A DNA stretch of 64,000 nucleotides. Origin: Candidatus Saccharimonadota bacterium (GTDB lineage: Bacteria > Patescibacteriota > Saccharimonadia > Saccharimonadales > CAIOMD01). Every line of letters begins with the position of its first letter. Within the stretch, counting starts at the first letter, position 1. Under the pieces are notes generated by a model. The model was not told where the DNA came from and ran no database searches. It worked only from the letters and a program-made list of their open reading frames with translations. Below are positions 1-64,000 of the stretch, one piece after another. Both the position numbers and the translations under genes were made by a program. The stretch is from assembly GCA_031973215.1 (NCBI GenBank), contig DALYDK010000002.1, positions 63,276-127,275 on the forward strand. The letters are read 5' to 3'.

Positions 1-35
1 ATATATGTACCGATAATACTAAAGAATTTTCTGAA

Positions 36-614
36 TCACTGAGGTAGCAATACGCCATCTATCTCATAGACGGCGCCATTTTTAGCGGGTATACCTGCCT
101 TAGTAACCTGCCATTTGTCACCCTTCATATCTACAATGTATAGATTTTTGTCTTCACTTTTAACTACAATCTCCGACCCGTTCATGGTCTTAATTTTTAG
201 GCCCTCGACCATTGCATCTGGTTCAATTTTTCCGCTTGCAATGTGATAATTAACTACGTTTTTTGTTAATTCTGTGTCTGTTTGCTTAAATAAGTCTTTG
301 ACAGCTTGATCGCTATTTTTATAACCATCGTTCGTAAAAGCAAAAACAGTGTATGGAGTTGTGCCTTCAAGGTCGGTATATAAACCAACTGCTTTAAGCT
401 GTTTCTCGAAATCGTTAAGATCTTTTGACGAAGAAATTATAGAGGCGATACTTTCGGTAGGCTCCTTATTTTGGTCAGCAATATTTGTAGACGAAGTGGT
501 TTGCTCCGGATTCATTGTAACTAATTTGTATGCTCCAAAACCTATTGCAGAGATAATTAAAATAATAATAATTAGTAAAATAATTATTCTTTTTTTATGA
601 GATTTTTCCACCAT
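36..614 (-). CDS. Fasciclin (FAS1) domain protein with N-terminal membrane anchor
   Basis: 192-aa ORF. Hydrophobic N-terminus (RIIILLIIIILIISAIGFGAY) followed by FAS1-like blocks TVFAFTNDGY, VVNYHIASGK and NGAVYEIDGVLLP. Confidence 0.75.
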   Translation of the reverse strand: MVEKSHKKRIIILLIIIILIISAIGFGAYKLVTMNPEQTTSSTNIADQNKEPTESIASIISSSKDLNDFEKQLKAVGLYTDLEGTTPYTVFAFTNDGYKNSDQAVKDLFKQTDTELTKNVVNYHIASGKIEPDAMVEGLKIKTMNGSEIVVKSEDKNLYIVDMKGDKWQVTKAGIPAKNGAVYEIDGVLLPQ

Positions 615-662
615 TCACTTAAGCCTTTAATTATATTCTTAATGATAACTAAAAAGGGTCTT

Positions 663-1595
663 TTAGTCTAATTTTGTAGACTCAAGATATTCTCTTATTC
701 GCAGAGCTGCAGTTGCACCCTCGCCCACTGCGCTTGCTATTTGCATTGTTGCACCGCTCCTAACATCGCCGGCGGCAAAAACACCCTTAATGTTAGTTTC
801 TAGCCGTTCATTAGTTTTAATTAGACCAATTTCGTCTAGTTCTAATTTGCCGTTTAAGAACTGAGTATTTGGTAGTAGTCCTATGAAAACAAAAACACCG
901 TCCACTGCAAATTCTACTTCTTTACCGGTATTTTTGTCAGTTCCGACAACTTTATTTACAAAATTATCATCACCAAGAATTTTATCTGTTGTTGTGTTCA
1001 TGTGAACAGTAATTTTATTGTTTTTTTCAAGCTCTTGGACTAGGACATCGGAAGCTCTAAATTTATCACCTCGTACCAATAAATGAATTTCACTAGCAAA
1101 TTTAGTTAAGAATAATGCTTCTTGAACGGCAGAATTACCACCACCAACTACGACAATTTTTTTATCTCTATAAAATGCACCGTCGCAAGTTGCGCAGTAA
1201 TGCACTCCCCTTGCGTAGTACTTGTCTTCGCCCTCAATACCAAGCCTTTTATAATCGCTACCCGTAGCCACTAATACTGCCTTGGCTAAAATATCACCGT
1301 CGGTAGTTGCTAGTTTAATACGTCCGTCGGGATGCTTTTCAATATTACTAACTTCCCCAAGCTCAATTTTGGCACCAAATCTTTCAGCTTGCTTTCTAAG
1401 TGCCTCAGAAAGATCAAGCCCACTTATGCCTTCTGGAAAACCAGGATAATTATCTACCCAGTCAGTTGTGGCAGCTAAACCGCCAATTATACCTTTTTCA
1501 AGTAGGACAGTTTCTATGTCTTCTCTGGTTGTGTAGATTGCTGCTGCTAGAGCAGTGGGACCCGCACCAATAGTAACTACGGAATATTCCTTCAT
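663..1595 (-). CDS. trxB: Thioredoxin-disulfide reductase
   Basis: 310 aa. FAD site TIGAGPTALAAAIY, redox-active CATCDG, NADPH site VVGGGNSAVQEA, C-terminal FAAGDV. Confidence 0.92.
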   Translation of the reverse strand: MKEYSVVTIGAGPTALAAAIYTTREDIETVLLEKGIIGGLAATTDWVDNYPGFPEGISGLDLSEALRKQAERFGAKIELGEVSNIEKHPDGRIKLATTDGDILAKAVLVATGSDYKRLGIEGEDKYYARGVHYCATCDGAFYRDKKIVVVGGGNSAVQEALFLTKFASEIHLLVRGDKFRASDVLVQELEKNNKITVHMNTTTDKILGDDNFVNKVVGTDKNTGKEVEFAVDGVFVFIGLLPNTQFLNGKLELDEIGLIKTNERLETNIKGVFAAGDVRSGATMQIASAVGEGATAALRIREYLESTKLD

Positions 1596-1618
1596 AAAAA
1601 TAGTATCCTTTCTGTAAT

Positions 1619-1867
1619 TTATGCCACTGCAGGGGCTAGTTTAGCCAAATTGTAGCCTACAATAACTTCTTTTGAATCATCATTTTTTGTAACAACCGTA
1701 ACTGGTACCGCTAATTGGCCTGATATTTCGAGAGCTTCCTTGGCTCTTTCGGGTGATTCATCTAAATTTACTTCGTCGTACGAAAAGTTTTTACTAGTTA
1801 ACCATTTTTTTACCATAACGCAGTAGGCGCAAGTATTGGTTGTATAAATTGTTATATTTTTTGCCAT
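1619..1867 (-). CDS. Glutaredoxin-like (NrdH/YruB-type) small redoxin
   Basis: 82 aa with an N-terminal CAYC redox motif in a beta-alpha-beta context (ITIYTTNTCAYCVMVKKWL) and VPVT later. Lies directly upstream of trxB. Confidence 0.8.
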   Translation of the reverse strand: MAKNITIYTTNTCAYCVMVKKWLTSKNFSYDEVNLDESPERAKEALEISGQLAVPVTVVTKNDDSKEVIVGYNLAKLAPAVA

Positions 1868-1887
1868 AATTTTTCCTTGTATTGTGT

Positions 1888-1920
1888 ATTATATCACGTT
1901 AAATACGCTATATATAGCGT
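1888..1920 (-). promoter_or_regulatory. Putative extended -10 promoter for the grx-like/trxB genes, abutted by a perfect 16-bp palindrome
   Basis: The minus strand reads TGATATAAT (plus-strand 1888-1896), about 20 nt upstream of the 1867 start. The palindrome ACGCTATATATAGCGT occupies 1905-1920, where a -35 element would be expected. Confidence 0.4.
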
Positions 1921-1923
1921 TTT

Positions 1924-2442
1924 TTAATTAATTTTTAACAAAGTTACGTCAAATACCAAATCGGCATTAGGGCCAATATCGGTGCCTGCTCCGGCTTCGC
2001 CGTAAGCCAAGTTACTTGGAATAATTAGCCTTCTGGTTTCACCTACTTTCATACCCGGAATCCCCTGAGTCCAGCCGGCAATTACTCCGCTTAGCGGAAA
2101 TGTTGCGGGTTGACCACTATCAAGTGAACTTTCAAAAATTTTTCCGCTACTTGCTAAAGCTCCAGTGTAATGTACAGTAACCGAATCGGATTCTTTAACA
2201 GTGGCTTCGCCTTCACCTGGTTGAATTGTAATTGTTTTTAGTTCGCTAACATCTGCAATTGGCTCAAAATTTTGTAATTGTGTACCTTTCAATTTACCCT
2301 CCTCGGATGGTGTATTAGTTGCATTGATTTGTTCTTGTGTGTTTTTATTGTCAATAAATGAATAGACTGTTACGCCTAGAATAAAGACAACAAAAATAAT
2401 TGTTATTAGCAGAATACCTGCTCGTTGGGCCTTTTCCGACAC
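1924..2442 (-). CDS. FKBP-type peptidyl-prolyl cis-trans isomerase, membrane-anchored
   Basis: 172 aa. N-terminal TM segment, then an FKBP core: VTVHYTGAL..GKIFESS, GVIAGWTQGIPGMKVGETRRLIIPSNLAYG, LVFDVTLL. Confidence 0.85.
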   Translation of the reverse strand: MSEKAQRAGILLITIIFVVFILGVTVYSFIDNKNTQEQINATNTPSEEGKLKGTQLQNFEPIADVSELKTITIQPGEGEATVKESDSVTVHYTGALASSGKIFESSLDSGQPATFPLSGVIAGWTQGIPGMKVGETRRLIIPSNLAYGEAGAGTDIGPNADLVFDVTLLKIN

Positions 2443-2517
2443 CTATACCTCCAAATTTTTTTGTAACTTACTAGTAAATTATTATAACAAATTGATAATT
2501 AACTTAAAGCTGAAACC

Positions 2518-5397
2518 TTAGGCCTTTTTTATCTTGTGGCTTGATTTTTTAACTAGATATACCAAGCCAATAGCTATCGCAAGCAGTATTACGACTCCGC
2601 TTAGTGCAGGGGCAATACGACCAATTAGTATGCTAGCTACAACTGTAATTATTAACCAGCTAAGTCCGAGTTTTCTTGATACATTAATTTTCAAAAACTC
2701 GGCACCTAGGTAATAGTATGGAAACACTGTGATAACTAGTAGGGTGCTAGAAAGAAGTCCAAAAATAATCAGGACTGCTAAACCTTGCCAGAATGGGCTA
2801 AGAATAGCTAATGGAGTAATTGCCACAACAGCGGTTAAACTAGTGGCAATCAATGGCCTAAACCTTTCTTGCAAGCCCTCTACAATAGCATCTACCGGAC
2901 CCATACCAGACTTACGAGCCTGATTGGCATAATCTGTTAATAATATTGTATTTTTAATACTCAGTCCTATAAGAGCAAAAAAGCCTAACATAGCAAAGAA
3001 GCTAAATGGGTTATCTGTCAAATATAGACTAAGAGTTATTCCAAAGAAGCTAAATGGTATTGCAAAGAAGATTAATATTGGCTGAAGCAATGATCTGAAT
3101 TGTATGGCCAATAATATATATATAGATAACAAGATCAGCGGGAAAGCGATACCAAGTACCGCAAAACTTTCCTGATTTTCAGCCTCTTGCCCTAAGTCAA
3201 ACTGAATAGCATCCTTGTCTAGGCCGTAAGATTCTACTTTTTCTGGTGTGAATTCGTTATTTATTGCCTCCTCTGCCAAGTTAAACAACCTAGTCGTGTC
3301 TGACGCATCAAACTCTGCGCTAACTGGAACCCTTAGGTTTCCATCAGACCTAACGAATGTATTTGGATTAGGTGGATTTACATTAGTGACTGTTGCGGTT
3401 GTTCCATCTGGCCTGGTAACAGTCAGAGTCTCAAAGAAAGCGGCAATATCGTTAGCTAATTTGAACGAAGCCTCTCTATTATCATCTACAACCACTACGG
3501 TGAACGGTTGAGCGGGTGGTCCTGCATCTAGCTGGACTACTTTGGACTGGACCTGCGGTAAGCCAGAATCTAGTTCTTTCTGTACTTTATCTACCAACTG
3601 CGGAGATCTAATATCCCTTTTCGAATAAGATATTAACTTAATGCTCAAAGTTGCATCTCTTGTACTGCCCGTATTGTATAGTGAGCTATATTCTAAATTC
3701 TCGCCTAAAGTCTTGTATACCAATTCTGTAGCTTGGTTAGTTAGCTGTTCAGCGGTTTGTAAATTAGTGCCTGGAGCAAATGACAGCGTAACCTGCATAT
3801 TATTAGCGTCTTTAGAAGATGGAAATATGTTAAACGCTACCTTTGTACCAAAATATCCTCCAGCGCCAATGAAAAGCACACCAACAAATATTGCGGCCAT
3901 TCCAACTGCCGTTAATTTTTTGTATGATCCTTTTGCCCACAGCATCGGTTTTGCTATAAATTTTGCTAGCTTTTGCTCAATGCCTGCAGCCACTTCTTTA
4001 ACACCTTTTTCTCCCATGGATTTTTTGTTAAGTAGTAAGAATTTAGCAAAAAACGGAATAAAAATTAAAGATACTAGCAAGCTTATTAATAATGCAGAAA
4101 TAACAGTTGCGGGTATGGCTCTAATGAATGTTCCCAAGATACCCCCTACGAACAGCAGTGGAACAAAACTCAGCACCGCCACAAATGTAGCACTAAGCAT
4201 TGCTCTACTAATTTTCCTAGTTGCTTCAGAGACCGCTTTTCTGGCGTCTTTTTGTTTTTTGCGCTGAGCATCTATTGCTTCTACCATTATTATTGTGTCG
4301 TCGACTATTAAGGCTAAACTAAGAATCAGAGCGAAGAGCGTTATTACATTTAAGGTAAAGCCCAACAAGTACAAAAGGCCAATGACAGCAAAGATAATTA
4401 TAATAAGTGCAAAAACAGTTATTAATGAAGCTCTTAGGGCAATAACCAAAGCTCCTACTAACAATACCGCCAAAAGTGCAATTAATAATTCTCTCTGCAA
4501 TTCTGCTATATTGCTTTTTATTTCTGGGGCATAGCTGGCACTCACCACAAAACCCACGCTATTATCTTTTTGAGTAGAGGCAATTTCAGAAACGGCTTCA
4601 TTTACCTGGCTGTCAAATTTCAGTAAATCGGCATCTGTTTTCTTAGAAACTCCAACCAGAACAGATGGATATAGCTCATTCATACCCGACTCTCTCTGAC
4701 CATAGGCATCGAATGTTTTTTGAATTACCTGACTCTGGCCCGTGAAAGGATTAATAGCCGTATTAAAAGGATTAATTACAAAGGCTTTTTCTACAGTATC
4801 AAGGTTTTTTTCATTTAATGACTTAGTAAACGATTCTGCAGCAAGTAGTAAATCAGCTGTTGGCTGACCGCTTTTACCATATACTGAAATACCAATGTCA
4901 ACAGGTTCTAATTGAATACCTGCGGGGCTAAAATATGGAGCGCTAACTGTAACCGTTGCTTGCTCAGGTAGTACATTATTCTTCTGCAGTTCACTCTCTA
5001 ATTGTTTAGCAGCCTCTTGAGCGTTTACAGTCTCTTCGTATTGAATAAAAACATTAAAGAAATTATCGAATGACTGTGACTGTACAGAAGCAACCCCATT
5101 CTGCTTCATCGCAGTTTCTGCAATTGGTTTCGCAACCTTCGAGTCTACTGTTTCTGCATTGCCGATATATGTTCCGTTAATACTCGCCACAGGGAAGTTA
5201 ATACTCGGGAATCCTTCTCTTTTTAGGAGCGTTGTGTAGCTAATTACTCCAAATGCCAAAATCAACAGCATTAACAAAGCTGTAAATTTCGGTCTGTCGA
5301 AAAAAAACAAACTAAATTTTGGCAACAATTTAGCGTCTTTCTTAGTGAACTTCACTTTTTCAGCACTACTTTGTTTCTTGGCTTTTTTCCCCGGCAA
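2518..5397 (-). CDS. RND-superfamily (AcrB-like) efflux permease
   Basis: 959 aa. N-terminal FFFDRPKFTALLMLLILAFG resembles the AcrB start. Two large extracytoplasmic loops and two six-TM bundles. No adaptor (MFP) gene lies adjacent. Confidence 0.8.
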   Translation of the reverse strand: MPGKKAKKQSSAEKVKFTKKDAKLLPKFSLFFFDRPKFTALLMLLILAFGVISYTTLLKREGFPSINFPVASINGTYIGNAETVDSKVAKPIAETAMKQNGVASVQSQSFDNFFNVFIQYEETVNAQEAAKQLESELQKNNVLPEQATVTVSAPYFSPAGIQLEPVDIGISVYGKSGQPTADLLLAAESFTKSLNEKNLDTVEKAFVINPFNTAINPFTGQSQVIQKTFDAYGQRESGMNELYPSVLVGVSKKTDADLLKFDSQVNEAVSEIASTQKDNSVGFVVSASYAPEIKSNIAELQRELLIALLAVLLVGALVIALRASLITVFALIIIIFAVIGLLYLLGFTLNVITLFALILSLALIVDDTIIMVEAIDAQRKKQKDARKAVSEATRKISRAMLSATFVAVLSFVPLLFVGGILGTFIRAIPATVISALLISLLVSLIFIPFFAKFLLLNKKSMGEKGVKEVAAGIEQKLAKFIAKPMLWAKGSYKKLTAVGMAAIFVGVLFIGAGGYFGTKVAFNIFPSSKDANNMQVTLSFAPGTNLQTAEQLTNQATELVYKTLGENLEYSSLYNTGSTRDATLSIKLISYSKRDIRSPQLVDKVQKELDSGLPQVQSKVVQLDAGPPAQPFTVVVVDDNREASFKLANDIAAFFETLTVTRPDGTTATVTNVNPPNPNTFVRSDGNLRVPVSAEFDASDTTRLFNLAEEAINNEFTPEKVESYGLDKDAIQFDLGQEAENQESFAVLGIAFPLILLSIYILLAIQFRSLLQPILIFFAIPFSFFGITLSLYLTDNPFSFFAMLGFFALIGLSIKNTILLTDYANQARKSGMGPVDAIVEGLQERFRPLIATSLTAVVAITPLAILSPFWQGLAVLIIFGLLSSTLLVITVFPYYYLGAEFLKINVSRKLGLSWLIITVVASILIGRIAPALSGVVILLAIAIGLVYLVKKSSHKIKKA

Positions 5398-5455
5398 AAC
5401 ACCCTCCTAATTAATTAAGCTTTAAAATCAATTTTAGCACGACTTACTTTACAAT

Positions 5456-7231
5456 TTATAGTGATATTTCAAAACTTTTTAGTTTTTTCTTAGCTGAATC
5501 AGTTTGAGCACTGCTGACCTTTAGTAAGCTTGAATAAATACCTCCGCTTACGGCAAGTTCCGCAGGTGTGCCTATTTCATCTACCTGACCGTTTTTAAGA
5601 GTAATTATTTTGTCTACATGCGCAATGGTACTAAGCCTGTGCGCAATAATAATTGTGGTACGATTTTTCATTAACCTATTTAGAGCTTCTTGAACCATAA
5701 CTTCACTTTTGTTATCTAGGCTACTCGTAGCTTCGTCTAGAACTAATATAGGAGCGTCTTTTAGTAGAGCCCTGGCTATTGCTATTCTCTGTTTTTGGCC
5801 GCCGCTTAGCTTTAGGCCTCTTTCGCCAATTTGGGTGCTATAGCCTTTTTCTAGCTTTTCAATAAATTCTGATGCATTTGCATTTTTTGCTGCCTGTTTT
5901 ATTTTCGCAAGTTGAATATTTTCATCGGCGTAGGCAATATTTTCTTTTATTGTTCCACTAAAAAGTGCTGGCTCTTGGAACACTACTCCAATATTTTGGC
6001 GCAAAGATTTTTTGCTAACACTATTAATGTTCTGCCCATCAATAGATATTTCACCGCCGTTCGCATCGTAAAGCCTTAATAGTAAATTTGTTAGAGTAGT
6101 CTTGCCTTCTCCGCTTTCACCAACCAGTGCAACTTTTTCGCCTGGTTCAATGTTAAAAGATATATCCCTTAGAACCTGTTTTTTATCGTAAGCAAAAGAC
6201 ACATTACTAAATTCTATAGACGGTTTTTTAAATTTTAATTCCTTGGTTGCATCATTATCTTCGTTTTCGTTTTCAGATACAAGCGACATTACTTCGAAAT
6301 AATCCTTGCTATCGGCAATTGCTTTTTGAGTGTTATCTACCAAAAAACTAATTGTAAAAATTGGAATTCTAATTTGCATAGCATATAAAATTAATGCTAC
6401 CGCCTGACCTGGGCTAAATACTCCTTTAGCCCCTTGCACAAAAATAAACAAATAAACCAAAAAGAAAATAACATTAAGTACCAGTCTCCGCTGGACATCT
6501 TTTTTATGCCAATAAGCCGATTGTGGCTTATTAATGACAACAGCTTTTGAAACATATTTATTAAATTTACCAAGTTCGTACTTTTCTTTAATAAAACTCT
6601 TTACAACCTTAATTTGGTTAATTACTTCTGCGAACCTACCACTGGCAATGTCTAAATTTTCATTTTTTTCTTTTTGATACTTTTGCCAAACGTTGCTAGT
6701 TCTAAGAGTCAAAAATATATAAATTGGATACAAACTGCCAAGTAAAACAGCAACCTGCCAGCTATAGTACGCTACAATTCCAAGCGCAATAATTGTAGAA
6801 AAAATAAACTGCAAAAAGTTATTGCTAAGCATTTGCATAAAATTAGTAATTTGGTTAATTGATCTATTTAACCTATTAATAATTTTCCCGGAAAGCTCTG
6901 TATCAAAGTAGCTTTGCGGTAAATCTAAAACTTTTTGGTAATACCGAAAACTTAGCAGCCTAAATAGCTTCATAGAAAGCTGATCACCCCAGTATCCACT
7001 AATGTTGTTGCCAACTGTAGACACTACCTCAATAGCAAATATACCAACAGCCAACCAAACCATATAACTAATGTCGGCATTGGTTCCTTTTTGCATTTCA
7101 TCTATCGCCCAACCACTTAACAATGGCATAAGAAGACCAATTATGCTCAACAAAACGGTAAATATACTTATGGCCAAATAATAGCGCCATAGCTCTTTAC
7201 TGTATTTAACTATTTTCCAAATTTGATTCAT
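5456..7231 (-). CDS. ABC exporter, fused permease/ATPase (MsbA/multidrug type)
   Basis: 591 aa. N-terminal six-TM exporter domain. Walker A GESGEGKTT, signature LSGGQKQR, Walker B ILVLDEATSSLD, H-loop IIIAHR. Confidence 0.9.
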   Translation of the reverse strand: MNQIWKIVKYSKELWRYYLAISIFTVLLSIIGLLMPLLSGWAIDEMQKGTNADISYMVWLAVGIFAIEVVSTVGNNISGYWGDQLSMKLFRLLSFRYYQKVLDLPQSYFDTELSGKIINRLNRSINQITNFMQMLSNNFLQFIFSTIIALGIVAYYSWQVAVLLGSLYPIYIFLTLRTSNVWQKYQKEKNENLDIASGRFAEVINQIKVVKSFIKEKYELGKFNKYVSKAVVINKPQSAYWHKKDVQRRLVLNVIFFLVYLFIFVQGAKGVFSPGQAVALILYAMQIRIPIFTISFLVDNTQKAIADSKDYFEVMSLVSENENEDNDATKELKFKKPSIEFSNVSFAYDKKQVLRDISFNIEPGEKVALVGESGEGKTTLTNLLLRLYDANGGEISIDGQNINSVSKKSLRQNIGVVFQEPALFSGTIKENIAYADENIQLAKIKQAAKNANASEFIEKLEKGYSTQIGERGLKLSGGQKQRIAIARALLKDAPILVLDEATSSLDNKSEVMVQEALNRLMKNRTTIIIAHRLSTIAHVDKIITLKNGQVDEIGTPAELAVSGGIYSSLLKVSSAQTDSAKKKLKSFEISL

Positions 7232-7261
7232 TGTCTTTTTATAAGTATAAAGCTTTTAAAT

Positions 7262-7311
7262 AAAAAAATCGTTCCAGCAAAACACTAAATTGTTTAATGT
7301 TCTATTGGAAC
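7262..7311 (-). terminator. Intrinsic terminator on the minus strand (extended hairpin plus U-run)
   Basis: The minus strand reads GTTCCAatagAACATTAAAcaaTTTAGTGTTttgcTGGAAC followed by GATTTTTTTA. The internal T:G wobble is compatible only with the minus strand; the plus strand would have a C:A mismatch there. Confidence 0.7.
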
Positions 7312-7320
7312 GAACAGGTG

Positions 7321-7945
7321 TTGTTTGTCCGAGTGTCTACGGACTGTCCGCAGAACTCCCAACCGAAATCGGCTAGTGTTCGTTGGCGGGCTGCGCCTGC
7401 ACCCTACTTACCGCAGTGGGGGCACGGATAATGTCCTACTTGGTTTCCCTTGTAGTAAGTCATTTCGCACGCGCCACACTTTGTGGGGGTTGGCGTACGA
7501 AGCCCTTGTTGCTTTCTTCCTTGTAGCCCCATTTTTACTCCTAAAGGTAGATTGGGCCGAAAACGAAAGATTGGGGGTGTGCCCGGAGCATCAGTTACTG
7601 GCCGAAAGGTTACCAGTAAAAGCTCAACGGGCACACCCCACATTTCTGCACCTTCCCCGCGCAGAAATAGAGGAGCAGCAAGCTCCTAGCGAGGACTGGA
7701 GGAATTGCACCTCCTGAATTAAGGGAAGTTTAGTGATGCCTTGGCGGGGGGACCAAGGAATCATCACAACCCATAAAACCGGAGGCTAACCCTCCAGCCC
7801 TCTAGAGTGCTCGGCCGGGTCTCGGCCGACGGGGGAGACAACCTCCTCCGACCGAGCACCTCTCACCCAGGAAAACCCGGGGAGTGGTCGGACAGTGACT
7901 TCGGTTAGACCGAAGTATGCCCGCTTAGTGTGACCAAAAGCAAAC
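7321..7945. ncRNA. Large GC-rich, hairpin-dense structured RNA candidate of unknown class (orientation unresolved, minus favoured by the terminator)
   Basis: The block is visibly GC-enriched inside a 0.9-kb non-coding gap. Many perfect helices are present, for example GGGGTGTGCCCG/CGGGCACACCCC (7574-7585/7628-7639) enclosing TTACTGG/CCAGTAA and CC-GAAA-GG. Others are GTGATGCCTTGG/CCAAGG..CATCAC (7733-7767) and a three-way junction at 7804-7863. Long-range complements are 7343-7350/7889-7896 and 7385-7391/7919-7925. I recognised no RNase P, tmRNA, SRP or intron signatures. Confidence 0.6.
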
Positions 7946-8136
7946 TAATAGCAGGCATTTCTGCCGCAATAGTTTAGCCTTTTCGTCACTTAAAATGCTC
8001 TCTCTAAATAAAGAGCAATTTAAGTAACAAAAAAGTTTACCTAAAGGGCATTAACGCCTAAAAAAATAACAACACCTGTAAATGTGCTTACGCCACCCCT
8101 AAAATACATAGTGGGCATAGCCGTACTATGCTAACA

Positions 8137-8604
8137 CTATTTAGTCTTTGTGTCAACAGTATCTGTGGCTTTATTTTCCGAATTATTTTTATTTATGTTC
8201 CCAGCAATAATTGGAATAAGTAAAATAAGCCCACTAGCAATTGCAAACACTCCGGCAAGCCTTCTAATAATTGTCGTATCAAAAAGCTCAAAGGCTTTTG
8301 CGAACGCATACATAGCCAGTAATAGCAAAACACTTGCAATAATTTTCCCCTGCTTTGGGCTAGAGCCGTTCCATACAAAGGCCCCACAGGCTAACGCAAT
8401 GACACCAATCAACAATGATTCTGCCATAACGCTATCACTTGCGCTTAAAAGCAGAACTCCACCTATGAGCACCGATGCAATTGCACCAATTATTTTTACT
8501 ATTTTATTGAGCGTACCATTGTCTTTCACTACAAAACCCCTTTTACATAAATATAAACTATGGGGATGCTTTTGAATAGTGCTGTAGATTTTCTTATTAA
8601 GCAA
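8137..8604 (-). CDS. Hypothetical integral membrane protein
   Basis: 155-aa ORF with about 4 hydrophobic segments (IIGAIASVLIGGVLLL, LLIGVIALACGAFVW and others). The start is uncertain, because the first Met overlaps the divergent rarA upstream region. Confidence 0.5.
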   Translation of the reverse strand: MLNKKIYSTIQKHPHSLYLCKRGFVVKDNGTLNKIVKIIGAIASVLIGGVLLLSASDSVMAESLLIGVIALACGAFVWNGSSPKQGKIIASVLLLLAMYAFAKAFELFDTTIIRRLAGVFAIASGLILLIPIIAGNINKNNSENKATDTVDTKTK

Positions 8605-8622
8605 AGGTTTATACTTAAATAT

Positions 8623-9792
8623 ATGAACAACCAGCCATTGGCAGAAAAAATGAGACCAACCAATTTAGATGATGTCTTTGGGCAAAAGAATCTTGTTGGA
8701 CCCGGCAAAATAATTACTAGACTCATTGAAACCAAACAACCAACAAGCTTAATTCTTTGGGGGCCACCAGGAACGGGCAAAACAACACTTGCCAGAATTA
8801 TTGCCAGCCAAACAGAGTCAGATTTTATTGAACTTTCTGCCGTCACCGCCGGCAAGGCAGATGTTAGCCGGGTTAGCGAACACGCCAAACAAAATAAAAG
8901 GCTTGGCATGCGCACAATTTTATTTGTCGATGAAATTCACAGATTCAATAAAGCCCAGCAAGATGCATTTCTGCCACTGGTTGAATCGGGAATAATAGTT
9001 CTTATTGGGGCAACTACCGAAAACCCAAGTTTCGAGGTAATTAATCCTCTGTTAAGCAGAAGCAGGGTTTTAGTTTTAGAACCATTAACAACTGAAGCCA
9101 TAGAAGAAATTATTAAAAGAGCAGCAAAACAAGAAAAAATCAGCCGTAAACAATTGCCATCAAGTAGCATAAGGCTATTAGCAGAACTATCTTCTGGTGA
9201 TGCCCGAGTAGCACTCAATAATTTAGAGCTAGCCAGTAACTTGGCAAAGAATTCAACAATATCCAAAGAAGTTATTCTTACCGCAGCTCAGAAAAAAGTT
9301 CCTATTTTTGATAAGTCGGCAGACGCTCATTACGATATAATTAGCGCTTATATAAAGAGTCTTCGCGGAGGATCTGTAGAAGGTGCACTTTATTGGCTTG
9401 CCAGAGCACTGCAGGCGGGAGAAGATCCTAAGTTTATAGCTAGAAGAATGATTATTTTCGCATCTGAAGATATTGGTCTAGCCGGTAATGGAGCGCTCTC
9501 CCTGGCCGTTGCCACATTTCAGGCTGTAGAACGAATTGGCATGCCAGAGTGTAGATATAATTTATTTCACTGCGCGGTAGCTTTAGCTAAATCAAAAAAA
9601 TCACGAGAAATTACTAATTTAATGACAAATGCGCAGGTTTTAGCAGAAAATTACCCTGACTCGCCCGTTCCGCTGCATTTAAGAAACGCGCCAACAAAAC
9701 TAATGAAAAGCCTGGGCTACGGTAAAAACTATGAATGGCAAGCAGATTTTGTTCCCGAAGACGGCTTTTTACCGAAAGATATAAAACCCTAG
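8623..9792 (+). CDS. rarA: Replication-associated recombination protein A (AAA+ ATPase)
   Basis: MNNQPLAEKMRPTNLDDVFGQ is a typical RarA N-terminus. Walker A GPPGTGKTT, Walker B LFVDEIHRFNK, MgsA C-terminal region (ALYWLARALQAGEDP). I chose the ATG at 8623 rather than the track start at 8560. Confidence 0.9.
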   Translation: MNNQPLAEKMRPTNLDDVFGQKNLVGPGKIITRLIETKQPTSLILWGPPGTGKTTLARIIASQTESDFIELSAVTAGKADVSRVSEHAKQNKRLGMRTILFVDEIHRFNKAQQDAFLPLVESGIIVLIGATTENPSFEVINPLLSRSRVLVLEPLTTEAIEEIIKRAAKQEKISRKQLPSSSIRLLAELSSGDARVALNNLELASNLAKNSTISKEVILTAAQKKVPIFDKSADAHYDIISAYIKSLRGGSVEGALYWLARALQAGEDPKFIARRMIIFASEDIGLAGNGALSLAVATFQAVERIGMPECRYNLFHCAVALAKSKKSREITNLMTNAQVLAENYPDSPVPLHLRNAPTKLMKSLGYGKNYEWQADFVPEDGFLPKDIKP

Positions 9793-9814
9793 CAAGACAA
9801 ACATAGCCTATACT

Positions 9815-9843
9815 TTTTATAAATTATAAGAGTTTGGTATAAT
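9815..9843 (+). promoter_or_regulatory. Putative extended -10 promoter upstream of the tRNA-like/tRNA-Gln region
   Basis: TGGTATAAT at 9835-9843 (TGn plus TATAAT). A weak -35 (TTTTAT) lies 17 nt upstream. It sits about 15 nt before the pseudo-tRNA. Confidence 0.45.
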
Positions 9844-9858
9844 TTATCGGCGAATCAT

Positions 9859-9925
9859 TAGGGTGTCGCTCGGGTGCGTAAGGCACTGAGGTTCACGGTC
9901 CCAGCATTCGGGGTGAGAATTGCCA
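9859..9925 (+). pseudogene. tRNA-Gln-like pseudo-tRNA (5' acceptor half through variable region; T-arm degenerate, no 3' acceptor)
   Basis: It aligns with the intact tRNA-Gln downstream: GCGTAAGGCACTGAGGTTCACGGTCCCAGCATTCGGGG versus GCGGTAAGGCACTGGGTTCTGGTCCCAGGATCGGGGG. The anticodon stem-loop is 2 nt too long. The T-loop reads TGAGAAT with no pairing stem. The 5' acceptor half TAGGGTG has no local partner. Confidence 0.55.
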
Positions 9926-9980
9926 GTGACAATTCGCAAGGCAATCTTCACTTTAAAGCTATACTTTCAAAGCTTAAGTT

Positions 9981-10035
9981 GCGGGGTCGCGGAACGTGAC
10001 TCGAATCCCAAATTTATTAACATTACGAACCCCGC
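9981..10035 (+). other. Hairpin (GCGGGGT/ACCCCGC) enclosing a tRNA T-loop-like TCGAATCCC core
   Basis: 7-bp stem at 9981-9987/10029-10035. The interior GGAACGTGACTCGAATCCC resembles the fragment at 10799-10820 (GGAAGCAAGCGCTCGAATCCC). Confidence 0.4.
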
Positions 10036-10060
10036 TTGGGTTATAATAGAGCAAAGTTAT

Positions 10061-10134
10061 TGGGGATTGGCCAAGCGGTAAGGCACTGGGTTCTGGTCCC
10101 AGGATCGGGGGTTCGAATCCCTCATCCCCAGCCA
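10061..10134 (+). tRNA. tRNA-Gln (anticodon CUG), CCA encoded
   Basis: Cloverleaf read by eye: TGGGGAT TG GCC AAGCGGTAA GGC A CTGGG TTCTGGT CCCAG GATC GGGGG TTCGAAT CCCTC ATCCCCA G CCA. U1:A72 and G73 are typical of Gln. Confidence 0.9.
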
Positions 10135-10158
10135 AGTAGTGCACCAAAGGAGACCTGT

Positions 10159-10680
10159 GTGGATCGCCACAAATTATTTCTAGAAACAGTAAAAGAGCTT
10201 AAGTTAAGGTCATCTTCTCAAGAATATTACGACAACTTGATGTCAGCTGGTTTGCTGGCAAAACTACTACTTGACGGACATTCATTAGTGGACGAAGTTA
10301 ATCGTACCGCGCGTCTAAAAATTCGCTATAGAATTGTAAAGCAAAATCCCCCGGCAATACCAAACCTAGTTTTTTGGGCGGCACAAGACGGAATTGATCC
10401 GAATGATCAGCCTCCTGGCAGTCCAAGCCCCGAAGAATTATCATTGGATGACATGTTAAAAGTTCCACTCATGATTTATGGTGGGCAAGAATATAACGTT
10501 GCAGAGAGTATAAATTTTCTACGTAACAAGGCCGGTGCTGTGCATATTGGTCCAAGCAATTCGGATAAAGATAAGGTGCTTGGTGATGCTACTCAGCCCG
10601 TTGCAAGAAGTATGAAAGCCGTAGCAAGGGTAGTATTAAATAGTCTAGAACCGCTAATTAAAGTTATTAGGTCGAACTAG
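10159..10680 (+). CDS. Hypothetical protein with Rx6H (HEPN-like) motif
   Basis: The track ORF 10036..10680 runs through the tRNA. A GTG at 10159, preceded by AAGGAG (10147-10152), gives a 173-aa product. No family was recognised. Contains INFLRNKAGAVHIG. Confidence 0.55.
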   Translation: MDRHKLFLETVKELKLRSSSQEYYDNLMSAGLLAKLLLDGHSLVDEVNRTARLKIRYRIVKQNPPAIPNLVFWAAQDGIDPNDQPPGSPSPEELSLDDMLKVPLMIYGGQEYNVAESINFLRNKAGAVHIGPSNSDKDKVLGDATQPVARSMKAVARVVLNSLEPLIKVIRSN

Positions 10681-10809
10681 ACCTGTACGCACAGCCAAAT
10701 GCGACAGTTGAAAATCATACCTATCTCCCTATTGTTATATATAGGTCAGAAGGTCTGATTTAGTATCAGGTTAGTGTACCAGACCCGTAAGTCTAGCCAG
10801 GAAGCAAGC

Positions 10810-10833
10810 GCTCGAATCCCTCCACCCTAGCCA
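10810..10833 (+). repeat. tRNA 3'-end fragment (T-loop/T-stem/acceptor/CCA), att-like scar
   Basis: GCTCGAATCCCTCCACCCTAGCCA, compared with GTTCGAATCCCTCATCCCCAGCCA in tRNA-Gln. Its acceptor half CACCCTA is the exact complement of TAGGGTG at 9859-9865. No upstream T-stem partner, so it is not a functional tRNA. Confidence 0.55.
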
Positions 10834-10837
10834 AATA

Positions 10838-10868
10838 ATTTAGACCTGAGTTAAGATTAGGTCTAAAT
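10838..10868. terminator. 10-bp perfect hairpin between convergent transcription units
   Basis: ATTTAGACCT-(11 nt)-AGGTCTAAAT. On the minus strand it is followed by TATTTGG, a weak U-tract. It lies downstream of the 10906 gene end. Confidence 0.4.
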
Positions 10869-10905
10869 GAATTGGCAAAAGTAATCGTCTGGCTAGGTCA
10901 GGATC

Positions 10906-11649
10906 TTATTGCACTAAAGATTTAATTGTTTTGATAATTAGATCTTTTGGAAGAGGTTCGCTTAGACTAAACCAAAGAGTTCCCTTGCCCTTTTGGTAGG
11001 GCTGTAATGCTAATTTCAGCCCTGCTTCTTTGGGCACTGGATATACTCCCAGGTGGTCTTTCCAGCCTGAAATAAATACTCTTGGTCGTTTTTCATCAAT
11101 TTTATATCCTACTACACCATAACTAAGCACTTCTTGAGCATTTGGTAAAGTTTGCTTAACTAATTTTCTAAGTTCATTAAATCTAGGCAGTGCAGCGGCC
11201 GGAACCTGTCGGCAATATTCATCTACAGTGGTAGGTTTTTGTAAAATGTTAGCACCAACCTTGAATGACTTTTTGAGCATTTGTTTAAGAATATTAACGT
11301 CAATATCCGTTAGTTTCGTAATGTATAAGCACGAAACACTTACCTTGTATTTGCCTAAGCTGCTAAGCTCCCCCGAATAACGATCAAAGCCTTCTGCAAA
11401 ATAGACCGAAATAGCCTGTTTTCTTGGGCTAAAACTAAGTATTGGCATATCGCCCTCTCTGCCACTATCGTATTTATAATGCTGGCTTCCAAAACCAATA
11501 ATACTAGGGCCCCACATTACGGGATCCAGCTTGCTAATTTTTGACATTATTTCTATTAATTCTTTTGACTCATTCTGCCTATTTAAAGAAAGGTCTGAAA
11601 TAAAATGCGTAACATTTGCGTTTGTGGGCATTGTTTTGTTGTCGGTCAT
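10906..11649 (-). CDS. Tandem DUF1801 (YdhG-like) domain protein
   Basis: Two DUF1801-like halves (NVTHFISDL...WGPSIIGFG and VDEYCRQVP...SYGVVGYK...LWFSL). I chose the start at Met30 (11649) because the first 29 codons overlap a canonical plus-strand promoter. Starting at 11736 remains possible. Confidence 0.6.
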   Translation of the reverse strand: MTDNKTMPTNANVTHFISDLSLNRQNESKELIEIMSKISKLDPVMWGPSIIGFGSQHYKYDSGREGDMPILSFSPRKQAISVYFAEGFDRYSGELSSLGKYKVSVSCLYITKLTDIDVNILKQMLKKSFKVGANILQKPTTVDEYCRQVPAAALPRFNELRKLVKQTLPNAQEVLSYGVVGYKIDEKRPRVFISGWKDHLGVYPVPKEAGLKLALQPYQKGKGTLWFSLSEPLPKDLIIKTIKSLVQ

Positions 11650-11721
11650 ATAAAAAGTATATATTTTTTTATTAAATGAAATAGTACTATTGTACTCACG
11701 GGAGTTTATAACACAAGCATA

Positions 11722-11750
11722 TTGACTTTTTTTCATGCTTATGCTATAAT
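11722..11750 (+). promoter_or_regulatory. Sigma70-type promoter for the surface-protein gene
   Basis: TTGACT (11722-11727), a 17-nt spacer ending in TGC, then TATAAT (11745-11750). The downstream 5'UTR has a hairpin GGGATTgtggAATCCC and an AAGGAG RBS. Confidence 0.6.
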
Positions 11751-11798
11751 ACTCTATGAATGGGATTGTGGAATCCCAGGAGTAAGGAGTTTTAAGTT

Positions 11799-12905
11799 AT
11801 GAATTTATCTAACATGAGAAATGCTACGGCTTTAGTTTTCCCTAGCATATTTACCAAAAAATTTAAGTTTATTGCTATAAGTATAATTATTGCACTAAGT
11901 AATTTAGCGCCACTAGGATTGCTAGCTAGCAATGCCTCTGCTGCGAATATTGATAACGATCCTGATTGTGATCAGTACTCTGTTATGTATTGTGGTGGTT
12001 TTACCATGAACGAAATTGAAAAGAAGTTCTTAAAAGGCGACGGACAACACAGTGCCAACAACATTCAGAACATTTATAAAGACCTAGGTATTACAGAAAA
12101 AGAAGTTAAAGCTAATGGTTTTGTAAATGGCGTTGTATACCGAAACGGAAATATAGAAGTTAAGAATAAGGTAGTTGCTAAAAATGCAAAAACCTATATT
12201 AGAACAATGGGCAAGGTAGATTCTAGCAAAATGGGATCTGCGCAAACTGCTTTTGTAAAACTTAACAAAGATGGCCAGTTCCAATATGCAATTATGAAGC
12301 CTTGTGGTAACCCTGTTTCTGCTAAAAATATTGTTCCTGAACCAACCCCAACTCCTGCCCCTACCCCTACCCCAACTCCTACGCCTACACCACAACCTCA
12401 GCCTCAGCCTCAACCTGAACCAAAACCTGAGCCAAAGCCAGAACCTCAACCAGTACAAACATTAACCTGTAACTCATTAGTTAAAGTATTCGGCGAAAAT
12501 AGAGAAGTAAGTACTGAAATACAAGCCACAGCTACAAATGGCGCAACAATAACTAAGTATTCAACAGATTTCGGAGATGGCACAATTGTTAGCGGTAAAA
12601 ACGCATCTCATATTTATGCCACTGACGGAACATTTAAAATAGTTGGTACAGTTACAGGAATGGTAAACGGTAAAGAAGTTTCTGTTACAGCAAACGAATG
12701 TCAAACTACTGTTTCGTTCGAAAAATCTACTCCTGTCTGTCCTATAAACCCCGCGCTTCCTGCCAACGACCCTAAGTGCGTAGAAGACAGCATACCTGCT
12801 AGCTTACCTAACACTGGCCCCGGACAAATGCTTGGATTATTTGCCGGAACAAGCATGCTAAGTGCAGTGGCTTACAGATTCTGGTTAAGTAGATTCATGT
12901 CTTAG
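11799..12905 (+). CDS. LPXTG-anchored cell-surface protein with Pro-rich linker and PKD-like domain
   Basis: Signal/TM N-terminus. (PT)n(PQ)n(PEPK)n linker. PKD-like TDFGDGT...HIYATDGTFKIVGTVTG. C-terminal LPNTG, then a hydrophobic stretch and a basic tail (RFWLSRFMS). Confidence 0.85.
   Translation: MNLSNMRNATALVFPSIFTKKFKFIAISIIIALSNLAPLGLLASNASAANIDNDPDCDQYSVMYCGGFTMNEIEKKFLKGDGQHSANNIQNIYKDLGITEKEVKANGFVNGVVYRNGNIEVKNKVVAKNAKTYIRTMGKVDSSKMGSAQTAFVKLNKDGQFQYAIMKPCGNPVSAKNIVPEPTPTPAPTPTPTPTPTPQPQPQPQPEPKPEPKPEPQPVQTLTCNSLVKVFGENREVSTEIQATATNGATITKYSTDFGDGTIVSGKNASHIYATDGTFKIVGTVTGMVNGKEVSVTANECQTTVSFEKSTPVCPINPALPANDPKCVEDSIPASLPNTGPGQMLGLFAGTSMLSAVAYRFWLSRFMS
12338..12452 (+). repeat. Low-complexity coding repeat (Pro-Thr / Pro-Gln / Pro-Glu-Pro-Lys)
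   Basis: Short CCN-ACN / CCN-CAR / CCWGARCCAAAR units encoding PEPTPTPAPTPTPTPTPTPQPQPQPQPEPKPEPKPEPQP. Confidence 0.9.
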
Positions 12906-12929
12906 ATAGTCTATAAACCAATTAGATTT

Positions 12930-12964
12930 ATACCCCTCTATTTTCGGAGGGGTATATTATTTTC
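12930..12964 (+). terminator. Intrinsic terminator
   Basis: ATACCCCTC-tattttcg-GAGGGGTAT followed by ATTATTTTC, 25 nt after the stop. Confidence 0.7.
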
Positions 12965-12989
12965 AACTAAATTATAAAAATAATCTATA

Positions 12990-13766
12990 ATGAACATAAA
13001 GAGTTATAACAAAATGAATCTTTTTAATTTCATTCCAGGCTACGACACAAATGTGTATCAGGCAGGGCGAGAGCCTGCGCTAGTCATGTTGCTATCTTTT
13101 ATTTTGACCTACATGTTAGCTAGGGGCTACACAAGAATAGCCAGAAAAACTGGTTGGGGGAGTGCTTCTTTTGGAGGGGTACATGCACACCATATGGTTT
13201 TTGGTATGGTGATTGCCTTTGTTTCAGGTGCCTTAGTGTTTGCCTTTTCACCAGAGCAGGGGCCATTTTTGCTACTGCTAGCTGCTGCGTTTGGTGGCGG
13301 TGCCGCACTTGTTTTAGATGAATTTGCCCTGCTTTTTCATCTTGAAGATGTTTACTGGGAAAAAGAAGGCCGCAAGTCAATTGATGCAATTGTTATTAGT
13401 CTACTTTTAGGTTTCATCTTTTTAATGCAAACTCCACCACTAGGGACAGGGTCGGAAGATTTTGGAGTTCCATTTTTTGTTGCCGTAGCAATTAACCTGC
13501 CATTTATTATAATTTCTGGACTTAAAGGAAAAATTTATTTTGCACTTTTTGGTCTTTTTGTTCCGCTACTGGCATTAATTGGCTCGCTAAGAATAGCCAA
13601 GCCTGATTCTATTTGGAGCAAAAAATTTTATAACAAATCTAAGAAGCAAAAAAGTAAGCAAAGATATGCTTCTTACCATAGAAAATGGGCTACTAAAAAA
13701 GAGAAGCTCTGGGATATAATTGGCGGCCGAACCGGAAGACCCCCTCAAAAATCCAAGGCTAAATAA
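12990..13766 (+). CDS. Hypothetical integral membrane protein with basic C-terminal tail
   Basis: 258 aa, about 6 hydrophobic segments, Lys/Arg-rich tail (KKQKSKQRYASYHRKWATKKEK). The start could instead be the Met at 13014. Confidence 0.55.
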   Translation: MNIKSYNKMNLFNFIPGYDTNVYQAGREPALVMLLSFILTYMLARGYTRIARKTGWGSASFGGVHAHHMVFGMVIAFVSGALVFAFSPEQGPFLLLLAAAFGGGAALVLDEFALLFHLEDVYWEKEGRKSIDAIVISLLLGFIFLMQTPPLGTGSEDFGVPFFVAVAINLPFIIISGLKGKIYFALFGLFVPLLALIGSLRIAKPDSIWSKKFYNKSKKQKSKQRYASYHRKWATKKEKLWDIIGGRTGRPPQKSKAK

Positions 13767-13769
13767 ATT

Positions 13770-15068
13770 TTACTTTTGGTTAATTAAATCTATATAAAGT
13801 GCAGCAGTCCAAGAAAAATCTTTAGAGCCAGCGGAAGAGCCGTCTATTGCTGAATAATATTCTGAAAAGTCAGACCCTTCTTCAATTAAACTAATAGTTT
13901 GCTGTTTTAGTTTATTTGCTAAATCAAGAAAATTATATCTTTTTAGGCCTTCAATAATTAACCAATTAATATTCACCCAAACCGGACCTCTCCAATAATT
14001 TTTTTCTAAGAACCAGTCTGAATTTATAGGAACGGTAGCAATGCCGCTTTTTGGCCACCAAGTTCCACCTTCTTTAATTTTATTCATAATGCCTAGGGCT
14101 TGTTCTTTTGTTAGTGCTCCTGAATAAAGCAAAATAAACTCAGCAACCGTTTCAATTTGAATATGATTTTTTGTCCTTGTATCCCTGCTCCAAAATGATC
14201 CATTATTATAAAGTTGTTTTATCTCATTTTTGGTATTGCCAATTGCATCTATTAACTCTGGCTTAAGTGGAATTTCTGCCTCTGCAGACATCTGCAGCAA
14301 TAAGGTATTTGCTCTAATTAACACTGAATTATATAAAAGGTCTTCAATAACTGGAATTCTTGTATTTTCTATAATTTTATCTAGGTTGTAGCTTTGCCTA
14401 CTTGCCTGTTTGACAAAACTATAAAAAGAATAAAGGTCCGCTGAATTTGGGCGTTGACTAGCAGGCACCGTAGAAGTGTCTTTTCTTAATTTATTTAATA
14501 GTTTTTCTTGTCCTAGTGCTCTAAGGGTTCTGATTTTTAAAGGCACTGCACTACGAACCTCTCTAAGCCAGTACGGTGTATTGTCCATTCCGCACTCCCA
14601 CGGGTGAATAAGGCTAATGAACGGTGAATTACCGTATCTTCTGTTTTCGTAAACCCAGGTATGACACTTAATAAGTCCCGGCAATGTCTGTTTATACCAT
14701 TGCTGTTTTTGCTTTTGGTCCAACCTTGCAGCGACTTTATTTATAGCCTCGGCTAGCATAGGTGGTTGAGTTATACAGGTTGTTTCTACTAATCTTGGCC
14801 CGCCATGCCTAGAGCTTTTCCAGTACCCTGGACCAAAATGATAACTAGTCTCGCCAGAAAAAATAATATGTGGAATCATTCCGTTTTCCCATTGCCCGCT
14901 TAATAATGATAAAATTTCCTGTTTAGCCCGATCGATATCAACCCAACTTAGACCTATAGAGATAAAACAGCTATCCCAAAACCATTGATGTGGATACAAT
15001 CCAAGCGCCGGCTTAGTAGATTTCTCTAATTTGTTTTTATTTAATACTTCAATAGCTTTTTCTATCAT
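13770..15068 (-). CDS. Six-hairpin glycoside hydrolase, GH63-like (glucosyl/mannosylglycerate hydrolase-like), paralog 1
   Basis: 432 aa. LYPHQWFWDSCFISIGL, ITQPPMLA, IHPWECGMDNTP, YWRGPVWVNINWLI, FSEYY..DFSWTAALYIDL. Clear paralog of 37069..38412. The family assignment is from motif recall only. Confidence 0.6.
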   Translation of the reverse strand: MIEKAIEVLNKNKLEKSTKPALGLYPHQWFWDSCFISIGLSWVDIDRAKQEILSLLSGQWENGMIPHIIFSGETSYHFGPGYWKSSRHGGPRLVETTCITQPPMLAEAINKVAARLDQKQKQQWYKQTLPGLIKCHTWVYENRRYGNSPFISLIHPWECGMDNTPYWLREVRSAVPLKIRTLRALGQEKLLNKLRKDTSTVPASQRPNSADLYSFYSFVKQASRQSYNLDKIIENTRIPVIEDLLYNSVLIRANTLLLQMSAEAEIPLKPELIDAIGNTKNEIKQLYNNGSFWSRDTRTKNHIQIETVAEFILLYSGALTKEQALGIMNKIKEGGTWWPKSGIATVPINSDWFLEKNYWRGPVWVNINWLIIEGLKRYNFLDLANKLKQQTISLIEEGSDFSEYYSAIDGSSAGSKDFSWTAALYIDLINQK

Positions 15069-15169
15069 GACACTATAAATAATAATCTAGTTTAAGAATA
15101 TATAGTTAAATTTGTAAGCCTTTGACTCAAGTTCTATAATAATGCCTAGATAATACGAAAGCAGTAAAA

Positions 15170-16069
15170 ATGTCTGTTCTAAAAACAAAAAACTTAACTA
15201 AATACTATGGTAAAGAGCGGGGCATCGTCGATGTAAGCATTTCAATAGAAAAAGGTGAAATATTCGGCTTTATTGGGCCAAACGGCGCTGGAAAATCAAC
15301 TACTATAAGAACAATTTTGGGCCTACTTAAAGCTTCTGGCGGAAGCATCGAACTATTTGAACAAGATGCAACCCTAAAGGGACCACAGTTGAGAGAAAAA
15401 ATTGGCTACTTGCCGTCTGAAGTTTATTACTACGACAACCTAAAAGCCAAAGAGCTCTTAATGTATTCGGCAAGTTTTTATCCAATTAAAAAAACGGCGG
15501 CTTTGGCAAAAATGCAAAATTTAGCCGATAAACTCCAGTTAGACCTTAATAAAAAGATTGACTCTCTTTCTTTTGGCAACAAAAAGAAAGTTGGAGTAAT
15601 TCAAAGCCTAATCCATAGCCCAGAACTAATAATATTAGATGAGCCAACTAGTGGGTTAGATCCTCTTATGCAGCAGCAGTTCTACGAAATACTTAAAGAA
15701 GAAAACGATAGAGGAGCAAGTATTATGCTATCGTCCCACAATCTACCAGAAATCCAAAAAATGTCTGATAGAGTTGGAATAATTCGAGAAGGAAAAATAA
15801 TCAAAGTTGATACTGTGGATAAATTAATTGGCAATAATTACAAAAAAGTTAACCTTGAACTACAAAAACCAAACCAGAAGCTTCCTAGTAATTCACAAAA
15901 AGGTATCACAAATGTTGAAACCAAAGATAATTTAAACTGTTCCTTCATGTGGAACGGGCCAATTAATGATCTAAATAAGCTACTTGCAACTTTAGACTTA
16001 AAAAACCTAAGTATTGAAGAGCCAGATTTAGAAGAAGTTTTTTTGCATTATTATAAAGAAGATCGATAG
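15170..16069 (+). CDS. ABC transporter ATP-binding protein (ABC-2 subfamily)
   Basis: Walker A GPNGAGKST, signature LSFGNKKKV, Walker B LIILDEPTSGLD, H-loop SSHNL. Confidence 0.9.
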   Translation: MSVLKTKNLTKYYGKERGIVDVSISIEKGEIFGFIGPNGAGKSTTIRTILGLLKASGGSIELFEQDATLKGPQLREKIGYLPSEVYYYDNLKAKELLMYSASFYPIKKTAALAKMQNLADKLQLDLNKKIDSLSFGNKKKVGVIQSLIHSPELIILDEPTSGLDPLMQQQFYEILKEENDRGASIMLSSHNLPEIQKMSDRVGIIREGKIIKVDTVDKLIGNNYKKVNLELQKPNQKLPSNSQKGITNVETKDNLNCSFMWNGPINDLNKLLATLDLKNLSIEEPDLEEVFLHYYKEDR

Positions 16070-16864
16070 ATGAATCTGTTCATATTTGAATTAAAATCGA
16101 ACCTAAAGTACACAATTATATGGGCTTTAGCCGTTTCAATTACTGCAGTGGGCTTTTTGCTAATGTTCCCTTCTTTTAGTAATGATATAGATACTGCAAA
16201 ATCTGTAATAGAAAAACTACCCCTAGGCATTAGACGCGCTATGAATGTCAATTTGGATACTTTTTTTTCTTTGGCTGGATTTTATAGCTATATTTTAAAT
16301 TTTATTCTTTTGGCTAGCTCAATAATGTCACTGAATTTAAGTCTCAAGCTATTTTCTGAAGAATCATCAATTAAAACGGCAGATTTTTTACTTACCAAAC
16401 CCATAAGCAGACCAAAAATATTCTTGGCTAAATTTATGAGTGGAATTTCTTTGTTGGTTATATATAACCTTATTTACTGGTTAATGGTTTTGTTTACTAC
16501 TTCAATTCTTAATAACAACGAAAACAATATATTGGTTTTTGTCCTAATTAACTTTTCACTATTATTGGTTCAGCTATTATTTTTTGCTTTAGGTTCGTTA
16601 ATTGGGTCGGCTAAGAGCAGATTGAAAACAACCATTTCTACAGCCATGCCAGTAGTGTTTGCGTTCTTTGTATTTGCTGCTCTAGATAGTGCAATTAGCA
16701 GTATTAAACTATCAGAATTTTCTCCATTTAGTTTTTTTAACCGTAATTTTATTATTGAAAATTTATCTCTTGAAACTAAATACCTAGTTATATCTACAGT
16801 ACTGTTTACTGTTCTAACTTTTTTGGGACTAACGCTTTTTAATAAAAAGGATATGAAATTCTAA
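16070..16864 (+). CDS. ABC-2 type transporter permease (copy 1)
   Basis: 264 aa, 6 TM. The start codon directly follows the ATPase stop. N-terminus MNLFIFELK parallels the next gene. Confidence 0.75.
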   Translation: MNLFIFELKSNLKYTIIWALAVSITAVGFLLMFPSFSNDIDTAKSVIEKLPLGIRRAMNVNLDTFFSLAGFYSYILNFILLASSIMSLNLSLKLFSEESSIKTADFLLTKPISRPKIFLAKFMSGISLLVIYNLIYWLMVLFTTSILNNNENNILVFVLINFSLLLVQLLFFALGSLIGSAKSRLKTTISTAMPVVFAFFVFAALDSAISSIKLSEFSPFSFFNRNFIIENLSLETKYLVISTVLFTVLTFLGLTLFNKKDMKF

Positions 16865-17659
16865 ATGAATCTAATAATATTTGAAATTAAAGGTCATCTA
16901 AAATCTTTCGTCCTATGGTCGGCGGGCATGATTTTTCTCATTTACTCAGGCATGGCCAAGCTTCAGGCATACGAACAGTCAGGACAGTCTATTAATGAGT
17001 TGTTCCAGTCAATGCCAGGTATATTTAAGGCACTTTTTGGTATTTCTGATTATGACTTAAGTACAGCCGAAGGTTTTTTTGTAATGCTGTTTTTATACAT
17101 ATTGTTATTGATTGCACTTTATGCAAGCACTCTAGGGTCTGAAATTATTGCTAAAGAATCCAGAGACAAAACTAATGAGTTTTTATTATCTAAGCCTATT
17201 TCTAGACAAAAAATATTATGGCAAAAAGCGTTAGCTGGCTTAATTATTCTTGGATTATTTATAATCATCACTACTGTATTTTCGGTGTTTATTGTAGATA
17301 TCTTCAATAAGGGTCCATCCATAAGCTCAGAAATTTGGTATTTATCGTTTTCTATGATTGCGGTAGGTTTATTTTTTTACAGTCTTGGAGTATTTATTGC
17401 CAGTTCAATTAAGAACAAAAAAAACGCTAGCCAAATTGCAGTCGCTAGTGTACTAGCTAGTTATTTGGTTTTTGTAATTTACAAGTTGTTGCCCGACTTA
17501 AGCATTATTAAATATATTAGTATTTTTGATATTTTCGAAGCAGGAAGAATATTACAAAACGGCTACTCATTAGTCGCTGGAATAATTGTTGCCATAATTA
17601 TTTGCCTCTTACTTCTTTTTGCTTCTATAAATTACAAAAAAATTGAACAGTCTTTTTAG
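16865..17659 (+). CDS. ABC-2 type transporter permease (copy 2)
   Basis: 264 aa, the same length and architecture as copy 1 (MNLIIFEIK...LLSKPISRQKI versus LLTKPISRPKI). Confidence 0.75.
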   Translation: MNLIIFEIKGHLKSFVLWSAGMIFLIYSGMAKLQAYEQSGQSINELFQSMPGIFKALFGISDYDLSTAEGFFVMLFLYILLLIALYASTLGSEIIAKESRDKTNEFLLSKPISRQKILWQKALAGLIILGLFIIITTVFSVFIVDIFNKGPSISSEIWYLSFSMIAVGLFFYSLGVFIASSIKNKKNASQIAVASVLASYLVFVIYKLLPDLSIIKYISIFDIFEAGRILQNGYSLVAGIIVAIIICLLLLFASINYKKIEQSF

Positions 17660-17723
17660 TTAGTTTAATGTTTGACACCTAGGCGTATAATGAAATTAGA
17701 ACTATAACCCTAAGGAGTTAACC

Positions 17724-18599
17724 ATGCCAAAAAAAGAAACGCTTCGCAAGATGGGCGTTGTAAGGTCAGGTGCTGTTTCTGGTACGTATAAAAACGCAAA
17801 AGATAGACCCACAGAACTACAGATGGACGATGTTTATGATGCAGAAAAAGATTTGGTAGGCGGAGATAAGATTAAAAAGCAATCTGAACCTCCAGAAAAT
17901 AATAATTCTTCAGGAAAGAATAATAAGACTAATCCTCTTGCAATTATTGGCTTTATATTAGCCTTTTTCTTACCTTTAATTGGTTTTATTTTGTCTTTAA
18001 TTGGATTAATACAAATTAATAAAAAGAAAGAAAATGGCAAGGGTTTAGCAATTGCCGGTATTGTTGTTTCCTGTGTTATTGCCGTTCTGCATTTAATACT
18101 AACTATTGCAATAATCGCGGCTATTGTTTCTTCTGATAACTTAACGCTTCAAGAATATAAAGACGCTAGCGTCGGCTACACTGTAAAATACCCAGAAGGC
18201 TGGACGATTAGCCCGCAAGCTGAAGATGGAGCTAAGGGAGTTATTATTAGTGATAAATACAAAGACACTGGCAAGGTTTACGGCCAGGTTGAAGTTGCTC
18301 ATATAGATGCACCACCAAACGGTTATTCTAAAGATGTTCTAGTGGCTATATCTGATGCTTTAAAAAAAGACAATCAAGGCACGGTCGTAAATTATGAGTC
18401 TCGGCAAAAGAAAAACGGCGTAGATTCAATTACCTTAATAGTCACCTATAACGGAGAGACTGGAAAAGTAAAAGCAAAACATACCATAATATTAAATAAA
18501 GATAATTCAGTTTACACAGTTTCTACCCAAAGCCCAGAAGAAAACTGGGAAAAATATCAAGATTCTTTCGACGAAATTCATAATACATTTAATTTCTAA
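17724..18599 (+). CDS. DUF4190-type membrane protein with extracellular PsbP/DcrB-like domain
   Basis: TAAGGAG RBS. Two TM helices (NPLAIIGFILAFFLPLIGFILSLIG; GLAIAGIVVSCVIAVLHLI). C-terminal YTVKYPEGWTISPQ-type domain. Confidence 0.6.
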   Translation: MPKKETLRKMGVVRSGAVSGTYKNAKDRPTELQMDDVYDAEKDLVGGDKIKKQSEPPENNNSSGKNNKTNPLAIIGFILAFFLPLIGFILSLIGLIQINKKKENGKGLAIAGIVVSCVIAVLHLILTIAIIAAIVSSDNLTLQEYKDASVGYTVKYPEGWTISPQAEDGAKGVIISDKYKDTGKVYGQVEVAHIDAPPNGYSKDVLVAISDALKKDNQGTVVNYESRQKKNGVDSITLIVTYNGETGKVKAKHTIILNKDNSVYTVSTQSPEENWEKYQDSFDEIHNTFNF

Positions 18600-20002
18600 C
18601 AGGGCTTGATCCATTTGTTTTGATATTCAGCTACATTCAATTTTTTCTTCAAGCCTTCGTAGTTCATGTATCTAATTTTTCCGAATATTGGCCTGTCGAA
18701 CCATGGTCTGTCGTGAATTCCCATTATTGACCAAGCGACTCCTGTGTAGCCATTTGGGTCTCCACCGTCTATAGAATATTTATCGTTTAAAAAATTTGCC
18801 GTTTTAATAGCTTGCTCGGGGCTTACTGACCATTCTAAAATTTTTTTAGCCCAGTACATTCTCATGTAACCGTGCATTTTGCCGGTTATTCGCATTTGAT
18901 TCTGGGCAGCGTTCCATGCCGGGTCTGCCGTTAGGCAATTTTCTAATTCAGTTATACTGTAAATATGCTCTCTTGTATCTAGTTCTGCCTGAGTAAGAGT
19001 GCTTAACGCCCATGGCTTAGCTCCTAAAATATTGTTGTAGTTTGAATTATAAAAACAGTAGTTTTCTGCCAATTCTTTTCTTACTACAATTTCTTCAATT
19101 AATGCGTTAACACTATCTTCTAAGCTCGGCGGGTTGTTTTCGGAGCGTGCAAGCCTATGCTGCAAAGTTAAAAGCGGAGGTTCTTTCATAAGCTTAGATA
19201 ATTCTAGTACAACCCTTAAAGACGAAATAAATCCATAATGTAAGTATGGGCTGAGGTTTGTCTGAGCGTTTTGAGTAGGATCGTTTCTATACAATGCATA
19301 TAAATTAATGTTTTTTACTGCAATATTAAGCAGAATGTGTGCCGCATTCTCACCAGACTTAAAAGTAATATTTGTTCCGCTAGCCTGCAGATTATTAACT
19401 TCAGCCCTTGCGCTGGAAAAACTATTGGTATTAAGTTTTTGCGCTGAGCTGTATTTATGAATTTTTAACTTAGTAGGTTCAACAAAATAATTATTAATTA
19501 ATTTAGTAACTTTATATCTTATGGTGTGAGCGGCAAATTCTTCTTTAGAAGACAATATCCATGCAGGAATTATGTTGTGAGCATCTACAGTGAAAACTGG
19601 AACGACGGTTTGTTTTGCAATATTTTTCTGAATTGCTCTTGGTCTGTTTAGTGGGCAAAAATCAAAATAAATAGCTATTGGATTTAGTTCGTTAATTAGA
19701 TTTTGGTAGACTGCTTGGCGACTTCCAATTCTTAGAATAAATTTAATGTTTAGCTTTTCTAATTTATTAGAAAATTCTTCGAGCCCATCTAGCAAAAACT
19801 CAAAATGTTCCTTAGATCTGCTTTTTATTTGTGTATCTAGCGCAAAACAAACAATGAGTGGCATTTTATGTTCTGTAGCTTTTTGCTGAGCAGCTAATAG
19901 AGCAAAATTGTCATTGACCCTAATGTCTCGGCTTACAAAATATATAACACATTTTCCGTCTGATAGTTTTTCTTTATTAAGCTGTATTATTCTGGTCTCC
20001 AC
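18596..20002 (-). CDS. Deoxyribodipyrimidine (CPD) photolyase, class II-type
   Basis: 468 aa. N-terminal alpha/beta domain (VIYFVSRDIRVNDNFALL). C-terminal FAD domain GKMHGYMRMYWAKKILEW, DPNGYTGVAWSIMGIHDRPW. Confidence 0.85.
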   Translation of the reverse strand: METRIIQLNKEKLSDGKCVIYFVSRDIRVNDNFALLAAQQKATEHKMPLIVCFALDTQIKSRSKEHFEFLLDGLEEFSNKLEKLNIKFILRIGSRQAVYQNLINELNPIAIYFDFCPLNRPRAIQKNIAKQTVVPVFTVDAHNIIPAWILSSKEEFAAHTIRYKVTKLINNYFVEPTKLKIHKYSSAQKLNTNSFSSARAEVNNLQASGTNITFKSGENAAHILLNIAVKNINLYALYRNDPTQNAQTNLSPYLHYGFISSLRVVLELSKLMKEPPLLTLQHRLARSENNPPSLEDSVNALIEEIVVRKELAENYCFYNSNYNNILGAKPWALSTLTQAELDTREHIYSITELENCLTADPAWNAAQNQMRITGKMHGYMRMYWAKKILEWSVSPEQAIKTANFLNDKYSIDGGDPNGYTGVAWSIMGIHDRPWFDRPIFGKIRYMNYEGLKKKLNVAEYQNKWIKPC

Positions 20003-20088
20003 CTTGGATATTCTAACTAAAATTTTGACAATTTTCCCACTGTTTTTTCAAAAGTTGCTGTCCTATAATTTTTTATATAGGAGATAAT

Positions 20089-22701
20089 ATGGATTATTGT
20101 GATATTTGCAGGGTGCGTCCTGCCGTCTATAAAATAAGGTTAACCTCTAATGGTCAATCGACCATTATGAATGTTTGCGATGTAGATTACGCTCAAATTC
20201 AGCGTACTCAATTTGGTAATGGGGGTGCGTATTTCGATGACCCAACTGCGACACAAAATTTTAGATCCCAAAAAGAATCACTCGACATAGAAGAGCTACT
20301 CAGTGAAAATTCCAAAAAAATCCTCCAGGAAGCAGGTGCTTTTGCCGTGTCTAATAAAAGAAGTTCAATTGATACCGAAGATCTTTTATACGCCCTGTGC
20401 GATGACAAGGTAACTGAAAAAATAATGAAAACATTAAGTATTAAACCTGCGGATATTAAGGGCTATATTGAAGCAAACACATCCAAAGGTTCAGTCTCGA
20501 GTAATGGTGAAATTAATATTACACCAAGAGTCAAAAAGGTATTTGAGCTAGCACTAGAAGCATCTAGGGATATGAATCATAGCTATATTGGACCAGAACA
20601 TTTATTGATTGGTCTTTCCGAAGAGCCCGACGGTATGGCCGGTGATATTTTAAAAAAATACGGCTTAAAGCCAACTAGTGTTCGCCAACAAACCTTGTCG
20701 GTCGTTGGCAAAGGAGCTAAAGAAGGTAACATAGCAGAAGAAAGCGAAACACCAAACTTAGACAAATACTCTCGGGATCTGACTCAGCTTGCCAGGAACG
20801 GGAAAATAGACCCAGTCATTGGAAGGCAAAAAGAAATTGACTCAACAATAGAAATTTTAGCCCGTAGAACAAAGAATAACCCAGCCTTAATTGGAGAACC
20901 GGGCGTAGGAAAAACTTCAATTGTCGAAGGATTGGCTCAAAAAATTGTTAATAATAAAGTTCCCGAAGTACTAAAGGATAAAAGAGTCATAGAGCTAAGT
21001 CTTGTGTCTTTAATGGCTGGTGCAAAATATAAAGGTGAATTCGAAGAAAGGCTAAAAAATGTTCTTGATGAAATTACCAAAAATAAAGACAACTTAATTG
21101 TTTTTATAGATGAACTTCATACTGTTGTTGCCACTGGCGGAGGAGAAGACAGTGGTGGTCTTAATGTTAGCAATGCCATGAAACCCGCCCTAGCTCGCGG
21201 CGAATTGAACCTAATTGGAGCAACCACACTTAATGAATATCAGAAATATATAGAAAAAGACTCTGCCCTAGAAAGACGGTTTCAGCCGGTTTTTGTACCT
21301 GAACCAACTGAGTCTCAAGCAATTGAAATACTTAGAGGTTTGCGCGATAAATATGAAGCACATCATGGAATTAATATAAGTGACGAGGCAATCGTATCTT
21401 CAGTTGAGCTATCGTCGAGATATCTCACAAATAGGTTCTTACCTGACAAAGCTATTGACCTTCTAGACCAAGCAGCTGCAAGAGTAAGAGTCAGAAGAGA
21501 TTCGCAAAGCCTTGAGATGGCTGAAATTAATGACGACATAGCAAAGACCCAAAGAGAAAGAGACCAAGCTCAAAATCGTAAGGAATACGATGTAGCCAAA
21601 GAATTAACCAATAAAATAGATAAGTTAACTGAATCAAAAGAAAATCTAGAAGATAAAATGCGCAAAGAACGAAACACCGCCGAGCTAATAGTGGACTCTA
21701 AAGATATAGCATCAGTGGTTAGTACAATGACGGGCATACCCGTTAAGTCATTAACCGATGAGGAAAAAAAGCAGTTACTAGAAATGGAAAAGCAGCTACA
21801 AAGCAGAGTTATCGGCCAAGACGATGCCGTGGTGGCCGTATCTAATGCTGTTCGACTTTCAAGGGCTGGGTTAAATAAAAAGAAACGGCCAATTGCCTCA
21901 TTTATGTTCTTGGGTCCAACAGGAGTAGGCAAAACGGAGCTGGCCAAAACTCTGGCCTGGGCAGTATTCGATGACGAAGATAATATCGTCAGAATTGATA
22001 TGAGCGAGTATATGGAAAAGCATTCCGTAGCAAGATTAATTGGAGCTCCCCCAGGATATGTAGGATATGATGAGGGCGGACAGCTAACAGAAAAGGTCAA
22101 AAGGCGACCATACAGCGTAATATTGCTAGACGAAATAGAAAAGGCTCACGGCGATATTCAGAATATATTACTTCAAATTTTAGACGACGGCCGTCTTACG
22201 GACGGAAAAGGCCGCGTAGTTGACTTCTCTAATACAATAATTATTGCAACCAGTAACCTTGGGTCAAAGGAAATACAAAAAGCACTAGCCAATAATCCAA
22301 AAGCCAATGGTAATAGCCTAAAAGAGATAGTTGAACCGGCAATTAGATCACATTTTAAGCCAGAGTTTATTAATAGATGGGACGAGATAGTGGTTTTCCG
22401 CCCACTTAATGAATCTGAAATTGAAAAAATTGTTGAGCTTCAGCTGGCATCGTTAAGACAAATGGCACTTGGCCAAAACATTGAATTAATTTTCAGTAAA
22501 AATCTTATAAAAGAATTTGCCAAACGCGGATACAAGCCAGAATATGGAGCCCGTGAGCTAAGGAGAGAAATAAGATCAATACTAGAAAACGAACTAGCAA
22601 AACAAATTTTATCAGGTGATATTATTAGCGGAGATATTGTTGAGGTTAATTATAATAATGATTCCCTGAACTTTAATAAAAAGAAGGTTTCAAAAAAATA
22701 A
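20089..22701 (+). CDS. clpC: ClpC/ClpB-family AAA+ chaperone with N-terminal McsA-like zinc-finger segment
   Basis: 870 aa with Clp_N repeats. D1: GEPGVGKTS / FIDELH. Short coiled-coil middle domain. D2: GPTGVGKTE / ILLDEIEKAH. N-terminal YCDICRVRPAVY...NGQSTIMNVCDVDYAQ. Confidence 0.8.
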   Translation: MDYCDICRVRPAVYKIRLTSNGQSTIMNVCDVDYAQIQRTQFGNGGAYFDDPTATQNFRSQKESLDIEELLSENSKKILQEAGAFAVSNKRSSIDTEDLLYALCDDKVTEKIMKTLSIKPADIKGYIEANTSKGSVSSNGEINITPRVKKVFELALEASRDMNHSYIGPEHLLIGLSEEPDGMAGDILKKYGLKPTSVRQQTLSVVGKGAKEGNIAEESETPNLDKYSRDLTQLARNGKIDPVIGRQKEIDSTIEILARRTKNNPALIGEPGVGKTSIVEGLAQKIVNNKVPEVLKDKRVIELSLVSLMAGAKYKGEFEERLKNVLDEITKNKDNLIVFIDELHTVVATGGGEDSGGLNVSNAMKPALARGELNLIGATTLNEYQKYIEKDSALERRFQPVFVPEPTESQAIEILRGLRDKYEAHHGINISDEAIVSSVELSSRYLTNRFLPDKAIDLLDQAAARVRVRRDSQSLEMAEINDDIAKTQRERDQAQNRKEYDVAKELTNKIDKLTESKENLEDKMRKERNTAELIVDSKDIASVVSTMTGIPVKSLTDEEKKQLLEMEKQLQSRVIGQDDAVVAVSNAVRLSRAGLNKKKRPIASFMFLGPTGVGKTELAKTLAWAVFDDEDNIVRIDMSEYMEKHSVARLIGAPPGYVGYDEGGQLTEKVKRRPYSVILLDEIEKAHGDIQNILLQILDDGRLTDGKGRVVDFSNTIIIATSNLGSKEIQKALANNPKANGNSLKEIVEPAIRSHFKPEFINRWDEIVVFRPLNESEIEKIVELQLASLRQMALGQNIELIFSKNLIKEFAKRGYKPEYGARELRREIRSILENELAKQILSGDIISGDIVEVNYNNDSLNFNKKKVSKK

Positions 22702-22704
22702 AAT

Positions 22705-22736
22705 CGGCGGTATTTAAGTACCGCCGAAATATTTTT
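22705..22736. terminator. Bidirectional intrinsic terminator between convergent genes
   Basis: CGGCGGTA-tttaag-TACCGCCG, flanked by an A-run upstream and AAATATTTTT downstream. Confidence 0.75.
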
Positions 22737-22748
22737 GATTACTATTGA

Positions 22749-23153
22749 TTAATCGGCTAGTTCGTCTCCGTGAACTACAAGTGCGTAAATAACTAGAACG
22801 TCCACGACTATTACAACGAGCGACCATACCGGGTACACAGGTAGCCAAGCAAAGTTCCAGACCGCGCTAAGACCAGCTAGTAAAACACCCATAACTCGAG
22901 CCCAAGTTTGGCCGGTTAGTATTCCATAACCAACTAGAATAAGAAGTAATCCACCTACGAGATGCACCCATCCCCAACTAGTTAAGTCAAGAAGCCATAT
23001 GTTTTTTACTCCGAAAAACACAACTTCGTCTTTAAACAGAGCAACAATACCTGCGATTGCCTGAAATGTACCTACTAATACACTTAATATTCCGGCAAAA
23101 GCCGCCCATCCTGCCCAGCCACTTACCTCTTTTGTACTATCCTTTTTTGCCAC
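22749..23153 (-). CDS. Small integral membrane protein (Trp-rich, 4 TM)
   Basis: 134 aa. WAGWAAFAGILSVLVG, TSWGWVHLVGGLLLILVG, WNFAWLPVYPVWSLVVIVVD. No family confidently recognised. Confidence 0.55.
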   Translation of the reverse strand: MAKKDSTKEVSGWAGWAAFAGILSVLVGTFQAIAGIVALFKDEVVFFGVKNIWLLDLTSWGWVHLVGGLLLILVGYGILTGQTWARVMGVLLAGLSAVWNFAWLPVYPVWSLVVIVVDVLVIYALVVHGDELAD

Positions 23154-23302
23154 AGTTTTACCTCCTAATTAATATCTCTGTAACTTAAATATATTTCTAA
23201 GAATCTTTTTTTACAATATTGTTTTTTACTTATATATATTTGATTTACTACTTACAAGCTCTATTGTTTGCTATAATTCAAAGATAGTCCTAAAAAATAA
23301 AA

Positions 23303-24682
23303 ATGCAAACAGTAAAATACCCATCAAAAACGGTCAAAAAAATTGAAAAAGATATACTAAAGTCCGAAAAATTTGCCGTTAATCTGACCAAAAGTCTTCT
23401 AAACTACAAAAAATACAATAGATTCTTAAGAATTTTAGGTCCTGGGCTAGTAACCGGTGCGGCAGACGATGACCCGAGTGGAGTAGCAACATATTCTCAG
23501 GCTGGCGCGATTTTTGGTTTTGGCCTTTTGTGGGCTTTCCCGTTAAAATTTCCGCTGCTGGTTGCCGTACAGGAAACATGCGCCAAAATAGGAGCAGTAA
23601 CTGGCCATGGATTAGCCGCAATTATCAAGGATCATTACAATAAGAGGCTTTTGGCTGCCGTAGTCAGTTTGGTAGTAATTGCAAACACCATAAATATTGG
23701 CGCCGACATTGGAGCCATGGCAGCAACCGCCCAATTATTAGTACCTTTGTCTTATTCTGCTTTGGCTATTGGTTTTGCAGTAGTAATTGTAATTTTACAA
23801 ATTTTTGTAAAATACAGAACATATTCCCGAATCCTAAAGTGGCTTTCAATTGTTCTAATAGCCTATCCCTTGACCGCAATAATGGTAGGTGTGGATTGGA
23901 TAGAGGCCATAAAAGCATCTTTCACTCCTGACTTTCATCTTTCTAATGCAGAGCTGTATATGCTGGTAGCTATGCTTGGTACAACTATTAGCCCTTACTT
24001 ATTTTTTTGGGACACCTCCGAAAATGTTGAAGAAGAAATACTACACAAACGGCTGGCTCAAAACCAACAAAACTTACCAAAAATATCCAAAAAATTTATT
24101 AAAAAGATAAAGATTGATAATTATGCAGGCATGACCATTGCACTAGTAAGCGCTTGGTTTATTGTGGTTGCCTGTGCATCAGCCCTAAACGCCAACGGAA
24201 TTACAGAAATTAATACTGCAGCAGATGCAGCCAAAGCTTTTGAGCCATTGCTTGCTGGAACTGGTAACGCTGGGCTATGGTCTAAAATTCTTTTTTCCGT
24301 AGGAATAATTGGTATTGGGCTGCTTGCAGTTCCAGTACTAGCCGGATCTAGCGCCTATGCCCTAAGTGAATCTCTTGGCTGGAAAGAGGGTTTATACAGA
24401 AAATACAAAAAGGCGAGTGGTTTTTATAGCATTATTGCCATTTCCACAATTATTGGATTGCTAATTAATTTTCTTGGTATAGATCCAATTAAGGCTTTAA
24501 TTTTTTCCGCAGTCTTTAATGCCATGGCTGCAGTTCCCTTGCTTTTCATTCTTGCACGAATAGGTTCCAGGAGCGATATTATGGGTGATTATAAAAACAG
24601 CCGACTAATATCTGGCCTAGTCTGGCTGTCTTTCGTTGTAATGGCAATTTCTTGTATATTTTTAGCTTTAAGCTACCTATAG
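23303..24682 (+). CDS. NRAMP-family divalent metal cation transporter
   Basis: 459 aa, about 11 TM. LGPGLVTGAADDDPSGVATYSQAGA is an NRAMP-family signature region. Confidence 0.8.
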   Translation: MQTVKYPSKTVKKIEKDILKSEKFAVNLTKSLLNYKKYNRFLRILGPGLVTGAADDDPSGVATYSQAGAIFGFGLLWAFPLKFPLLVAVQETCAKIGAVTGHGLAAIIKDHYNKRLLAAVVSLVVIANTINIGADIGAMAATAQLLVPLSYSALAIGFAVVIVILQIFVKYRTYSRILKWLSIVLIAYPLTAIMVGVDWIEAIKASFTPDFHLSNAELYMLVAMLGTTISPYLFFWDTSENVEEEILHKRLAQNQQNLPKISKKFIKKIKIDNYAGMTIALVSAWFIVVACASALNANGITEINTAADAAKAFEPLLAGTGNAGLWSKILFSVGIIGIGLLAVPVLAGSSAYALSESLGWKEGLYRKYKKASGFYSIIAISTIIGLLINFLGIDPIKALIFSAVFNAMAAVPLLFILARIGSRSDIMGDYKNSRLISGLVWLSFVVMAISCIFLALSYL

Positions 24683-25072
24683 TAGCCCCATATTTTTCAT
24701 TTGTGACAATCCGCCAAGATTAACTACATTGACGTATCCCTGTGACTCCAAAGTATTTTTGACCTGAGTTGCCCTGTTGCCAGAGCGACAGTATAAATAT
24801 ATTTTTGTGTCTTTTGGTATGTTGGGCATCTCGCCTTGGTCAATGCGAACCGAATCAAAATTTACTGCCTCGGCAGAATGACCTGAATTAAACTCTTGCG
24901 GCGTCCTGACATCTAAAAGTACCGCTTTACCACTAGACACTTCTGAATTTATTTCAGATGATTTAGATTGACTCGGATTTTGACTTTGAGAATTTTGATT
25001 TGGCGCCAATATTAAGAATAGTACAAACCCTCCAACTAATATCAAAATTGAAATAATTAATATTTTTTTCAT
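24677..25072 (-). CDS. Rhodanese-domain sulfurtransferase, membrane-anchored/secreted
   Basis: N-terminal TM. VLLDVRTPQEFNSGHSAEAVNF and active-site loop YCRSGNRA. Confidence 0.85.
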   Translation of the reverse strand: MKKILIISILILVGGFVLFLILAPNQNSQSQNPSQSKSSEINSEVSSGKAVLLDVRTPQEFNSGHSAEAVNFDSVRIDQGEMPNIPKDTKIYLYCRSGNRATQVKNTLESQGYVNVVNLGGLSQMKNMGLL

Positions 25073-25076
25073 TGTA

Positions 25077-25328
25077 TTAAGATAATAATGCTCTCTGTAA
25101 TGATGCTACATCAAAACCAAGTACACCAAATTCTTGTCCATCTTCTTTTGTAATAACAGAAAACGGGACTCCCATTTGACCACTTTTGGCGACCATTTCT
25201 TGGGCATCTTGTTGGTTGAGGTCTACCCTTTTTTCGGTGAAATTAATTTTATTGTCTTCTAAATATTTCTTAAGCATTTTGCAGTATCCGCAGGTGGCCG
25301 TAGTGTAAACAGTTAGTTTTCTGGACAT
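25077..25328 (-). CDS. Glutaredoxin-like small redoxin (second copy)
   Basis: 83 aa. LTVYTTATCGYCKMLKKYL, VPFSV. Paralog of 1619..1867. Confidence 0.8.
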   Translation of the reverse strand: MSRKLTVYTTATCGYCKMLKKYLEDNKINFTEKRVDLNQQDAQEMVAKSGQMGVPFSVITKEDGQEFGVLGFDVASLQRALLS

Positions 25329-25353
25329 AAATATACCTTTCTTATAAATTATT

Positions 25354-25400
25354 ATTGTAAATTATTTACAATTGTATAATACACACAATTGATATATAAT
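25354..25400 (+). promoter_or_regulatory. Fur-box-like 9-1-9 palindrome overlapping the promoter of the Fur-family gene
   Basis: ATTGTAAAT-T-ATTTACAAT (25354-25372), then TTGTAT (25372-25377), a 17-nt spacer and TATAAT (25395-25400). The ATG at 25407 is 6 nt after the -10 and there is no SD, which implies a leaderless mRNA. Confidence 0.55.
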
Positions 25401-25406
25401 GCAAGC

Positions 25407-25784
25407 ATGAAAACTGACTTAAGGATGACGCCCCAAACTTTACTAGTGCTTCATGTATCAAAAAAACTTGGTCATTCCACAAACCATAGAATACTTACCG
25501 AATCAAGAAAAACGATGCCTAGTTTGAGCCCGACAACTGTACATAGAATTACTAAACGACTCATAGCAAATGGTCTGCTTGCAGACGGACCTAAAATCAA
25601 CGGACAAATATTAGTAGATGCTAACACTTCGCCTCACGATCATTTTTTATGCAACGACTGCGAGGGTATCAAAGATCTGACAATAAATGGTTCAATAAGA
25701 GACCAAATTAAAAAAGAGTTGGGTGTAAATAATTTACCCTCTAGCCTCACTATATACGGTGACTGTAAAAGGTGCTTATCCTAG
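25407..25784 (+). CDS. Fur-family transcriptional regulator (Fur/Zur/PerR type not resolved)
   Basis: Winged-helix part (RMTPQTLLVLHVSKKL...TVHRITKRLIANGLL) plus HDHFLCNDCEG and CKRC (two CxxC pairs). I chose the ATG at 25407 over the upstream TTG. Confidence 0.75.
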   Translation: MKTDLRMTPQTLLVLHVSKKLGHSTNHRILTESRKTMPSLSPTTVHRITKRLIANGLLADGPKINGQILVDANTSPHDHFLCNDCEGIKDLTINGSIRDQIKKELGVNNLPSSLTIYGDCKRCLS

Positions 25785-27026
25785 CCTGTAAGTTTGCTGA
25801 GATATAATGTCCTCATGACTTATTGCAGTCTTACAAACTGAGCACTTCTCTTCTTTTGCGGATGATTTTATCCACATTATTGTTCCTCTTAGGAAGCCAG
25901 CAATATCTATATATCCAATTAAATCTGCGGCTAGCCTTATTAGCCAGCCAAAAAATCCATAGATATGATGGTTTTTATATTGAAATATAGCCCATCTCTT
26001 ACCGACCGGAATTGCTGTTTTTGGAATTTTGGGTTTGTACGGTTTTGTCGTTAGACTACCATCAAGACGCTGACTTATTTCTCTTGCAACATATTTAGCA
26101 TCGTTAACGGCAGTAAACGCAAGACCACTGTAGGGGGTTGCCGCATTGTCGCCAATAACAAAGCACCTGTTATCAACCCTGAGATGATCATCGACAATTA
26201 CCTTTCCAGCGCTATTAACTGGAAAATGATTTCTATGTTCTACGAACAATTTATTATTGCTAGTGCCGGCGGTCCATATTACCGTATGAGTCGATATTGC
26301 CTTGCCATTATAAATAAGGTTATTGTCTGTAGCGCTTTGTACCATTGAATTTAAATGAACAATTACACCTAATTCCCTTAATCTTTTTAGTACGATTCTA
26401 GACGACTTGGGAGAAGATTGAGGTATTAATCGGTTAGTAGCGTGCATTAACTCGATATTAACAGTCCGGTGTTTTATGCCGTGCCTTTGCATGATTTTTA
26501 AAATATAGCTGCTTAAAGCAGCCGATAGCTCAACTCCAGTTGGGCCACCACCAATTATGACAATATTTTTTTCGATTTTTTTTGGTGCGGTAATCACCTC
26601 ATGTAAATGTGCTTTGAATAGCCTAAGTTCTCTAAGCGACTTAATGCCATAGCTCATTTCTTTTATTCCAGATATATTGAAATAATTAGTTATAGCGCCG
26701 GATGAAATAACCAAATAATCATAATGAAGCTCAGCACCCGACTGAAGATGAACAATTCGCTTTGCTCGATCTATGTGAGCTGCACGACCCTTCTTAAATG
26801 TGACTGATGGCAAATCTTTTATTAGCTCAGAAATGGGTAAAATAGTATCTTTTTCTCGGTATCCTACGGCAACCCGATACATTGCAGGGCTGTATTTAAA
26901 ATGAGATTCGCTAGATACAAGAGTTACGCGAATTCTATCTTTTGGGATTTTTTTTAGTTTTCTGGCTAGAGCTACGCCGCCCCATCCGCCGCCAATTATG
27001 ACAACGTGTTTTCTTAACATAAGCAT
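25776..27026 (-). CDS. NDH-2-like FAD-dependent pyridine nucleotide-disulfide oxidoreductase
   Basis: VVIIGGGWGGVALARKL and IVIIGGGPTGVELSAAL dinucleotide folds, FVIGDNA. The C-terminal extension has a hydrophobic helix. Confidence 0.75.
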   Translation of the reverse strand: MLMLRKHVVIIGGGWGGVALARKLKKIPKDRIRVTLVSSESHFKYSPAMYRVAVGYREKDTILPISELIKDLPSVTFKKGRAAHIDRAKRIVHLQSGAELHYDYLVISSGAITNYFNISGIKEMSYGIKSLRELRLFKAHLHEVITAPKKIEKNIVIIGGGPTGVELSAALSSYILKIMQRHGIKHRTVNIELMHATNRLIPQSSPKSSRIVLKRLRELGVIVHLNSMVQSATDNNLIYNGKAISTHTVIWTAGTSNNKLFVEHRNHFPVNSAGKVIVDDHLRVDNRCFVIGDNAATPYSGLAFTAVNDAKYVAREISQRLDGSLTTKPYKPKIPKTAIPVGKRWAIFQYKNHHIYGFFGWLIRLAADLIGYIDIAGFLRGTIMWIKSSAKEEKCSVCKTAISHEDIISQQTYRLG

Positions 27027-27062
27027 ATTGTAACAGATACGGTGTAATGCTACTATATTTTA

Positions 27063-28715
27063 GTGAACATATTAAAACAAAAACTTCAGGAAATATTTAC
27101 TGGCGAAATTGAAGACGACAGTAATACTAAAGAATTCTACAGCCATGATGCAAGCATGTTTGAACTACAACCAGAATTGGTTGTGTACCCAAAAGATTCA
27201 AACGACTTAAAAAATTTAGTTAAGTTTGTAGCCGAGAAAAAAAGTGTACTACCAAATATTTCAATAACACCCAGAAGCGCAGGTACAGATATGTCAGGCG
27301 GTGCTATAGGTCAATCTATAGTAGTAGACTTTACCCGACACTTTAATAATATTGCCAATGTTTCAAAAAATGAGGCTCAGGTTCAACCCGGAACATATTA
27401 CCGTGATTTCGAAAAGAAAACCTTAGGTGTTGGGTCCTTAATGCCCAGTTATCCGGCGTCTAAAGATTTATGTACAGTAGGAGGAATGGTTGCAAATAAT
27501 TCCGGTGGAGAAAAATCACTTGAATTTGGTAAAACAGAAGATTTTATACAAGAGTTGAAAGTAATTTTTGCAGACGGTAACGAATATATCGTAAAACCAC
27601 TAACAAAAAAAGAGCTAGATAAAAAGATTGCTCAAAATGACTACGAGGGCAACATATATAAAAAAGTTTATGAACTGGTTGATAAAAACTATGAAGAAAT
27701 TAAAAATGCCCAACCCAAAGTAAGTAAAGACTCTACCGGCTATCATTTATGGAATGTATGGGATAGAGAAACTGGGGTATTTGACCTTACTAGACTTATT
27801 ACCGGATCACAGGGAACTCTTGGGTTAATAACTGATATAAAATTCCGACTAGTCCCTGCCCCAAAACATTCGGGCACTCTAGTGATATTCTTAAGAGATA
27901 CTGATGACCTAGGATATTTAATTAATAAAGTCCTGGACCACAAACCAGCTACTTTCGAAGGATTTGATAATTATACACTTATGCTAAGTTTTAAACTTTT
28001 CTTCTATTTCCGAAAAACACTTGGTTGGTTAGAGACCATAAAGTTGGGAATCCAGCTTATTCCAGATGCTTTAATGCTTTTTAGGGGCATTCCAAAAATG
28101 GTCCTTATGGTTGAATTTACAGGTAATGATCAGTCAGAAATAGCCGAAAAGGTCCACAATATGAAAAAAGACCTTAAACTTTTTAAACACGAAGCCCTGT
28201 TCGAAGAGGACGAAAATGAAGCTAAGGCAAAAAAGTTCTGGATTATGCGAAGACAAAGCTTTCAGCTACTGCGAAGCAAAGTCAAAGACAAGCATACGGC
28301 ACCATTTATGGACGATCTGGTAGTCCCGCCTGAAGTACTGCCAAAATTCTTGCCCGAAGTAAGAGAAATTATTAACCGCTATAAGCTACTGGCTACCATA
28401 GCCGGACACATGGGCGACGGAAATTTTCATATAATTCCTTTAATGAAAATTGAAGATAAAAATGAGAAAGCTAAACTTGAGCCAGCCATGAAAGAAATAA
28501 CTGCTCTTGTACTTAAATATAACGGAAGCCTGAGCGGCGAGCATAATGACGGTATGATTAGAGGGCCTTGGCTAGAAGCTATGTATGGTAAAACAATTTG
28601 GAACTACTTTAGAGAAACAAAACAAATTTTTGATCCCGAAAATATCTTCAACCCTCACAAAAAAACTGACAGTAATTGGTCGTTTAGTATGAAACATTTG
28701 CGCGAGCACTTTTAG
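27063..28715 (+). CDS. FAD-binding (PCMH-type) oxidase/dehydrogenase, GlcD/D-lactate dehydrogenase-like
   Basis: 550 aa, GTG start. ITPRSAGTDMSGGA, LCTVGGMVANNSGGEKS, GSQGTLGLITD, GSLSGEHNDG. Confidence 0.75.
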   Translation: MNILKQKLQEIFTGEIEDDSNTKEFYSHDASMFELQPELVVYPKDSNDLKNLVKFVAEKKSVLPNISITPRSAGTDMSGGAIGQSIVVDFTRHFNNIANVSKNEAQVQPGTYYRDFEKKTLGVGSLMPSYPASKDLCTVGGMVANNSGGEKSLEFGKTEDFIQELKVIFADGNEYIVKPLTKKELDKKIAQNDYEGNIYKKVYELVDKNYEEIKNAQPKVSKDSTGYHLWNVWDRETGVFDLTRLITGSQGTLGLITDIKFRLVPAPKHSGTLVIFLRDTDDLGYLINKVLDHKPATFEGFDNYTLMLSFKLFFYFRKTLGWLETIKLGIQLIPDALMLFRGIPKMVLMVEFTGNDQSEIAEKVHNMKKDLKLFKHEALFEEDENEAKAKKFWIMRRQSFQLLRSKVKDKHTAPFMDDLVVPPEVLPKFLPEVREIINRYKLLATIAGHMGDGNFHIIPLMKIEDKNEKAKLEPAMKEITALVLKYNGSLSGEHNDGMIRGPWLEAMYGKTIWNYFRETKQIFDPENIFNPHKKTDSNWSFSMKHLREHF

Positions 28716-28750
28716 AATCTGCTAAAATAATATTATTAACAATTTAGTAT

Positions 28751-28890
28751 CACGAGTGCGAGGAGAGAACTAGCTCTATGATCCGCCGGCAACCTGCTGA
28801 AAATGCAAGGTGCTCCATCTAGCCATAATTTTTTGGGAAGATAACAAGACAATCCTTTCTAAGCACTCGTGGCAAATTTATGAAAGGATT
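28751..28890 (+). promoter_or_regulatory. SAM-I (S-box) riboswitch with SD-sequestering expression platform
   Basis: P1 is CACGAGTGC/GCACTCGTG (28751-28759/28863-28871). Core GAGGAGAGAACTAGCTCTATGATCCGCCGGCAACC...AAGGTGCT. AATCCTTTC (28851-28859) is complementary to GAAAGGATT (28882-28890), which covers the metK RBS. Confidence 0.8.
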
Positions 28891-28895
28891 TTTTT

Positions 28896-30026
28896 ATGCC
28901 TAATTACCATTTAGTTAGTGAATCAGTCTGCAAAGGCCACCCTGATAAACTAGCTGACCAAATAAGTGACGGAATTTTAGATGCGGCACTTCAGCAAGAT
29001 AAAAATTCTAGAGTTGCCGTCGAAACCTTACTAGCCAAAGATCTTATTGTACTAGCTGGCGAAATAACAACAGATGCATCTATTGACTATGAGTCAATTG
29101 CAAGAAAAATCATAAAGCAGAATGGATATGACAAGCCGGAATGGGGCTTTTCAGATGAATCTAAAATATTGGTAAATATACATAAACAATCTCCTGAAAT
29201 AGCAAAAGGCGTAGATAAGAAATTTAAAAAAGGATCATTAGGCGCCGGTGACCAGGGCTTTGCTTATGGTTACGCCTGTGTTGAAACCAAAAATTTTATG
29301 CCTCTGCCAATTGAAATGGCCCATAAAATAACAAAGAGCATAGATAATCATAGAGAAAGTGGGCAAATCTCTAATTTACGCCCAGATGGAAAATCTCAAA
29401 TCACAATAGAATACAAAAATGGAAAACCATACAAACTAAAACACGTAACAGTCGCAGTGCCTCACGATCCAACTAAAGAGCTCAGCGACTTAAGGCAAGA
29501 ATTAAAAACTAAAATTATTCAACCTATTGTAAATGATTACGGTTTTAGCCTGCCTAATGACGCGAATATTATTATTAACGGTACCGGCGTTTGGCATCAA
29601 CCTGGTCCTGCATCCGACACGGGTCTAACGGGTAGAAAAATTGTCGTAGATACATACGGAGGCGCATCGAAAGTAGGTGGTGGAGCTTTCAGCGGCAAAG
29701 ATCCAAGCAAAATAGATAGATCGGCAGCTTACTTAGCTAGATATTTAGCAAAAAATATCGTAGTAAACGGCCTTGCAGAGAAAGCGGAAATCAGTCTAGC
29801 CTACTATATTGGGGCAAGGCAAGCAATATTCCAAGACATTAATACTTTCGGAACAGAAAATTATAAAATTAGCACTATAAAAAACTATTTAAATAAAATA
29901 TCAAACACAGAAGTCAGTCATATAATAGAACTTTTCTCTTTAAATTCAATACACTACATTGAAACAGCTGAAAATGGGCATTTTGGTAAGTCGAAATTTC
30001 CGTGGGAAAAAGTAATTAATTTATAA
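28896..30026 (+). CDS. metK: S-adenosylmethionine synthetase
   Basis: SESVCKGHPDKLADQISD, GAGDQG, GTGVW, DTYGG, GAFSGKDPSKIDRSAAY. Confidence 0.93.
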   Translation: MPNYHLVSESVCKGHPDKLADQISDGILDAALQQDKNSRVAVETLLAKDLIVLAGEITTDASIDYESIARKIIKQNGYDKPEWGFSDESKILVNIHKQSPEIAKGVDKKFKKGSLGAGDQGFAYGYACVETKNFMPLPIEMAHKITKSIDNHRESGQISNLRPDGKSQITIEYKNGKPYKLKHVTVAVPHDPTKELSDLRQELKTKIIQPIVNDYGFSLPNDANIIINGTGVWHQPGPASDTGLTGRKIVVDTYGGASKVGGGAFSGKDPSKIDRSAAYLARYLAKNIVVNGLAEKAEISLAYYIGARQAIFQDINTFGTENYKISTIKNYLNKISNTEVSHIIELFSLNSIHYIETAENGHFGKSKFPWEKVINL

Positions 30027-30080
30027 TGCTTAACTTTTTGTTATAATTAGCTATATAAATATTAACAAATAGGAGTAAAA

Positions 30081-30731
30081 GTGAAAACTAAGCTAAGGAT
30101 TTTGCCTGTGCTTGTATTAGTCCTTACCGTATTAGGACTTCAGTCTTTTACTTATGCAATGGAAGGCAACGGACAAGAACCTTCTGAGAGCAATAATAGC
30201 ACTGAAGTCGAACTTAACAACAAACAAAAATTAGAAGAACAAAAGGCTCTCGCCAAAGAAAAATATGAGCAAGCAAAACAAAAAGCCCAAGAGGCTTTAG
30301 ACAAAAAAAAGGAGATGGCTAAAACAAAAAGTCTGGAACAAAGACAAAAAGCTTGCCAAAATTTATCTTCGGTTTTAAGTGATAAGCTATCCAACAGGCA
30401 GGATAAGGCAGTTGAGTTTAAAACTAAGCTTGACGGCCATCTTGCTAAAATAACCAATTTTGTAGAAAAAAATAATCTTGAATTTGCAGATTATGAAAAT
30501 TTAGTCACTAAAGCACAGAGCGCCGGAATACAAGCGCAGGCACAAATAGATAGCATAGTCCAATATAAACCGAGCCTAGACTGTTCTAATCCAGAAAAAG
30601 TTTCCGAGTCAGTTAGTAGTTTCAAAGAAAGTCTTGCCGGCACCAAAGAAAGCCTAAAGACATATCGAGATAGTATTAAACAATTACTTATAGCAGTTAA
30701 GCAGCAGGCTTCGGAACAGGGGGCCTTATAA
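30081..30731 (+). CDS. Secreted coiled-coil protein, hypothetical
   Basis: Signal peptide (LRILPVLVLVLTVLGLQSFTYA), Lys/Glu/Gln-rich heptad-like sequence, two Cys residues. Confidence 0.55.
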   Translation: MKTKLRILPVLVLVLTVLGLQSFTYAMEGNGQEPSESNNSTEVELNNKQKLEEQKALAKEKYEQAKQKAQEALDKKKEMAKTKSLEQRQKACQNLSSVLSDKLSNRQDKAVEFKTKLDGHLAKITNFVEKNNLEFADYENLVTKAQSAGIQAQAQIDSIVQYKPSLDCSNPEKVSESVSSFKESLAGTKESLKTYRDSIKQLLIAVKQQASEQGAL

Positions 30732-31000
30732 TGAAAAAAATGCAAAATGGCTTTCTTGCGCTCCCTGTTATTGCGGCTATTGTTGTAATAGTAATTGTTT
30801 TAGCGGCGGGGTTCGCAGTCGTTAATCAAAAAAACCAAAAAACTGCAGAAACAACTTCTTCAGAATCTAACAGCGAAACAAAAGCACAATCTAGTAACCA
30901 AACCACGGTGAACGAAATCGAATCTGACATTCAAGGAGTAAATCTTGAAGGCGAACTTCCAGTAGATGACTTAGATCAGGACATAAATAATCTGCTATGA
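30731..31000 (+). CDS. Small membrane-anchored hypothetical protein
   Basis: 89 aa. One TM (LALPVIAAIVVIVIVLAAGFAVV), acidic C-terminus. The start overlaps the upstream stop (TAATGA). Confidence 0.5.
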   Translation: MKKMQNGFLALPVIAAIVVIVIVLAAGFAVVNQKNQKTAETTSSESNSETKAQSSNQTTVNEIESDIQGVNLEGELPVDDLDQDINNLL

Positions 31001-31461
31001 AAATCTTAGAATTAATCCAAAACAGTAAGCCATTCAAATTAGTTGCCGATAATGCCCATTACGAAATTTGGGCTTTAGCAGTTGCGAGTATTTTTGGTAG
31101 CCTGTATTTTAGCGAAATTAAAGAACTACCGCCATGCAATCTCTGCTGGTGGCTAAGAATACTGCTGTATCCAATAGCATTTATTATGACCGTGGCAATT
31201 ATCAGAAAAAGCTTTCAAAATATCTATTACGAGGTACTTGCTTTGGCTATTCCAGCCACTCTTCTTAGTTTTTATCATAGCTTACTTCAGTGGGGCGTAA
31301 TTAAAGAAGCGCAGGTACTCTGCTCTTCAACGGCCGCAGTTCCTTGCGATAAACCAGACTTTTTATTTCTGGGTTTTATAACAATCCCATTCCTTGGTTT
31401 TCTAACATCACTTGGAATTTCAGCTCTTAGTTTTATAGCTATCTACACACAAAAAGATTAA
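30997..31461 (+). CDS. Disulfide bond formation protein B family (DsbB/BdbC-like)
   Basis: 154 aa, 4 TM. First loop PPCNLCWWLRILLYP (CxxC) and second-loop Cys pair (CSSTAAVPC). Confidence 0.75.
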   Translation: MKILELIQNSKPFKLVADNAHYEIWALAVASIFGSLYFSEIKELPPCNLCWWLRILLYPIAFIMTVAIIRKSFQNIYYEVLALAIPATLLSFYHSLLQWGVIKEAQVLCSSTAAVPCDKPDFLFLGFITIPFLGFLTSLGISALSFIAIYTQKD

Positions 31462-32570
31462 ATATTTTTAGTTTCTAAAGCCTTTTGTTTTTTGGTAAAT
31501 TTTACAAATTCAACATAGTTATCAATTGTTGTTACTGCCACTATCATCAGAACAGGTCCAATTACTATACCCATGAAACCAAAAAGTCCGATGCCTGCAA
31601 AAACTGACATCATTAGCAAAGCCGAGTCTAGACGAGCTGTTTTAGGAACAAACTTTGGTCTCAAAACATTATCTATATTAGTCACAATAAGAATATGGCC
31701 AAGAATTAACAATAGACCTTGCCAAATATTTCCGGTTAAAATCAGGACAACTCCCAAAGGAATAACAATTATTCCGCCCCCCAAAGGTATTATTGAAAGA
31801 AAAGTAATTAGCACAAACCAGAAAATAAAGAAATCAATTCCAACTATTTTTAATAAAGCAGCATCTACAAAACCTTGTGCAATAGCAATCATAAATTGCC
31901 CTTTTACCATTGCGGTTGTCATGGCGCCCATTCTTGCTAAATACCTCTTGGTAGACTCATCGCCCAATGGGTTTAGTGTATGAATAATATCGAAAATTTT
32001 TGCCTGATTCTTAAGAAGTGATAAGAAAATAAAAATAAAGAGAATAGACTTTGTAATCAATGAAGACAAGCCCCCGGCAACTCCAGTAAGCATATGAATT
32101 GCTGATTGGGCTATTTTTGAAGCATTTTCCTTCAACCAATCAGTAATCTGACCAATTTTTATAGTCTCTGGCCCAAGCGAAGGTAGCTTATCGAGCTGTT
32201 GATTGGCATTGCTTATTAGGTTTTGAACGGTATTATATAATCCACCACTTCCCTTTGCAGCCTTCTCGACTATATCCACAAGTTGAAGAGCTTGGTCAAC
32301 CGTTATAACCACTAATATTGCTACAGGAATAGCAACCGAAAAAACAACTAACACAAATGTTGTCCCAGCGGACAAACCGGCTTTTCCATTTGTTTTTTTG
32401 AGCATCCATAAATAAAACGGGTTAAACAAAAAAGCCAAAATTGCCGCAAGAGCAATAATTACAAAATAATCTTTCAAAAACCATAAGGTGAAAACAAGAG
32501 CAATAATTACCGATATCACCAATGGCAATCTGTACTTATTAAAATCTAGTTTGTTATTCTTATTCGTCAT
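31458..32570 (-). CDS. AI-2E family transporter (PerM/UPF0118), copy 1
   Basis: 370 aa, about 8 TM. Conserved C-terminal region ITFLSIIPLGGGIIVIPLG...LRPKFV...GLFGFMGIVIGPV. Confidence 0.8.
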   Translation of the reverse strand: MTNKNNKLDFNKYRLPLVISVIIALVFTLWFLKDYFVIIALAAILAFLFNPFYLWMLKKTNGKAGLSAGTTFVLVVFSVAIPVAILVVITVDQALQLVDIVEKAAKGSGGLYNTVQNLISNANQQLDKLPSLGPETIKIGQITDWLKENASKIAQSAIHMLTGVAGGLSSLITKSILFIFIFLSLLKNQAKIFDIIHTLNPLGDESTKRYLARMGAMTTAMVKGQFMIAIAQGFVDAALLKIVGIDFFIFWFVLITFLSIIPLGGGIIVIPLGVVLILTGNIWQGLLLILGHILIVTNIDNVLRPKFVPKTARLDSALLMMSVFAGIGLFGFMGIVIGPVLMIVAVTTIDNYVEFVKFTKKQKALETKNI

Positions 32571-32681
32571 TTATTAACTTAAATAATAGGTTACAGTCAA
32601 CTTTATAGTCAATATTGCATTAATTATATATTGTTTTTTACTAGTAATTATTATATTGTAGCTGTAAATAAGGAATTATAT

Positions 32682-33950
32682 ATGGCCAAGAAAAATTCAA
32701 CAACCAAGACCAAAGAACAACTACTAGAAGAAAATAGAATACTTGCACAAAAGTTAGAAAAGCTTAGCGATAAAAATTCAACAAATAACCATAAAGGTGG
32801 CTTTAAAAAGTTCATAAAAGGCTTGTCTATAACTTTATTGGTTATTATTGCTACCCTCAGTTTCATTGCGCTGAATATGTCGTTTTGGGTAAAAAGAACT
32901 ATTACTAATACCGACCAATTTGTAGCAACAGCTCAACCGCTTCTATCTGAGCCCGCCATAACCGAAAACATCTCTACCAAGCTGTCTAACGAACTATTTA
33001 GTAATGTAGATGTCGAGCAAAGGCTGGCAGAATCATTGCCCGAAAACATAAAATTTTTAGCCGGCCCTCTTAGTTCACAAATTGAAGGATTTACAAAATC
33101 TCAAATTAACAAGGCCTTGCAGTCAAATGAGGCTCAAAAAATTTGGGGCGAAATATTAAGATCAAGTCAGTCAACAATAATCTCCTACTTAAAGAACGAC
33201 TCAAACAACGGAGTTATAACCTTAAACAGCATTTATAGCTATGCAAGTAATAACCTAGAAAACTCACAGATTAGCTTTTTGCTCAATAAAAATATTCCAC
33301 CAAAAGTAGGAAATATCCAAATTGCAGATATTAAAGCAGTACCCCAGGCAAAAACTTATCTAAATTACATAGAAAGGGCACCGCAGGTTCTATTTGCATT
33401 ATTAATTGTATCTATTGCCCTTAGCATTTTCTTGGCAAAAAATCGCCGAAAAACAGGTATAGTCATTGTCAGTATATTATTCATTGCCAGCTTGGTAATG
33501 CTTGGTTCGATAAACATTGGGGAAAACCAGGTCAGTGAAATAGCTAAGCCAGAAAATAAAGATGCTGCTTTAGCTATATACAATACATTCTCAAAATCTA
33601 TGGTTTCTCAGACGCAAGGTTTATTATGGCTAACCGGCTCAATTCTTTTGGTCTTTTTGGTCACCTCTAAGGCTTCGTTTATTACTGTGTCAAAAAAGTT
33701 TATAAGAAAATATTTAGACATTGTTATCAATAAACTACTACCCCAATTTACCGCTCCTAAAACAATACTAGCAGTAGAAAAAAATAGATTTATAACAGAA
33801 GTAGCTTTTTCCGTAGGCTGTTTCATAGGTTTTGGGCTTAGAATCCCTCCGACTAAACAAGGAATGATTAACTCGATTATATCTGCCGTAATCGCAGTTA
33901 TTGTCATCGAGATAGTAGCGGGAGTTGCCAGAGTAAGATCTGCAAAATAA
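32682..33950 (+). CDS. Hypothetical membrane protein
   Basis: ATG at 32682 preceded by AAGGAA. The track start at 32631 is a TTG extension. N-terminal coiled segment, TM, large extracytoplasmic domain, then about 4 C-terminal TM. Confidence 0.55.
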   Translation: MAKKNSTTKTKEQLLEENRILAQKLEKLSDKNSTNNHKGGFKKFIKGLSITLLVIIATLSFIALNMSFWVKRTITNTDQFVATAQPLLSEPAITENISTKLSNELFSNVDVEQRLAESLPENIKFLAGPLSSQIEGFTKSQINKALQSNEAQKIWGEILRSSQSTIISYLKNDSNNGVITLNSIYSYASNNLENSQISFLLNKNIPPKVGNIQIADIKAVPQAKTYLNYIERAPQVLFALLIVSIALSIFLAKNRRKTGIVIVSILFIASLVMLGSINIGENQVSEIAKPENKDAALAIYNTFSKSMVSQTQGLLWLTGSILLVFLVTSKASFITVSKKFIRKYLDIVINKLLPQFTAPKTILAVEKNRFITEVAFSVGCFIGFGLRIPPTKQGMINSIISAVIAVIVIEIVAGVARVRSAK

Positions 33951-33984
33951 AGTCTACTTTCGTCAGTGTTATACTGATACATAA

Positions 33985-35079
33985 ATGAATAGTAGCAAAA
34001 TTCCTACATGGGTACTTAGGTTGGTAATTGGGATATTCCTGTCTTTGTTATTGCTGGTATTTTCGGTTTATATACTCTGGAAGCTTTCAACTATTGTCAG
34101 CATAATTGTTATAGCACTGTTTCTATCTTTCGCTATCGAGCCCTTTGTAAACTATTTAGTAGAAAAAGGCTGGAAAAGAAATGTAGCTTCGTTAACAGTA
34201 ATTCTACTATTTGTTTCTGTTGCCATACTGTTACTTATAGGCATGGTTCCGCTTGTAATTGATCAGTTCGGAAATATTTCAGACAGAATCCCTCAGTGGA
34301 GCACCCAAATTAATAGCTACTTAAACGGTTGGTTTGGGCTAAATATAGACATAGAGGGCATCTACGCCAGCTTGAGCCAAAACAATACCCTTAGTGCCGT
34401 TGGATTGAATATTGCAAATAATGTAATAGCAATAAGTAAACAATTAATTTTTGCGTTCATTCAAATATTTTCAGTGATTATTCTGACATACTATTTTGTT
34501 GCAGATGCTCCCAGATTAAGAAGATTAATCTGTTCCTTTTTGCCAGCTAAACAGCAAAAGTTTCTTCTAGACACTTGGGAACTTGCAATTTCTAAAACTG
34601 GTAATTTTATGTATTCACGAGGGCTACTGGGCTTATTGTCGGCTTTATTTACGTTAATTGTATTACTTATCCTTGGTGTTCCTTTTGCTCTGCCTTTGGC
34701 ATTATGGATGGGTGTAGTATCTCAATTTTTACCAGTAATTGGAACTTTTATTGCCGCCTCCCTTCCTCTTCTTGTGGCGTTCATTAATAGCCCAAGAGAC
34801 GCTCTAATATTGCTAATACTGATAATTATTTATCAGCAATTTGAAAACTATATTATAGGACCGAAAATTACGTCACACACAATGGAGATGCATCCTGCGG
34901 TGGCCTTATTGGCGGTGCTCATAGGAGCAACTGTCGCTGGAGTAGTAGGCGCGCTAGTAGCTTTGCCTGTCGCAGCTATACTTCAAGAAATATTCAAGGC
35001 ATACATCAAAAGACATGAACTCATCGAGTCTAAACTTCTTAAACACCCAATAAAAAAACAACCTAAGAAAACTCCTTGA
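33985..35079 (+). CDS. AI-2E family transporter (PerM/UPF0118), copy 2
   Basis: 364 aa. FLPVIGTFIAASLPLLVAF...IIGPKITSHTMEMHP...VAGVVGALVALPV. Confidence 0.8.
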   Translation: MNSSKIPTWVLRLVIGIFLSLLLLVFSVYILWKLSTIVSIIVIALFLSFAIEPFVNYLVEKGWKRNVASLTVILLFVSVAILLLIGMVPLVIDQFGNISDRIPQWSTQINSYLNGWFGLNIDIEGIYASLSQNNTLSAVGLNIANNVIAISKQLIFAFIQIFSVIILTYYFVADAPRLRRLICSFLPAKQQKFLLDTWELAISKTGNFMYSRGLLGLLSALFTLIVLLILGVPFALPLALWMGVVSQFLPVIGTFIAASLPLLVAFINSPRDALILLILIIIYQQFENYIIGPKITSHTMEMHPAVALLAVLIGATVAGVVGALVALPVAAILQEIFKAYIKRHELIESKLLKHPIKKQPKKTP

Positions 35080-35132
35080 CACTCGAGCCAAAAGAAATTA
35101 CATTGAAGATATAAAATAAAGGAGGCTATTAA

Positions 35133-35723
35133 ATGGCAACTAAAAGTGTGGAAGTTTTTGAGTTCGATGAAACTTCTAAAAAATCTTGGTGGACCCTCGT
35201 GGTTGGAGGAGTAGTATCGGTTCTCTTCGGTTTCGTGGCAATGATTTGGCCAGGTATTACCGTTGGAGTACTTGCGCTATTACTTGCAGTTTTCTTAGGT
35301 GTAGTAGGTGTTTTGGATATCGTCAGATCATTTAGGAAGTTTAACCATAGCTTCATGTCTGGATTTGTATCATTACTACTAGGAGTTCTAAGTGTAGGAG
35401 TTTCAGTATTTCTACTAAGCCGAGTAGGTAGTGGACTTGCGGTTGCAACACTGGCACTATTAGTAGCAATAAGCTTTATAGTCCGTGGAGTTCTAGGGAT
35501 GATACTTGCATTTGATTCTTCAGAATCGTCAAACGGCACCAGATGGATGAACGGTATCGTCGGCGCCTTAGCTATTGTGGCAGGACTAGCAATAGTTTGG
35601 TACCCAGTAGAGGGAACCCTTGTTTGGGTTTGGGTAGTAGGATTGTTCTCAATAATTGCAGGAGCATTCGAGATTGCCCTTGGCTTTATGGCAAAAGACG
35701 CACTTGAAAAGTCAAATAAGTAA
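35133..35723 (+). CDS. HdeD-family (DUF308) membrane protein
   Basis: 196 aa. AGGAGG RBS. Repeated DUF308-type helices (WWTLVVGGVVSVLFGFVAMIWPG...; GIVGALAIVAGLAIVWYP). Confidence 0.75.
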   Translation: MATKSVEVFEFDETSKKSWWTLVVGGVVSVLFGFVAMIWPGITVGVLALLLAVFLGVVGVLDIVRSFRKFNHSFMSGFVSLLLGVLSVGVSVFLLSRVGSGLAVATLALLVAISFIVRGVLGMILAFDSSESSNGTRWMNGIVGALAIVAGLAIVWYPVEGTLVWVWVVGLFSIIAGAFEIALGFMAKDALEKSNK

Positions 35724-35743
35724 CAATTAAAGTACTACATTTT

Positions 35744-35776
35744 AAAAAACCTAAACTCTAGCAGTTTAGGTTTTTT
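35744..35776 (+). terminator. Intrinsic terminator
   Basis: AACCTAAACT-ctagc-AGTTTAGGTT followed by TTTT, preceded by an A-run. Confidence 0.8.
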
Positions 35777-35799
35777 ATAAATTAACCTGATGCTACAAT

Positions 35800-35997
35800 A
35801 TGGTTATGCAAACCATTCTCATAATTTTAGTTGCAATATCCTTACTAATAGCAATATTCTTAATAACGCAAACAAAAAGACACACCTCTCATTCAACAGT
35901 TGAAAAAAAAGTAAATGATTTTCTTGAAGAACATTTAGAAATACACAAGTCTAAAAAAATAACAAAAGCTAGCAAAAATACGAGTTCTAAAAAATGA
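35800..35997 (+). CDS. Small single-TM hypothetical protein
   Basis: 65 aa. One TM (ILIILVAISLLIAIFLI), Lys-rich tail. The stop overlaps the rmuC start (ATGA). Confidence 0.45.
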   Translation: MVMQTILIILVAISLLIAIFLITQTKRHTSHSTVEKKVNDFLEEHLEIHKSKKITKASKNTSSKK

Positions 35998-37076
35998 TAG
36001 TTGCCCTTATAGTTTTGCTTACTATTTTAATAATTTTTTTGGGGATTATTATATTTCTTTTGCTACAAAGAAAAAACCCAAATAATGACAGCGCAGGACT
36101 ATTAAAGCAAGATCTAAATATAATTTCTCAAGATCTTCAAAACTTAAAAAATACCCTTAATGAAACGGTCAACGATCGATTAGATAAAAACAATGAGATA
36201 ATGCGCCAGTCGATTCAGAAACAATTTTCGGAAAGCTCAAAAATTATTAGTGAAGTCTCTAGTAGACTTACAAAACTTGACGAAACCAACAAAAGAGTTG
36301 TAGATGTCGCAGACGAACTGAAATTACTGCAAAATGTATTGCAAAACCCCAAACAAAGAGGTGGCCTAGGGGAGTACTACCTAGATACTGTTCTTGGAAA
36401 TGTCCTACCCCCAGGAGGCTATCAATTACAGTATAAGTTCAAAGATGGACAAATCGTTGATGCTATAATCCGTTTAGATAAAAACAGAATTTTGCCAATA
36501 GATAGTAAGTTCAGTTTAGAAAACTATAATAGGTTTATTGAAGAAAAAGATAAAACTAAAAAAGAATTAATTGCCAAACAGTTCAAGCTCGATCTTAAAA
36601 ATAGAATCGATGAGACCTCAAAATATATCAGGCCAAACGAGAACACTCTTGATTATGCATTTATGTTTATTCCAAGCGAAGCAATATATTATGACTTACT
36701 AGTTAATAAAGTTGGCACCGCAAATACAAGTTCTAGAGATTTACTCGAATACGCTTTTAGAGACAAAAAAGTAATCATTGTAAGCCCAACCACTCTCCTT
36801 GCATATCTACAAACTGTCGTTCAAGGACTACGCAGTTTACAAATAGAAGAACAAGCCAAAGATATTCAAAAAAGGGTCTTAGATTTATCAAAGCATATCA
36901 AATCGCACGAGACTTTTATGCAAAAGCTAGGCAATAGCCTAGGCGTAACTGTCAATCATTTTAATTCTGCACATAAAGAACTGCAAAAAATGGATAAAGA
37001 TGTAGTCAAGATTTCAGGAAGCGAGCCGGGCGTAGATCCGATTCTCCTAGACAAGCCCAGCGATCAATCTAGCTAG
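35994..37076 (+). CDS. rmuC: DNA recombination protein RmuC
   Basis: N-terminal TM, long coiled coil, and a C-terminal nuclease-like core (RGGLGEYYL..., DYAFMFIPSEAIYYDL, VIIVSPTTLLAYLQ). Confidence 0.85.
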   Translation: MIVALIVLLTILIIFLGIIIFLLLQRKNPNNDSAGLLKQDLNIISQDLQNLKNTLNETVNDRLDKNNEIMRQSIQKQFSESSKIISEVSSRLTKLDETNKRVVDVADELKLLQNVLQNPKQRGGLGEYYLDTVLGNVLPPGGYQLQYKFKDGQIVDAIIRLDKNRILPIDSKFSLENYNRFIEEKDKTKKELIAKQFKLDLKNRIDETSKYIRPNENTLDYAFMFIPSEAIYYDLLVNKVGTANTSSRDLLEYAFRDKKVIIVSPTTLLAYLQTVVQGLRSLQIEEQAKDIQKRVLDLSKHIKSHETFMQKLGNSLGVTVNHFNSAHKELQKMDKDVVKISGSEPGVDPILLDKPSDQSS

Positions 37077-38412
37077 TTTGGTATCTTTTTATTAAGTCTA
37101 ATATAAGTGCCGCAGACCAAGAAAAATCTTTTGAACCCAACCCTTTACCGGTATGAGGATTGTAATATTCCCAGATACCACTTTCTTTAGCTAGCTTTAT
37201 AGTTTTCTCAACTAATTTCATTGCAATTTCTTCATGGCCAGAGCTAAACAGGCCGTCGATTATTAGCCAATTAGTATTTATCCATGTTGGACCCTGCCAG
37301 TATCGTTCTTGATCAAATGTTCTGAAGTTTCTTGGCACACTTGGAATTGGGTATCGTAACCAAAAAGAATGATCATTTGTTAAAACCCTGACTAACTTTT
37401 CTAGCCTGCTATTATCTATTTTTCTGGAATATATTGGGAGTAAGCTGGCTACGGTTGGCGATCTCATTTTTTTTCCTGTGACAAAATCTCTCGAAAGATA
37501 CACTGCATATGTCTCATCCCACAGTTCTTCAATAGCTTCTTCGGTTTTTCTAAAGTTAGCAATAGTATTTTCGTTGATTTTGATTCTTGCTTCTTGAGCT
37601 ATTTCTTCTAATATTGAATTATTTCTAAGTAATATCGAATTAAAGCCGATATCTTCTATTGCAAAAAGTTGTCTATGCAAAATTCTGTTAATATCATAAC
37701 GCTTCTTTCTTAATCTAGTTACCGCATCCCAAAGCATTAGAGCGTCTATATTTGTCATCCGCTGCGAAGGCGATAATCTCCTGGTATCCCTCCTTGCTAC
37801 ATTGATAAATTTATCCATTTTTAAATTTTCTATAAAAGCTATCCACATCGGTCTGCTGTGCTCTCTCAGCTGATCCATCCAAGGTGGCGTATTGTCCATG
37901 CCAGTTTCATATGGATTTATAAGTATAGCCAGCCCCGTGTCGTGGGGGTCTCGCTCAGCATAAATCCATTCATGATATTTGATAAGCTTTGGCACTAGTT
38001 TGCGATATAGCTTCAAACGATCAGGCTTACTCATCTTAGACCCAACTCTCTGAAGAGCCTCTGCTATAACCGGCGGTTGGGTTATGCCTGAAGTAGCAAC
38101 CGAATCAGGTGAGTTTCTCGAAACCCATGATCTCCACGCTGTTCTATCTGCGGCATATTCCGGGCTACTATCAAAAATAATATTCGGTAGCATTCCGTTA
38201 TGCCATTGACCCTTAAACAAATTCGTCAGCTCCTCTGCTGCTCTTTTTGAGTTGTAGTGAGCAATGCCAATAGCTATAAATGCGCTATCCCAAAGCCACT
38301 GGTGAGGGTAAAGCTTGTTTGAAGGAACTGTATGAGTTACAAAATCATTACTAACTAGAATTTTTTGACACTGTTCAACTAAATCTTCGTTGGTTAATTC
38401 GTGCCCGTCCAT
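37069..38412 (-). CDS. Six-hairpin glycoside hydrolase, GH63-like, paralog 2
   Basis: 447 aa. LYPHQWLWDSAFIAIGI, ITQPPVIA, INPYETGMDNTPPW, YWQGPTWINTNWLI, WEYYNP..DFSWSAALILDL. Confidence 0.6.
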   Translation of the reverse strand: MDGHELTNEDLVEQCQKILVSNDFVTHTVPSNKLYPHQWLWDSAFIAIGIAHYNSKRAAEELTNLFKGQWHNGMLPNIIFDSSPEYAADRTAWRSWVSRNSPDSVATSGITQPPVIAEALQRVGSKMSKPDRLKLYRKLVPKLIKYHEWIYAERDPHDTGLAILINPYETGMDNTPPWMDQLREHSRPMWIAFIENLKMDKFINVARRDTRRLSPSQRMTNIDALMLWDAVTRLRKKRYDINRILHRQLFAIEDIGFNSILLRNNSILEEIAQEARIKINENTIANFRKTEEAIEELWDETYAVYLSRDFVTGKKMRSPTVASLLPIYSRKIDNSRLEKLVRVLTNDHSFWLRYPIPSVPRNFRTFDQERYWQGPTWINTNWLIIDGLFSSGHEEIAMKLVEKTIKLAKESGIWEYYNPHTGKGLGSKDFSWSAALILDLIKRYQTS

Positions 38413-38433
38413 AATTATTAGTATAGCAATTAA

Positions 38434-38931
38434 TTATCTATAATTTGTAAATGATAACGGAAATTCAAGATCTGTTTGCTTAAGCAATGAAATAATATCT
38501 TGTAGCTCATCTTTCTTACTACCAATAACTCTAATTTCATCTCCCTGAATTTGAGTGTTAACTTTTGGGAAGTCTGTTTTAATAATTTTAGTTATAATCT
38601 TTGCGTCATCCTGCTTAATACCCTTTTTGAACATTATTTTTTGCGTAATTATAAAAGAACCTGTTTCCGGTGGCGTGCTTAGATCTAGAATTTTTTGGCT
38701 TAGACCTCTTTGAGCAATTTTCTTTCTAAAAATATCAATGATTGCTTCTACCTGGAAATCATTTTCGCCTTTTACGAGTATTCCCTCTTTGTCATTAGAT
38801 ATCCATTCTAGTTTTGCTTTTGTGTTTTTTAAGTCATACCTTGATGACAGCTCTCTTTGTGTCTGATCGAAAACATTATTCATTTCGGATTTGTCAAAAT
38901 CTGAAACAATATCAAAACTAAACTTAGCCAT
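38434..38931 (-). CDS. yajQ: YajQ-family nucleotide-binding protein (UPF0234)
   Basis: MAKFSFDIVSDFDKSEMNNVFDQTQRELSSRYDLK is a typical YajQ N-terminus. 165 aa. Confidence 0.85.
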   Translation of the reverse strand: MAKFSFDIVSDFDKSEMNNVFDQTQRELSSRYDLKNTKAKLEWISNDKEGILVKGENDFQVEAIIDIFRKKIAQRGLSQKILDLSTPPETGSFIITQKIMFKKGIKQDDAKIITKIIKTDFPKVNTQIQGDEIRVIGSKKDELQDIISLLKQTDLEFPLSFTNYR

Positions 38932-39325
38932 CTAACCCCCTGTTGCTTGCATTATTTATAACTTCCCATCCCGTAGACTTCCAGCCAATTTCATCTTTTA
39001 CTAGTAGGCTAATTATATTTTTCTTTTTTAGTGTACTTTCTAAGTTTACATTTAGTGTCTTATGACTATCTGACAAAAAGGGCTTCCCTACTATCCTTCC
39101 CTTAAAAGCTCCACAGTCTAAACCCCCGCAATTTTCTTTAGCACTCTCAGTGTGAACAATCTCAACAATCTCATTCTCAAAATTCCAATCTTCGAAATAA
39201 TCTCTAACAACTGTCCGAGCAAGCCTCTCAGACCTTGATTTTTTATATGACCTATAAATTGAACCTATGAATCCGTTGTTAGCACATACCTGTTCGCTAA
39301 CTACACGCTTAGCCCTATTAAACAC
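38924..39325 (-). CDS. Hypothetical protein
   Basis: 133-aa ORF co-oriented with yajQ and overlapping it by 8 nt. No recognisable motif. Confidence 0.45.
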   Translation of the reverse strand: MFNRAKRVVSEQVCANNGFIGSIYRSYKKSRSERLARTVVRDYFEDWNFENEIVEIVHTESAKENCGGLDCGAFKGRIVGKPFLSDSHKTLNVNLESTLKKKNIISLLVKDEIGWKSTGWEVINNASNRGLDG

Positions 39326-39415
39326 ATAAATCCTTTTCTATTAAAGTAATTAATTAATAAACCTGTTGCTAATATTTGTCAAACTTGGTTGTTCATATAT
39401 ATAATTACAAGGTTA

Positions 39416-40447
39416 ATGAATGATTACACCAATGAAGAAATAAAAGTAGCCCGAGAAAAGTTACTTCAGCATGTCGAAAATAACCCATCAGATAAGTCTG
39501 TTTTAAAATCAGACATTTTTAAAGATCTCTTTAAAAAGCTTTCAAGCATTCCCAGCGACCAAAAAAAATCCTTCGGCGAACAAATTAATAATTTAAAAAA
39601 TGAAATAGCGAACAGTATTAACAGCGAAGAAGAAGTATCGAAAAAACCACCCATTGATGTAACCGCACCGTTTGATAAAAACACACCAAGACAATTAAGA
39701 CCCCAAACTTTGAACGCCGAATTTGGAACTATCCATCCACTTAATACAGAAATGTCCAAAATAATAGGAATATACAGCCGTTTAGGATTTTCAGTAGTTG
39801 AGTCTCGACAAATAGATAATGATTACAATATGTTCGAGGCCCTAAATTTTCCTGAAGGCCACCCAGCAAGAGATGATTATGACACCTTCCTTACGGATAA
39901 CGGCCTAATTGCGCCCGCTCATACCAGCACAATGCAAAATCGTATATTAAGGGCCAACAAATTCAAGCTAGAAAATGGAGAACCAATTGCTTTTGTTGTT
40001 CCTGGTCGAGTTTTCAGAAACGAAGACTTAGACGCGACTCACGAGCACACTTTCCATCAAATAGAAGGTGTATTTGTAGATAAAAAAATAAATGTCGGGA
40101 ACTTAATTGCGGTTCTGAATGAATTTATGAATAACTACTTCGGAGAAAACGTAAGCACTAAAATTCAGCCTTTTTATTTCCCCTTCACCGAGCCAAGTTT
40201 TGAATTTGCCATAGAACGACCTCAATCATTAAAAAAAGGTAACGCAGAAGCAGATAATTGGCTGGAACTACTTGGGTGTGGCATGATTCACCCTGAGGTT
40301 TTAAAGCAAGCCGAAATTGACCCGGCCATATATACCGGTTTTGCTTGGGGCGGCGGTATTGAAAGGTTGGTATTAATGAAGAATTCAATAGAAGATATTA
40401 GACACTTTGAAAGTGGTAATCTAGACTTTTTAAGGCAGTTCTCATGA
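39416..40447 (+). CDS. pheS: Phenylalanine--tRNA ligase alpha subunit
   Basis: Class II motifs: HPLN, FPEGHPARD, RVFRNEDLDATHEHTFHQIEG, GFAWGGGIERL. I chose the ATG at 39416 over the TTG at 39389. Confidence 0.92.
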   Translation: MNDYTNEEIKVAREKLLQHVENNPSDKSVLKSDIFKDLFKKLSSIPSDQKKSFGEQINNLKNEIANSINSEEEVSKKPPIDVTAPFDKNTPRQLRPQTLNAEFGTIHPLNTEMSKIIGIYSRLGFSVVESRQIDNDYNMFEALNFPEGHPARDDYDTFLTDNGLIAPAHTSTMQNRILRANKFKLENGEPIAFVVPGRVFRNEDLDATHEHTFHQIEGVFVDKKINVGNLIAVLNEFMNNYFGENVSTKIQPFYFPFTEPSFEFAIERPQSLKKGNAEADNWLELLGCGMIHPEVLKQAEIDPAIYTGFAWGGGIERLVLMKNSIEDIRHFESGNLDFLRQFS

Positions 40448-42930
40448 AGTTAAGTGTTAATGATACTAACCAGTTTACCCAGGAAAGCATCTTGAAAGAT
40501 GGTTTAGACTTCTTAACCAAAAAAATTGGTACTCAATTAGGGGCCATAGAAGATATAGAAAACCTTGCGCCAAAATATAAAGATGCAATTATCGCTAAGG
40601 TGATTGACTGTAACAAACATCCGAACGCTGACAAATTATCAGTGTGCAAGCTAGATGACGGTAATAAAATTAAAGACATACCAAGAGATGCCAACAACTT
40701 AATTACCGTAGTTTGTGGCGCAAATAATGTAGGCAAAAACCAATTGGTTGTTTGGCTACCACCAAATTCAGTCGTACCTTCAACCTACAAGAAGGACGAG
40801 TTTACTCTAAGCTCACGAGACCTAAGAGGAATAACAAGTTATGGGATGATTGCCTCGCCAGAAGAACTTGATTTAAACTTCTCAAATGGAGGCATTCTAA
40901 TCCTAGAAGAAGGAACTCCAGGTCAGTACTTTAGCGAAGTTTACAACTTAGACGATATAGCAATTGAGCTAGAGAATAAAATGTTCACTCACCGACCAGA
41001 CTGTTTTGGGGTTATTGGAGTTGCTAGAGAAATTTCAGCAATAATGGGCCAAAAGTTTAGCAGTCCAGAATGGTACATTAATGATTCAAAAGTAGAACCA
41101 ACCGAAGAGAGCCTTCCACTTTCAATTAGTGTTACCACCAACAATGTCAACAGATTATCGGTAGTTGCAATGAAAAATATTTCAGTTAGTGATTCGCCGA
41201 TCTTTATTAAATCTAGTCTAATTAAAGCCGGCATAAAGCCCATAAACTCAGTTGTAGATATCTCAAACTACCTTATGCTTATGACCGCTCAGCCAATACA
41301 CATATACGATTACGACAAAGTTGCCAAATTATCTGGGTCTAGCGGAGTTGTATTGAATGCTAGAGATTCTGTTTCCTCAGAAATAATAAAACTACTAAAC
41401 GGCAAAGAATTAAGCCTTAGTGATGGTGCTGTAGTTATTGCCACCGATGAAAAACCCATAGGGCTTGGTGGAATAATGGGTGGTTCTGAGACAGAAGTCG
41501 ATGAAAATACTAATAATATTATTATCGAGGTTGCTAATTTTGATATGTACAATATTCGCAGATCTTCAATGAAATATGGATTATTTACCGATGCAGTAAC
41601 TAGAAATACAAAAAGACAGAGCCCTTTGCAAACACTAGTAGTCCTAAAACAAACAGTTCGCATGCTTCAAGAACTGTGTGGAGGAATAGTTGCTGGGCAA
41701 ATTTTAGACTATCAATCAAAAGATGTCGTTAAAAATCATCCAATTTACATTAACAGCGATTTCATCAATGAAAGATTAGGCTCAAACCTAGATAATCAAT
41801 CAATATCAGAACTCTTAAGACTTACCGAATTCCAAATTGCACAAAAAGAAGATGAACTTATTATTACTCCCCCATTCTGGCGGACTGATATCAATCTTAA
41901 AGAAGATATTGTCGAAGAAATAGGCAGGCTGCACGGATTTAATAATCTTCCAGTTTCTCTACCAACCACTAAAACAACCATTTCCAAAATAGATGATCAA
42001 ATCAGTACCAATCAACTAATTAGAAATCAACTAGCAGCGTTTGGTGCTAACGAATTATTAACTTACAATTTTGTTAACGAGAAACTCTTACAATCTTCAC
42101 ATCAGCCAGTTAACGAAGCCATAAAAATTGCTAATGCCTTAAGCCCAAATCTTGAATATTATCGACTGTCCCTAACGCCGAACCTGCTTGAAAAAGTACA
42201 TATCAACCAAAAAGCAGGTTATGAAGAATTTGCAATTTTCGAGATTGGCAAAAGCCATTCGATTAAAACCTTGGATCAAGAAAATTTGCCTAAAGAAAAA
42301 ACCTCAGTTGCCCTAGTATATGCAGCTAACAAATCTATGTCAGAACATAAAAGCGGAGCCCCATTTTTTGTGGCTAAAAAATATCTTACCGTGCTGGCAG
42401 AAAAACTTGGCTTAGATTTAAGCTACCGCGAGATGCTAGATTCGGATACAAACCCAGTATTCGGTCCATTTATTCATGACAGAAGCGCAGTAGTGTTACT
42501 AGGTGAAACAATAATTGGAGTAGTGGGTGAATACAAACCTTCTGTTATCCAAAATTTTAAGCTACCGCAGTTTTGCGCTGGTTTCGAAATAAATATAGAA
42601 GATCTTCATAATTATATGAATTCAATTAGATATAAAGTTAGGTCTAAGTTTCCAATTGTCAAACAAGATATTACAATTAGTTACCCAGAAAATACTTCAT
42701 ATCAGACTGTTGAACAGTCATTAAAGAAATCTTTAGACACCCAGACAACTGAAGACCTCGCAATTGATTATATATGTTCTGACATATACCAGAGTAATAA
42801 TAAAATTAACTACACTTTTTCACTTAAATACCAAAATAACGCAAGAACTCAGACAGTAAAAGAAATAAATGCAATAACTGAAAAAATTACTGAAAATATT
42901 GAAAAAATATCTGGCGGAAAACAAATATAA
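40444..42930 (+). CDS. pheT: Phenylalanine--tRNA ligase beta subunit
   Basis: 828 aa. tRNA-binding domain (HPNADKLSVCKLDDG), B3/4 and B5 domains (WRTDINLKEDIVEEIGRLHGFNNLP). ATGA overlap with pheS. Confidence 0.92.
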   Translation: MKLSVNDTNQFTQESILKDGLDFLTKKIGTQLGAIEDIENLAPKYKDAIIAKVIDCNKHPNADKLSVCKLDDGNKIKDIPRDANNLITVVCGANNVGKNQLVVWLPPNSVVPSTYKKDEFTLSSRDLRGITSYGMIASPEELDLNFSNGGILILEEGTPGQYFSEVYNLDDIAIELENKMFTHRPDCFGVIGVAREISAIMGQKFSSPEWYINDSKVEPTEESLPLSISVTTNNVNRLSVVAMKNISVSDSPIFIKSSLIKAGIKPINSVVDISNYLMLMTAQPIHIYDYDKVAKLSGSSGVVLNARDSVSSEIIKLLNGKELSLSDGAVVIATDEKPIGLGGIMGGSETEVDENTNNIIIEVANFDMYNIRRSSMKYGLFTDAVTRNTKRQSPLQTLVVLKQTVRMLQELCGGIVAGQILDYQSKDVVKNHPIYINSDFINERLGSNLDNQSISELLRLTEFQIAQKEDELIITPPFWRTDINLKEDIVEEIGRLHGFNNLPVSLPTTKTTISKIDDQISTNQLIRNQLAAFGANELLTYNFVNEKLLQSSHQPVNEAIKIANALSPNLEYYRLSLTPNLLEKVHINQKAGYEEFAIFEIGKSHSIKTLDQENLPKEKTSVALVYAANKSMSEHKSGAPFFVAKKYLTVLAEKLGLDLSYREMLDSDTNPVFGPFIHDRSAVVLLGETIIGVVGEYKPSVIQNFKLPQFCAGFEINIEDLHNYMNSIRYKVRSKFPIVKQDITISYPENTSYQTVEQSLKKSLDTQTTEDLAIDYICSDIYQSNNKINYTFSLKYQNNARTQTVKEINAITEKITENIEKISGGKQI

Positions 42931-42989
42931 ATTCTGTTTTAAGTAGATAGTTAATGCTATAATTTATCTTAATAAACCAAGGAGGAAAA

Positions 42990-43397
42990 ATGAAGGGACC
43001 AGTTGATTTTATTATTGTCGGCTTCGATGGCAATAACTTTAATGGTAGTATCTTGAAGGAGCTTCAAGACTCTGTAGAAAAAGGTATTATAAATGTTATT
43101 TCGCTAGCTGTGGTAGCTAAGGACTCAGAGGGAAATTTATCAAGACTGAACGCATCCGATAATTTTGCCCAATTTGATTTTCTTTCTTCTGCACTCGCGA
43201 ACGAACATTTAGTTAACGAAGATGATATCGATGAAGTCGGGGAACTTCTCGATAATAATAGCGCTGCAGGCGTTTTAATTCTTGAACATTTATGGGCAAA
43301 AGGTCTTAAACAAGCCATAATAGATGCAAATGGGTACCTTATAGCAGAAGGTAGACTAAGAAGTGAAGTTATAAATGAACTAGAAGGAGAGCAATAA
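42990..43397 (+). CDS. DUF6325/DUF1269-like small soluble protein
   Basis: 135 aa. AAGGAGG RBS. MKGPVDFIIVGFDGNNFNGSILKEL...; family recalled only approximately. Confidence 0.5.
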   Translation: MKGPVDFIIVGFDGNNFNGSILKELQDSVEKGIINVISLAVVAKDSEGNLSRLNASDNFAQFDFLSSALANEHLVNEDDIDEVGELLDNNSAAGVLILEHLWAKGLKQAIIDANGYLIAEGRLRSEVINELEGEQ

Positions 43398-43654
43398 TGC
43401 CAGGATTATTAAGAGGAATGGCTAGAACTGCTGTAATAGCAGGCACAGCAACAGCGGTTTCTAACAACGTAAGTCGAAGACAAGCAACTAGATGGGCGCA
43501 ACAAGATCAGCAAGATTACCAGCAGCCTCAGCCTCAACCTGCCCCACAAGATGACATGACTGCTCAGCTAGAACAATTGGCTAACCTAAAAAGTCAGGGA
43601 ATAATTACCCAAGAAGAATTCGACGCAAAGAAAAAACAGATTCTAGGTATTTAG
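43397..43654 (+). CDS. SHOCT-domain protein
   Basis: 85 aa. C-terminal LEQLANLKSQGIITQEEFDAKKKQILG matches the SHOCT pattern. Gln/Pro-rich middle. Confidence 0.7.
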   Translation: MPGLLRGMARTAVIAGTATAVSNNVSRRQATRWAQQDQQDYQQPQPQPAPQDDMTAQLEQLANLKSQGIITQEEFDAKKKQILGI

Positions 43655-43837
43655 ATGCAGTTTTTTGGTTTATTCACTCTTATAGTATTACCCCTATTTT
43701 TGTGGGTCTGCATAAGAATGATAAGAAATAACGACAGCCTAAAAGGTAGTGGAATAGGAATTTTTCTGGAAATTCTATTTTCAGTTTTTATAGTTTTGAC
43801 TGTTGTCGGAATATCAGTATTACTTTTTAATCTCTAA
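43655..43837 (+). CDS. Small two-TM hypothetical protein
   Basis: 60-aa ORF immediately following the SHOCT gene stop. Two hydrophobic helices. Confidence 0.4.
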   Translation: MQFFGLFTLIVLPLFLWVCIRMIRNNDSLKGSGIGIFLEILFSVFIVLTVVGISVLLFNL

Positions 43838-43853
43838 AGAAGGATTGGTTTAT

Positions 43854-44318
43854 ATGGAAAATAGTTTGCAAAAAGAAATAAAAGTGCCTGGCTATTTAAA
43901 ATTTGGAAAAGTTGTCAGCATACTATTATATATTTGGGTTATATTTGGCGTAATTGTACTAGGGCTGCGAGTCTTCTTATTGGCGTTCTCGGCCAATGCG
44001 GCCACTCCATTTGTTCAGTATATTTACAAAACTAGCGCTGATTACTTAGCCCCGTTCAGAGGTATATTCCCCTCTAAACCGGTCGGAGAAACTGGGTATC
44101 TTGATGTAGCATCAATATTTGCTATTATTATGTACCTATTATTTGCTTGGCTTGTATCAGCAGGAATTAATTATATACAAGCAAAGATAGATTTAATTAA
44201 GGAACAAGAGTCTGAGCGTAAAAAGAAAGTCGAAGAGCTAGAAGAGCTCGAGCTGCTTAAGCAAAATAGACAGAATAATCATAGTAAAAATATTAATGCC
44301 AACAATTCAACAAAATAG
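43854..44318 (+). CDS. YggT-like membrane protein
   Basis: ATG at 43854 after AAGGA. PFVQYIYKTSADYLAPFRGIFP resembles the YggT motif. Two to three TM and a charged C-terminal tail. Confidence 0.5.
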   Translation: MENSLQKEIKVPGYLKFGKVVSILLYIWVIFGVIVLGLRVFLLAFSANAATPFVQYIYKTSADYLAPFRGIFPSKPVGETGYLDVASIFAIIMYLLFAWLVSAGINYIQAKIDLIKEQESERKKKVEELEELELLKQNRQNNHSKNINANNSTK

Positions 44319-45396
44319 TTTTCAAACCACTCTAAAAAATCATCAAGCTTCTATAAATAAATTCTTAGAAGATTATTTCGAAAATATTTCTAAATCTTTT
44401 TCAGAAAAGTACGGTGATCATTCAAGCCAAAGCTTTTCTGAGCTAATATCTGTATCTTTGCGGGGCGGAAAAAGAATCAGGGGTTCGCTTGTTCTAGAAT
44501 CCTATAAATTACACGGTGGCCAAGACTTTGAAACGGCAGTAAGATTGGCGTCAGCCATCGAGATAATACACGCCTATTTGCTAATTGTAGATGACTTCTG
44601 CGACGAATCTGAAACACGCAGAGGGCTTCCCTCTGCCAATAAAGCAATTGCAAGTATACACAAATCAAATGGCTGGAAAGGAAACTCGGTACATTTCGGC
44701 GATTCCATTGCGGTAAATGTAGCATTAATTGGCAAAGAACTTGCCACAAACCTGATCTTAAGTCTGCCAATAGAAGCATCCAAGAAAATAAATATTCTAG
44801 ATAACCTAACGGCAAGCTTAATCATAACCGGTCATGGCCAGATTAATGATATATATAATGAAGTGTTGCCAGAAGTTTCTGACGAAATGATCAACAACGT
44901 GCTTAGTTGGAAAACGGGCTACTATTCCTTTTTTAATCCTATTGAAGTTGGAGCAATATTGGCCAGCCAAAACTATGTAGCAAACCCCTCCCTAGTTAAA
45001 TATTCAATTGCGCTTGGCAATGCCTTTCAAATAAAAGACGATGTCATTGGGATTTTTGGTGATAATACGAAAACAGGAAAATCAAACCTAGACGATATAA
45101 AAGAGGGTAAAATGACTATCCTGTACAAAAAAGGCATAGAATTATCTACTGAAAAAGATAGTTTATATCTTAAAAAAATGCTTGGTAACCAAAAAATTAC
45201 TAACAAAGAGCTAACTAATATAAGGGCGATACTTATTGAGTGTGGTGCATATTCGGCAGTTAACAAAATAATTAATAATAATATTAAATTAGCCACACAA
45301 AGCTTGGATGCAATAAAGAAAAATAAAAATATTAATAATGAATCACTTAATTTCTTCTATGATCTAAGCGTTTTAATTGCAAATAGGGAAAGCTAA
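44296..45396 (+). CDS. crtE: Polyprenyl (geranylgeranyl/farnesyl) diphosphate synthase
   Basis: First Asp-rich motif LLIVDDFCDESETRRG. Second motif FQIKDDVIGIFG, then KTGKSNLDDIKEGK. Lies at the head of the crtI-crtB cluster. Confidence 0.75.
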   Translation: MPTIQQNSFQTTLKNHQASINKFLEDYFENISKSFSEKYGDHSSQSFSELISVSLRGGKRIRGSLVLESYKLHGGQDFETAVRLASAIEIIHAYLLIVDDFCDESETRRGLPSANKAIASIHKSNGWKGNSVHFGDSIAVNVALIGKELATNLILSLPIEASKKINILDNLTASLIITGHGQINDIYNEVLPEVSDEMINNVLSWKTGYYSFFNPIEVGAILASQNYVANPSLVKYSIALGNAFQIKDDVIGIFGDNTKTGKSNLDDIKEGKMTILYKKGIELSTEKDSLYLKKMLGNQKITNKELTNIRAILIECGAYSAVNKIINNNIKLATQSLDAIKKNKNINNESLNFFYDLSVLIANRES

Positions 45397-45399
45397 ATC

Positions 45400-46860
45400 A
45401 TGAAGATAGTTGTTATTGGGGCTGGTTTTGGTGGCTTAGCTACGGCAGCCCTATTGGCAAAAGAAGGCCACAAAGTTACCCTACTTGAAAAAAATAATTA
45501 TCTTGGTGGTCGGGCAAAAGTTACAAAAACCAAAGGATATACCTTTGATATGGGACCTTCATGGTATATGATGCCTGATTTGTTTGAAAGATATTTCAAG
45601 CTATTTAATAAAAAACCTTCAGACTATTACAAGATCAAGAGACTAGAGCCATCATACGAAGTTTTTGCTAAAGACAAAAGTCTAATTATGGGCGATTACA
45701 AGCAAAGCAAAAAAAGCTTCGCTAACCTAAACAAAAATGACGCTAGTAAATTAAGACCATACTTATTGAACGGCAAAAATAAGTATGAGTTTGCCAAAAA
45801 ATACTATCTTTTCAATAACTATAGCAATATTTCAAAACTTCCCTTTCAATCTCTCCCCGCATTGGTAGCTCAGAACCCTCTTGTTAGTTATGACTCGTTT
45901 GTTAATAAATACTTTGAAGATTCCTTAATTAGACATGCTATGAAATTTATGACTGTTTTTCTGGGAGGTTCTCCTAAATCTATTTCGTCTTTATATAGCC
46001 TCCTTGGATACGCAGACGTGGACTTAGGCATTTGGTATCCAGTCGGAGGATTTGGAAGTGTTGTTAAAGGTTTTGAAAAACTAAATAATGAGTACGGTGT
46101 AGAAATAAAAAAACAACATCCTGTAGAAAAAATGATAATCAAAGATGGCAACGTTAAAGGAGTGAAAGCAAATAATAAAATATTTGACGCAGATATTGTT
46201 ATATCTAATGCAGATTATTACTTTACAGAAAAGTATCTAATTCACAATCAACAGTATAAATCCTATAGTTCTAAATATTGGAAAAAGCTGTCTATGTCAC
46301 CCTCTGCTATATTAATTTTCTTAGGTGTAAATAAACAAATACCAGGCCTAAAACATCATAGTTTATTTTTTGATTCTAACTGGGAGGAGCACTTTAAGAG
46401 TATTGAAGAAAAGACTATATTAACTGATCCTTTATTTTATGTAAGTACACCCAGCAAAAGCGACAATACTGTAAGCCCAAAGAACAAAGAAAATATATTT
46501 ATTTTAATACCTACCCCAAGCGGGATTAAGCCAACTACAGATCAGATAAATAGGATTTATAATAATGTAATTTCCCGAATGGAAAATAAGCTAAATACAA
46601 AAATTAATGACTATATAGAAGTGAAAATTATTAAGGACATGTCCTATTTTGAAGAAGAATTTAATAGTTACCAAGGAAGTAGCTTCGGCGCTAGCCATAC
46701 AACTGCTCAGTCTGCAATTTTAAGGCCAAGGCTGAAAAGCAAAAAAGTTAAAGGTCTGTACTATGTGGGACAATATACCAATCCCGGTACAGGAGTTCCT
46801 TTGGTAATATCTTCTGCTGAACTAATTAGAGACTATATCAATGAAGATTACCGAAAATAA
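45400..46860 (+). CDS. crtI: Phytoene (or diapophytoene) desaturase, CrtI/CrtN family
   Basis: [39 protein letters not shown] dinucleotide fold. C-terminal [16 protein letters not shown]. Confidence 0.85.
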
Positions 46861-47683
46861 TTTCGAAAAAGATATTTTTAAAAATGCTTCAAAAACATAC
46901 TTTAATAGCAGTCTTTTCTTCCCTAAAGAAAAAAGAATATCCGTTTTCGAACTTTATAGCTTTGTTAGATTGGCAGATGACTTAGTAGATTCCGTACCGC
47001 AAAATATTAAAGACTTCAATTTATTAAAGCAATTGTATCAAAAAAAATTAGCCGATTCTGAAAATGATAATATTAATCGCGTACTCAGAAACATCTATAA
47101 ATTACAAAAACAATACGGAATAAAAGATGCCGATGTTGATTCGTTTTTAAAATCTATGGCTATGGATCTAACTAATAAAAATTACATTTCTATGAAAGAT
47201 ACTCTTGAATATATTTACGGTTCTGCAGAAGTTATTGGCCTTATGATGGCAAAAATACTAGAACTTGAAGCAGAGTCGTATAAATATGCCTGTTACCAAG
47301 GAAGAGCAATGCAATATATAAATTTTATTAGAGATATCAAAGAAGATATTAAGCTAGGAAGATGCTACTTCCCCGAAATAATTAGAAAAAAATTTGAAAT
47401 TAACTCCTGGAACGATGATATAAAAAATAATAAGCAATTCGACCAATTTGTCCAAGCTCAAATAGAACAATATTTTGAGTGGCAATCAGAAGCTCAAAAG
47501 GGCTGGAAGTATATTCCCTATAGGTCAAGGATTGCTGTCATGACCGCGTCTGATGGATATCATTGGACTGCTCGTAAAATACATAAAAATCCAAAGATAA
47601 TATTTGACCATAAGGTAAAACCCTCCAAGCTACAAATAGTATTATTTGGTATTAAAAATTCTATAAAAGGATTATTTTACTAG
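46841..47683 (+). CDS. crtB: Phytoene/squalene synthase family (CrtB/CrtM)
   Basis: [12 protein letters not shown] (first Asp-rich motif), [32 protein letters not shown]. Confidence 0.85.
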
Positions 47684-47970
47684 AAAAAAGGTACCCTAAA
47701 TATTAATTTTGCCTTAATTGCACTAATATCTAGCCTACCCCATACCCTGCTATCAAGCCCAAAATAATCATCGGATATAAGCCTGACAGATTTATTATTT
47801 AGGTCTTCTATTTTTTTAACAAAATCTTTGCCGTTCAAGTTTATTAGTACTATGTCATTAACTTTGTATTTATTTTGATGCAAAAACAAGCACATACTGC
47901 CATCTTTTATAGATGGGTGCATACTTTGCCCAACTACTCGCCTAACTTTTAGTTTTTTGGAAAATAACAT
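47680..47970 (-). CDS. sodX: S26-family peptidase, NiSOD maturation protease-like
   Basis: 96 aa. VVGQSMHPSIKDGS (catalytic Ser motif). Lies immediately downstream of sodN and overlaps it by 29 nt. Confidence 0.7.
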   Translation of the reverse strand: MLFSKKLKVRRVVGQSMHPSIKDGSMCLFLHQNKYKVNDIVLINLNGKDFVKKIEDLNNKSVRLISDDYFGLDSRVWGRLDISAIKAKLIFRVPFF

Positions 47971-48331
47971 CTATATCATTAACCATCTGAATCAGTTTGT
48001 TGCAATCTTCTTCAGAAACATACTGCTTCACTCTGCTTGCCTGTTTCATAGTTAGCCAAATATCGTTATGTAAATTTGGGAATTTCTCTATATGCTCTGG
48101 CTTAAAGTAGTCTGACCATAAAATAGCTAGTTCATCTTTGACTTTTTTTGCATGAATTTCTTTAGTTTCTATCATTCTAATAAAATTAGCTAGATTATTT
48201 TTGTCAGTTAAATCACCTAGGTCGTTAATTTTTTCTACCATTTTTTTTGCAGTAGCAGCACTGTGCTTCATAGTATCGGTTTCATATATTCCGCAGGGTA
48301 TATCGCAATGAGCATAAGCTTTCTTAAACAT
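47942..48331 (-). CDS. sodN: Nickel superoxide dismutase precursor
   Basis: MFKKAYA / HCDIPCGIY: the Ni-hook HCDxPCGxY follows a short 7-aa propeptide. 129 aa. Confidence 0.9.
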   Translation of the reverse strand: MFKKAYAHCDIPCGIYETDTMKHSAATAKKMVEKINDLGDLTDKNNLANFIRMIETKEIHAKKVKDELAILWSDYFKPEHIEKFPNLHNDIWLTMKQASRVKQYVSEEDCNKLIQMVNDIDVIFQKTKS

Positions 48332-48403
48332 TCTATTTCTCCGTTAATAAATTACTTATATATTATTAATATTTTAACAGTATTTTTGTCTAGGTTTAGG
48401 TAT

Positions 48404-49072
48404 TTATTTCTTTGGTTCTATTGGCTTATATTTTTTCGACTGTTCTTCACGCCACAAGGCAATTTCTTGGTGATTACCACTAAGAAGCACACTGGGCACC
48501 TCTAAGCCGTTAAAGTTCTCGGGCCTGGTGTACTGAGGATACTCTCTATTATCTCCTTCGCTAAAACTTTCTATTTCGGCGCTAAGTTCACCCCCTAACA
48601 CTCCCGGTAATAATCGAACTACGCTATCAGCTACAACCATAGCGGGTATCTCACCACCGGTTAAAACAAAGTGTCCTACACTTATCTGTTCATCGACAAA
48701 CTCGGTTACCCTTTCATCAAAACCCTCATATCTCCCACAAACAATAATTAAGTCTTTCGATTCTTTTGCTAGCCTTTTGGCGTGACTTTGGTTGTAGTCA
48801 TAGCCCCTAGGAGTCATAAGTAGTACTTTTGAATTAGGGTTAGCCTTTTTACTGGCAATAATTGCTTTATAAAGGGGTTCAACCTTAAGTAGCATTCCAT
48901 CTCCACCACCATAAGGTGTGTCATCTACCGTTTTTCTTTGGCCTTCACCATAATCTCTTAAATTAACCAAATTAATCTTAGTAGCGCCAATTTTTTGGGC
49001 TTTATAGATCATACTGCTACTAACAAAACCAGATAATATATCAGGAAATAAACTTATAATTGTAATTGTCAT
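48404..49072 (-). CDS. trmD: tRNA (guanine37-N1)-methyltransferase
   Basis: ITIISLFPD, DDTPYGGGDGMLLK, CGRYEGFDERV, LTGGEIPAMVVADSVVRLLPGVLG. Confidence 0.92.
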   Translation of the reverse strand: MTITIISLFPDILSGFVSSSMIYKAQKIGATKINLVNLRDYGEGQRKTVDDTPYGGGDGMLLKVEPLYKAIIASKKANPNSKVLLMTPRGYDYNQSHAKRLAKESKDLIIVCGRYEGFDERVTEFVDEQISVGHFVLTGGEIPAMVVADSVVRLLPGVLGGELSAEIESFSEGDNREYPQYTRPENFNGLEVPSVLLSGNHQEIALWREEQSKKYKPIEPKK

Positions 49073-49121
49073 AATTTCCTATATTCTCGTTAGTTAGCAG
49101 TTTGATATGTACAGAAAAAGT

Positions 49122-49493
49122 CTACAAATCAAGGTCGTCTAGTTCTTCTAGTTCTTTTCTTGTCTTACTAACAACGCTACTATGGCTAGCGTGATTATCT
49201 TCTTGTGATGATGTTTCAGATGTATCAGATGATGACTCAACAGATCCAACACCGTTGTCAACTATTTTCAGGTTATAACGAGCTTCATTTTTTGTACCAA
49301 GTGCTCTAAGCAAATTTCTCATACTCTGAGCGGTTGCTCCCCTTTTGCCAATTACTCGGCCTAGATCTTCTGGATCTACTGTTAACTCTAAAAGAACACC
49401 TTTTTCATCAATTGATCTATTAACTACAACTTCATCTGGTTTGCTTACTAAAGACTTTACTATAAATTCAATAAATTGTTGATCAATGGTCAT
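49122..49493 (-). CDS. KH-domain RNA-binding protein (YlqC-like) with acidic Ser-rich tail
   Basis: LELTVDPEDLGRVIGKRGATAQSMRNLL (GxxG KH motif). Sits between rpsP and trmD, as in many bacteria. Confidence 0.85.
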   Translation of the reverse strand: MTIDQQFIEFIVKSLVSKPDEVVVNRSIDEKGVLLELTVDPEDLGRVIGKRGATAQSMRNLLRALGTKNEARYNLKIVDNGVGSVESSSDTSETSSQEDNHASHSSVVSKTRKELEELDDLDL

Positions 49494-49516
49494 AATGCTA
49501 AACTCCTTAAATTAAT

Positions 49517-49915
49517 TTATTCGCCAGCTGGTTCTTCGGTTGGTTTTTCAGCCTCTACGGCTGGTTCTTCTATAGCTGATTCTTCTGAAGCAGAATCATC
49601 TTTAGGTTGGTTTTTTCTTAGCTTTTCTGGGTTTCTAGTTGCTGATTCTTTTTTCTTAACAGACTTAACCCAGTCTGGTAACTTTACACCTTCTTTTTGC
49701 AGAATAACAACAACTCTATCAGAAGGCTGGGCGCCATTGCTTAAATAAAACTCGGCTTTTTCTTTGTTTATAATTGTTTCTTTAGTGTGCGGATTGTAAC
49801 TGCCCAAAGCATATACAATATTCCCGCTAGATGGAGTTCTTCTCGAGTCCTGAACAACAACTCGGTATTGAGCATGACCTTTACGGCCAGTTCTCTGCAT
49901 TCTAATTGCAAGCAT
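49517..49915 (-). CDS. rpsP: 30S ribosomal protein S16 (bS16) with C-terminal extension
   Basis: MLAIRMQRTGRKGHAQYRVVVQDSR...GSYNP. About 45 extra Lys/Glu-rich C-terminal residues. Confidence 0.92.
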   Translation of the reverse strand: MLAIRMQRTGRKGHAQYRVVVQDSRRTPSSGNIVYALGSYNPHTKETIINKEKAEFYLSNGAQPSDRVVVILQKEGVKLPDWVKSVKKKESATRNPEKLRKNQPKDDSASEESAIEEPAVEAEKPTEEPAGE

Positions 49916-50012
49916 AAATCTGTATGTTTAACTTTCTTCCCTGATTAATTAGTAAATTTCCAAATGTTTAGTTTATATGTTTTTGTATAAAAAGTCAAAT
50001 ATTTTTAATCTG

Positions 50013-50732
50013 TTAATCTGCCTTATTAGCTTCTTGCTCTTGGTATAATTTTAATGCTTTTTCAGCAGCTTGTTGCTGAGCATGTTGCTTACTTGGACCA
50101 ACGCCCTGGCCTTTTAGATGACCATCAACAAAAACACCAATAGTGAATATTTTCTCATGATCAGGCCCCTCTTCATTTAACACTTTATATTGAGGAGTGG
50201 CCGAATCGACGCTTTGAGCTATTTCTTGAAGTCTTGACTTTGGGTCCATCCAAGATCCTGATCGTAAAATTTGATCAAAAGTAGATATAATATTTTCTTC
50301 AATAAATGTTTTGCTCACTTCGTAGCCTTTATCTAAGTATATTGCTCCAATTACTGCCTCAAAACAGTTGGCTAGTATTTGCTGTCGAGCTCTATCGGTT
50401 CCTCTTTTTTCTCCCCTAGACAGCCTTAAGTATTCATTAAAGCCTAATTTTTCGGCAGCCAAACCAATGCTTTCGGTTCTAACCAAGCTTGATCTCCAGT
50501 TGGTTAAAATACCTTCTGGCTCAGAGTAATTTATAAATAAAAATTCGGTAACAACTAACTCAAGAACAGCATCACCTAAAAATTCGAGTCGTTCATTGTG
50601 CTCTTTGACTGTTTTTTTATGCTCATTCAAATATGAACGGTGCGTAAAGGCCGTGACCAAATAATCTAAATTGATAAATGCTCCGCCTAACTTTTTTTCG
50701 GCTAATTCTTGGTATTTACTAAAGTCCTGCAT
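50013..50732 (-). CDS. rnc: Ribonuclease III
   Basis: FTHRSY, NERLEFLGDAVLELVV (RNase III signature), C-terminal dsRBD (GPSKQHAQQQAAEKAL). Confidence 0.93.
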   Translation of the reverse strand: MQDFSKYQELAEKKLGGAFINLDYLVTAFTHRSYLNEHKKTVKEHNERLEFLGDAVLELVVTEFLFINYSEPEGILTNWRSSLVRTESIGLAAEKLGFNEYLRLSRGEKRGTDRARQQILANCFEAVIGAIYLDKGYEVSKTFIEENIISTFDQILRSGSWMDPKSRLQEIAQSVDSATPQYKVLNEEGPDHEKIFTIGVFVDGHLKGQGVGPSKQHAQQQAAEKALKLYQEQEANKAD

Positions 50733-51219
50733 CTCTTATCTTTTTTAATCCCAATAATATTAATTTTCCAATATCTTCATATTCTATTAAATCTAATGCC
50801 TGATTAGAAGACATCCATTTAATGCCATTCATCCACTCTTCTTTTGTTAAATCGTTGGTGTCACCAAGTGCTTTAACTAAATATATTTGAGTACTCATAA
50901 GTACTAAACTGCTTTGTCGGCGATATCTAAAGTTTATTTTGCCCAACCAGCTCATAACTTTCATTTGCTTAAGGCCTGTTTCTTCTTTAATTTCTCTTTC
51001 TGCAGTTTGCCTGGCCGTTTCGCCTGGTTCAATATGACCTTTTGGTATTGTCCAGCGATTTTTGGCATCTTGAATTAAGAGTATTTCAATTTCTTTATTT
51101 TTTTCATTTCTGCGCCAAACAATGCCACCACTGGTTGGCTCCCTGACTACCTCCCTTATGATAGGATTTCTGGTTTTAAGCAATTTCTTAAAACCTTTAA
51201 TAGGCTGAGGTCTTTTCAT
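50719..51219 (-). CDS. NUDIX hydrolase
   Basis: NUDIX box GHIEPGETARQTAEREIKEETGL. Confidence 0.85.
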   Translation of the reverse strand: MKRPQPIKGFKKLLKTRNPIIREVVREPTSGGIVWRRNEKNKEIEILLIQDAKNRWTIPKGHIEPGETARQTAEREIKEETGLKQMKVMSWLGKINFRYRRQSSLVLMSTQIYLVKALGDTNDLTKEEWMNGIKWMSSNQALDLIEYEDIGKLILLGLKKIRDAGL

Positions 51220-51221
51220 CT

Positions 51222-51686
51222 CTAGTCGCCTTTCTTTGATTTTTTAGGAGTAGTATTTGTATTTTCCTTATTTCTTAAAGCCGTCCCAAGGACACCATTA
51301 ATAAATTTAGAGGAATTATCACTACCAAAGCCTTTTGCCAGTTCGACGGCTTCGTTAATAACAACCTTAGGTGGCACATCATTCTCAAATTCTAGTTCAA
51401 AAAGACCAATCCGCAGGATTGCCCTGTCTATACGAGCAATTTGAGATAAAGGCCATTCTGGCGCCAGTGGCTGCAAAATGCCATCTAGCTTTTCCTGGTT
51501 TTCCATGACTCCATTGACAATTGCTGTTATGAAATCTTTGTCGTCAATTGTTTCGCTGTACCTTGAAAGGTTCCGCTCTAGAATTTCACTTAACGAAGGA
51601 TCCAGGTCTTGACAGTCAATACGAAAATCATACTCATATAGGGTCTGTAGAGCTACAATCCTTCCGAGGTGTCTGTTAGATGCCAT
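51222..51686 (-). CDS. nusB: Transcription antitermination factor NusB
   Basis: ATG at 51686 preceded by AAGGGAGG. RIVALQTLYEYDF, ILRIGLFEL, VVINEAVELAKGFG. Confidence 0.9.
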   Translation of the reverse strand: MASNRHLGRIVALQTLYEYDFRIDCQDLDPSLSEILERNLSRYSETIDDKDFITAIVNGVMENQEKLDGILQPLAPEWPLSQIARIDRAILRIGLFELEFENDVPPKVVINEAVELAKGFGSDNSSKFINGVLGTALRNKENTNTTPKKSKKGD

Positions 51687-51735
51687 TTGGTAGGCCTCCC
51701 TTAATGTTGATGACAATGTGCCTTAATTGTTAATA

Positions 51736-51885
51736 CTATTCAGCTTTTGCTGATCCGCTTTCTCTTTTTGTAGTATATGCCTTTACAGGAGATTTCGCAT
51801 TTACGCTCCTGGCTAATTTTACTACTTGGTGGCTGCGTCGGGTTGCAGTCCGCCTCGGCGTTGTTCTTTTCTTTGGTTTACCCAA
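51736..51885 (-). CDS. rpmF: 50S ribosomal protein L32 (bL32), Cys-less form; not in the supplied ORF track
   Basis: My own translation is (M)GKPKKRTTPRRTATRRSHQVVKLARSVNAKSPVKAYTTKRESGSAKAE, 49 aa. The PKKRTxxRRxxRRSH core is typical of bL32. TTG start 8 nt after AGGAG. Confidence 0.75.
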   Translation of the reverse strand: MGKPKKRTTPRRTATRRSHQVVKLARSVNAKSPVKAYTTKRESGSAKAE

Positions 51886-51981
51886 GGTAAAAACTCCTAA
51901 ATATCGTTTATCGTTTATTTAATGAATCTAAGTAATTATAACAGTAAATGTAAAACAAACTCAAGTACTATAAACACTTTA

Positions 51982-52010
51982 TTGACTTTTTGTAATTCTT
52001 ATGCTATTAT
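51982..52010 (+). promoter_or_regulatory. Sigma70-type promoter giving a leaderless LysM-gene mRNA
   Basis: TTGACT (51982-51987), exactly 17 nt, TATTAT (52005-52010). The ATG at 52018 is 7 nt after the -10, with no SD. Confidence 0.55.
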
Positions 52011-52017
52011 TTGAACC

Positions 52018-52326
52018 ATGGAACAAAAAGAAAAAACCAAAAACCCACTTACTAGCAAAAGAATAATTATCGGAATTGGTGTAGCAGCAACCTTATTAGC
52101 CGGTCCAAAAATAATTGATAATATCAATGGCCCCGAGACACACGGGTCTGCTACATATACGGTACAGCCAGAAGATACTTTATGGAGTATCGCACAGTCA
52201 ATCCCAGGCTCCGAAAATACAAATTATAACGCTATAGCATATGAAATACAGCAAATGAACGGCTTGCCAAATTCAGATATTAAAACTGCCGATAAACTAG
52301 TCATACCAACCAGCGTAGTGCAATAA
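52018..52326 (+). CDS. LysM-domain protein, membrane-anchored
   Basis: TM (IIIGIGVAATLLAG) followed by LysM: YTVQPEDTLWSIAQSI...IQQMNGL...IKTADKLVIP. Confidence 0.8.
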   Translation: MEQKEKTKNPLTSKRIIIGIGVAATLLAGPKIIDNINGPETHGSATYTVQPEDTLWSIAQSIPGSENTNYNAIAYEIQQMNGLPNSDIKTADKLVIPTSVVQ

Positions 52327-52363
52327 GATTGTGATTTTACAGATTTGTTTTATAATTACTTAA

Positions 52364-52768
52364 ATGAGCTTCTTAGAGCATTATAATCTAAAAAGTAGAA
52401 GATCGTCCATATATGTTGGCCTGGTTGTTTTACTGGGATTAGGTATCTCATTATCCGAAAAGGAACAATTCGATAATAATACTATTTCAATTGGAGAGGT
52501 CACATGTAAAGGTACTGAATCTTTCCAGTTTGAAGACGGCAGCACAATAGCTGAAATTGCCGACAATATTGAAACTGATTCAGAATTTACAGATACCCAA
52601 ATTAAAGACCTTAGATCAATTGTGAATAAAATAATAGTTAGTCAGCACGGTGAAAGCGTACTAAGCGAATCAACAACGCCAACTAATGGAATTTTTGGAA
52701 CAGAGATAAACCAGACTATTAATATAAATCTGCCTAGCAACTGCCAGGCTCACAATTTTCCACTTTAA
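52364..52768 (+). CDS. Hypothetical membrane-anchored/secreted protein
   Basis: 134-aa ORF with one N-terminal hydrophobic segment (IYVGLVVLLGLGISL). No family recognised. Confidence 0.45.
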   Translation: MSFLEHYNLKSRRSSIYVGLVVLLGLGISLSEKEQFDNNTISIGEVTCKGTESFQFEDGSTIAEIADNIETDSEFTDTQIKDLRSIVNKIIVSQHGESVLSESTTPTNGIFGTEINQTININLPSNCQAHNFPL

Positions 52769-55212
52769 ATTACAAAGTTTATAATTTTATTTTTTACAAA
52801 AATTATCTTTTTAACATCTGCGTTTTCAATATAACTACTTGCGTTTTTGTTTTTTAAAGATTCTGCTTCTACTATTTCTTGTTCGGAATCAACGGGTACT
52901 TCTATTTCGCCCCTTACTTTACCATTTACCATAACTGCAATTTTCACTACATTTTGAACAAGATAACCTTCGTCATGAACTGGCCAGGTGCTAATATGAA
53001 CAGAACCGGCGTTGCCAAGATTACTCCATAACTCTTCTGTTATGTGAGGAGCAAAAGGTGCTAATAATTGAATTAAGGTATTTAAGGCAAATTGCCAAGC
53101 ATTAGTTGCTGAAAAATTATCTTTTTTATTAATATCGTAAAGTTCGTTGGTAAATTTCATAAGCGCAGCAATTGCCGTATTAAATGACATGGATTCAATA
53201 TTTTGAGATACTTTTTTAATTGCCCTATGAGTAGCTGCCAATATTTCGCCTTCATGTTCATCGTTTTCATCTGTTTTGGGCTTTTCAAGATATTGTTGCG
53301 CCAAATTCCAGACTCTTTGCAAGAACTTATAAACTCCAGCAAGTCCCTCGTTGCTCCAAGGAGTGGACATATCGAAAGGCGCCAAGAACAACACAATCAT
53401 CCTCAGTGAATCTGCCCCATATCCCTGATCAATAATGTCTTCGGGCTTTATGTCGTTGCCTTTACTTTTGCTAATTTTTTGACCGTCGGCGGCTAAAAGC
53501 ATTCCCTGATTCCTAAGAGCTTTAAATGGCTCACCGAAATTTATTAAGCCACTGTCTTGCATAACTTTTGTCCACATTCTTGCGTATAAAAGATGCATTA
53601 CAGCATGCTCTGCCCCGCCAACATATAAATCTACTGGCAACCAATGATCGGCTAGTTTTTTACTGAACGGCTCTTTGTTATTGGCTGGGTCGGCAAATCT
53701 TAGAAAGTACCAACTACTACAAGCAAAGCCGTCCATAGTATCAGTTTCGCGCACAGCAGGACCGCCACATTTCGGACAGGTAGTATTTACCCAATCATCC
53801 GCTCTTGCAAGAGGCGAACGGCCGTCTCCGCTTGGCTGAAAATTGTCTAACTTGGGTAGCTGGAGAGGTAGTTGATCAACCTGCAATGGAACAATTCCAT
53901 CTTTTTGGCAATAAACTACAGGTATTGGGGCGCCCCAATATCTTTGACGACTTATGAGCCAATCTCTAATTTTGTAATTTACCTTTTCGGTGCCTAAGTG
54001 GCTAGATACTATTTCCTCAATAATCTTTTCTCTGGCTTCGCTGCTTTTTAGGCCATTAAACTTATCTGAATTGACCATTATGCCCTCGCCGCTATAAGCC
54101 GCATCGTCTTTTTGGCCGGCATTAATAACCTTGGTTATTTCAAGTCCAAAAGTCTTAGCAAATTCATAATCACGCTCATCGTGAGCCGGAACCGACATAA
54201 TCGCCCCGGTGCCATAGCCCATAAGTACAAAGTCAGATATCCAGATAGGTATTTCTTGTTTAGTTAGTGGGTTGATGGCATATGACCCTGAAAAAACTCC
54301 AGTTTTTTTCTTGCCTGAATCTTCTTGTCTTTCTATATCGGTCTTGTTAGCAACTGAATTAATATATTTTTCTACATTATTTTTTGCTTCTGAGGTAGTG
54401 ATAGTTTCAACCAGTGGATGTTCGGGCGCGATAACCATAAATGTTGCACCATAAATGGTATCTGGTCTGGTTGTAAAAATTTTTAGTGACTCTGCGGAAT
54501 CTTTTATAGCAAAATTTACCTCAGCACCTGTGCTCTTGCCTATCCAGTTTTTCTGCATAAGCTTTATGCCTTCTGGCCAATCTAAATCATCGAGATCTTC
54601 TGTAAGTCTGTCGGCGTAATCTGTTATTTTAAAAAACCACTGATTTAGTAATTTTTTTGTTACAGGTTTATCTTCGTGCCTCCAACAACAGCCATTTACC
54701 ACCTGTTCGTTGGCAAGTACGGTTTTACATTCATCACACCACCACTGGGCACTTTCTTGACGATACGCTAAACCTTTTTCGAGTAGCAGCAAAAAGAACC
54801 ACTGGGTCCATTTGTAATACTCTGGGTCGGTAGATGAAAATTCTCTTGACCAATCAATAGAAAGGCCTAATCTTTTACACTGAGCTCTGAAGTTGTCGGT
54901 GTTTTGCTTAGTGCTAACCTGGGGAGAAATGCCAGTTTTAATTGCATAATTTTCGCCAGGTAAACCAAAGCTATCCCAGCCCATTGGTTGCAGAACTTCG
55001 TAACCTTGCATTCTTTTTGCTCGAGCAGCAACATCTGTAATTGTAAAATTACGAGTGTGACCAATATGCAGCCCAACGCCACTAGGATATGGGAAAAATG
55101 AAAGAGCATAATATTTGGGTTTGGCCGATTCATTATTTGCCTGAAATATTTTTGAATCTTCCCATTGTTTTTGCCATTTAGTTTCAATGTCAGCAGGATT
55201 GTATCTTTTCAT
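52765..55212 (-). CDS. leuS: Leucine--tRNA ligase
   Basis: 815 aa. PYPSGVGLHIGH (HIGH), editing domain TTRPDTIYGATF, KISKSKGN (KMSKS). Confidence 0.95.
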   Translation of the reverse strand: MKRYNPADIETKWQKQWEDSKIFQANNESAKPKYYALSFFPYPSGVGLHIGHTRNFTITDVAARAKRMQGYEVLQPMGWDSFGLPGENYAIKTGISPQVSTKQNTDNFRAQCKRLGLSIDWSREFSSTDPEYYKWTQWFFLLLLEKGLAYRQESAQWWCDECKTVLANEQVVNGCCWRHEDKPVTKKLLNQWFFKITDYADRLTEDLDDLDWPEGIKLMQKNWIGKSTGAEVNFAIKDSAESLKIFTTRPDTIYGATFMVIAPEHPLVETITTSEAKNNVEKYINSVANKTDIERQEDSGKKKTGVFSGSYAINPLTKQEIPIWISDFVLMGYGTGAIMSVPAHDERDYEFAKTFGLEITKVINAGQKDDAAYSGEGIMVNSDKFNGLKSSEAREKIIEEIVSSHLGTEKVNYKIRDWLISRQRYWGAPIPVVYCQKDGIVPLQVDQLPLQLPKLDNFQPSGDGRSPLARADDWVNTTCPKCGGPAVRETDTMDGFACSSWYFLRFADPANNKEPFSKKLADHWLPVDLYVGGAEHAVMHLLYARMWTKVMQDSGLINFGEPFKALRNQGMLLAADGQKISKSKGNDIKPEDIIDQGYGADSLRMIVLFLAPFDMSTPWSNEGLAGVYKFLQRVWNLAQQYLEKPKTDENDEHEGEILAATHRAIKKVSQNIESMSFNTAIAALMKFTNELYDINKKDNFSATNAWQFALNTLIQLLAPFAPHITEELWSNLGNAGSVHISTWPVHDEGYLVQNVVKIAVMVNGKVRGEIEVPVDSEQEIVEAESLKNKNASSYIENADVKKIIFVKNKIINFVI

Positions 55213-55232
55213 ATCTTATTTATTCTAACAAG

Positions 55233-56516
55233 TTAACTAATATCTGGAAACTGATTGCGCTTTATGTTTAACCAAGATTCTGATTGTCTGACCAGTTTAT
55301 AAGAGTCTTCGGGATTCGCAAGAAGTGTTTTTATTGCTTCTTCTGCGTAAACTTTATTTTGCGAGCCTTTTACTAATACAACGCTGTTTGTAATAAGGTT
55401 TTTCAGTGCTATTTCTCCTGCTTCGACAGGGCTATTGGCTGTAACTACTTTACAGCTTCCTTCTTGTGCTGCTTCGGCTAAGAATTTGTTTGCATCTGGA
55501 CCGATAGTTATAACTAAGTCTAGTTTTTTGGGGTCACAATAACTACCCACTAACTCATGAGCTTCTTGTGAATAATCACCGAGTTCATTCATGTTTCCCA
55601 GAATAGCTATTTTTTTAGTTCCATGTACTTCGTAAAGGGCATCCAAGGCCGCGATAGTGGCTTCTGGGCTTGCGTTATAAGAGTCGTCAATTATTAAACT
55701 GTCCTGCTTGCCCATTAGTGTGTTCATTCTTCCGGCAGGATTTGTTATTTCGCTTATTGCGCTGTTTATTTCATCAATAGATATCCCAAGCTTATTAGCA
55801 ATTATGGCTCCAGCCGACAGCGCATCCAGGCTATGCTCGGCTATCATTTGAGTATCAGATGAAGCAATTATAGATTTATTTTGTATTAATTCAAGCTCAT
55901 ATCTACCTTGTTTGGTCGTTTTATTTTGTATAAAATCAGATGAATTTTTCTCTCCATAGCTTTCGTATGTAGCTTTTTTATTGCCGTATTTTTCTATGTA
56001 TCGCTCTTTAACTGTATTGGAATTAAAAATGATATTTTTGCTGAAATAAGTAGCTTTTAGCTCTTCTTTTGCAACAGTTTCAATATCATAAAGATTTTCC
56101 ATATGCTCTGGAGCAATTGCCGAAACTACGACAAAATCAGCACTAGGAAAGACTTTAAATTCATCCATCTCGCCTACATGGTCTATGCTGTATTCAAAAA
56201 CAACAACATCATAGTTGAAGTCATTTTTTAGAATTTTCTGGCCTTTTCTATAAGCTCTTATCCAGCCAGGTATACTAAACAAACTAGGCAATCTTTGCCC
56301 GGTAAGTACAAAAGGAACGCTTAGCGGAACATTATAGTTACCTTCTTCAACCTGAACTCTGAATTTTTTTGCTAAAATTTTAGCAATTGCTAGCTTGGTG
56401 CTTGTTTTGCCGATACTACCAACAACTACTATTATTTTTGGGTTATATTTAGTTAATATTTTATTAGTTTGACTAACAAATATTTTAGTTAATAATAATT
56501 TGAATGCTTTTTTCAA
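55233..56516 (-). CDS. murF: Mur ligase family, UDP-MurNAc-tripeptide--D-Ala-D-Ala ligase-like
   Basis: 427 aa. P-loop VVGSIGKTSTK, DDSYNASPEA, ILGNMNELG. The N-terminal domain looks short. Confidence 0.7.
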   Translation of the reverse strand: MKKAFKLLLTKIFVSQTNKILTKYNPKIIVVVGSIGKTSTKLAIAKILAKKFRVQVEEGNYNVPLSVPFVLTGQRLPSLFSIPGWIRAYRKGQKILKNDFNYDVVVFEYSIDHVGEMDEFKVFPSADFVVVSAIAPEHMENLYDIETVAKEELKATYFSKNIIFNSNTVKERYIEKYGNKKATYESYGEKNSSDFIQNKTTKQGRYELELIQNKSIIASSDTQMIAEHSLDALSAGAIIANKLGISIDEINSAISEITNPAGRMNTLMGKQDSLIIDDSYNASPEATIAALDALYEVHGTKKIAILGNMNELGDYSQEAHELVGSYCDPKKLDLVITIGPDANKFLAEAAQEGSCKVVTANSPVEAGEIALKNLITNSVVLVKGSQNKVYAEEAIKTLLANPEDSYKLVRQSESWLNIKRNQFPDIS

Positions 56517-56531
56517 ACTATTCTTCCAAAA

Positions 56532-57419
56532 TTACTGGCTACTTAAACCTTCTTGAAGTTCGTTAACCGAAATACCAACTTTTGGTACGGTAGGCGGAAC
56601 AATATATTGAGTCTTAGTGTAATACTCTTCTGCGGTTGCTCCACCTTCGGAATTTTCGGCTTTTATTATGGTTTTGGTAGTTGGGTCAACAAATAGTGTA
56701 ATTGGTAAGTATGAATCTTGTCTGGGTGCGCTTAATTTAGAAGCAGCCTCTTTCATTCCAACCGACTCTAAATATTTTTGAAAAATTGGAATATAAGTTT
56801 TTAGGTTTATTTTTGCAGTATATTTATATACCTTCTGACCGTTAACTGTAACATTTGTGTCGACCTTTTCAATTTTAAAAGATCCTGTATCAATAATCTG
56901 TTGCATTAAGTCTTTTCTGACCTTAGCGTTTGATACTCCAGAAATTACAGGGCTTCCAAAAACTGCGTTATCCAGAAACTGGGCCGATTGTTCTTCGGTA
57001 CCTTGGTTAGATGCCCATTTGCCTAAAATTTTACTGTCTGACTTATTACCGTTTGTTTCTAGGGAAACATACCTAATGTAGTCTGCGTCTTTTGTGCCTA
57101 CGCCTTCTGTTTCTACGCTACTTTTTTGGCCGTTAGCCGTGTTAGAGATTTTAACTACATCTCTACTAACCGGACCGTTTTCTCCACCAAACTGAACTTG
57201 AGTTACCTGAGACTGAACCGTTTTTCCCTGTTCAATAACTTTGCTTCTATATATTGAATCAGATTGCATTTGGTTGCTGAGTGCTTCATTAAATATCTGC
57301 TCTGATGAAGCTGGCTTAACATTATTCAGCAGAATAAATAACCCTGAACCAAATATTATTGTTGCTAAAAAAATTGGCCAAAAAGGCCCTTTAAAAATAT
57401 TATTTCGTTTTACCCTCAT
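56532..57419 (-). CDS. Hypothetical membrane-anchored extracytoplasmic protein
   Basis: 295 aa. N-terminal TM (WPIFLATIIFGSGLFILL), remainder hydrophilic. No family recognised. Confidence 0.5.
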   Translation of the reverse strand: MRVKRNNIFKGPFWPIFLATIIFGSGLFILLNNVKPASSEQIFNEALSNQMQSDSIYRSKVIEQGKTVQSQVTQVQFGGENGPVSRDVVKISNTANGQKSSVETEGVGTKDADYIRYVSLETNGNKSDSKILGKWASNQGTEEQSAQFLDNAVFGSPVISGVSNAKVRKDLMQQIIDTGSFKIEKVDTNVTVNGQKVYKYTAKINLKTYIPIFQKYLESVGMKEAASKLSAPRQDSYLPITLFVDPTTKTIIKAENSEGGATAEEYYTKTQYIVPPTVPKVGISVNELQEGLSSQ

Positions 57420-57471
57420 ATACTATATTTTATTACTTAATAAGCTAAATTCCTAATCAAAGGTCAAAATG

Positions 57472-57548
57472 TGGTGGAGCATAGGAGACTCGAACTCCTG
57501 ACCTCTTCGCTGCCAGCGAAGCGCTCTAGCCAACTGAGCTAATGCCCC
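57472..57548 (-). tRNA. tRNA-Ala (anticodon GGC), CCA encoded
   Basis: Reverse complement: GGGGCAT TA GCTC AGTTGGCTA GAGC G CTTCG CTGGCAG CGAAG AGGTC AGGAG TTCGAGT CTCCT ATGCTCC A CCA. The G3:U70 alanine identity pair is present. Confidence 0.9.
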
Positions 57549-57647
57549 AAAACAGGTTATTTAATAATTATGGCCTAGATTTAATCTAAGAACCAATAAC
57601 TGGCATGCGTAATTATATCAAAGACTTTCTGCTTAAAATAGAATTAG

Positions 57648-61686
<4,039 letters not shown>

Positions 61687-61690
<4 letters not shown>

Positions 61691-62577
61691 ACTTTTCCGC
61701 CCATTTCTTTAAGGCGCTTAATTCTGTCTTCTATTGGAGGATGCGTGCTAAATAAGTTCATTAAAGAACTGCCCTTGAGCGGGTTGGCAAAAAATAAATG
61801 TGCCGTTGAGGCGCTCTGTTTTTGCATGACAGATCCGTGTTCACTAATTTTTTGTAGAGCGCTAGCTAAGCCATCAGGATATCTTGTTGTTAATGCACCA
61901 GTTGCATCGGCTAAATATTCTCTTTTTCTAGAAATCGATAGCTGAATCATGGTTGCCACAATAGGAGCAATAACAAGCGCTACAATACCAATAATTAAAA
62001 ATATAGGATTATTACCCGCTGGCGAATCATCGTCATCTCCAACGCCTCCCCAGAAAAGTGATCTTAAAATAATATCGCTTATCATAGACACAGCCGCTAC
62101 CAAACCAAAGGCAATCATAGAAACTCTAATATCATAGTTTTTGATATGTCCGAGTTCGTGGGCCAAAACCCCTTCTAACTCAGTGTCTGTCATAATTTCT
62201 AGTATCCCCGTAGTAACGGCAACTGCCGAATGTTTAGGGTCACGACCAGTTGCAAATGCGTTAGGAGCAGGATCGTCAATTATATATACTCTGGGCATTG
62301 GTAGGCCGTCTGTTATAGATAGGTTTTCGACAATCCTAAAAAGCCTTGGGTTGTCTTTTTTTTCTATTTGATTGGCTTTGTTAATGCTTAGAGCAAGCTT
62401 GTCAGATGCAAAATATGACCAAAGTACATATCCGAAAGAAAACACTAAAGCAAAAATTGTTATGAACCAATCTTGGAAATAATAACCAACACCGTAAGCA
62501 ATTGCGCCCACCAGCACAAAAAATCCAAACATAAGTAACACAGTTTTTCGCTTATTAGCATCTATTTCTGAATACAT
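61687..62577 (-). CDS. htpX: Zinc metalloprotease HtpX (M48)
   Basis: HELGHIKNYD (HExxH), N-terminal TM pair, EYLADATGA, THPPIEDRI. Confidence 0.92.
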
Positions 62578-62585
62578 GTAGCCTA

Positions 62586-63149
62586 CTAGAATTTAACTTC
62601 AACTGGGTTTTGAACTGCCTGCTCCTCAGCATCATTTAGTTCAAAAAATTCTTTTTCTTTAAATCCAAGCATTCCTGCAAAAACATTGTTGGGAAATACT
62701 TTTATTTTTGTGTTTAATTCTCTGACAGATCCATTATAAAATCGTCGTGAAGCTTGAATTTTATCTTCTGTATCGACAAGTTCTTCTTGTAGATGCTTAA
62801 AGTTTTCATTCGCCTTTAAGTCTGGGTAAGCTTCTGCTACGGCAAATACACTCTTAAGCGCATCTGTTAGCATGTTTTCTGCTTTGGCTGATTCTGCCGG
62901 GCTTTGAGCATTAATTGCATTAGCCCTAGCTTCTGTGACTTTTTCGAATACGCCACTTTCATGCTTTGCGTAGCCTTGGACAGTATTTACCAAATTAGGA
63001 ATTAAATCATACCTTCTTTTTAGCTGGACTGTTATATCACTCCAAGCTTCATCTACTCTTATTTTTAACTTTACTAAACTGTTATAAGTAACAATTAGAA
63101 ATAGCGCCCCAAAGACTACTACCCCTAAAACAATCCATAGTGCAATCAT
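62586..63149 (-). CDS. lemA: LemA family protein
   Basis: N-terminal TM. YNSLVKLKIRVDEAWSDITVQLKRRYDLIPNLV, RRFYNGSVRELNTKI. Confidence 0.9.
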   Translation of the reverse strand: MIALWIVLGVVVFGALFLIVTYNSLVKLKIRVDEAWSDITVQLKRRYDLIPNLVNTVQGYAKHESGVFEKVTEARANAINAQSPAESAKAENMLTDALKSVFAVAEAYPDLKANENFKHLQEELVDTEDKIQASRRFYNGSVRELNTKIKVFPNNVFAGMLGFKEKEFFELNDAEEQAVQNPVEVKF

Positions 63150-63262
63150 TACATCTCCTTTATTGTTGCTAACAACTAGTATACTGATTTTTAACTAAGC
63201 ATTAAAGTCATTTTTACTTGAATTATATTCTATAATTGAATATAATTTTACAAGTTAAATAT

Positions 63263-63339
63263 GCGGGTGTAGCTCAGTTGTTTAGAGCGCGTCCTTGCCA
63301 AGGACGAGGTCCAGGGTTAGAGTCCCTGTACCCGCACCA
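63263..63339 (+). tRNA. tRNA-Gly (anticodon GCC), CCA encoded; atypical D-loop and T-loop
   Basis: GCGGGTG TA GCTC AGTTGTTTA GAGC G CGTCC TTGCCAA GGACG AGGTC CAGGG TTAGAGT CCCTG TACCCGC A CCA. Confidence 0.85.
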
Positions 63340-63350
63340 GAATATGAAAT

Positions 63351-63376
63351 CCTCGCAAGTCGTGCGAGGTTTTTTT
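63351..63376 (+). terminator. Intrinsic terminator after tRNA-Gly
   Basis: CCTCGCA-agtcg-TGCGAGG followed by TTTTTTT. Confidence 0.8.
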
Positions 63377-63381
63377 AATAA

Positions 63382-63957
63382 TTACTTCAGTCTGGCTATA
63401 AGCGGTAATGCATTTAACCTGTTTCTTCTAGCTTGCCCAATTCCAGCCATATAATATTGTTCTGTAAATTTACTTATAGCCCTTAAGACGCTGTCCGCTT
63501 TGACAATTAAAGGACCTGAGCCCCAGGCCTCTCCACTTCCGCCATAACATGCACTTACTACAACTTCTTCATCTAGTTGAAAAATCACCACGCCATCGTT
63601 CCAAACAATATTATCAAATTTAGATTGATGTACGAAGCTATCGCCATGACCTTTAATTAAGTCATTGTACTGATGAGGTTCAATATACTCGTAGCCATCT
63701 ATTTCACGCTGTAAATATGTAGCGATAGCGCGCCCTAAGGCAAGTTCTGCTTCACTATCTACCCCAAATCCTAATAATGGCGCGTCGTCACTATATTCTG
63801 TTGAGGCTAAAATTTTAAAAACCCTCTCGTTTGCAGTAGAAGAATAACCATGAAAAGAATGTCCTCTTGGTAATATTTGTTCAACAAGACTTATGGGGTT
63901 AAATTCTGTGATTTCATTTTTACTTGAGTAATTGTCGTAGCTTACTTCACTGCTCAT
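63382..63957 (-). CDS. Hypothetical protein
   Basis: 191-aa ORF, soluble-looking. No recognisable motif. Confidence 0.45.
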   Translation of the reverse strand: MSSEVSYDNYSSKNEITEFNPISLVEQILPRGHSFHGYSSTANERVFKILASTEYSDDAPLLGFGVDSEAELALGRAIATYLQREIDGYEYIEPHQYNDLIKGHGDSFVHQSKFDNIVWNDGVVIFQLDEEVVVSACYGGSGEAWGSGPLIVKADSVLRAISKFTEQYYMAGIGQARRNRLNALPLIARLK

Positions 63958-64000
63958 ATAAGATAATATATTCTGCTGTTATGCAAAATAATGCAAGCAT

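Follow-up and report, generated by a model that had tools for sequence, protein, structure and literature searches.

A candidate large structured RNA with paired ends upstream of clustered efflux and redox genes in Saccharibacteria

Very few structured RNAs of more than ~500 nt are known in bacteria. Whenever a new class has been found (OLE, GOLLD, ROOL, raiA), it has opened new biology. To our knowledge, no RNA class of more than ~500 nt has been described for the candidate phyla radiation. Genomes in this group are reduced, with little room for non-essential sequence. We focused on a GC-rich block between genes in a 64-kb stretch of Saccharibacteria DNA, hereafter called the window. An initial annotation placed the block at 7321-7975 and proposed a large structured RNA of no known class. 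Does the block encode such an RNA and, if so, on which strand, between which ends and of what kind?

Strand and boundaries of the unit

The contrast in base composition, first described for 7321-7945, is evident. Briefly, 7276-7976 has a GC content of 0.52-0.64, compared with 0.367 for the window overall, and no other stretch of more than 150 nt in the window reaches 0.52. Calculated in 200-nt windows, GC is 0.52-0.60 across 7300-7999 and 0.29-0.39 in the flanks. All local helices listed in the initial annotation are perfect reverse complements, and the more distant GGCGGGC/GCCCGCT pair contains a single wobble, as described. Five independent public assemblies agree with the window at every one of the 961 nt compared (100% identity). 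Hence, the sequence is not an assembly artefact. A sixth contig, with partial coverage, is 99.5% identical. Samples with the identical sequence include JGI 3300056788, 3300056999 and 3300056808 and Logan SRR6410602.

The strand had been considered ambiguous, with two abutting RNAs on opposite strands as an option. Instead, a single RNA on the minus strand is indicated by the conserved promoter, the probable terminator, the orientation of tRNAs and open reading frame (ORF) in homologs, G-U pairs and the lower folding energy. Many G-U pairs form on the minus strand that would read A-C on the plus strand. Compared with dinucleotide shuffles, the minus-strand fold of the region has z = -8.5 (-329.1 kcal/mol) and the plus-strand fold z = -6.2 (-289.9 kcal/mol).

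The unit is ~860 nt long. On the minus strand, it starts at a consensus promoter (8156-8128) and finishes with a long terminal hairpin and its U-tract (7313-7258). Features are listed in Table 1. The core of the block was thus placed correctly but its ends were not, the unit being larger (~8122-7258). The promoter overlaps the stop codon of an upstream 155-aa ORF, and transcription would start at ~8122. Homologous loci or lineages are given L-numbers (L119 and so on) and the window unit is WIN. L119 and L114 have the same promoter in the same position, and it can also be read in L018, L026, L130, L011 and L014. Just downstream of the predicted start lies the 5′ hairpin, in which three pairs have changed on both sides.

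Table 1. Features of the unit, from promoter to terminal hairpin
Feature	Coordinates	Strand	Details
Promoter TTGACA, 17-nt spacer, TAGCAT, TG upstream	8128..8156	-	10/12 consensus matches
5′ hairpin UAUGCC...GGCGUA	8089..8119	-	six pairs; 92% of cells paired over 11 units
Closing helix, 5′ strand ACAGGUGUUGUU	8068..8079	-	12 bp; pairs with 7325-7314
Long AT-rich hairpin, directly after closing helix	7984..8029	-	18 pairs; 97% paired; 2 compensatory
Variable hairpin region	7858..7983	-	includes stems 7899-7904/7910-7915 and other local stems; poorly alignable among units
GC-rich branched hairpin module GCUCGGUC...GGCCGAGC, CUCCCCCGU loop	7809..7857	-	outer helix 100% paired
tRNA-like element	7691..7802	-	7-bp acceptor-like helix GAGGGCU/AGUCCUC; GGAGG/CCUCC hairpin
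Small hairpin GGAGC-UUGCU-GCUCC	7672..7686	-	3/5 pairs changed on both sides
Hairpin AUUUCUGC/GCAGAAAU, loop GCGGGGAAGGU	7642..7668	-	widest-conserved internal motif of the family
Domain closed by 12-bp helix GGGGUGUGCCCG/CGGGCACACCCC	7574..7639	-	encloses GAGC/GCUC and inner hairpin; 95.8% of cells paired
Shine-Dalgarno AGGAG (7542-7538) and mini-ORF (7532-7404)	7404..7542	-	42 aa, MGLQGRKQQGLRTPTPTKCGACEMTYYKGNQVGHYPCPHCGK; CxxC...CPHC zinc-ribbon pattern
Swapped cassette: ORF and ~12 nt of 3′ flank	7392..7538	-	replaced in strain L082
Post-ORF segment: single-stranded motif GCCCGCCAACGAACAC and two hairpins	7326..7403	-	motif invariant in five units
Closing helix, 3′ strand AACAACACCUGU	7314..7325	-	partner of 8079-8068
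Terminal hairpin, 20 bp (7313-7269), then UUUUUUUAUUU (7268-7258)	7258..7313	-	0 nt from closing helix

The ends of the unit are complementary. In the window, the two strands of this closing helix are the only places where the sequence or its complement occurs; 0.25 matches are expected by chance. The helix is 100% paired in 11 units. When distant units are included, 10 of the 12 pairs have changed on both sides, and 0/500 shuffles scored as high. Over eight distinct sequences, 94.8% of positions are paired, compared with 75.4% in shuffles, although this test is biased towards pairing because the distant helices were found by searching for complementarity. A helix of 10-15 bp, spanning 500-820 nt, is present in 15/15 units. 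It is followed at a distance of 0 nt by a hairpin in all but one, L026, which has an insertion inside that hairpin. Pairing of the closing helix in L026 is kept through G-U intermediates. A domain closed over a long range had been proposed, and such a closure does exist. However, it overlaps the block only at 7321-7325. The two closures originally drawn (7343-7350/7889-7896 and 7385-7391/7919-7925) are present here but broken, without compensation, in homologs.

The terminal hairpin is 93% paired over its 20 pairs, seven of which have changed on both sides in 10 units. With a folding energy of -21.2 kcal/mol (7313-7269) and U7 behind it, the hairpin has the features of an intrinsic terminator, and it probably is one. 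It is absent from a simple terminator scan because of its bulges and AU-rich stem. A covariance model of the hairpin (R2) finds one copy in the window, with 84 bits. At the same place, L010 and L011 have an unrelated hairpin sequence and a U-tract. The U-tract is found in WIN, L110, L018, L010 and L011. Six units directly upstream of ABC1 have the terminal hairpin without a U-tract, and a search for a second promoter there found none. These units may be read through as an operon leader. For the ends module as a whole, 95.2% of cells are paired. Here, 13 pairs have changed on both sides, compared with 4.7 +/- 1.3 in shuffles (0/500 as high) and at most 6 in slid controls. We infer the ends, stability and processing of the transcript from these sequence features.

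Homologous units and their interior

At least 15 Saccharibacteria lineages have homologous units. Almost all of these units precede a cluster of ABC/RND efflux and redox genes, the content of which includes FKBP, glutaredoxin and thioredoxin-reductase. The next gene downstream of the unit is ABC1 or ABC2 in all genomes but L122, where a 606-aa gene on the opposite strand lies between unit and ABC1. Surroundings are chromosomal, with MgsA or PheT upstream and the ABC/RND cluster downstream; neighbours in the window are an ABC exporter (start codon 7231) and a small membrane protein. Orientation relative to promoter, terminator, tRNAs and ORF is the same in every unit. In two related genomes, L001 and L133, the ABC cluster is present and the unit is not. 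The fixed position at the head of the efflux/redox cluster suggests a link to that cluster. An exact-pattern scan of metagenomes picked out 27 stretches. Only two of them, L082 and L088, proved real; L106, considered as a further copy, was discarded as a chance match within a coding region. Looking for a phage origin, we found no similarity among 50,697 phage records, and three conserved patterns were absent from the viral contig collection.

Compensatory changes were seen in homologs for many of the helices first described. Over the whole unit, 92.6% of cells are paired and 43 pairs have changed on both sides, compared with 17.1 +/- 2.9 in shuffles and 6-12 in slid controls; the structure was predicted from the same alignment used for this comparison. 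The alignments hold 6-11 related sequences, for which shuffle controls overstate significance. In the non-coding helices, the density of compensatory change is similar to that at the ends. Interior modules are gained, lost, duplicated or swapped among units. Such fast turnover would also fit weak constraint on much of the interior.

Equivalents of the long AT-rich hairpin are readable in L018, L130, L119, L128 and L014. The GC-rich branched module has three copies in L120 and none in L119 or L128. In the domain closed by the internal 12-bp helix, three pairs have changed on both sides, and G-U pairs are found on the minus strand only. A covariance model of this domain (R1) has a single copy in the window, scoring 87 bits on the minus strand and 26 bits on the plus strand. 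Searching distant units with R1 gave one extra match, weak and in L026. The post-ORF hairpins, one of which is GUCCG...CGGAC (7344-7327), also carry compensatory changes.

The most widely conserved internal motif is a loop. In 11 of the 12 units examined initially, there is a single GGGGAAG or GGGGAGG, invariably in a hairpin loop and on stems of unrelated sequence. The remaining 63 kb of the window contain three occurrences. Relaxing the motif to GGGGA[AG] or GGGGGA gives one or more occurrences in 14/15 units. G-rich and C-rich loop motifs co-occur, with an exact 6-mer complement in 9/15 units only, and an A-to-G change accompanies a U-to-C change in L120, L011 and L014. The co-occurrence provides a lead that the G-rich (GGGGAA) and C-rich (UCCCCC) loops may be in contact.

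tRNA genes and a short reading frame

The units of L119, L128, L120, L019, L018 and L130 contain tRNAs; the window unit has the tRNA-like element only. In L119, L128 and L120, a tRNA gene holds the position of 7858..7983, and the tRNAs of these units and L019 are within the variable 5′ half. Embedded tRNAs have one scaffold in common and differ in anticodon. In the window, the tRNA-like element consists of the acceptor-like helix, a T-arm-like hairpin (GGAGG-UGCAAUU-CCUCC) and, at the anticodon position, a 65-nt arm ending in a UCCCCCCG loop. Its T-loop is UGCAAUU, compared with UUCGAWU in relatives. A G, then CUA, is found 3′ of the element. The acceptor-like helix is internal, reads G1-C, A2-U, G3-C, and has three pairs changed on both sides in eight units. 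Cloverleaf and extended-rod pairings both score 93.4%. The element matches no Rfam tRNA model at E <= 10 and is not called by ARAGORN, and we do not class it as a tRNA.

The initial annotation saw no credible coding sequence. This is contradicted by the 42-aa mini-ORF, which has an AGGAG Shine-Dalgarno sequence, an ATG start and a third-codon-position bias among its counterparts. Differences between related ORFs at codon positions 1/2/3 number 4/5/19, 6/6/18 and 4/2/20. A Shine-Dalgarno sequence and Cys-rich ORF of 37-44 aa occupy the same place in 12 of the 13 units scanned; 11 were identified by the scan and that of L130, where the Shine-Dalgarno sequence escaped it, by eye. A 3-nt periodic substitution pattern, named at the outset as an argument against structured RNA, does therefore occur. 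It is confined to one coding segment of ~130 nt and does not refute a structured RNA. A long protein gene or pseudogene was rejected. Stop-free stretches vary in frame and place among homologs, with one 139-codon stretch cut to 91 codons in a strain of 99% identity, and there is no Pfam match.

Read from sequence, the mini-protein has the pattern CxxC-14-CxxC (CGAC...CPHC). A single-sequence AlphaFold2 model places strands at 23-28 and 31-36, forming a beta-hairpin between the Cys knuckles, with a low mean pLDDT of 66.7. By its pattern, the protein is a putative zinc ribbon. It has no homologs in a search of 5.8 billion proteins, no CxxCxGxG motif and no Pfam match better than E = 0.01. Assignment to the DnaJ-type zinc fingers or anti-TRAP (PF00684, PF15777) was rejected, since the motifs are absent. 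Relatives encode type-A mini-proteins in which CxxCxGxG motifs are present. These score 26 bits, under the Pfam cut-off of 32.7; their profile matches the Cys-rich domain of DnaJ (structure 1EXK, E = 3.4e-5) and they weakly match anti-TRAP (E = 0.03-0.09). In these regions, public annotations show either no gene or a wrong one, which leaves the mini-protein family invisible in protein databases.

The reading frame can be exchanged or lost. In L082, a 97-99% identical strain, an unrelated DnaJ-like mini-ORF is present instead, between flanks that are 96-99% identical. In L026, L011, L014 and L002 the mini-ORF is absent and the scaffold is kept. Hence, the conserved entity is the RNA scaffold with its closed ends, not any protein.

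Interpretation and comparison with known systems

The claim that the RNA matches no known class was upheld by Rfam and ARAGORN in the window, and by Rfam in two homologs. At gathering score, Rfam gave no GOLLD, ROOL, OLE, raiA or HEARO match in the whole window. A search of 7150-8150 with 4227 families at E <= 10 returned nothing beyond spurious sub-threshold microRNA matches, which are due to the AT-rich hairpin. The units of L119 and L130 (E <= 5) had no match apart from the embedded tRNA. For the unit, there was no Rfam match to RNase P RNA, SRP RNA, 6S RNA, group I/II introns, T-box or riboswitches, and neither ARAGORN nor Rfam identified a tmRNA. The sole riboswitch in the window is a SAM riboswitch at 28744-28847. 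A retron non-coding RNA was also considered; flanking repeats exist, yet no reverse transcriptase gene adjoins.

Helices are compensated across lineages and units without an ORF persist, which identifies the RNA scaffold as the conserved part. We conclude, with a probability of about 0.55, that a free-standing gene, of which the block is the core, encodes a large (~860 nt), heavily base-paired and modular minus-strand RNA of a previously undescribed Saccharibacteria family. The near-consensus promoter would give a transcript whose ends pair in the 12-bp helix, followed by the 20-bp hairpin and U-tract. Between the closing strands lie the AT-rich hairpin, the GC modules, the tRNA-derived element, the GGGGAA hairpin, the 12-bp domain and the mini-ORF. 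Stacked on the terminator hairpin, the closing helix would shield both ends, as in other stable RNAs, and the RNA would accumulate as a stable, end-protected molecule. It could serve as a folded chassis with variable cargo, namely modules that are tRNAs or resemble them and, in this genome, an mRNA stretch encoding a small zinc-binding protein, itself possibly a partner of the RNA. The complementary GGGGAA and UCCCCC hairpin loops may aid folding or association.

The position of the unit before ABC1 or ABC2 is also what a cis-acting leader of the efflux/redox operon predicts. One strong promoter would then serve both, the closing helix and terminal hairpin would form an attenuator or RNase III-type processing site, and read-through would be set by folding, ligand, temperature or translation of the mini-ORF. 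Consistent with this, L119 and L114 showed no promoter of its own ahead of ABC1, and the six units preceding ABC1 have no U-tract after the hairpin. In addition, the post-ORF motif CCAACGAACA complements the 5′ strand of the terminal hairpin, and both change together in L130 and L026, the layout of an antiterminator. Suggestive by eye, this pairing was rejected, as the duplex is no better than that of shuffled intervals (p = 0.02-0.43). Further evidence also points away from a leader. A divergently oriented gene parts the unit from ABC1 in L122, and the ABC clusters of L001 and L133 do not need a unit. Moreover, known attenuators fall far short of an 800-nt leader that contains tRNA genes and a conserved gene for a protein, and riboswitch and T-box models have no match. 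We regard a leader as unlikely, though deserving of some weight. The tRNAs and mini-ORF could instead form a small operon, the GC-rich hairpins being decayed tRNA copies or UTR elements for stabilisation or processing. The strong Shine-Dalgarno sequence, purifying selection on the ORF, true tRNAs in several units and the resemblance of the tRNA-like element to a degenerate tRNA all fit, and E. coli tRNA operons carrying a protein gene (tufB, tyrT-tpr) are known. However, the four lineages without the ORF keep promoter, closing helix, hairpin-packed body and terminal hairpin, and the window lineage has no tRNA. Nor would such an operon account for compensatory change in non-coding helices at a density similar to the ends, or for a GGGGAA loop kept on unrelated stems. 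We consider this reading distinctly improbable.

Perfect 12-bp inverted repeats on either side of the block raise the question of a DNA-level element. This might be an invertible segment, a non-autonomous transposon or what is left of an integration event at a tRNA gene. Integration at tRNA genes is common, genes for an integrase and a transposase adjoin the unit in L130, the unit is present or absent among related genomes, and the cassette has been swapped. Against this, the unit is single-copy in the window and at each locus, its flanks (…CACATTT / TCGTTCC…) are not duplicated and no target-site duplication is readable. We rejected a MITE or IS element, as the inverted repeats come without target duplication, extra copies or a transposase nearby. 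An invertible switch was discarded too. There is no recombinase next to the window unit, all units share one orientation and five identical assemblies contain no inverted form. Furthermore, neither the G-U intermediates of L026 nor internal covariation is required of DNA repeats, and a DNA element seems to us very unlikely. We give equally little credence to a very divergent GOLLD, ROOL, OLE, tmRNA or RNase P RNA, beyond recognition by covariance models in this phylum. Size, modularity and embedded tRNAs do resemble GOLLD, and the tRNA-like element with an internal ORF recalls tmRNA. However, Rfam (window and two homologs) and ARAGORN were negative, embedded tRNA aside. The G3-C70 pair in place of G3-U70 and an ORF with its own Shine-Dalgarno sequence and ATG do not fit tmRNA, a housekeeping RNA could not be missing from some relatives, and there is no phage context.

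The free-standing RNA could represent a new Saccharibacteria-specific class of giant, modular 'chassis' RNA, end-closed and abundant, with a conserved frame. Its exchangeable cargo would comprise tRNAs with shifting anticodons, tRNA mimics and zinc-finger cassettes. Folding or self-association would be loop-driven, as in GOLLD and ROOL, and the RNA would function in an RNP tied to efflux/redox or the epibiont lifestyle. We offer this extension tentatively and think it may well prove wrong. We know of no other system that combines embedded tRNAs of differing anticodon, a conserved tRNA mimic and an exchanged mini-ORF cassette. The family brings together comparative support and a defined promoter, closure and terminator. 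Its units are concrete targets for transcriptomics, structure probing and cryo-EM.

The initial comparison with giant ornate RNAs is fair as an analogy of size, modularity and, as in GOLLD, embedded tRNAs; it does not extend to membership of those families. GOLLD RNAs are at least ~800 nt long and densely structured, with conserved and highly variable parts, phage tRNAs in a variable linker and a function that is unknown (PMC12286853). Our unit is alike in size, dense structure, the mix of conserved and variable parts and, in homologs, tRNAs inside the variable region. Unlike GOLLD, it occupies a fixed chromosomal locus in Saccharibacteria rather than a phage or prophage, its ends are joined by a long-range helix beside a terminator-like hairpin, and most units have a mini-ORF. 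The unit shares with tmRNA a tRNA-like element and a short reading frame in one structured RNA with paired ends. However, its tRNA-like element is internal, not built from the two ends of the molecule, and has G3-C70, not the G3-U70 alanine identity pair. In addition, the ORF, with its Shine-Dalgarno sequence and start codon, codes for a conserved zinc-finger protein and not for a degradation tag, and some relatives can do without the unit.

Dual-function RNAs, and tRNA operons with a small protein gene, include S. aureus RNAIII/hld, E. coli SgrS/SgrT and E. coli tyrT-tpr. As in these, a structured RNA and a small translated ORF would share one transcript, with tRNA and mRNA co-transcribed. 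Our unit is much larger, its ORF is swappable and missing in some lineages, there is no sequence relation and base-pairing with a target is not known for it. In B. subtilis, rtpA (anti-TRAP) follows a long, structured, tRNA-related T-box leader, and its product is a small DnaJ-like protein that binds zinc (PMC10327191). Units of our family with type-A mini-proteins are similar in that a DnaJ-like, putatively zinc-binding protein of ~40-53 aa is encoded after a long, structured RNA related to tRNA. Conversely, they have no T-box match and contain tRNA genes rather than sensing tRNA, and the window protein is a CxxC...CPHC ribbon without CxxCxGxG. Finally, 6S RNA, RNase P RNA (P1) and rRNA processing stalks are stable RNAs with a helix closing 5′ and 3′ ends. 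Our unit matches none of these in sequence or by model, and its modular, fast-evolving interior is without a conserved catalytic or binding core. Common to all is a strong promoter, paired ends and a hairpin or terminator that follows at once. By analogy, such end closure would be expected to protect a long-lived RNA or to provide a double-stranded processing site.

Extent and neighbourhood of the unit

Positions 7276–7976 are the sole long GC-rich stretch in the 64-kb window, with up to 0.64 GC in 150-nt windows (36.7% overall). Both strands of a 736-nt stretch over this block fold better than dinucleotide-preserving shuffles, the minus strand (−329.1 kcal/mol, z = −8.5) more so than the plus strand (−289.9 kcal/mol, z = −6.2). 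At curated thresholds, an Rfam 15 search of the block gave no match. Apart from weak matches to microRNA models, which fall on an AT-rich hairpin, there was none at E <= 10. ARAGORN found no tmRNA in the block. Five independent public assemblies were 100% identical across the 961 nt compared, and a sixth, partial contig was 99.5% identical. Hence, identity in five assemblies indicates that the block is not a chimera. Elsewhere in the window, a SAM riboswitch (S-box leader) occupies 28744–28847 of the plus strand (52.3 bits; gathering score 44.4). A 368-aa protein encoded at 11799–12905 (plus strand) combines a PKD domain with a proline/acidic repeat, and this repeat is a weak match to procyclin-type repeats.

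We retrieved homologous units using exporter orthologs and a covariance model of the 3′ module. Units were present in at least 15 lineages, and L-numbers denote the related loci. The carriers include the window and strain L082. Units of L114, L110, L108, L119 and L128 are 70–81% identical to that of the window and alignable throughout. Further carriers are L120, L129 and L122; L130 and L018; L019; and L026. Carriers with an exporter only 63–66% identical are L010, L011, L014 and L002. Comparing the sequence 5′ of the exporter across related genomes defined the frame of the unit. This common frame exceeds the block at 7321–7975 reported by the initial annotation, whose borders were wrong. The window contains no second pair like the two strands of the end-to-end closing helix; 0.25 matches are expected by chance.

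Coordinates of the unit, its parts and its neighbours (window positions unless a locus is named)
Feature	Positions	Strand	Remarks
Promoter TTGACA-17-TAGCAT, TG upstream	8156–8128	minus	Same promoter in L119 and L114
5′ hairpin	8119–8089	minus	
Closing helix, 5′ strand ACAGGUGUUGUU	8079–8068	minus	
Branched hairpin, CUCCCCCGU loop	7857–7809		GC-rich
tRNA-like element	7802–7691		7-bp acceptor-like helix with 3 compensated pairs; short hairpin; 65-nt arm with UCCCCCCG loop; T-arm-like hairpin
Internal 12-bp helix	7574–7585 with 7628–7639		
Mini-ORF MGLQGRKQQGLRTPTPTKCGACEMTYYKGNQVGHYPCPHCGK	7532–7404	minus	42 codons; AGGAG 5 nt upstream
Post-ORF motif CCAACGAACAC	7374–7391		
Closing helix, 3′ strand AACAACACCUGU	7325–7314	minus	Perfect complement of ACAGGUGUUGUU, ~740 nt downstream
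Terminal 20-bp hairpin	7313–7269	minus	No spacer after closing helix
UUUUUUUAUUU	7268–7258	minus	27 nt before exporter start codon
ABC exporter	7231–5456	minus	
RND transporter	5397–2518	minus	
Embedded tRNA, L119	1486–1561		
Embedded tRNA, L128	173–246		
Embedded tRNA, L120	1405–1478		
Embedded tRNA, L018	520–612		
Embedded tRNA, L130	1374–1481		
Embedded tRNAs, L019	2201–2275; 2386–2464		

Upstream of the unit are genes for a small membrane protein and, divergently, MgsA. Minus-strand ORFs beyond the RND transporter have counterparts in related loci with FKBP, glutaredoxin and thioredoxin-reductase domains. All of the exporter's closest relatives are from Candidatus Saccharibacteria. In most relatives, the RNA unit is followed by a 593-aa ABC gene (ABC1) and then by the 591-aa exporter (ABC2). 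This gene is missing from the window genome (7231–7262 compared with L088 100–1963, L108 2178–3959 and L114 989–2770). In L110 (5830–9375), the gene for the RND transporter that follows the exporter is split into several ORFs. One of these weakly matches LAGLIDADG homing endonucleases, which could point to an intein, intron or insertion. Directly upstream of the L130 unit are a phage-type integrase and an rve-family transposase (L130 1–1102). Public gene calls include spurious ORFs of 130–152 aa on the strand opposite the RNA (L138 596–988, minus; L120 1512–1970, minus; window 7325–7717, plus).

Evidence for a selected fold

The ends module, comprising the 5′ hairpin, closing helix and terminal hairpin, was aligned for 11 units. 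Here, 95.2% of cells are paired and 13 pairs have changed on both sides. Shuffles gave 4.7 ± 1.3 such pairs, with none of 500 reaching the observed number, and slid controls gave no more than 6. In distant lineages, the closing helix sequence has been replaced with full compensation; examples are GCAGGUGUUAUCAAU/GUUGAUAACACCUGC, GACAGGUGUGAU/AUCACACCUGUC, UGACAGGUAAUGGG/CCUAUUACCUGUCA, AAGGUGUAGAAGUAA/UUACUUCUACACCUU and AACAGACGUA/UACGUCUGUU. Among 8 distinct sequences, whose distant strands had been located by complementarity, 10 of 12 pairs show changes on both sides and 94.8% of cells are paired (75.4% in shuffles). A hairpin of 16–21 bp immediately follows the 3′ strand of the closing helix in 14 of 15 units, and that of L026 has an internal insertion. 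The terminal hairpins of L010 and L011 are unrelated in sequence to that of the window and are followed by a U-tract.

All local helices listed by the initial annotation were recovered at their coordinates. Three pairs of its 12-bp helix are compensated in L119 and L128, and the helix contains G-U pairs; read on the plus strand, these would become A-C mismatches. With a covariance model of this helix, the minus-strand score was 87 bits and the plus-strand score 26 bits. Two long-range closures, also proposed at that stage, are perfect or near-perfect in the window but have uncompensated mismatches in L082, L114, L110 and L108. For the whole unit, the RNAalifold consensus of six close sequences pairs 92.6% of cells, with 43 pairs changed on both sides (17.1 ± 2.9 in shuffles; 6–12 in slid controls). 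Since the sets are small, the sequences related and the whole-unit consensus drawn from the alignment tested, the pairing figures support structure and are not probabilities.

Interior modules and the mini-ORF

A standard-looking tRNA lies 3′ of the AT-rich hairpin in L119, L128 and L120, and L019 has two tRNAs. The L119, L128, L018 and L130 copies have one scaffold in common, while those of L120 and L019 are more divergent; the L018 and L130 copies have a D-loop insert of ~35 nt. Anticodons vary (UUG, UCG, UGG, AGG, AUG and AAG) and all end in G36. Either the anticodon has been remodelled or decoding has been lost. The window lineage is without a tRNA and has the tRNA-like element instead. 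Cloverleaf and extended-rod pairings fit the eight sequences at hand equally, so we call this element tRNA-derived and favour neither fold. The L011 version has an insert of ~120 nt. The window has a single copy of the GC-rich branched hairpin, and L120 has three.

Nearly all units have exactly one hairpin with GGGGAA(G) in its loop, and the stems are unrelated in sequence. In 9 of 15 units, another hairpin loop contains [U/C]UCCCC, the complement of the 6-mer. Where the G-motif is GGGGAG (L120, L011 and L014), the C-motif is CUCCCC. This co-occurrence and matched change suggest a possible loop–loop contact, within or between molecules.

The initial annotation saw no credible CDS in the gap, and overlooked a 42-codon ORF with a Shine-Dalgarno sequence. 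A Cys-rich ORF of 37–44 codons, similarly preceded, is in the same place in 12 of 13 units scanned (11 by scan; L130 by eye). Most assemblies lack this mini-ORF in public gene calls, and a 39-aa call is present only in L110 and L113. Three related mini-ORFs differ mainly in the third base of their codons (4/5/19, 6/6/18 and 4/2/20 differences for positions 1/2/3). From its recurrence across units and this pattern, we consider the mini-ORF a real gene. We sought a longer conserved ORF on both strands of the unit and found none.

The proteins are of at least four types. Type A has two CxxCxGxG motifs (L082, L108, L110, L114, L119 and L128) and type B a CxxC...CPHC ribbon (window and L018). Types C (L120, L130, L010 and L122) and D (L019 and L129) have other Cys-rich patterns. 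Matches of the type A profile were to the DnaJ Cys-rich domain (1EXK, E = 3.4e-5), to phage families without a known function and, less strongly, to anti-TRAP. A search with the window type B sequence detected no homolog; its AlphaFold model is a low-confidence, ribbon-like β-hairpin. Between L082 and the window, flanks are 96–99% identical and exactly 7538–7392 (the ORF and ~12 nt) is exchanged for a type A gene (L082 4139–4281). Similarly, L018 and L130 have the RNA in common and differ in ORF type. We regard the mini-ORF as a swappable cassette. No mini-ORF is present in L026, L011, L014 or L002, which retain the promoter, closing helix, hairpin-packed body and terminal hairpin. Hence, the mini-ORF is cargo and the RNA frame is the conserved part.

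Interpretation and known systems

The unit has a conserved strong promoter, paired ends and a terminator-like hairpin stacked directly on the closing helix. Many internal helices are under selection; interior parts are gained, lost, duplicated and swapped as modules; and the mini-gene is real but dispensable. We propose that the transcript would be a stable, end-protected RNA whose fold serves as a frame to hold variable cargo. The RNA may have the mini-protein as a partner, and tRNA-derived modules may be entry points for RNase P or RNase Z.

The main alternative casts the unit as a possible cis-acting leader for the operon of efflux and redox genes. Its position is nearly fixed and no second promoter was found in L119 or L114, as expected of a leader. 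The U-tract after the terminal hairpin is also absent in the six units preceding ABC1 (0 of 6); it is present in 6 of 7 units directly upstream of ABC2 or its ortholog, L019 being the exception. Furthermore, the post-ORF motif complements the terminal hairpin's 5′ strand, an antiterminator-like layout, and the two change together in L130 (2018–2040) and L026 (2520–2545). However, the antiterminator duplex is no better than in shuffled sequence, and some ABC clusters have no unit (L001, L133 and several relatives with pheT immediately next to the exporter). At the L122 locus, the terminal hairpin and ABC1 are separated by an opposite-strand gene of 606 aa, so the unit there must be a separate gene. 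A mobile element or invertible segment was rejected. The unit is single-copy with no target duplication, and no recombinase adjoins it in the window. Orientation is the same in every unit, and five full-length assemblies of the window strain are identical, with no inverted form.

The modular RNA frame is our preferred reading. From comparative sequence analysis, we conclude that the unit is a real feature, and predict a new saccharibacterial family of large, modular structured RNAs; its proposed architecture has good comparative support. The original description, a large structured RNA of no known class, was right on both nature and novelty. Several systems resemble the unit in part, and the unit has none of their defining features. 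These are tmRNA (a tRNA-like element and an ORF), dual-function small RNAs (structured RNA and a small ORF), stable RNAs with paired ends, and the anti-TRAP locus, where a small DnaJ-like protein is encoded behind a tRNA-related leader (PMC10327191). GOLLD is the nearest analogue, an RNA of >800 nt with conserved and variable halves, sometimes with tRNAs in the variable linker, and with no known function (PMC12286853). The unit gave no match to the GOLLD model, lies outside any phage context and, unlike GOLLD, has a closing helix and a mini-ORF.

Follow-up and report, generated by a model that had tools for sequence, protein, structure and literature searches.

The rarA/DUF1801 intergenic site of this Candidatus Saccharibacteria genome is a hot spot for tRNA-Gln(CUG) genes, and its arrangement is probably best explained by a resident tRNA-Gln gene (type B) that was split by a structured element, M, acquired an intact tRNA-Gln downstream, and later underwent cargo entry and block exchange. 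We analyzed this site within a 64-kb stretch of contig (the window); coordinates are window positions, and all features lie on the + strand. The intergenic sequence (9793-10905, 1113 nt) is 100% identical in L129 and L130, from two other metagenome assemblies, and the locus is therefore not an artefact; in a third assembly (L131), the pseudo-tRNA/M junction is identical and the contig stops ~340 nt after rarA. Every sequence piece named in the original prediction is present in the window, with the same sequence in L129 and L130. The best matches of RarA are Saccharibacteria metagenome-assembled genomes at 67-68% identity, and a search for an empty site by RarA synteny among GTDB species representatives found none, these relatives (≤68%) being too distant; empty and filled states were instead obtained from exact-protein look-ups.

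The resident gene is represented by two separated pieces. Its promoter (9816-9843; TTTATA, 16 nt and TATAAT with a TG extension, 10/12 in the consensus scan) is the extended -10 promoter recognized in the original prediction, and it is kept in the conspecific alleles L254, L255 and L262. The decayed 5' part of the type B tRNA-Gln(CUG) follows at 9859-9912 and stops in the 5' strand of the T stem. Alignment with the intact type B gene that L255 carries at the same locus reveals a common acceptor strand (TAGGGTG) and variable loop (CATTC), and shows that the pseudo copy has mispairing in its anticodon stem and changes in its D loop. This copy is 94% identical to its orthologs in L262 and L255 and is called by neither ARAGORN nor Rfam. 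The tRNA-like segment previously placed at 9859-9925 is thus real and aligns with the L255 gene, but it stops at 9912, the remainder (9913-9925) being the start of M; its anticodon stem-loop is indeed 2 nt longer, a trait common to the orthologous pseudo copies in L255 and L262.

The second piece, TCGAATCCCTCCACCCTAGCCA (10812-10833), comprises the T loop from T55, the 3' strand of the T stem, the acceptor strand CACCCTA, G73 and CCA, and it matches exactly the 3'-terminal 22 nt of the intact type B tRNA that L255 and L081 carry. The predicted complementarity of the acceptor halves (TAGGGTG/CACCCTA) is real and, since the same pairing is found again in the intact gene of relatives, is not due to chance. 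The terminal CTAGCCA (10827-10833) repeats 10793-10799, and the type B 3' end had no match in viral contigs. A long hairpin that includes the GCCA end (10830-10876; 18-nt arms, 89% complementary, detected as inverted repeat I2 and in the predicted fold) is identical in L254, L255 and L262; we interpret it as the resident gene's own terminator, although the consensus terminator scan does not list it. Downstream of this hairpin, TGGCTAGG (10890-10897, inverted repeat I8) briefly repeats CCTAGCCA in inverted orientation, comparable to the inverted copies that begin with TGG in class B loci.

Between these pieces, element M occupies 9913-10000 (covariance model R1, 84.8 bits, E 1.3e-17) and is the only copy detected by that model in the 64-kb window. 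This 88-nt insertion element folds into three hairpins in the order GUGA, P1, GCAAG, P2, GGG and P3, ending in GUGAC, and replaces the three bases G52-G53-T54 of the type B T arm. Directly 3' of M lies the T-loop remainder TCGAATCCC (10001-10009, read from the sequence), a layout shared with L262, L255, L082 and many class A loci. The third TCGAATCCC core reported earlier at this position is present, but the core and its hairpin are the standard right flank of M. That hairpin forms, in the predicted fold, between GCGGGG (9981-9986) of M and CGAACCCCGC (10026-10035, read from the sequence), an inverted and uninterrupted copy of the T stem and T loop. Similar inverted copies recur in class A loci (for example GACTTGAACC and GAGTCGAACC), measuring ~10 nt in class A and ~33 nt, with a TGG start, in class B; the model proposed below leaves them unexplained. 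The supposed resemblance between the left flanks of the T-loop cores does not hold: GGAAC.GTGAC is the conserved last hairpin of M, and GGAAGCAAGCGC (10800-10811) is an unrelated 12-nt linker that also occurs in L262. Neither at the gathering threshold nor at E ≤10 does any Rfam 15 family match 9913-10000, and cmscan of 9700-11000, run up to E = 10, recovered only the tRNA plus two hits due to chance, with no group I match.

The inner block continues with an intact type A tRNA-Gln(CUG) at 10061-10134 (acceptor TGGGGAT/ATCCCCA, CCA encoded), which, as predicted, is called by both ARAGORN and Rfam (60.8 bits) and is the sole tRNA-like call in the region. It is 98.6% identical to the tRNA beside the ORF173 homolog in L082. 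A TATAAT box 13 nt upstream (10042-10047, read from the sequence) may belong to a second promoter; it is not listed by the consensus scan because its -35 is poor, and comparable -10 boxes occur in the spacer of other class A loci. The cargo gene ORF173, taken from the open reading frame list (10159-10680; GTG start, ribosome-binding site AAGGAG at 10147-10152), has only five homologs among 5.8 billion proteins and no Pfam, PHROG, PADLOC or NCBIfam match, and its AlphaFold2 model (pLDDT 80) has no PDB fold match; the protein contains an R-x6-H motif. Region R (10693-10799), the conserved right part of the cargo segment, begins with AGCCA, a decayed tRNA 3'-end repeat, and ends with CTAGCCA; it is collinear with L255, where a different cargo precedes it, and together with the terminator it has a strong predicted fold (z = -5.3). 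Comparison with L262, which reads ...ATCCCTAGCCA GGAAGCAAGCGC TCGAATCCC..., identifies 10793-10811 as CTAGCCA, the 7-nt 3' terminus of a type C tRNA-Gln, followed by GGAAGCAAGCGC, the 12-nt linker of an ancestral 224-nt insert.

Comparison with relatives, which the original prediction had called for, uncovered four alleles of the site on conspecific contigs whose flanks are 91-100% identical; some samples, such as 3300056999, contain several of them. The simplest allele (L262-L265) contains the pseudo-B 5' part, M, TCGAATCC, a 42-nt spacer, an intact type C tRNA-Gln, the 12-nt linker and the B 3' fragment; its B pieces are separated by an insert of 224 nt that contains a whole tRNA-Gln(CUG), and GGT is lost. 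The window allele, also present in L129 and L130, has M, the type A tRNA and ORF173 between the B pieces. L255 and L256 carry the same pseudo copy, an L262-type M with a second M nested in it, an intact type B tRNA, an HNH gene, a 180-aa gene and region R, while in L254 an 848-nt deletion has left no tRNA at the locus and removed part of M. Between the window and L262, identity is 91% upstream, 94% in the pseudo copy and 100% downstream, but only 70% in M; the window M is 79% identical to that of L082, which with L083 represents a second contig lineage that has other flanking genes and an inner block closest to that of the window. By this comparison of sequences, the inner block of the window (M, type A tRNA-Gln and ORF173) appears to have been swapped in later. 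The proposal that a second Gln-type tRNA (U1:A72, G73) was split by an insert bearing tRNA-Gln(CUG), offered originally as an alternative, is essentially right, the B pieces of L262-L265 lying 224 nt apart; the 0.9-kb insert of the window is larger and of later date, its inner tRNA allele and its cargo having been exchanged.

To place M in a wider context, we scanned metagenome contigs with its pattern and matched at least 120 stretches. Alignment of the 108 distinct copies among the matches listed, each 85-90 nt long, shows pairing in 96.9% of cells, as compared with 79% in shuffles and ~40% when partners are slid; double-change cells number 497 versus 106 in shuffles, and 24 of the 30 pairs show compensatory change. 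One invariant G.U pair and 42 U.G pairs indicate that the functional strand of M is the sense strand of the tRNA. In tRNA genes, and in a few genes for other small RNAs, M lies in sense orientation within loops; its sites are in the T loop, D arm, anticodon loop and variable loop, and in 48 of 50 measurable cases it replaces exactly three tRNA bases. The replaced triplet is always G-N-N (GTT 21, GGT 11, GCG 8, GCA 4, GGC 3 and GAG 1) and is the only constant feature of the site, as no common left flank is seen (cggg, taga, ggag, aagt, taag and others). The ends of M, GUGAG... and ...GUGAC, are similar in direct rather than inverted orientation. We know of no transposition or recombination chemistry that replaces exactly three nucleotides.

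The host of M is a truncated tRNA copy with an intact copy alongside. M is carried by 25 of the 27 upstream 5' partial tRNA copies, and a survivorship-only model, in which M merely hits pre-existing fragments, is accordingly rejected for 5' copies; 3' fragment duplicates without M are frequent downstream of tRNAs in these contigs (16 of 39). Furthermore, a filled/empty pair is found between strains, L262 reading TTTTCGG[GGT]CGCC where L255 reads TTTTCGG[89-nt M variant]CGCC, the insertion being inside another M, and this pair indicates that M is mobile and able to insert alone. At no fewer than eight loci M occupies the D arm of a tRNA-Gly(GCC) copy, seemingly at one ancestral site, with pairing kept through compensatory changes; this retention points to selection on M in place or to frequent conversion, and suits a cellular function as well as selfish mobility. 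In class B loci M also occurs downstream of terminators, where its expression is doubtful. Two other candidates were set aside: tmRNA as a host in L209 and L243, where ARAGORN finds no tmRNA and the hosts are 3' fragments beside tRNA-Leu, and GCCAGGAAGnAAGCG as a further repeat family, which has one other locus only, probably by chance, and consists of a tRNA 3' end plus linker.

Searches for a partner or a vehicle of M were negative. Clustering of all open reading frames gave no consistent partner gene, the largest shared protein cluster covering 12 of the 120 listed loci and appearing housekeeping, and large serine recombinases adjoin M at just 4 of the 120 listed. A looser M pattern gave 43 matches in viral contigs, all by chance in coding DNA, and BLAST of the M consensus against plasmids and phages gave no match. 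The full-text literature on tRNA introns and insertions in CPR, Patescibacteria and Saccharibacteria contained nothing relevant to M, and the family is apparently undescribed so far.

Repeats that fit site-specific integration bound the cargo segments, and the att duplications of the original prediction hold for these segments but not for the tRNA break. ORF173 is flanked by the tRNA 3'-end repeats CCCCAGCCA (10126-10134) and ACAGCCA (10691-10697); in L082, ATCCCCAGCCA follows the ORF173 stop and a longer 3' fragment lies just upstream of the ORF, while the cargo of L255 is flanked by CTAGCCA. Of the type A tRNA, the viral contigs L132 and L133 have just the 31-32 nt at the 3' end, a segment resembling attP, and in L133 a Phage_integrase (tyrosine integrase) gene lies ~130 bp from it (E 2.8e-39). 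The T-arm break, on the other hand, has no identity segment, holds M and has lost G-G-T. As originally stated, no integrase is present: neither phmmer, queried with the integrase of a Saccharibacteria phage, nor a large-serine-recombinase HMM gave a hit in the 64-kb window. The window contains no recombinase, reverse transcriptase or nuclease gene. A purely classical scar, with the fragments being attL/attR duplications of decayed tyrosine-integrase elements and M a remnant of an element end, could account for the repeats around the cargo, for the attP-like viral fragments with one adjoining integrase gene, and for the common M-less 3' duplicates (16/39). We consider it improbable, however, because it would not provide for a T-arm break that lacks an identity segment and loses 3 nt, for an M conserved with covariation in a large number of tRNA species and sites, the D arm and anticodon loop among them, for the absence of M from viral contigs, or for the near absence of 5' partial copies without M.

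A stronger challenge to M as an insertion comes from its potential role as a cellular noncoding RNA in tRNA leaders or trailers (a processing, stability, decoy or regulatory module) that is spread by tRNA-gene recombination, the locus then being a normal tRNA-Gln operon with a leader. The strong, strand-specific covariation of M would fit such a role, as would its co-orientation with the tRNA behind its own upstream promoter, its retained structure at the apparently ancestral tRNA-Gly site, its presence in all four alleles despite sequence differences, and its absence from viral contigs, phages and plasmids. We still regard this possibility as rather unlikely, given the filled/empty polymorphism of an M variant within M among near-identical strains, the exact 3-nt replacement repeated at unrelated positions in unrelated RNAs, the class B copies downstream of terminators with doubtful expression, and the loss of part of M and the tRNA in L254. 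A functional split or intron-containing tRNA, assembled from the 5' piece and the distant 3' fragment or from the 5' piece minus M, perhaps with an 8-9-nt anticodon loop, would draw on the exactly complementary acceptor halves and on the promoter of the 5' piece, yet it is already contradicted and has hardly any probability. Removal of M never restores a tRNA, because three nucleotides are missing (in 48 of 50 cases across the family); the host copies also lack a 5' or 3' part, and for non-tRNA hosts removal of M with several fill-ins yields no tRNA in ARAGORN. In addition, the anticodon stem of the pseudo copy is mispaired and its D loop altered relative to intact type B, no Rfam intron model matches and ARAGORN reports nothing, L255 has an intact type B gene between the equivalent pieces, and the region is deleted in L254. 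The locus is not a working split or intron-bearing functional tRNA.

We therefore return to the M-split type B gene and propose the following history. A type B tRNA-Gln with its own promoter and terminator was broken in the T arm, G52-G53-T54 being replaced and the 5' (9859-9912) and 3' (10812-10833) pieces left in place, as the comparison with relatives shows; the left end of the interruption is M. An intact tRNA-Gln with its own -10 box lies just downstream of M and the T-loop remainder, and lineages may have kept or regained function by gaining such a copy through recombination at the remainder; in the simplest allele, an 8-nt TCGAATCC repeat lies around this part. Such acquisition of an intact copy would account for the constant presence of an intact tRNA next to the truncated copy that carries M. 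Cargo later came in at the inner tRNA's 3' end, as the repeats indicate, through site-specific recombination that presumably relied on an enzyme acting in trans, and the allele differences show exchange of the whole inner block between strains. The order, M first and intact tRNA later, is the one we infer; alternatively, the 224-nt insert may have arrived in one piece.

If M is mobile with a precise three-base rule, it would be a new way for selfish nucleic acids to reshape tRNA genes, and it could account for many truncated tRNA copies and tRNA-fragment arrays in similar genomes. Tentatively, and with more doubt than confidence, we suggest that M may be a new class of mobile structured element: an 88-nt cloverleaf-like module without an ORF that would recognize exposed loops of tRNAs and other small RNAs and swap in for exactly three nucleotides (G-N-N) through a reaction at the level of RNA or single strands that resembles no known chemistry of introns, transposons or recombinases. 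Hosts, Saccharibacteria at least, would thereby be forced to rebuild their tRNA genes through partial duplication. Strongly covarying and present on more than 100 contigs, it is a candidate ribozyme or protein-binding RNA. It is also a practical annotation marker, as the tRNA pieces are missed by tRNA finders and the conspecific L131 contig ends inside the region. The four alleles in one species, with both tRNA and cargo swapped (one gene, ORF173, versus an HNH nuclease gene and another gene), show that this tRNA hot spot turns over rapidly within a very small genome.

Among known systems, split tRNAs of the Nanoarchaeum type differ in that the 5' piece here is decayed, just 22 nt make up the 3' piece, no leader complementarity is seen and L254 lacks most of the region. 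In Thermoproteales archaea, mobile bulge-helix-bulge tRNA introns transpose between tRNA positions (Fujishima 2010, as cited in PMC10714607, a meeting report that does no more than mention mobile tRNA introns of archaea and rRNA introns of CPR). M resembles them as a set of short related sequences at the D arm, anticodon loop, variable loop and T arm of many tRNA species; unlike them, its host is bacterial, its excision leaves the tRNA unrestored, its hosts are truncated pseudogenes beside intact genes, and its fold consists of its own three hairpins rather than a boundary motif. Group I introns of bacterial tRNA anticodon loops are likewise structured, sense-strand, mobile RNA elements inside tRNA genes, but M has 88 nt instead of at least 200 nt, fails to match the Rfam group I model even at E = 10, and lacks both a U at -1 and a terminal G; its insertion sites extend beyond the anticodon loop, and exon restoration is impossible.

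Small nonautonomous insertion elements of bacterial genes include MITEs, Rickettsia palindromic elements, which sit inside both RNA and protein genes, and IS200/IS605-derived palindromic elements. M shares with these elements a size of ~100 nt, the lack of an ORF, many copies, a wealth of hairpins and, presumably, mobilization in trans. It differs from MITEs and IS-derived miniature elements in having no terminal inverted repeats and in the loss of 3 nt without target-site duplication, and from IS200/IS605-derived elements in having no fixed tetra- or pentanucleotide 5' of its left end; its G.U pairs and strict sense orientation point to an RNA or single-strand structure, and its targets are almost only tRNA-like loops. 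For P4-type tyrosine integrases, sublocations of integration into tRNA 3' ends were reportedly described by Williams in 2002. Like the islands of these integrases, the locus combines a tRNA target, 3'-end repeats that bound the cargo, an intact tRNA and strain-variable cargo, with a matching attP and integrase on a viral contig for the type A 3' end only. Unlike such islands, the window holds no integrase and the T-arm break shows three lost bases and no repeated identity segment; a complete tRNA gene, promoter included, has been substituted where islands bring a 3' segment, and a conserved structured element marks the junction.

The 1113-nt intergenic region between rarA (8560-9792) and a minus-strand DUF1801 gene (10906-11736) contains a single tRNA called by ARAGORN and Rfam, the tRNA-Gln(CUG) at 10061-10134. 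All sequence items listed in the original prediction are present in the window: a promoter at 9816-9843 (consensus score 10/12, with a TG extension), a tRNA-like stretch that begins TAGGGTG at 9859, TCGAATCCC at 10001-10009 and the 22-nt fragment TCGAATCCCTCCACCCTAGCCA at 10812-10833. Two independent metagenome assemblies (L129 and L130) match the region at 100% identity, and a third contig, L131, which stops ~340 nt past rarA, has an identical junction between the pseudo-tRNA and the structured element M described below; an assembly artefact is thus excluded. The best MAG relatives of RarA (67-68% identical) are Candidatus Saccharibacteria, which places the organism in that group. Elsewhere in the window, ~650 nt at 7310-7950 have 52-57% G+C in a genome of roughly 38% and form long hairpins (e.g., 7576-7640); with no credible ORF and only spurious miRNA matches from Rfam, this stretch is a candidate large non-coding RNA on either strand. 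A SAM riboswitch (S box) at 28744-28847 scores 52.3 bits, exceeding the gathering score.

Past the T-stem of the pseudo-tRNA, the sequence is conserved, with compensatory changes, between the window and L082, a metagenome contig whose own pseudo-tRNA carries a third copy in its D loop. A gapped pattern for this element, M, hits one site in the window, where none is expected by chance, and at least 120 stretches in metagenome contigs, with a matched length of 75-80 nt throughout the matches listed; deduplication of those matches left 108 distinct copies of 85-90 nt and five longer variants. The alignment consensus, GUGAGAACUGCCAGUGGCAGUUCGCAAGGAAACCUUCCGAUGgCAACUnGUUgCCAAUCGuGAAGUUUCGGGGUCGCGGAACGUGAC, folds into three hairpins joined by the invariant linkers GUGA, GCAAG and GGG. 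Paired cells amount to 96.9%, vs. 79% in shuffles and ~40% with slid partners, double-change cells number 497 vs. 106 in shuffles, and compensatory change is seen at 24 of the 30 pairs. One pair is an invariant G.U, and a different position has 42 U.G pairs, which limits the fold to the tRNA sense strand. Variants in L147 and L191 end in a different hairpin (CCUGCC...GGUAGG). The covariance model R1 places M at 9913-10000 (84.8 bits, E 1.3e-17) as the sole copy in 64 kb, and finds two copies in L082 and one in L011, a Saccharibacteria MAG locus where an intact tRNA-Gln(CUG) is preceded, at a distance of 42 nt, by a 16-nt tRNA-Gln stub with M in its D loop; the window species and L011 are the only M carriers assigned to Saccharibacteria. 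None of the proteins encoded at M loci is generally linked to M. At eight or more loci, M copies that seem to share one ancestral tRNA-Gly site have kept their pairing, as would be expected from a function in situ or from frequent replacement through conversion.

To define where M resides, we ran ARAGORN on all oriented M loci and compared their flanks. Class A, which includes the window, accounts for 53 of 115 distinct instances among the matches listed and runs from a promoter through a tRNA 5' part, M and a few T-loop bases to a short inverted copy of the uninterrupted T-arm, a spacer with a -10 box and an intact copy of that tRNA whose start lies 110-160 nt past that of M. In class B (39 of 115 among the matches listed), an intact tRNA is followed by a terminator hairpin and by an inverted and partly diverged tRNA 3' copy beginning TGG; M then lies between a direct copy of positions 41-53 and positions 56-76 with CCA, ahead of a second terminator. 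Where both M flanks could be mapped on the neighboring intact tRNA, M replaces exactly three tRNA bases in 48 of 50 cases among the matches listed, and the triplet is always G-N-N (GTT 21, GGT 11, GCG 8, GCA 4, GGC 3, GAG 1), in the T loop, the D-stem 3' strand or D loop, positions 37-39 of the anticodon loop, or the variable loop. Because three bases are replaced, a tRNA is in no case regained by removing M, and every host copy is partial; an intron is therefore excluded. Upstream 5' partial copies carry M in 25 of 27 cases; among downstream 3' partial copies, 23 have M and 16 lack it, sometimes with other inserts. A second, unrelated insert family (a hairpin plus GGCACTTTTGGAGATTnATCnAnAAAAGCG) occupies the T loop of such downstream 3' fragments, at L014 5437-5560 and, in L207, downstream of tRNA-Arg(tcg). 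M also occurs in hosts for which ARAGORN gave neither tRNA nor tmRNA (L145, L159, L238 and L142; L171, L184, L190, L203 and L247): one consists of repeats of a hairpin unit (...CAGAGGGGGTGGGCACCGCTG...), of which an empty paralogue lies next to a filled copy and which, by our reading of L159, also fits the three-base rule, and the other is a putative RNA, GGGTGACGTTTGGTGG[M]CAACCC.

The tRNA-Gln(CUG) alleles differ in acceptor sequence. The intact window tRNA is type A (TGGGGAT/ATCCCCA), while the pseudo-copy (9859-9912) and the 22-nt fragment share the type B acceptor TAGGGTG/CACCCTA. Conspecific contigs with flanks 91-100% identical, retrieved by exact-protein look-up of near-identical DUF1801 and RarA, reveal four alleles. 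In allele 1 (L262-L265), 224 nt stand in place of GGT between the type B pieces: M, TCGAATCC, a 42-nt spacer, an intact type C tRNA-Gln(CUG) (TAGGGAT...ATCCCTAGCCA) and the linker GGAAGCAAGCGC, with the 8-nt TCGAATCC repeat bracketing spacer, tRNA and linker. Allele 2 (window, L129, L130) has 899 nt between these pieces: its own M version (M'), a spacer, the type A tRNA, the cargo gene ORF173 (10159-10680), the conserved region R (10693-10799) and CTAGCCA plus GGAAGCAAGCGC. In allele 3 (L255, L256), a second M variant sits inside the allele-1 M; a duplicated promoter and an intact type B tRNA come next, followed by a gene for a 236-aa HNH protein, a 180-aa gene and region R, which ends in CTAGCCA. 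The stretch of 34 nt that separates the two CTAGCCA repeats is absent, and hence there is no separate type B 3' fragment. In allele 4 (L254, 4306-4387, minus strand), a truncated M is joined to CTAGCCA and the terminator, ~848 nt including tRNA-Gln(CUG) are gone and none is left at the locus, so that this tRNA is possibly dispensable in that strain. Alleles 1 and 3 form a clean empty/filled pair (L262, TTTTCGG[GGT]CGCC; L255, TTTTCGG[89-nt M variant]CGCC), which shows that an M-family element inserted recently, independently of other sequence, and in obedience to the three-base rule. These two genes of L255 are an alternative cargo at the same site: the 236-aa protein (5016-5723, minus strand) has a C-terminal HNH motif (Pfam 5.7e-4, below cut-off) and a PADLOC REase_II match (3.7e-6); the 180-aa protein (4451-4990, minus strand) gave no match in family searches.

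The original prediction read 9815-10868 as a split Gln-type tRNA or as att duplications. This is partly right: type B pieces bracket inserts carrying tRNA-Gln(CUG) in alleles 1 and 2, so that a second tRNA-Gln was split, and att-like tRNA 3'-end copies flank the cargo; the main feature, the 88-nt M from a large family of structured elements, had been overlooked. Disruption of the type B gene is old, as the window and alleles 1 and 3 share the decay of the pseudo-copy (an altered D loop and an anticodon loop longer by 2 nt). Window 10793-10811 (CTAGCCA plus GGAAGCAAGCGC) is made up of the final 7 nt of the type C tRNA and its linker, so the allele in the window derives from a state like allele 1. 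Identity to L262 is 91% in the upstream 150 nt, 94% in the pseudo-copy, 70% in M and 100% in the downstream 150 nt; L082 is 79% identical in M and 98.6% in the type A tRNA. This pattern suggests that M', the type A tRNA, ORF173 and R, which make up the inner block, were swapped together, most likely through recombination with DNA of an L082-like lineage.

ORF173 has just five homologues among 5.8 billion proteins. L082 and L083 encode one 83% identical, amid flanking genes that differ from those of the window, in the order decayed tRNA-Gln 5' copy, intact type A tRNA, type A 3' fragment, ORF173 and a further ATCCCCAGCCA. L081, with a 60% identical homologue, begins inside a tRNA-Gln(CUG) with a type B 3' end, followed by 17 nt, a type A 3' fragment and the homologue, the reverse of the window arrangement of types A and B. 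The ORF173 structure model is confident (pLDDT 80); family searches and a PDB fold search gave no match, the IRE1 RNase domain alone appearing far below significance. Residues ~119-131 hold a conserved FLRNKAGAVHIG, whose R-x6-H spacing recalls that of HEPN RNases.

The tRNA 3'-end repeats that bound the window cargo are what site-specific integration into the acceptor end would leave. Of the type A tRNA, viral contigs L132 and L133 contain only the 3'-terminal 31-32 nt, and a Phage_integrase gene (E 2.8e-39) in L133 stops ~130 bp from this segment. Searches of the window for a tyrosine integrase, a large serine recombinase and an HNH gene found none. Four other loci have large serine recombinase genes in convergent orientation with the tRNA of an M unit: L196 9402-11255 and L244 754-2322 (Resolvase, Recombinase and Zn_ribbon_recom) and L215 369-1814 (Resolvase and Recombinase) adjoin the tRNA itself, and L178 5722-7404 (Resolvase only) an M-bearing tRNA 3' fragment. 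L134 has a fifth gene of this kind, ~5 kb away from M.

Searches for M in Rfam 15, PLSDB plasmids and INPHARED phages gave no match, its pattern gives nothing but chance matches in IMG/VR viral contigs, and the literature searched holds no counterpart. An exact 3-nt replacement corresponds, to our knowledge, to no chemistry of transposition or recombination. We rate the locus as a tRNA-targeted insertion of a new form, and there is a real chance that M represents a new kind of mobile RNA-like element.
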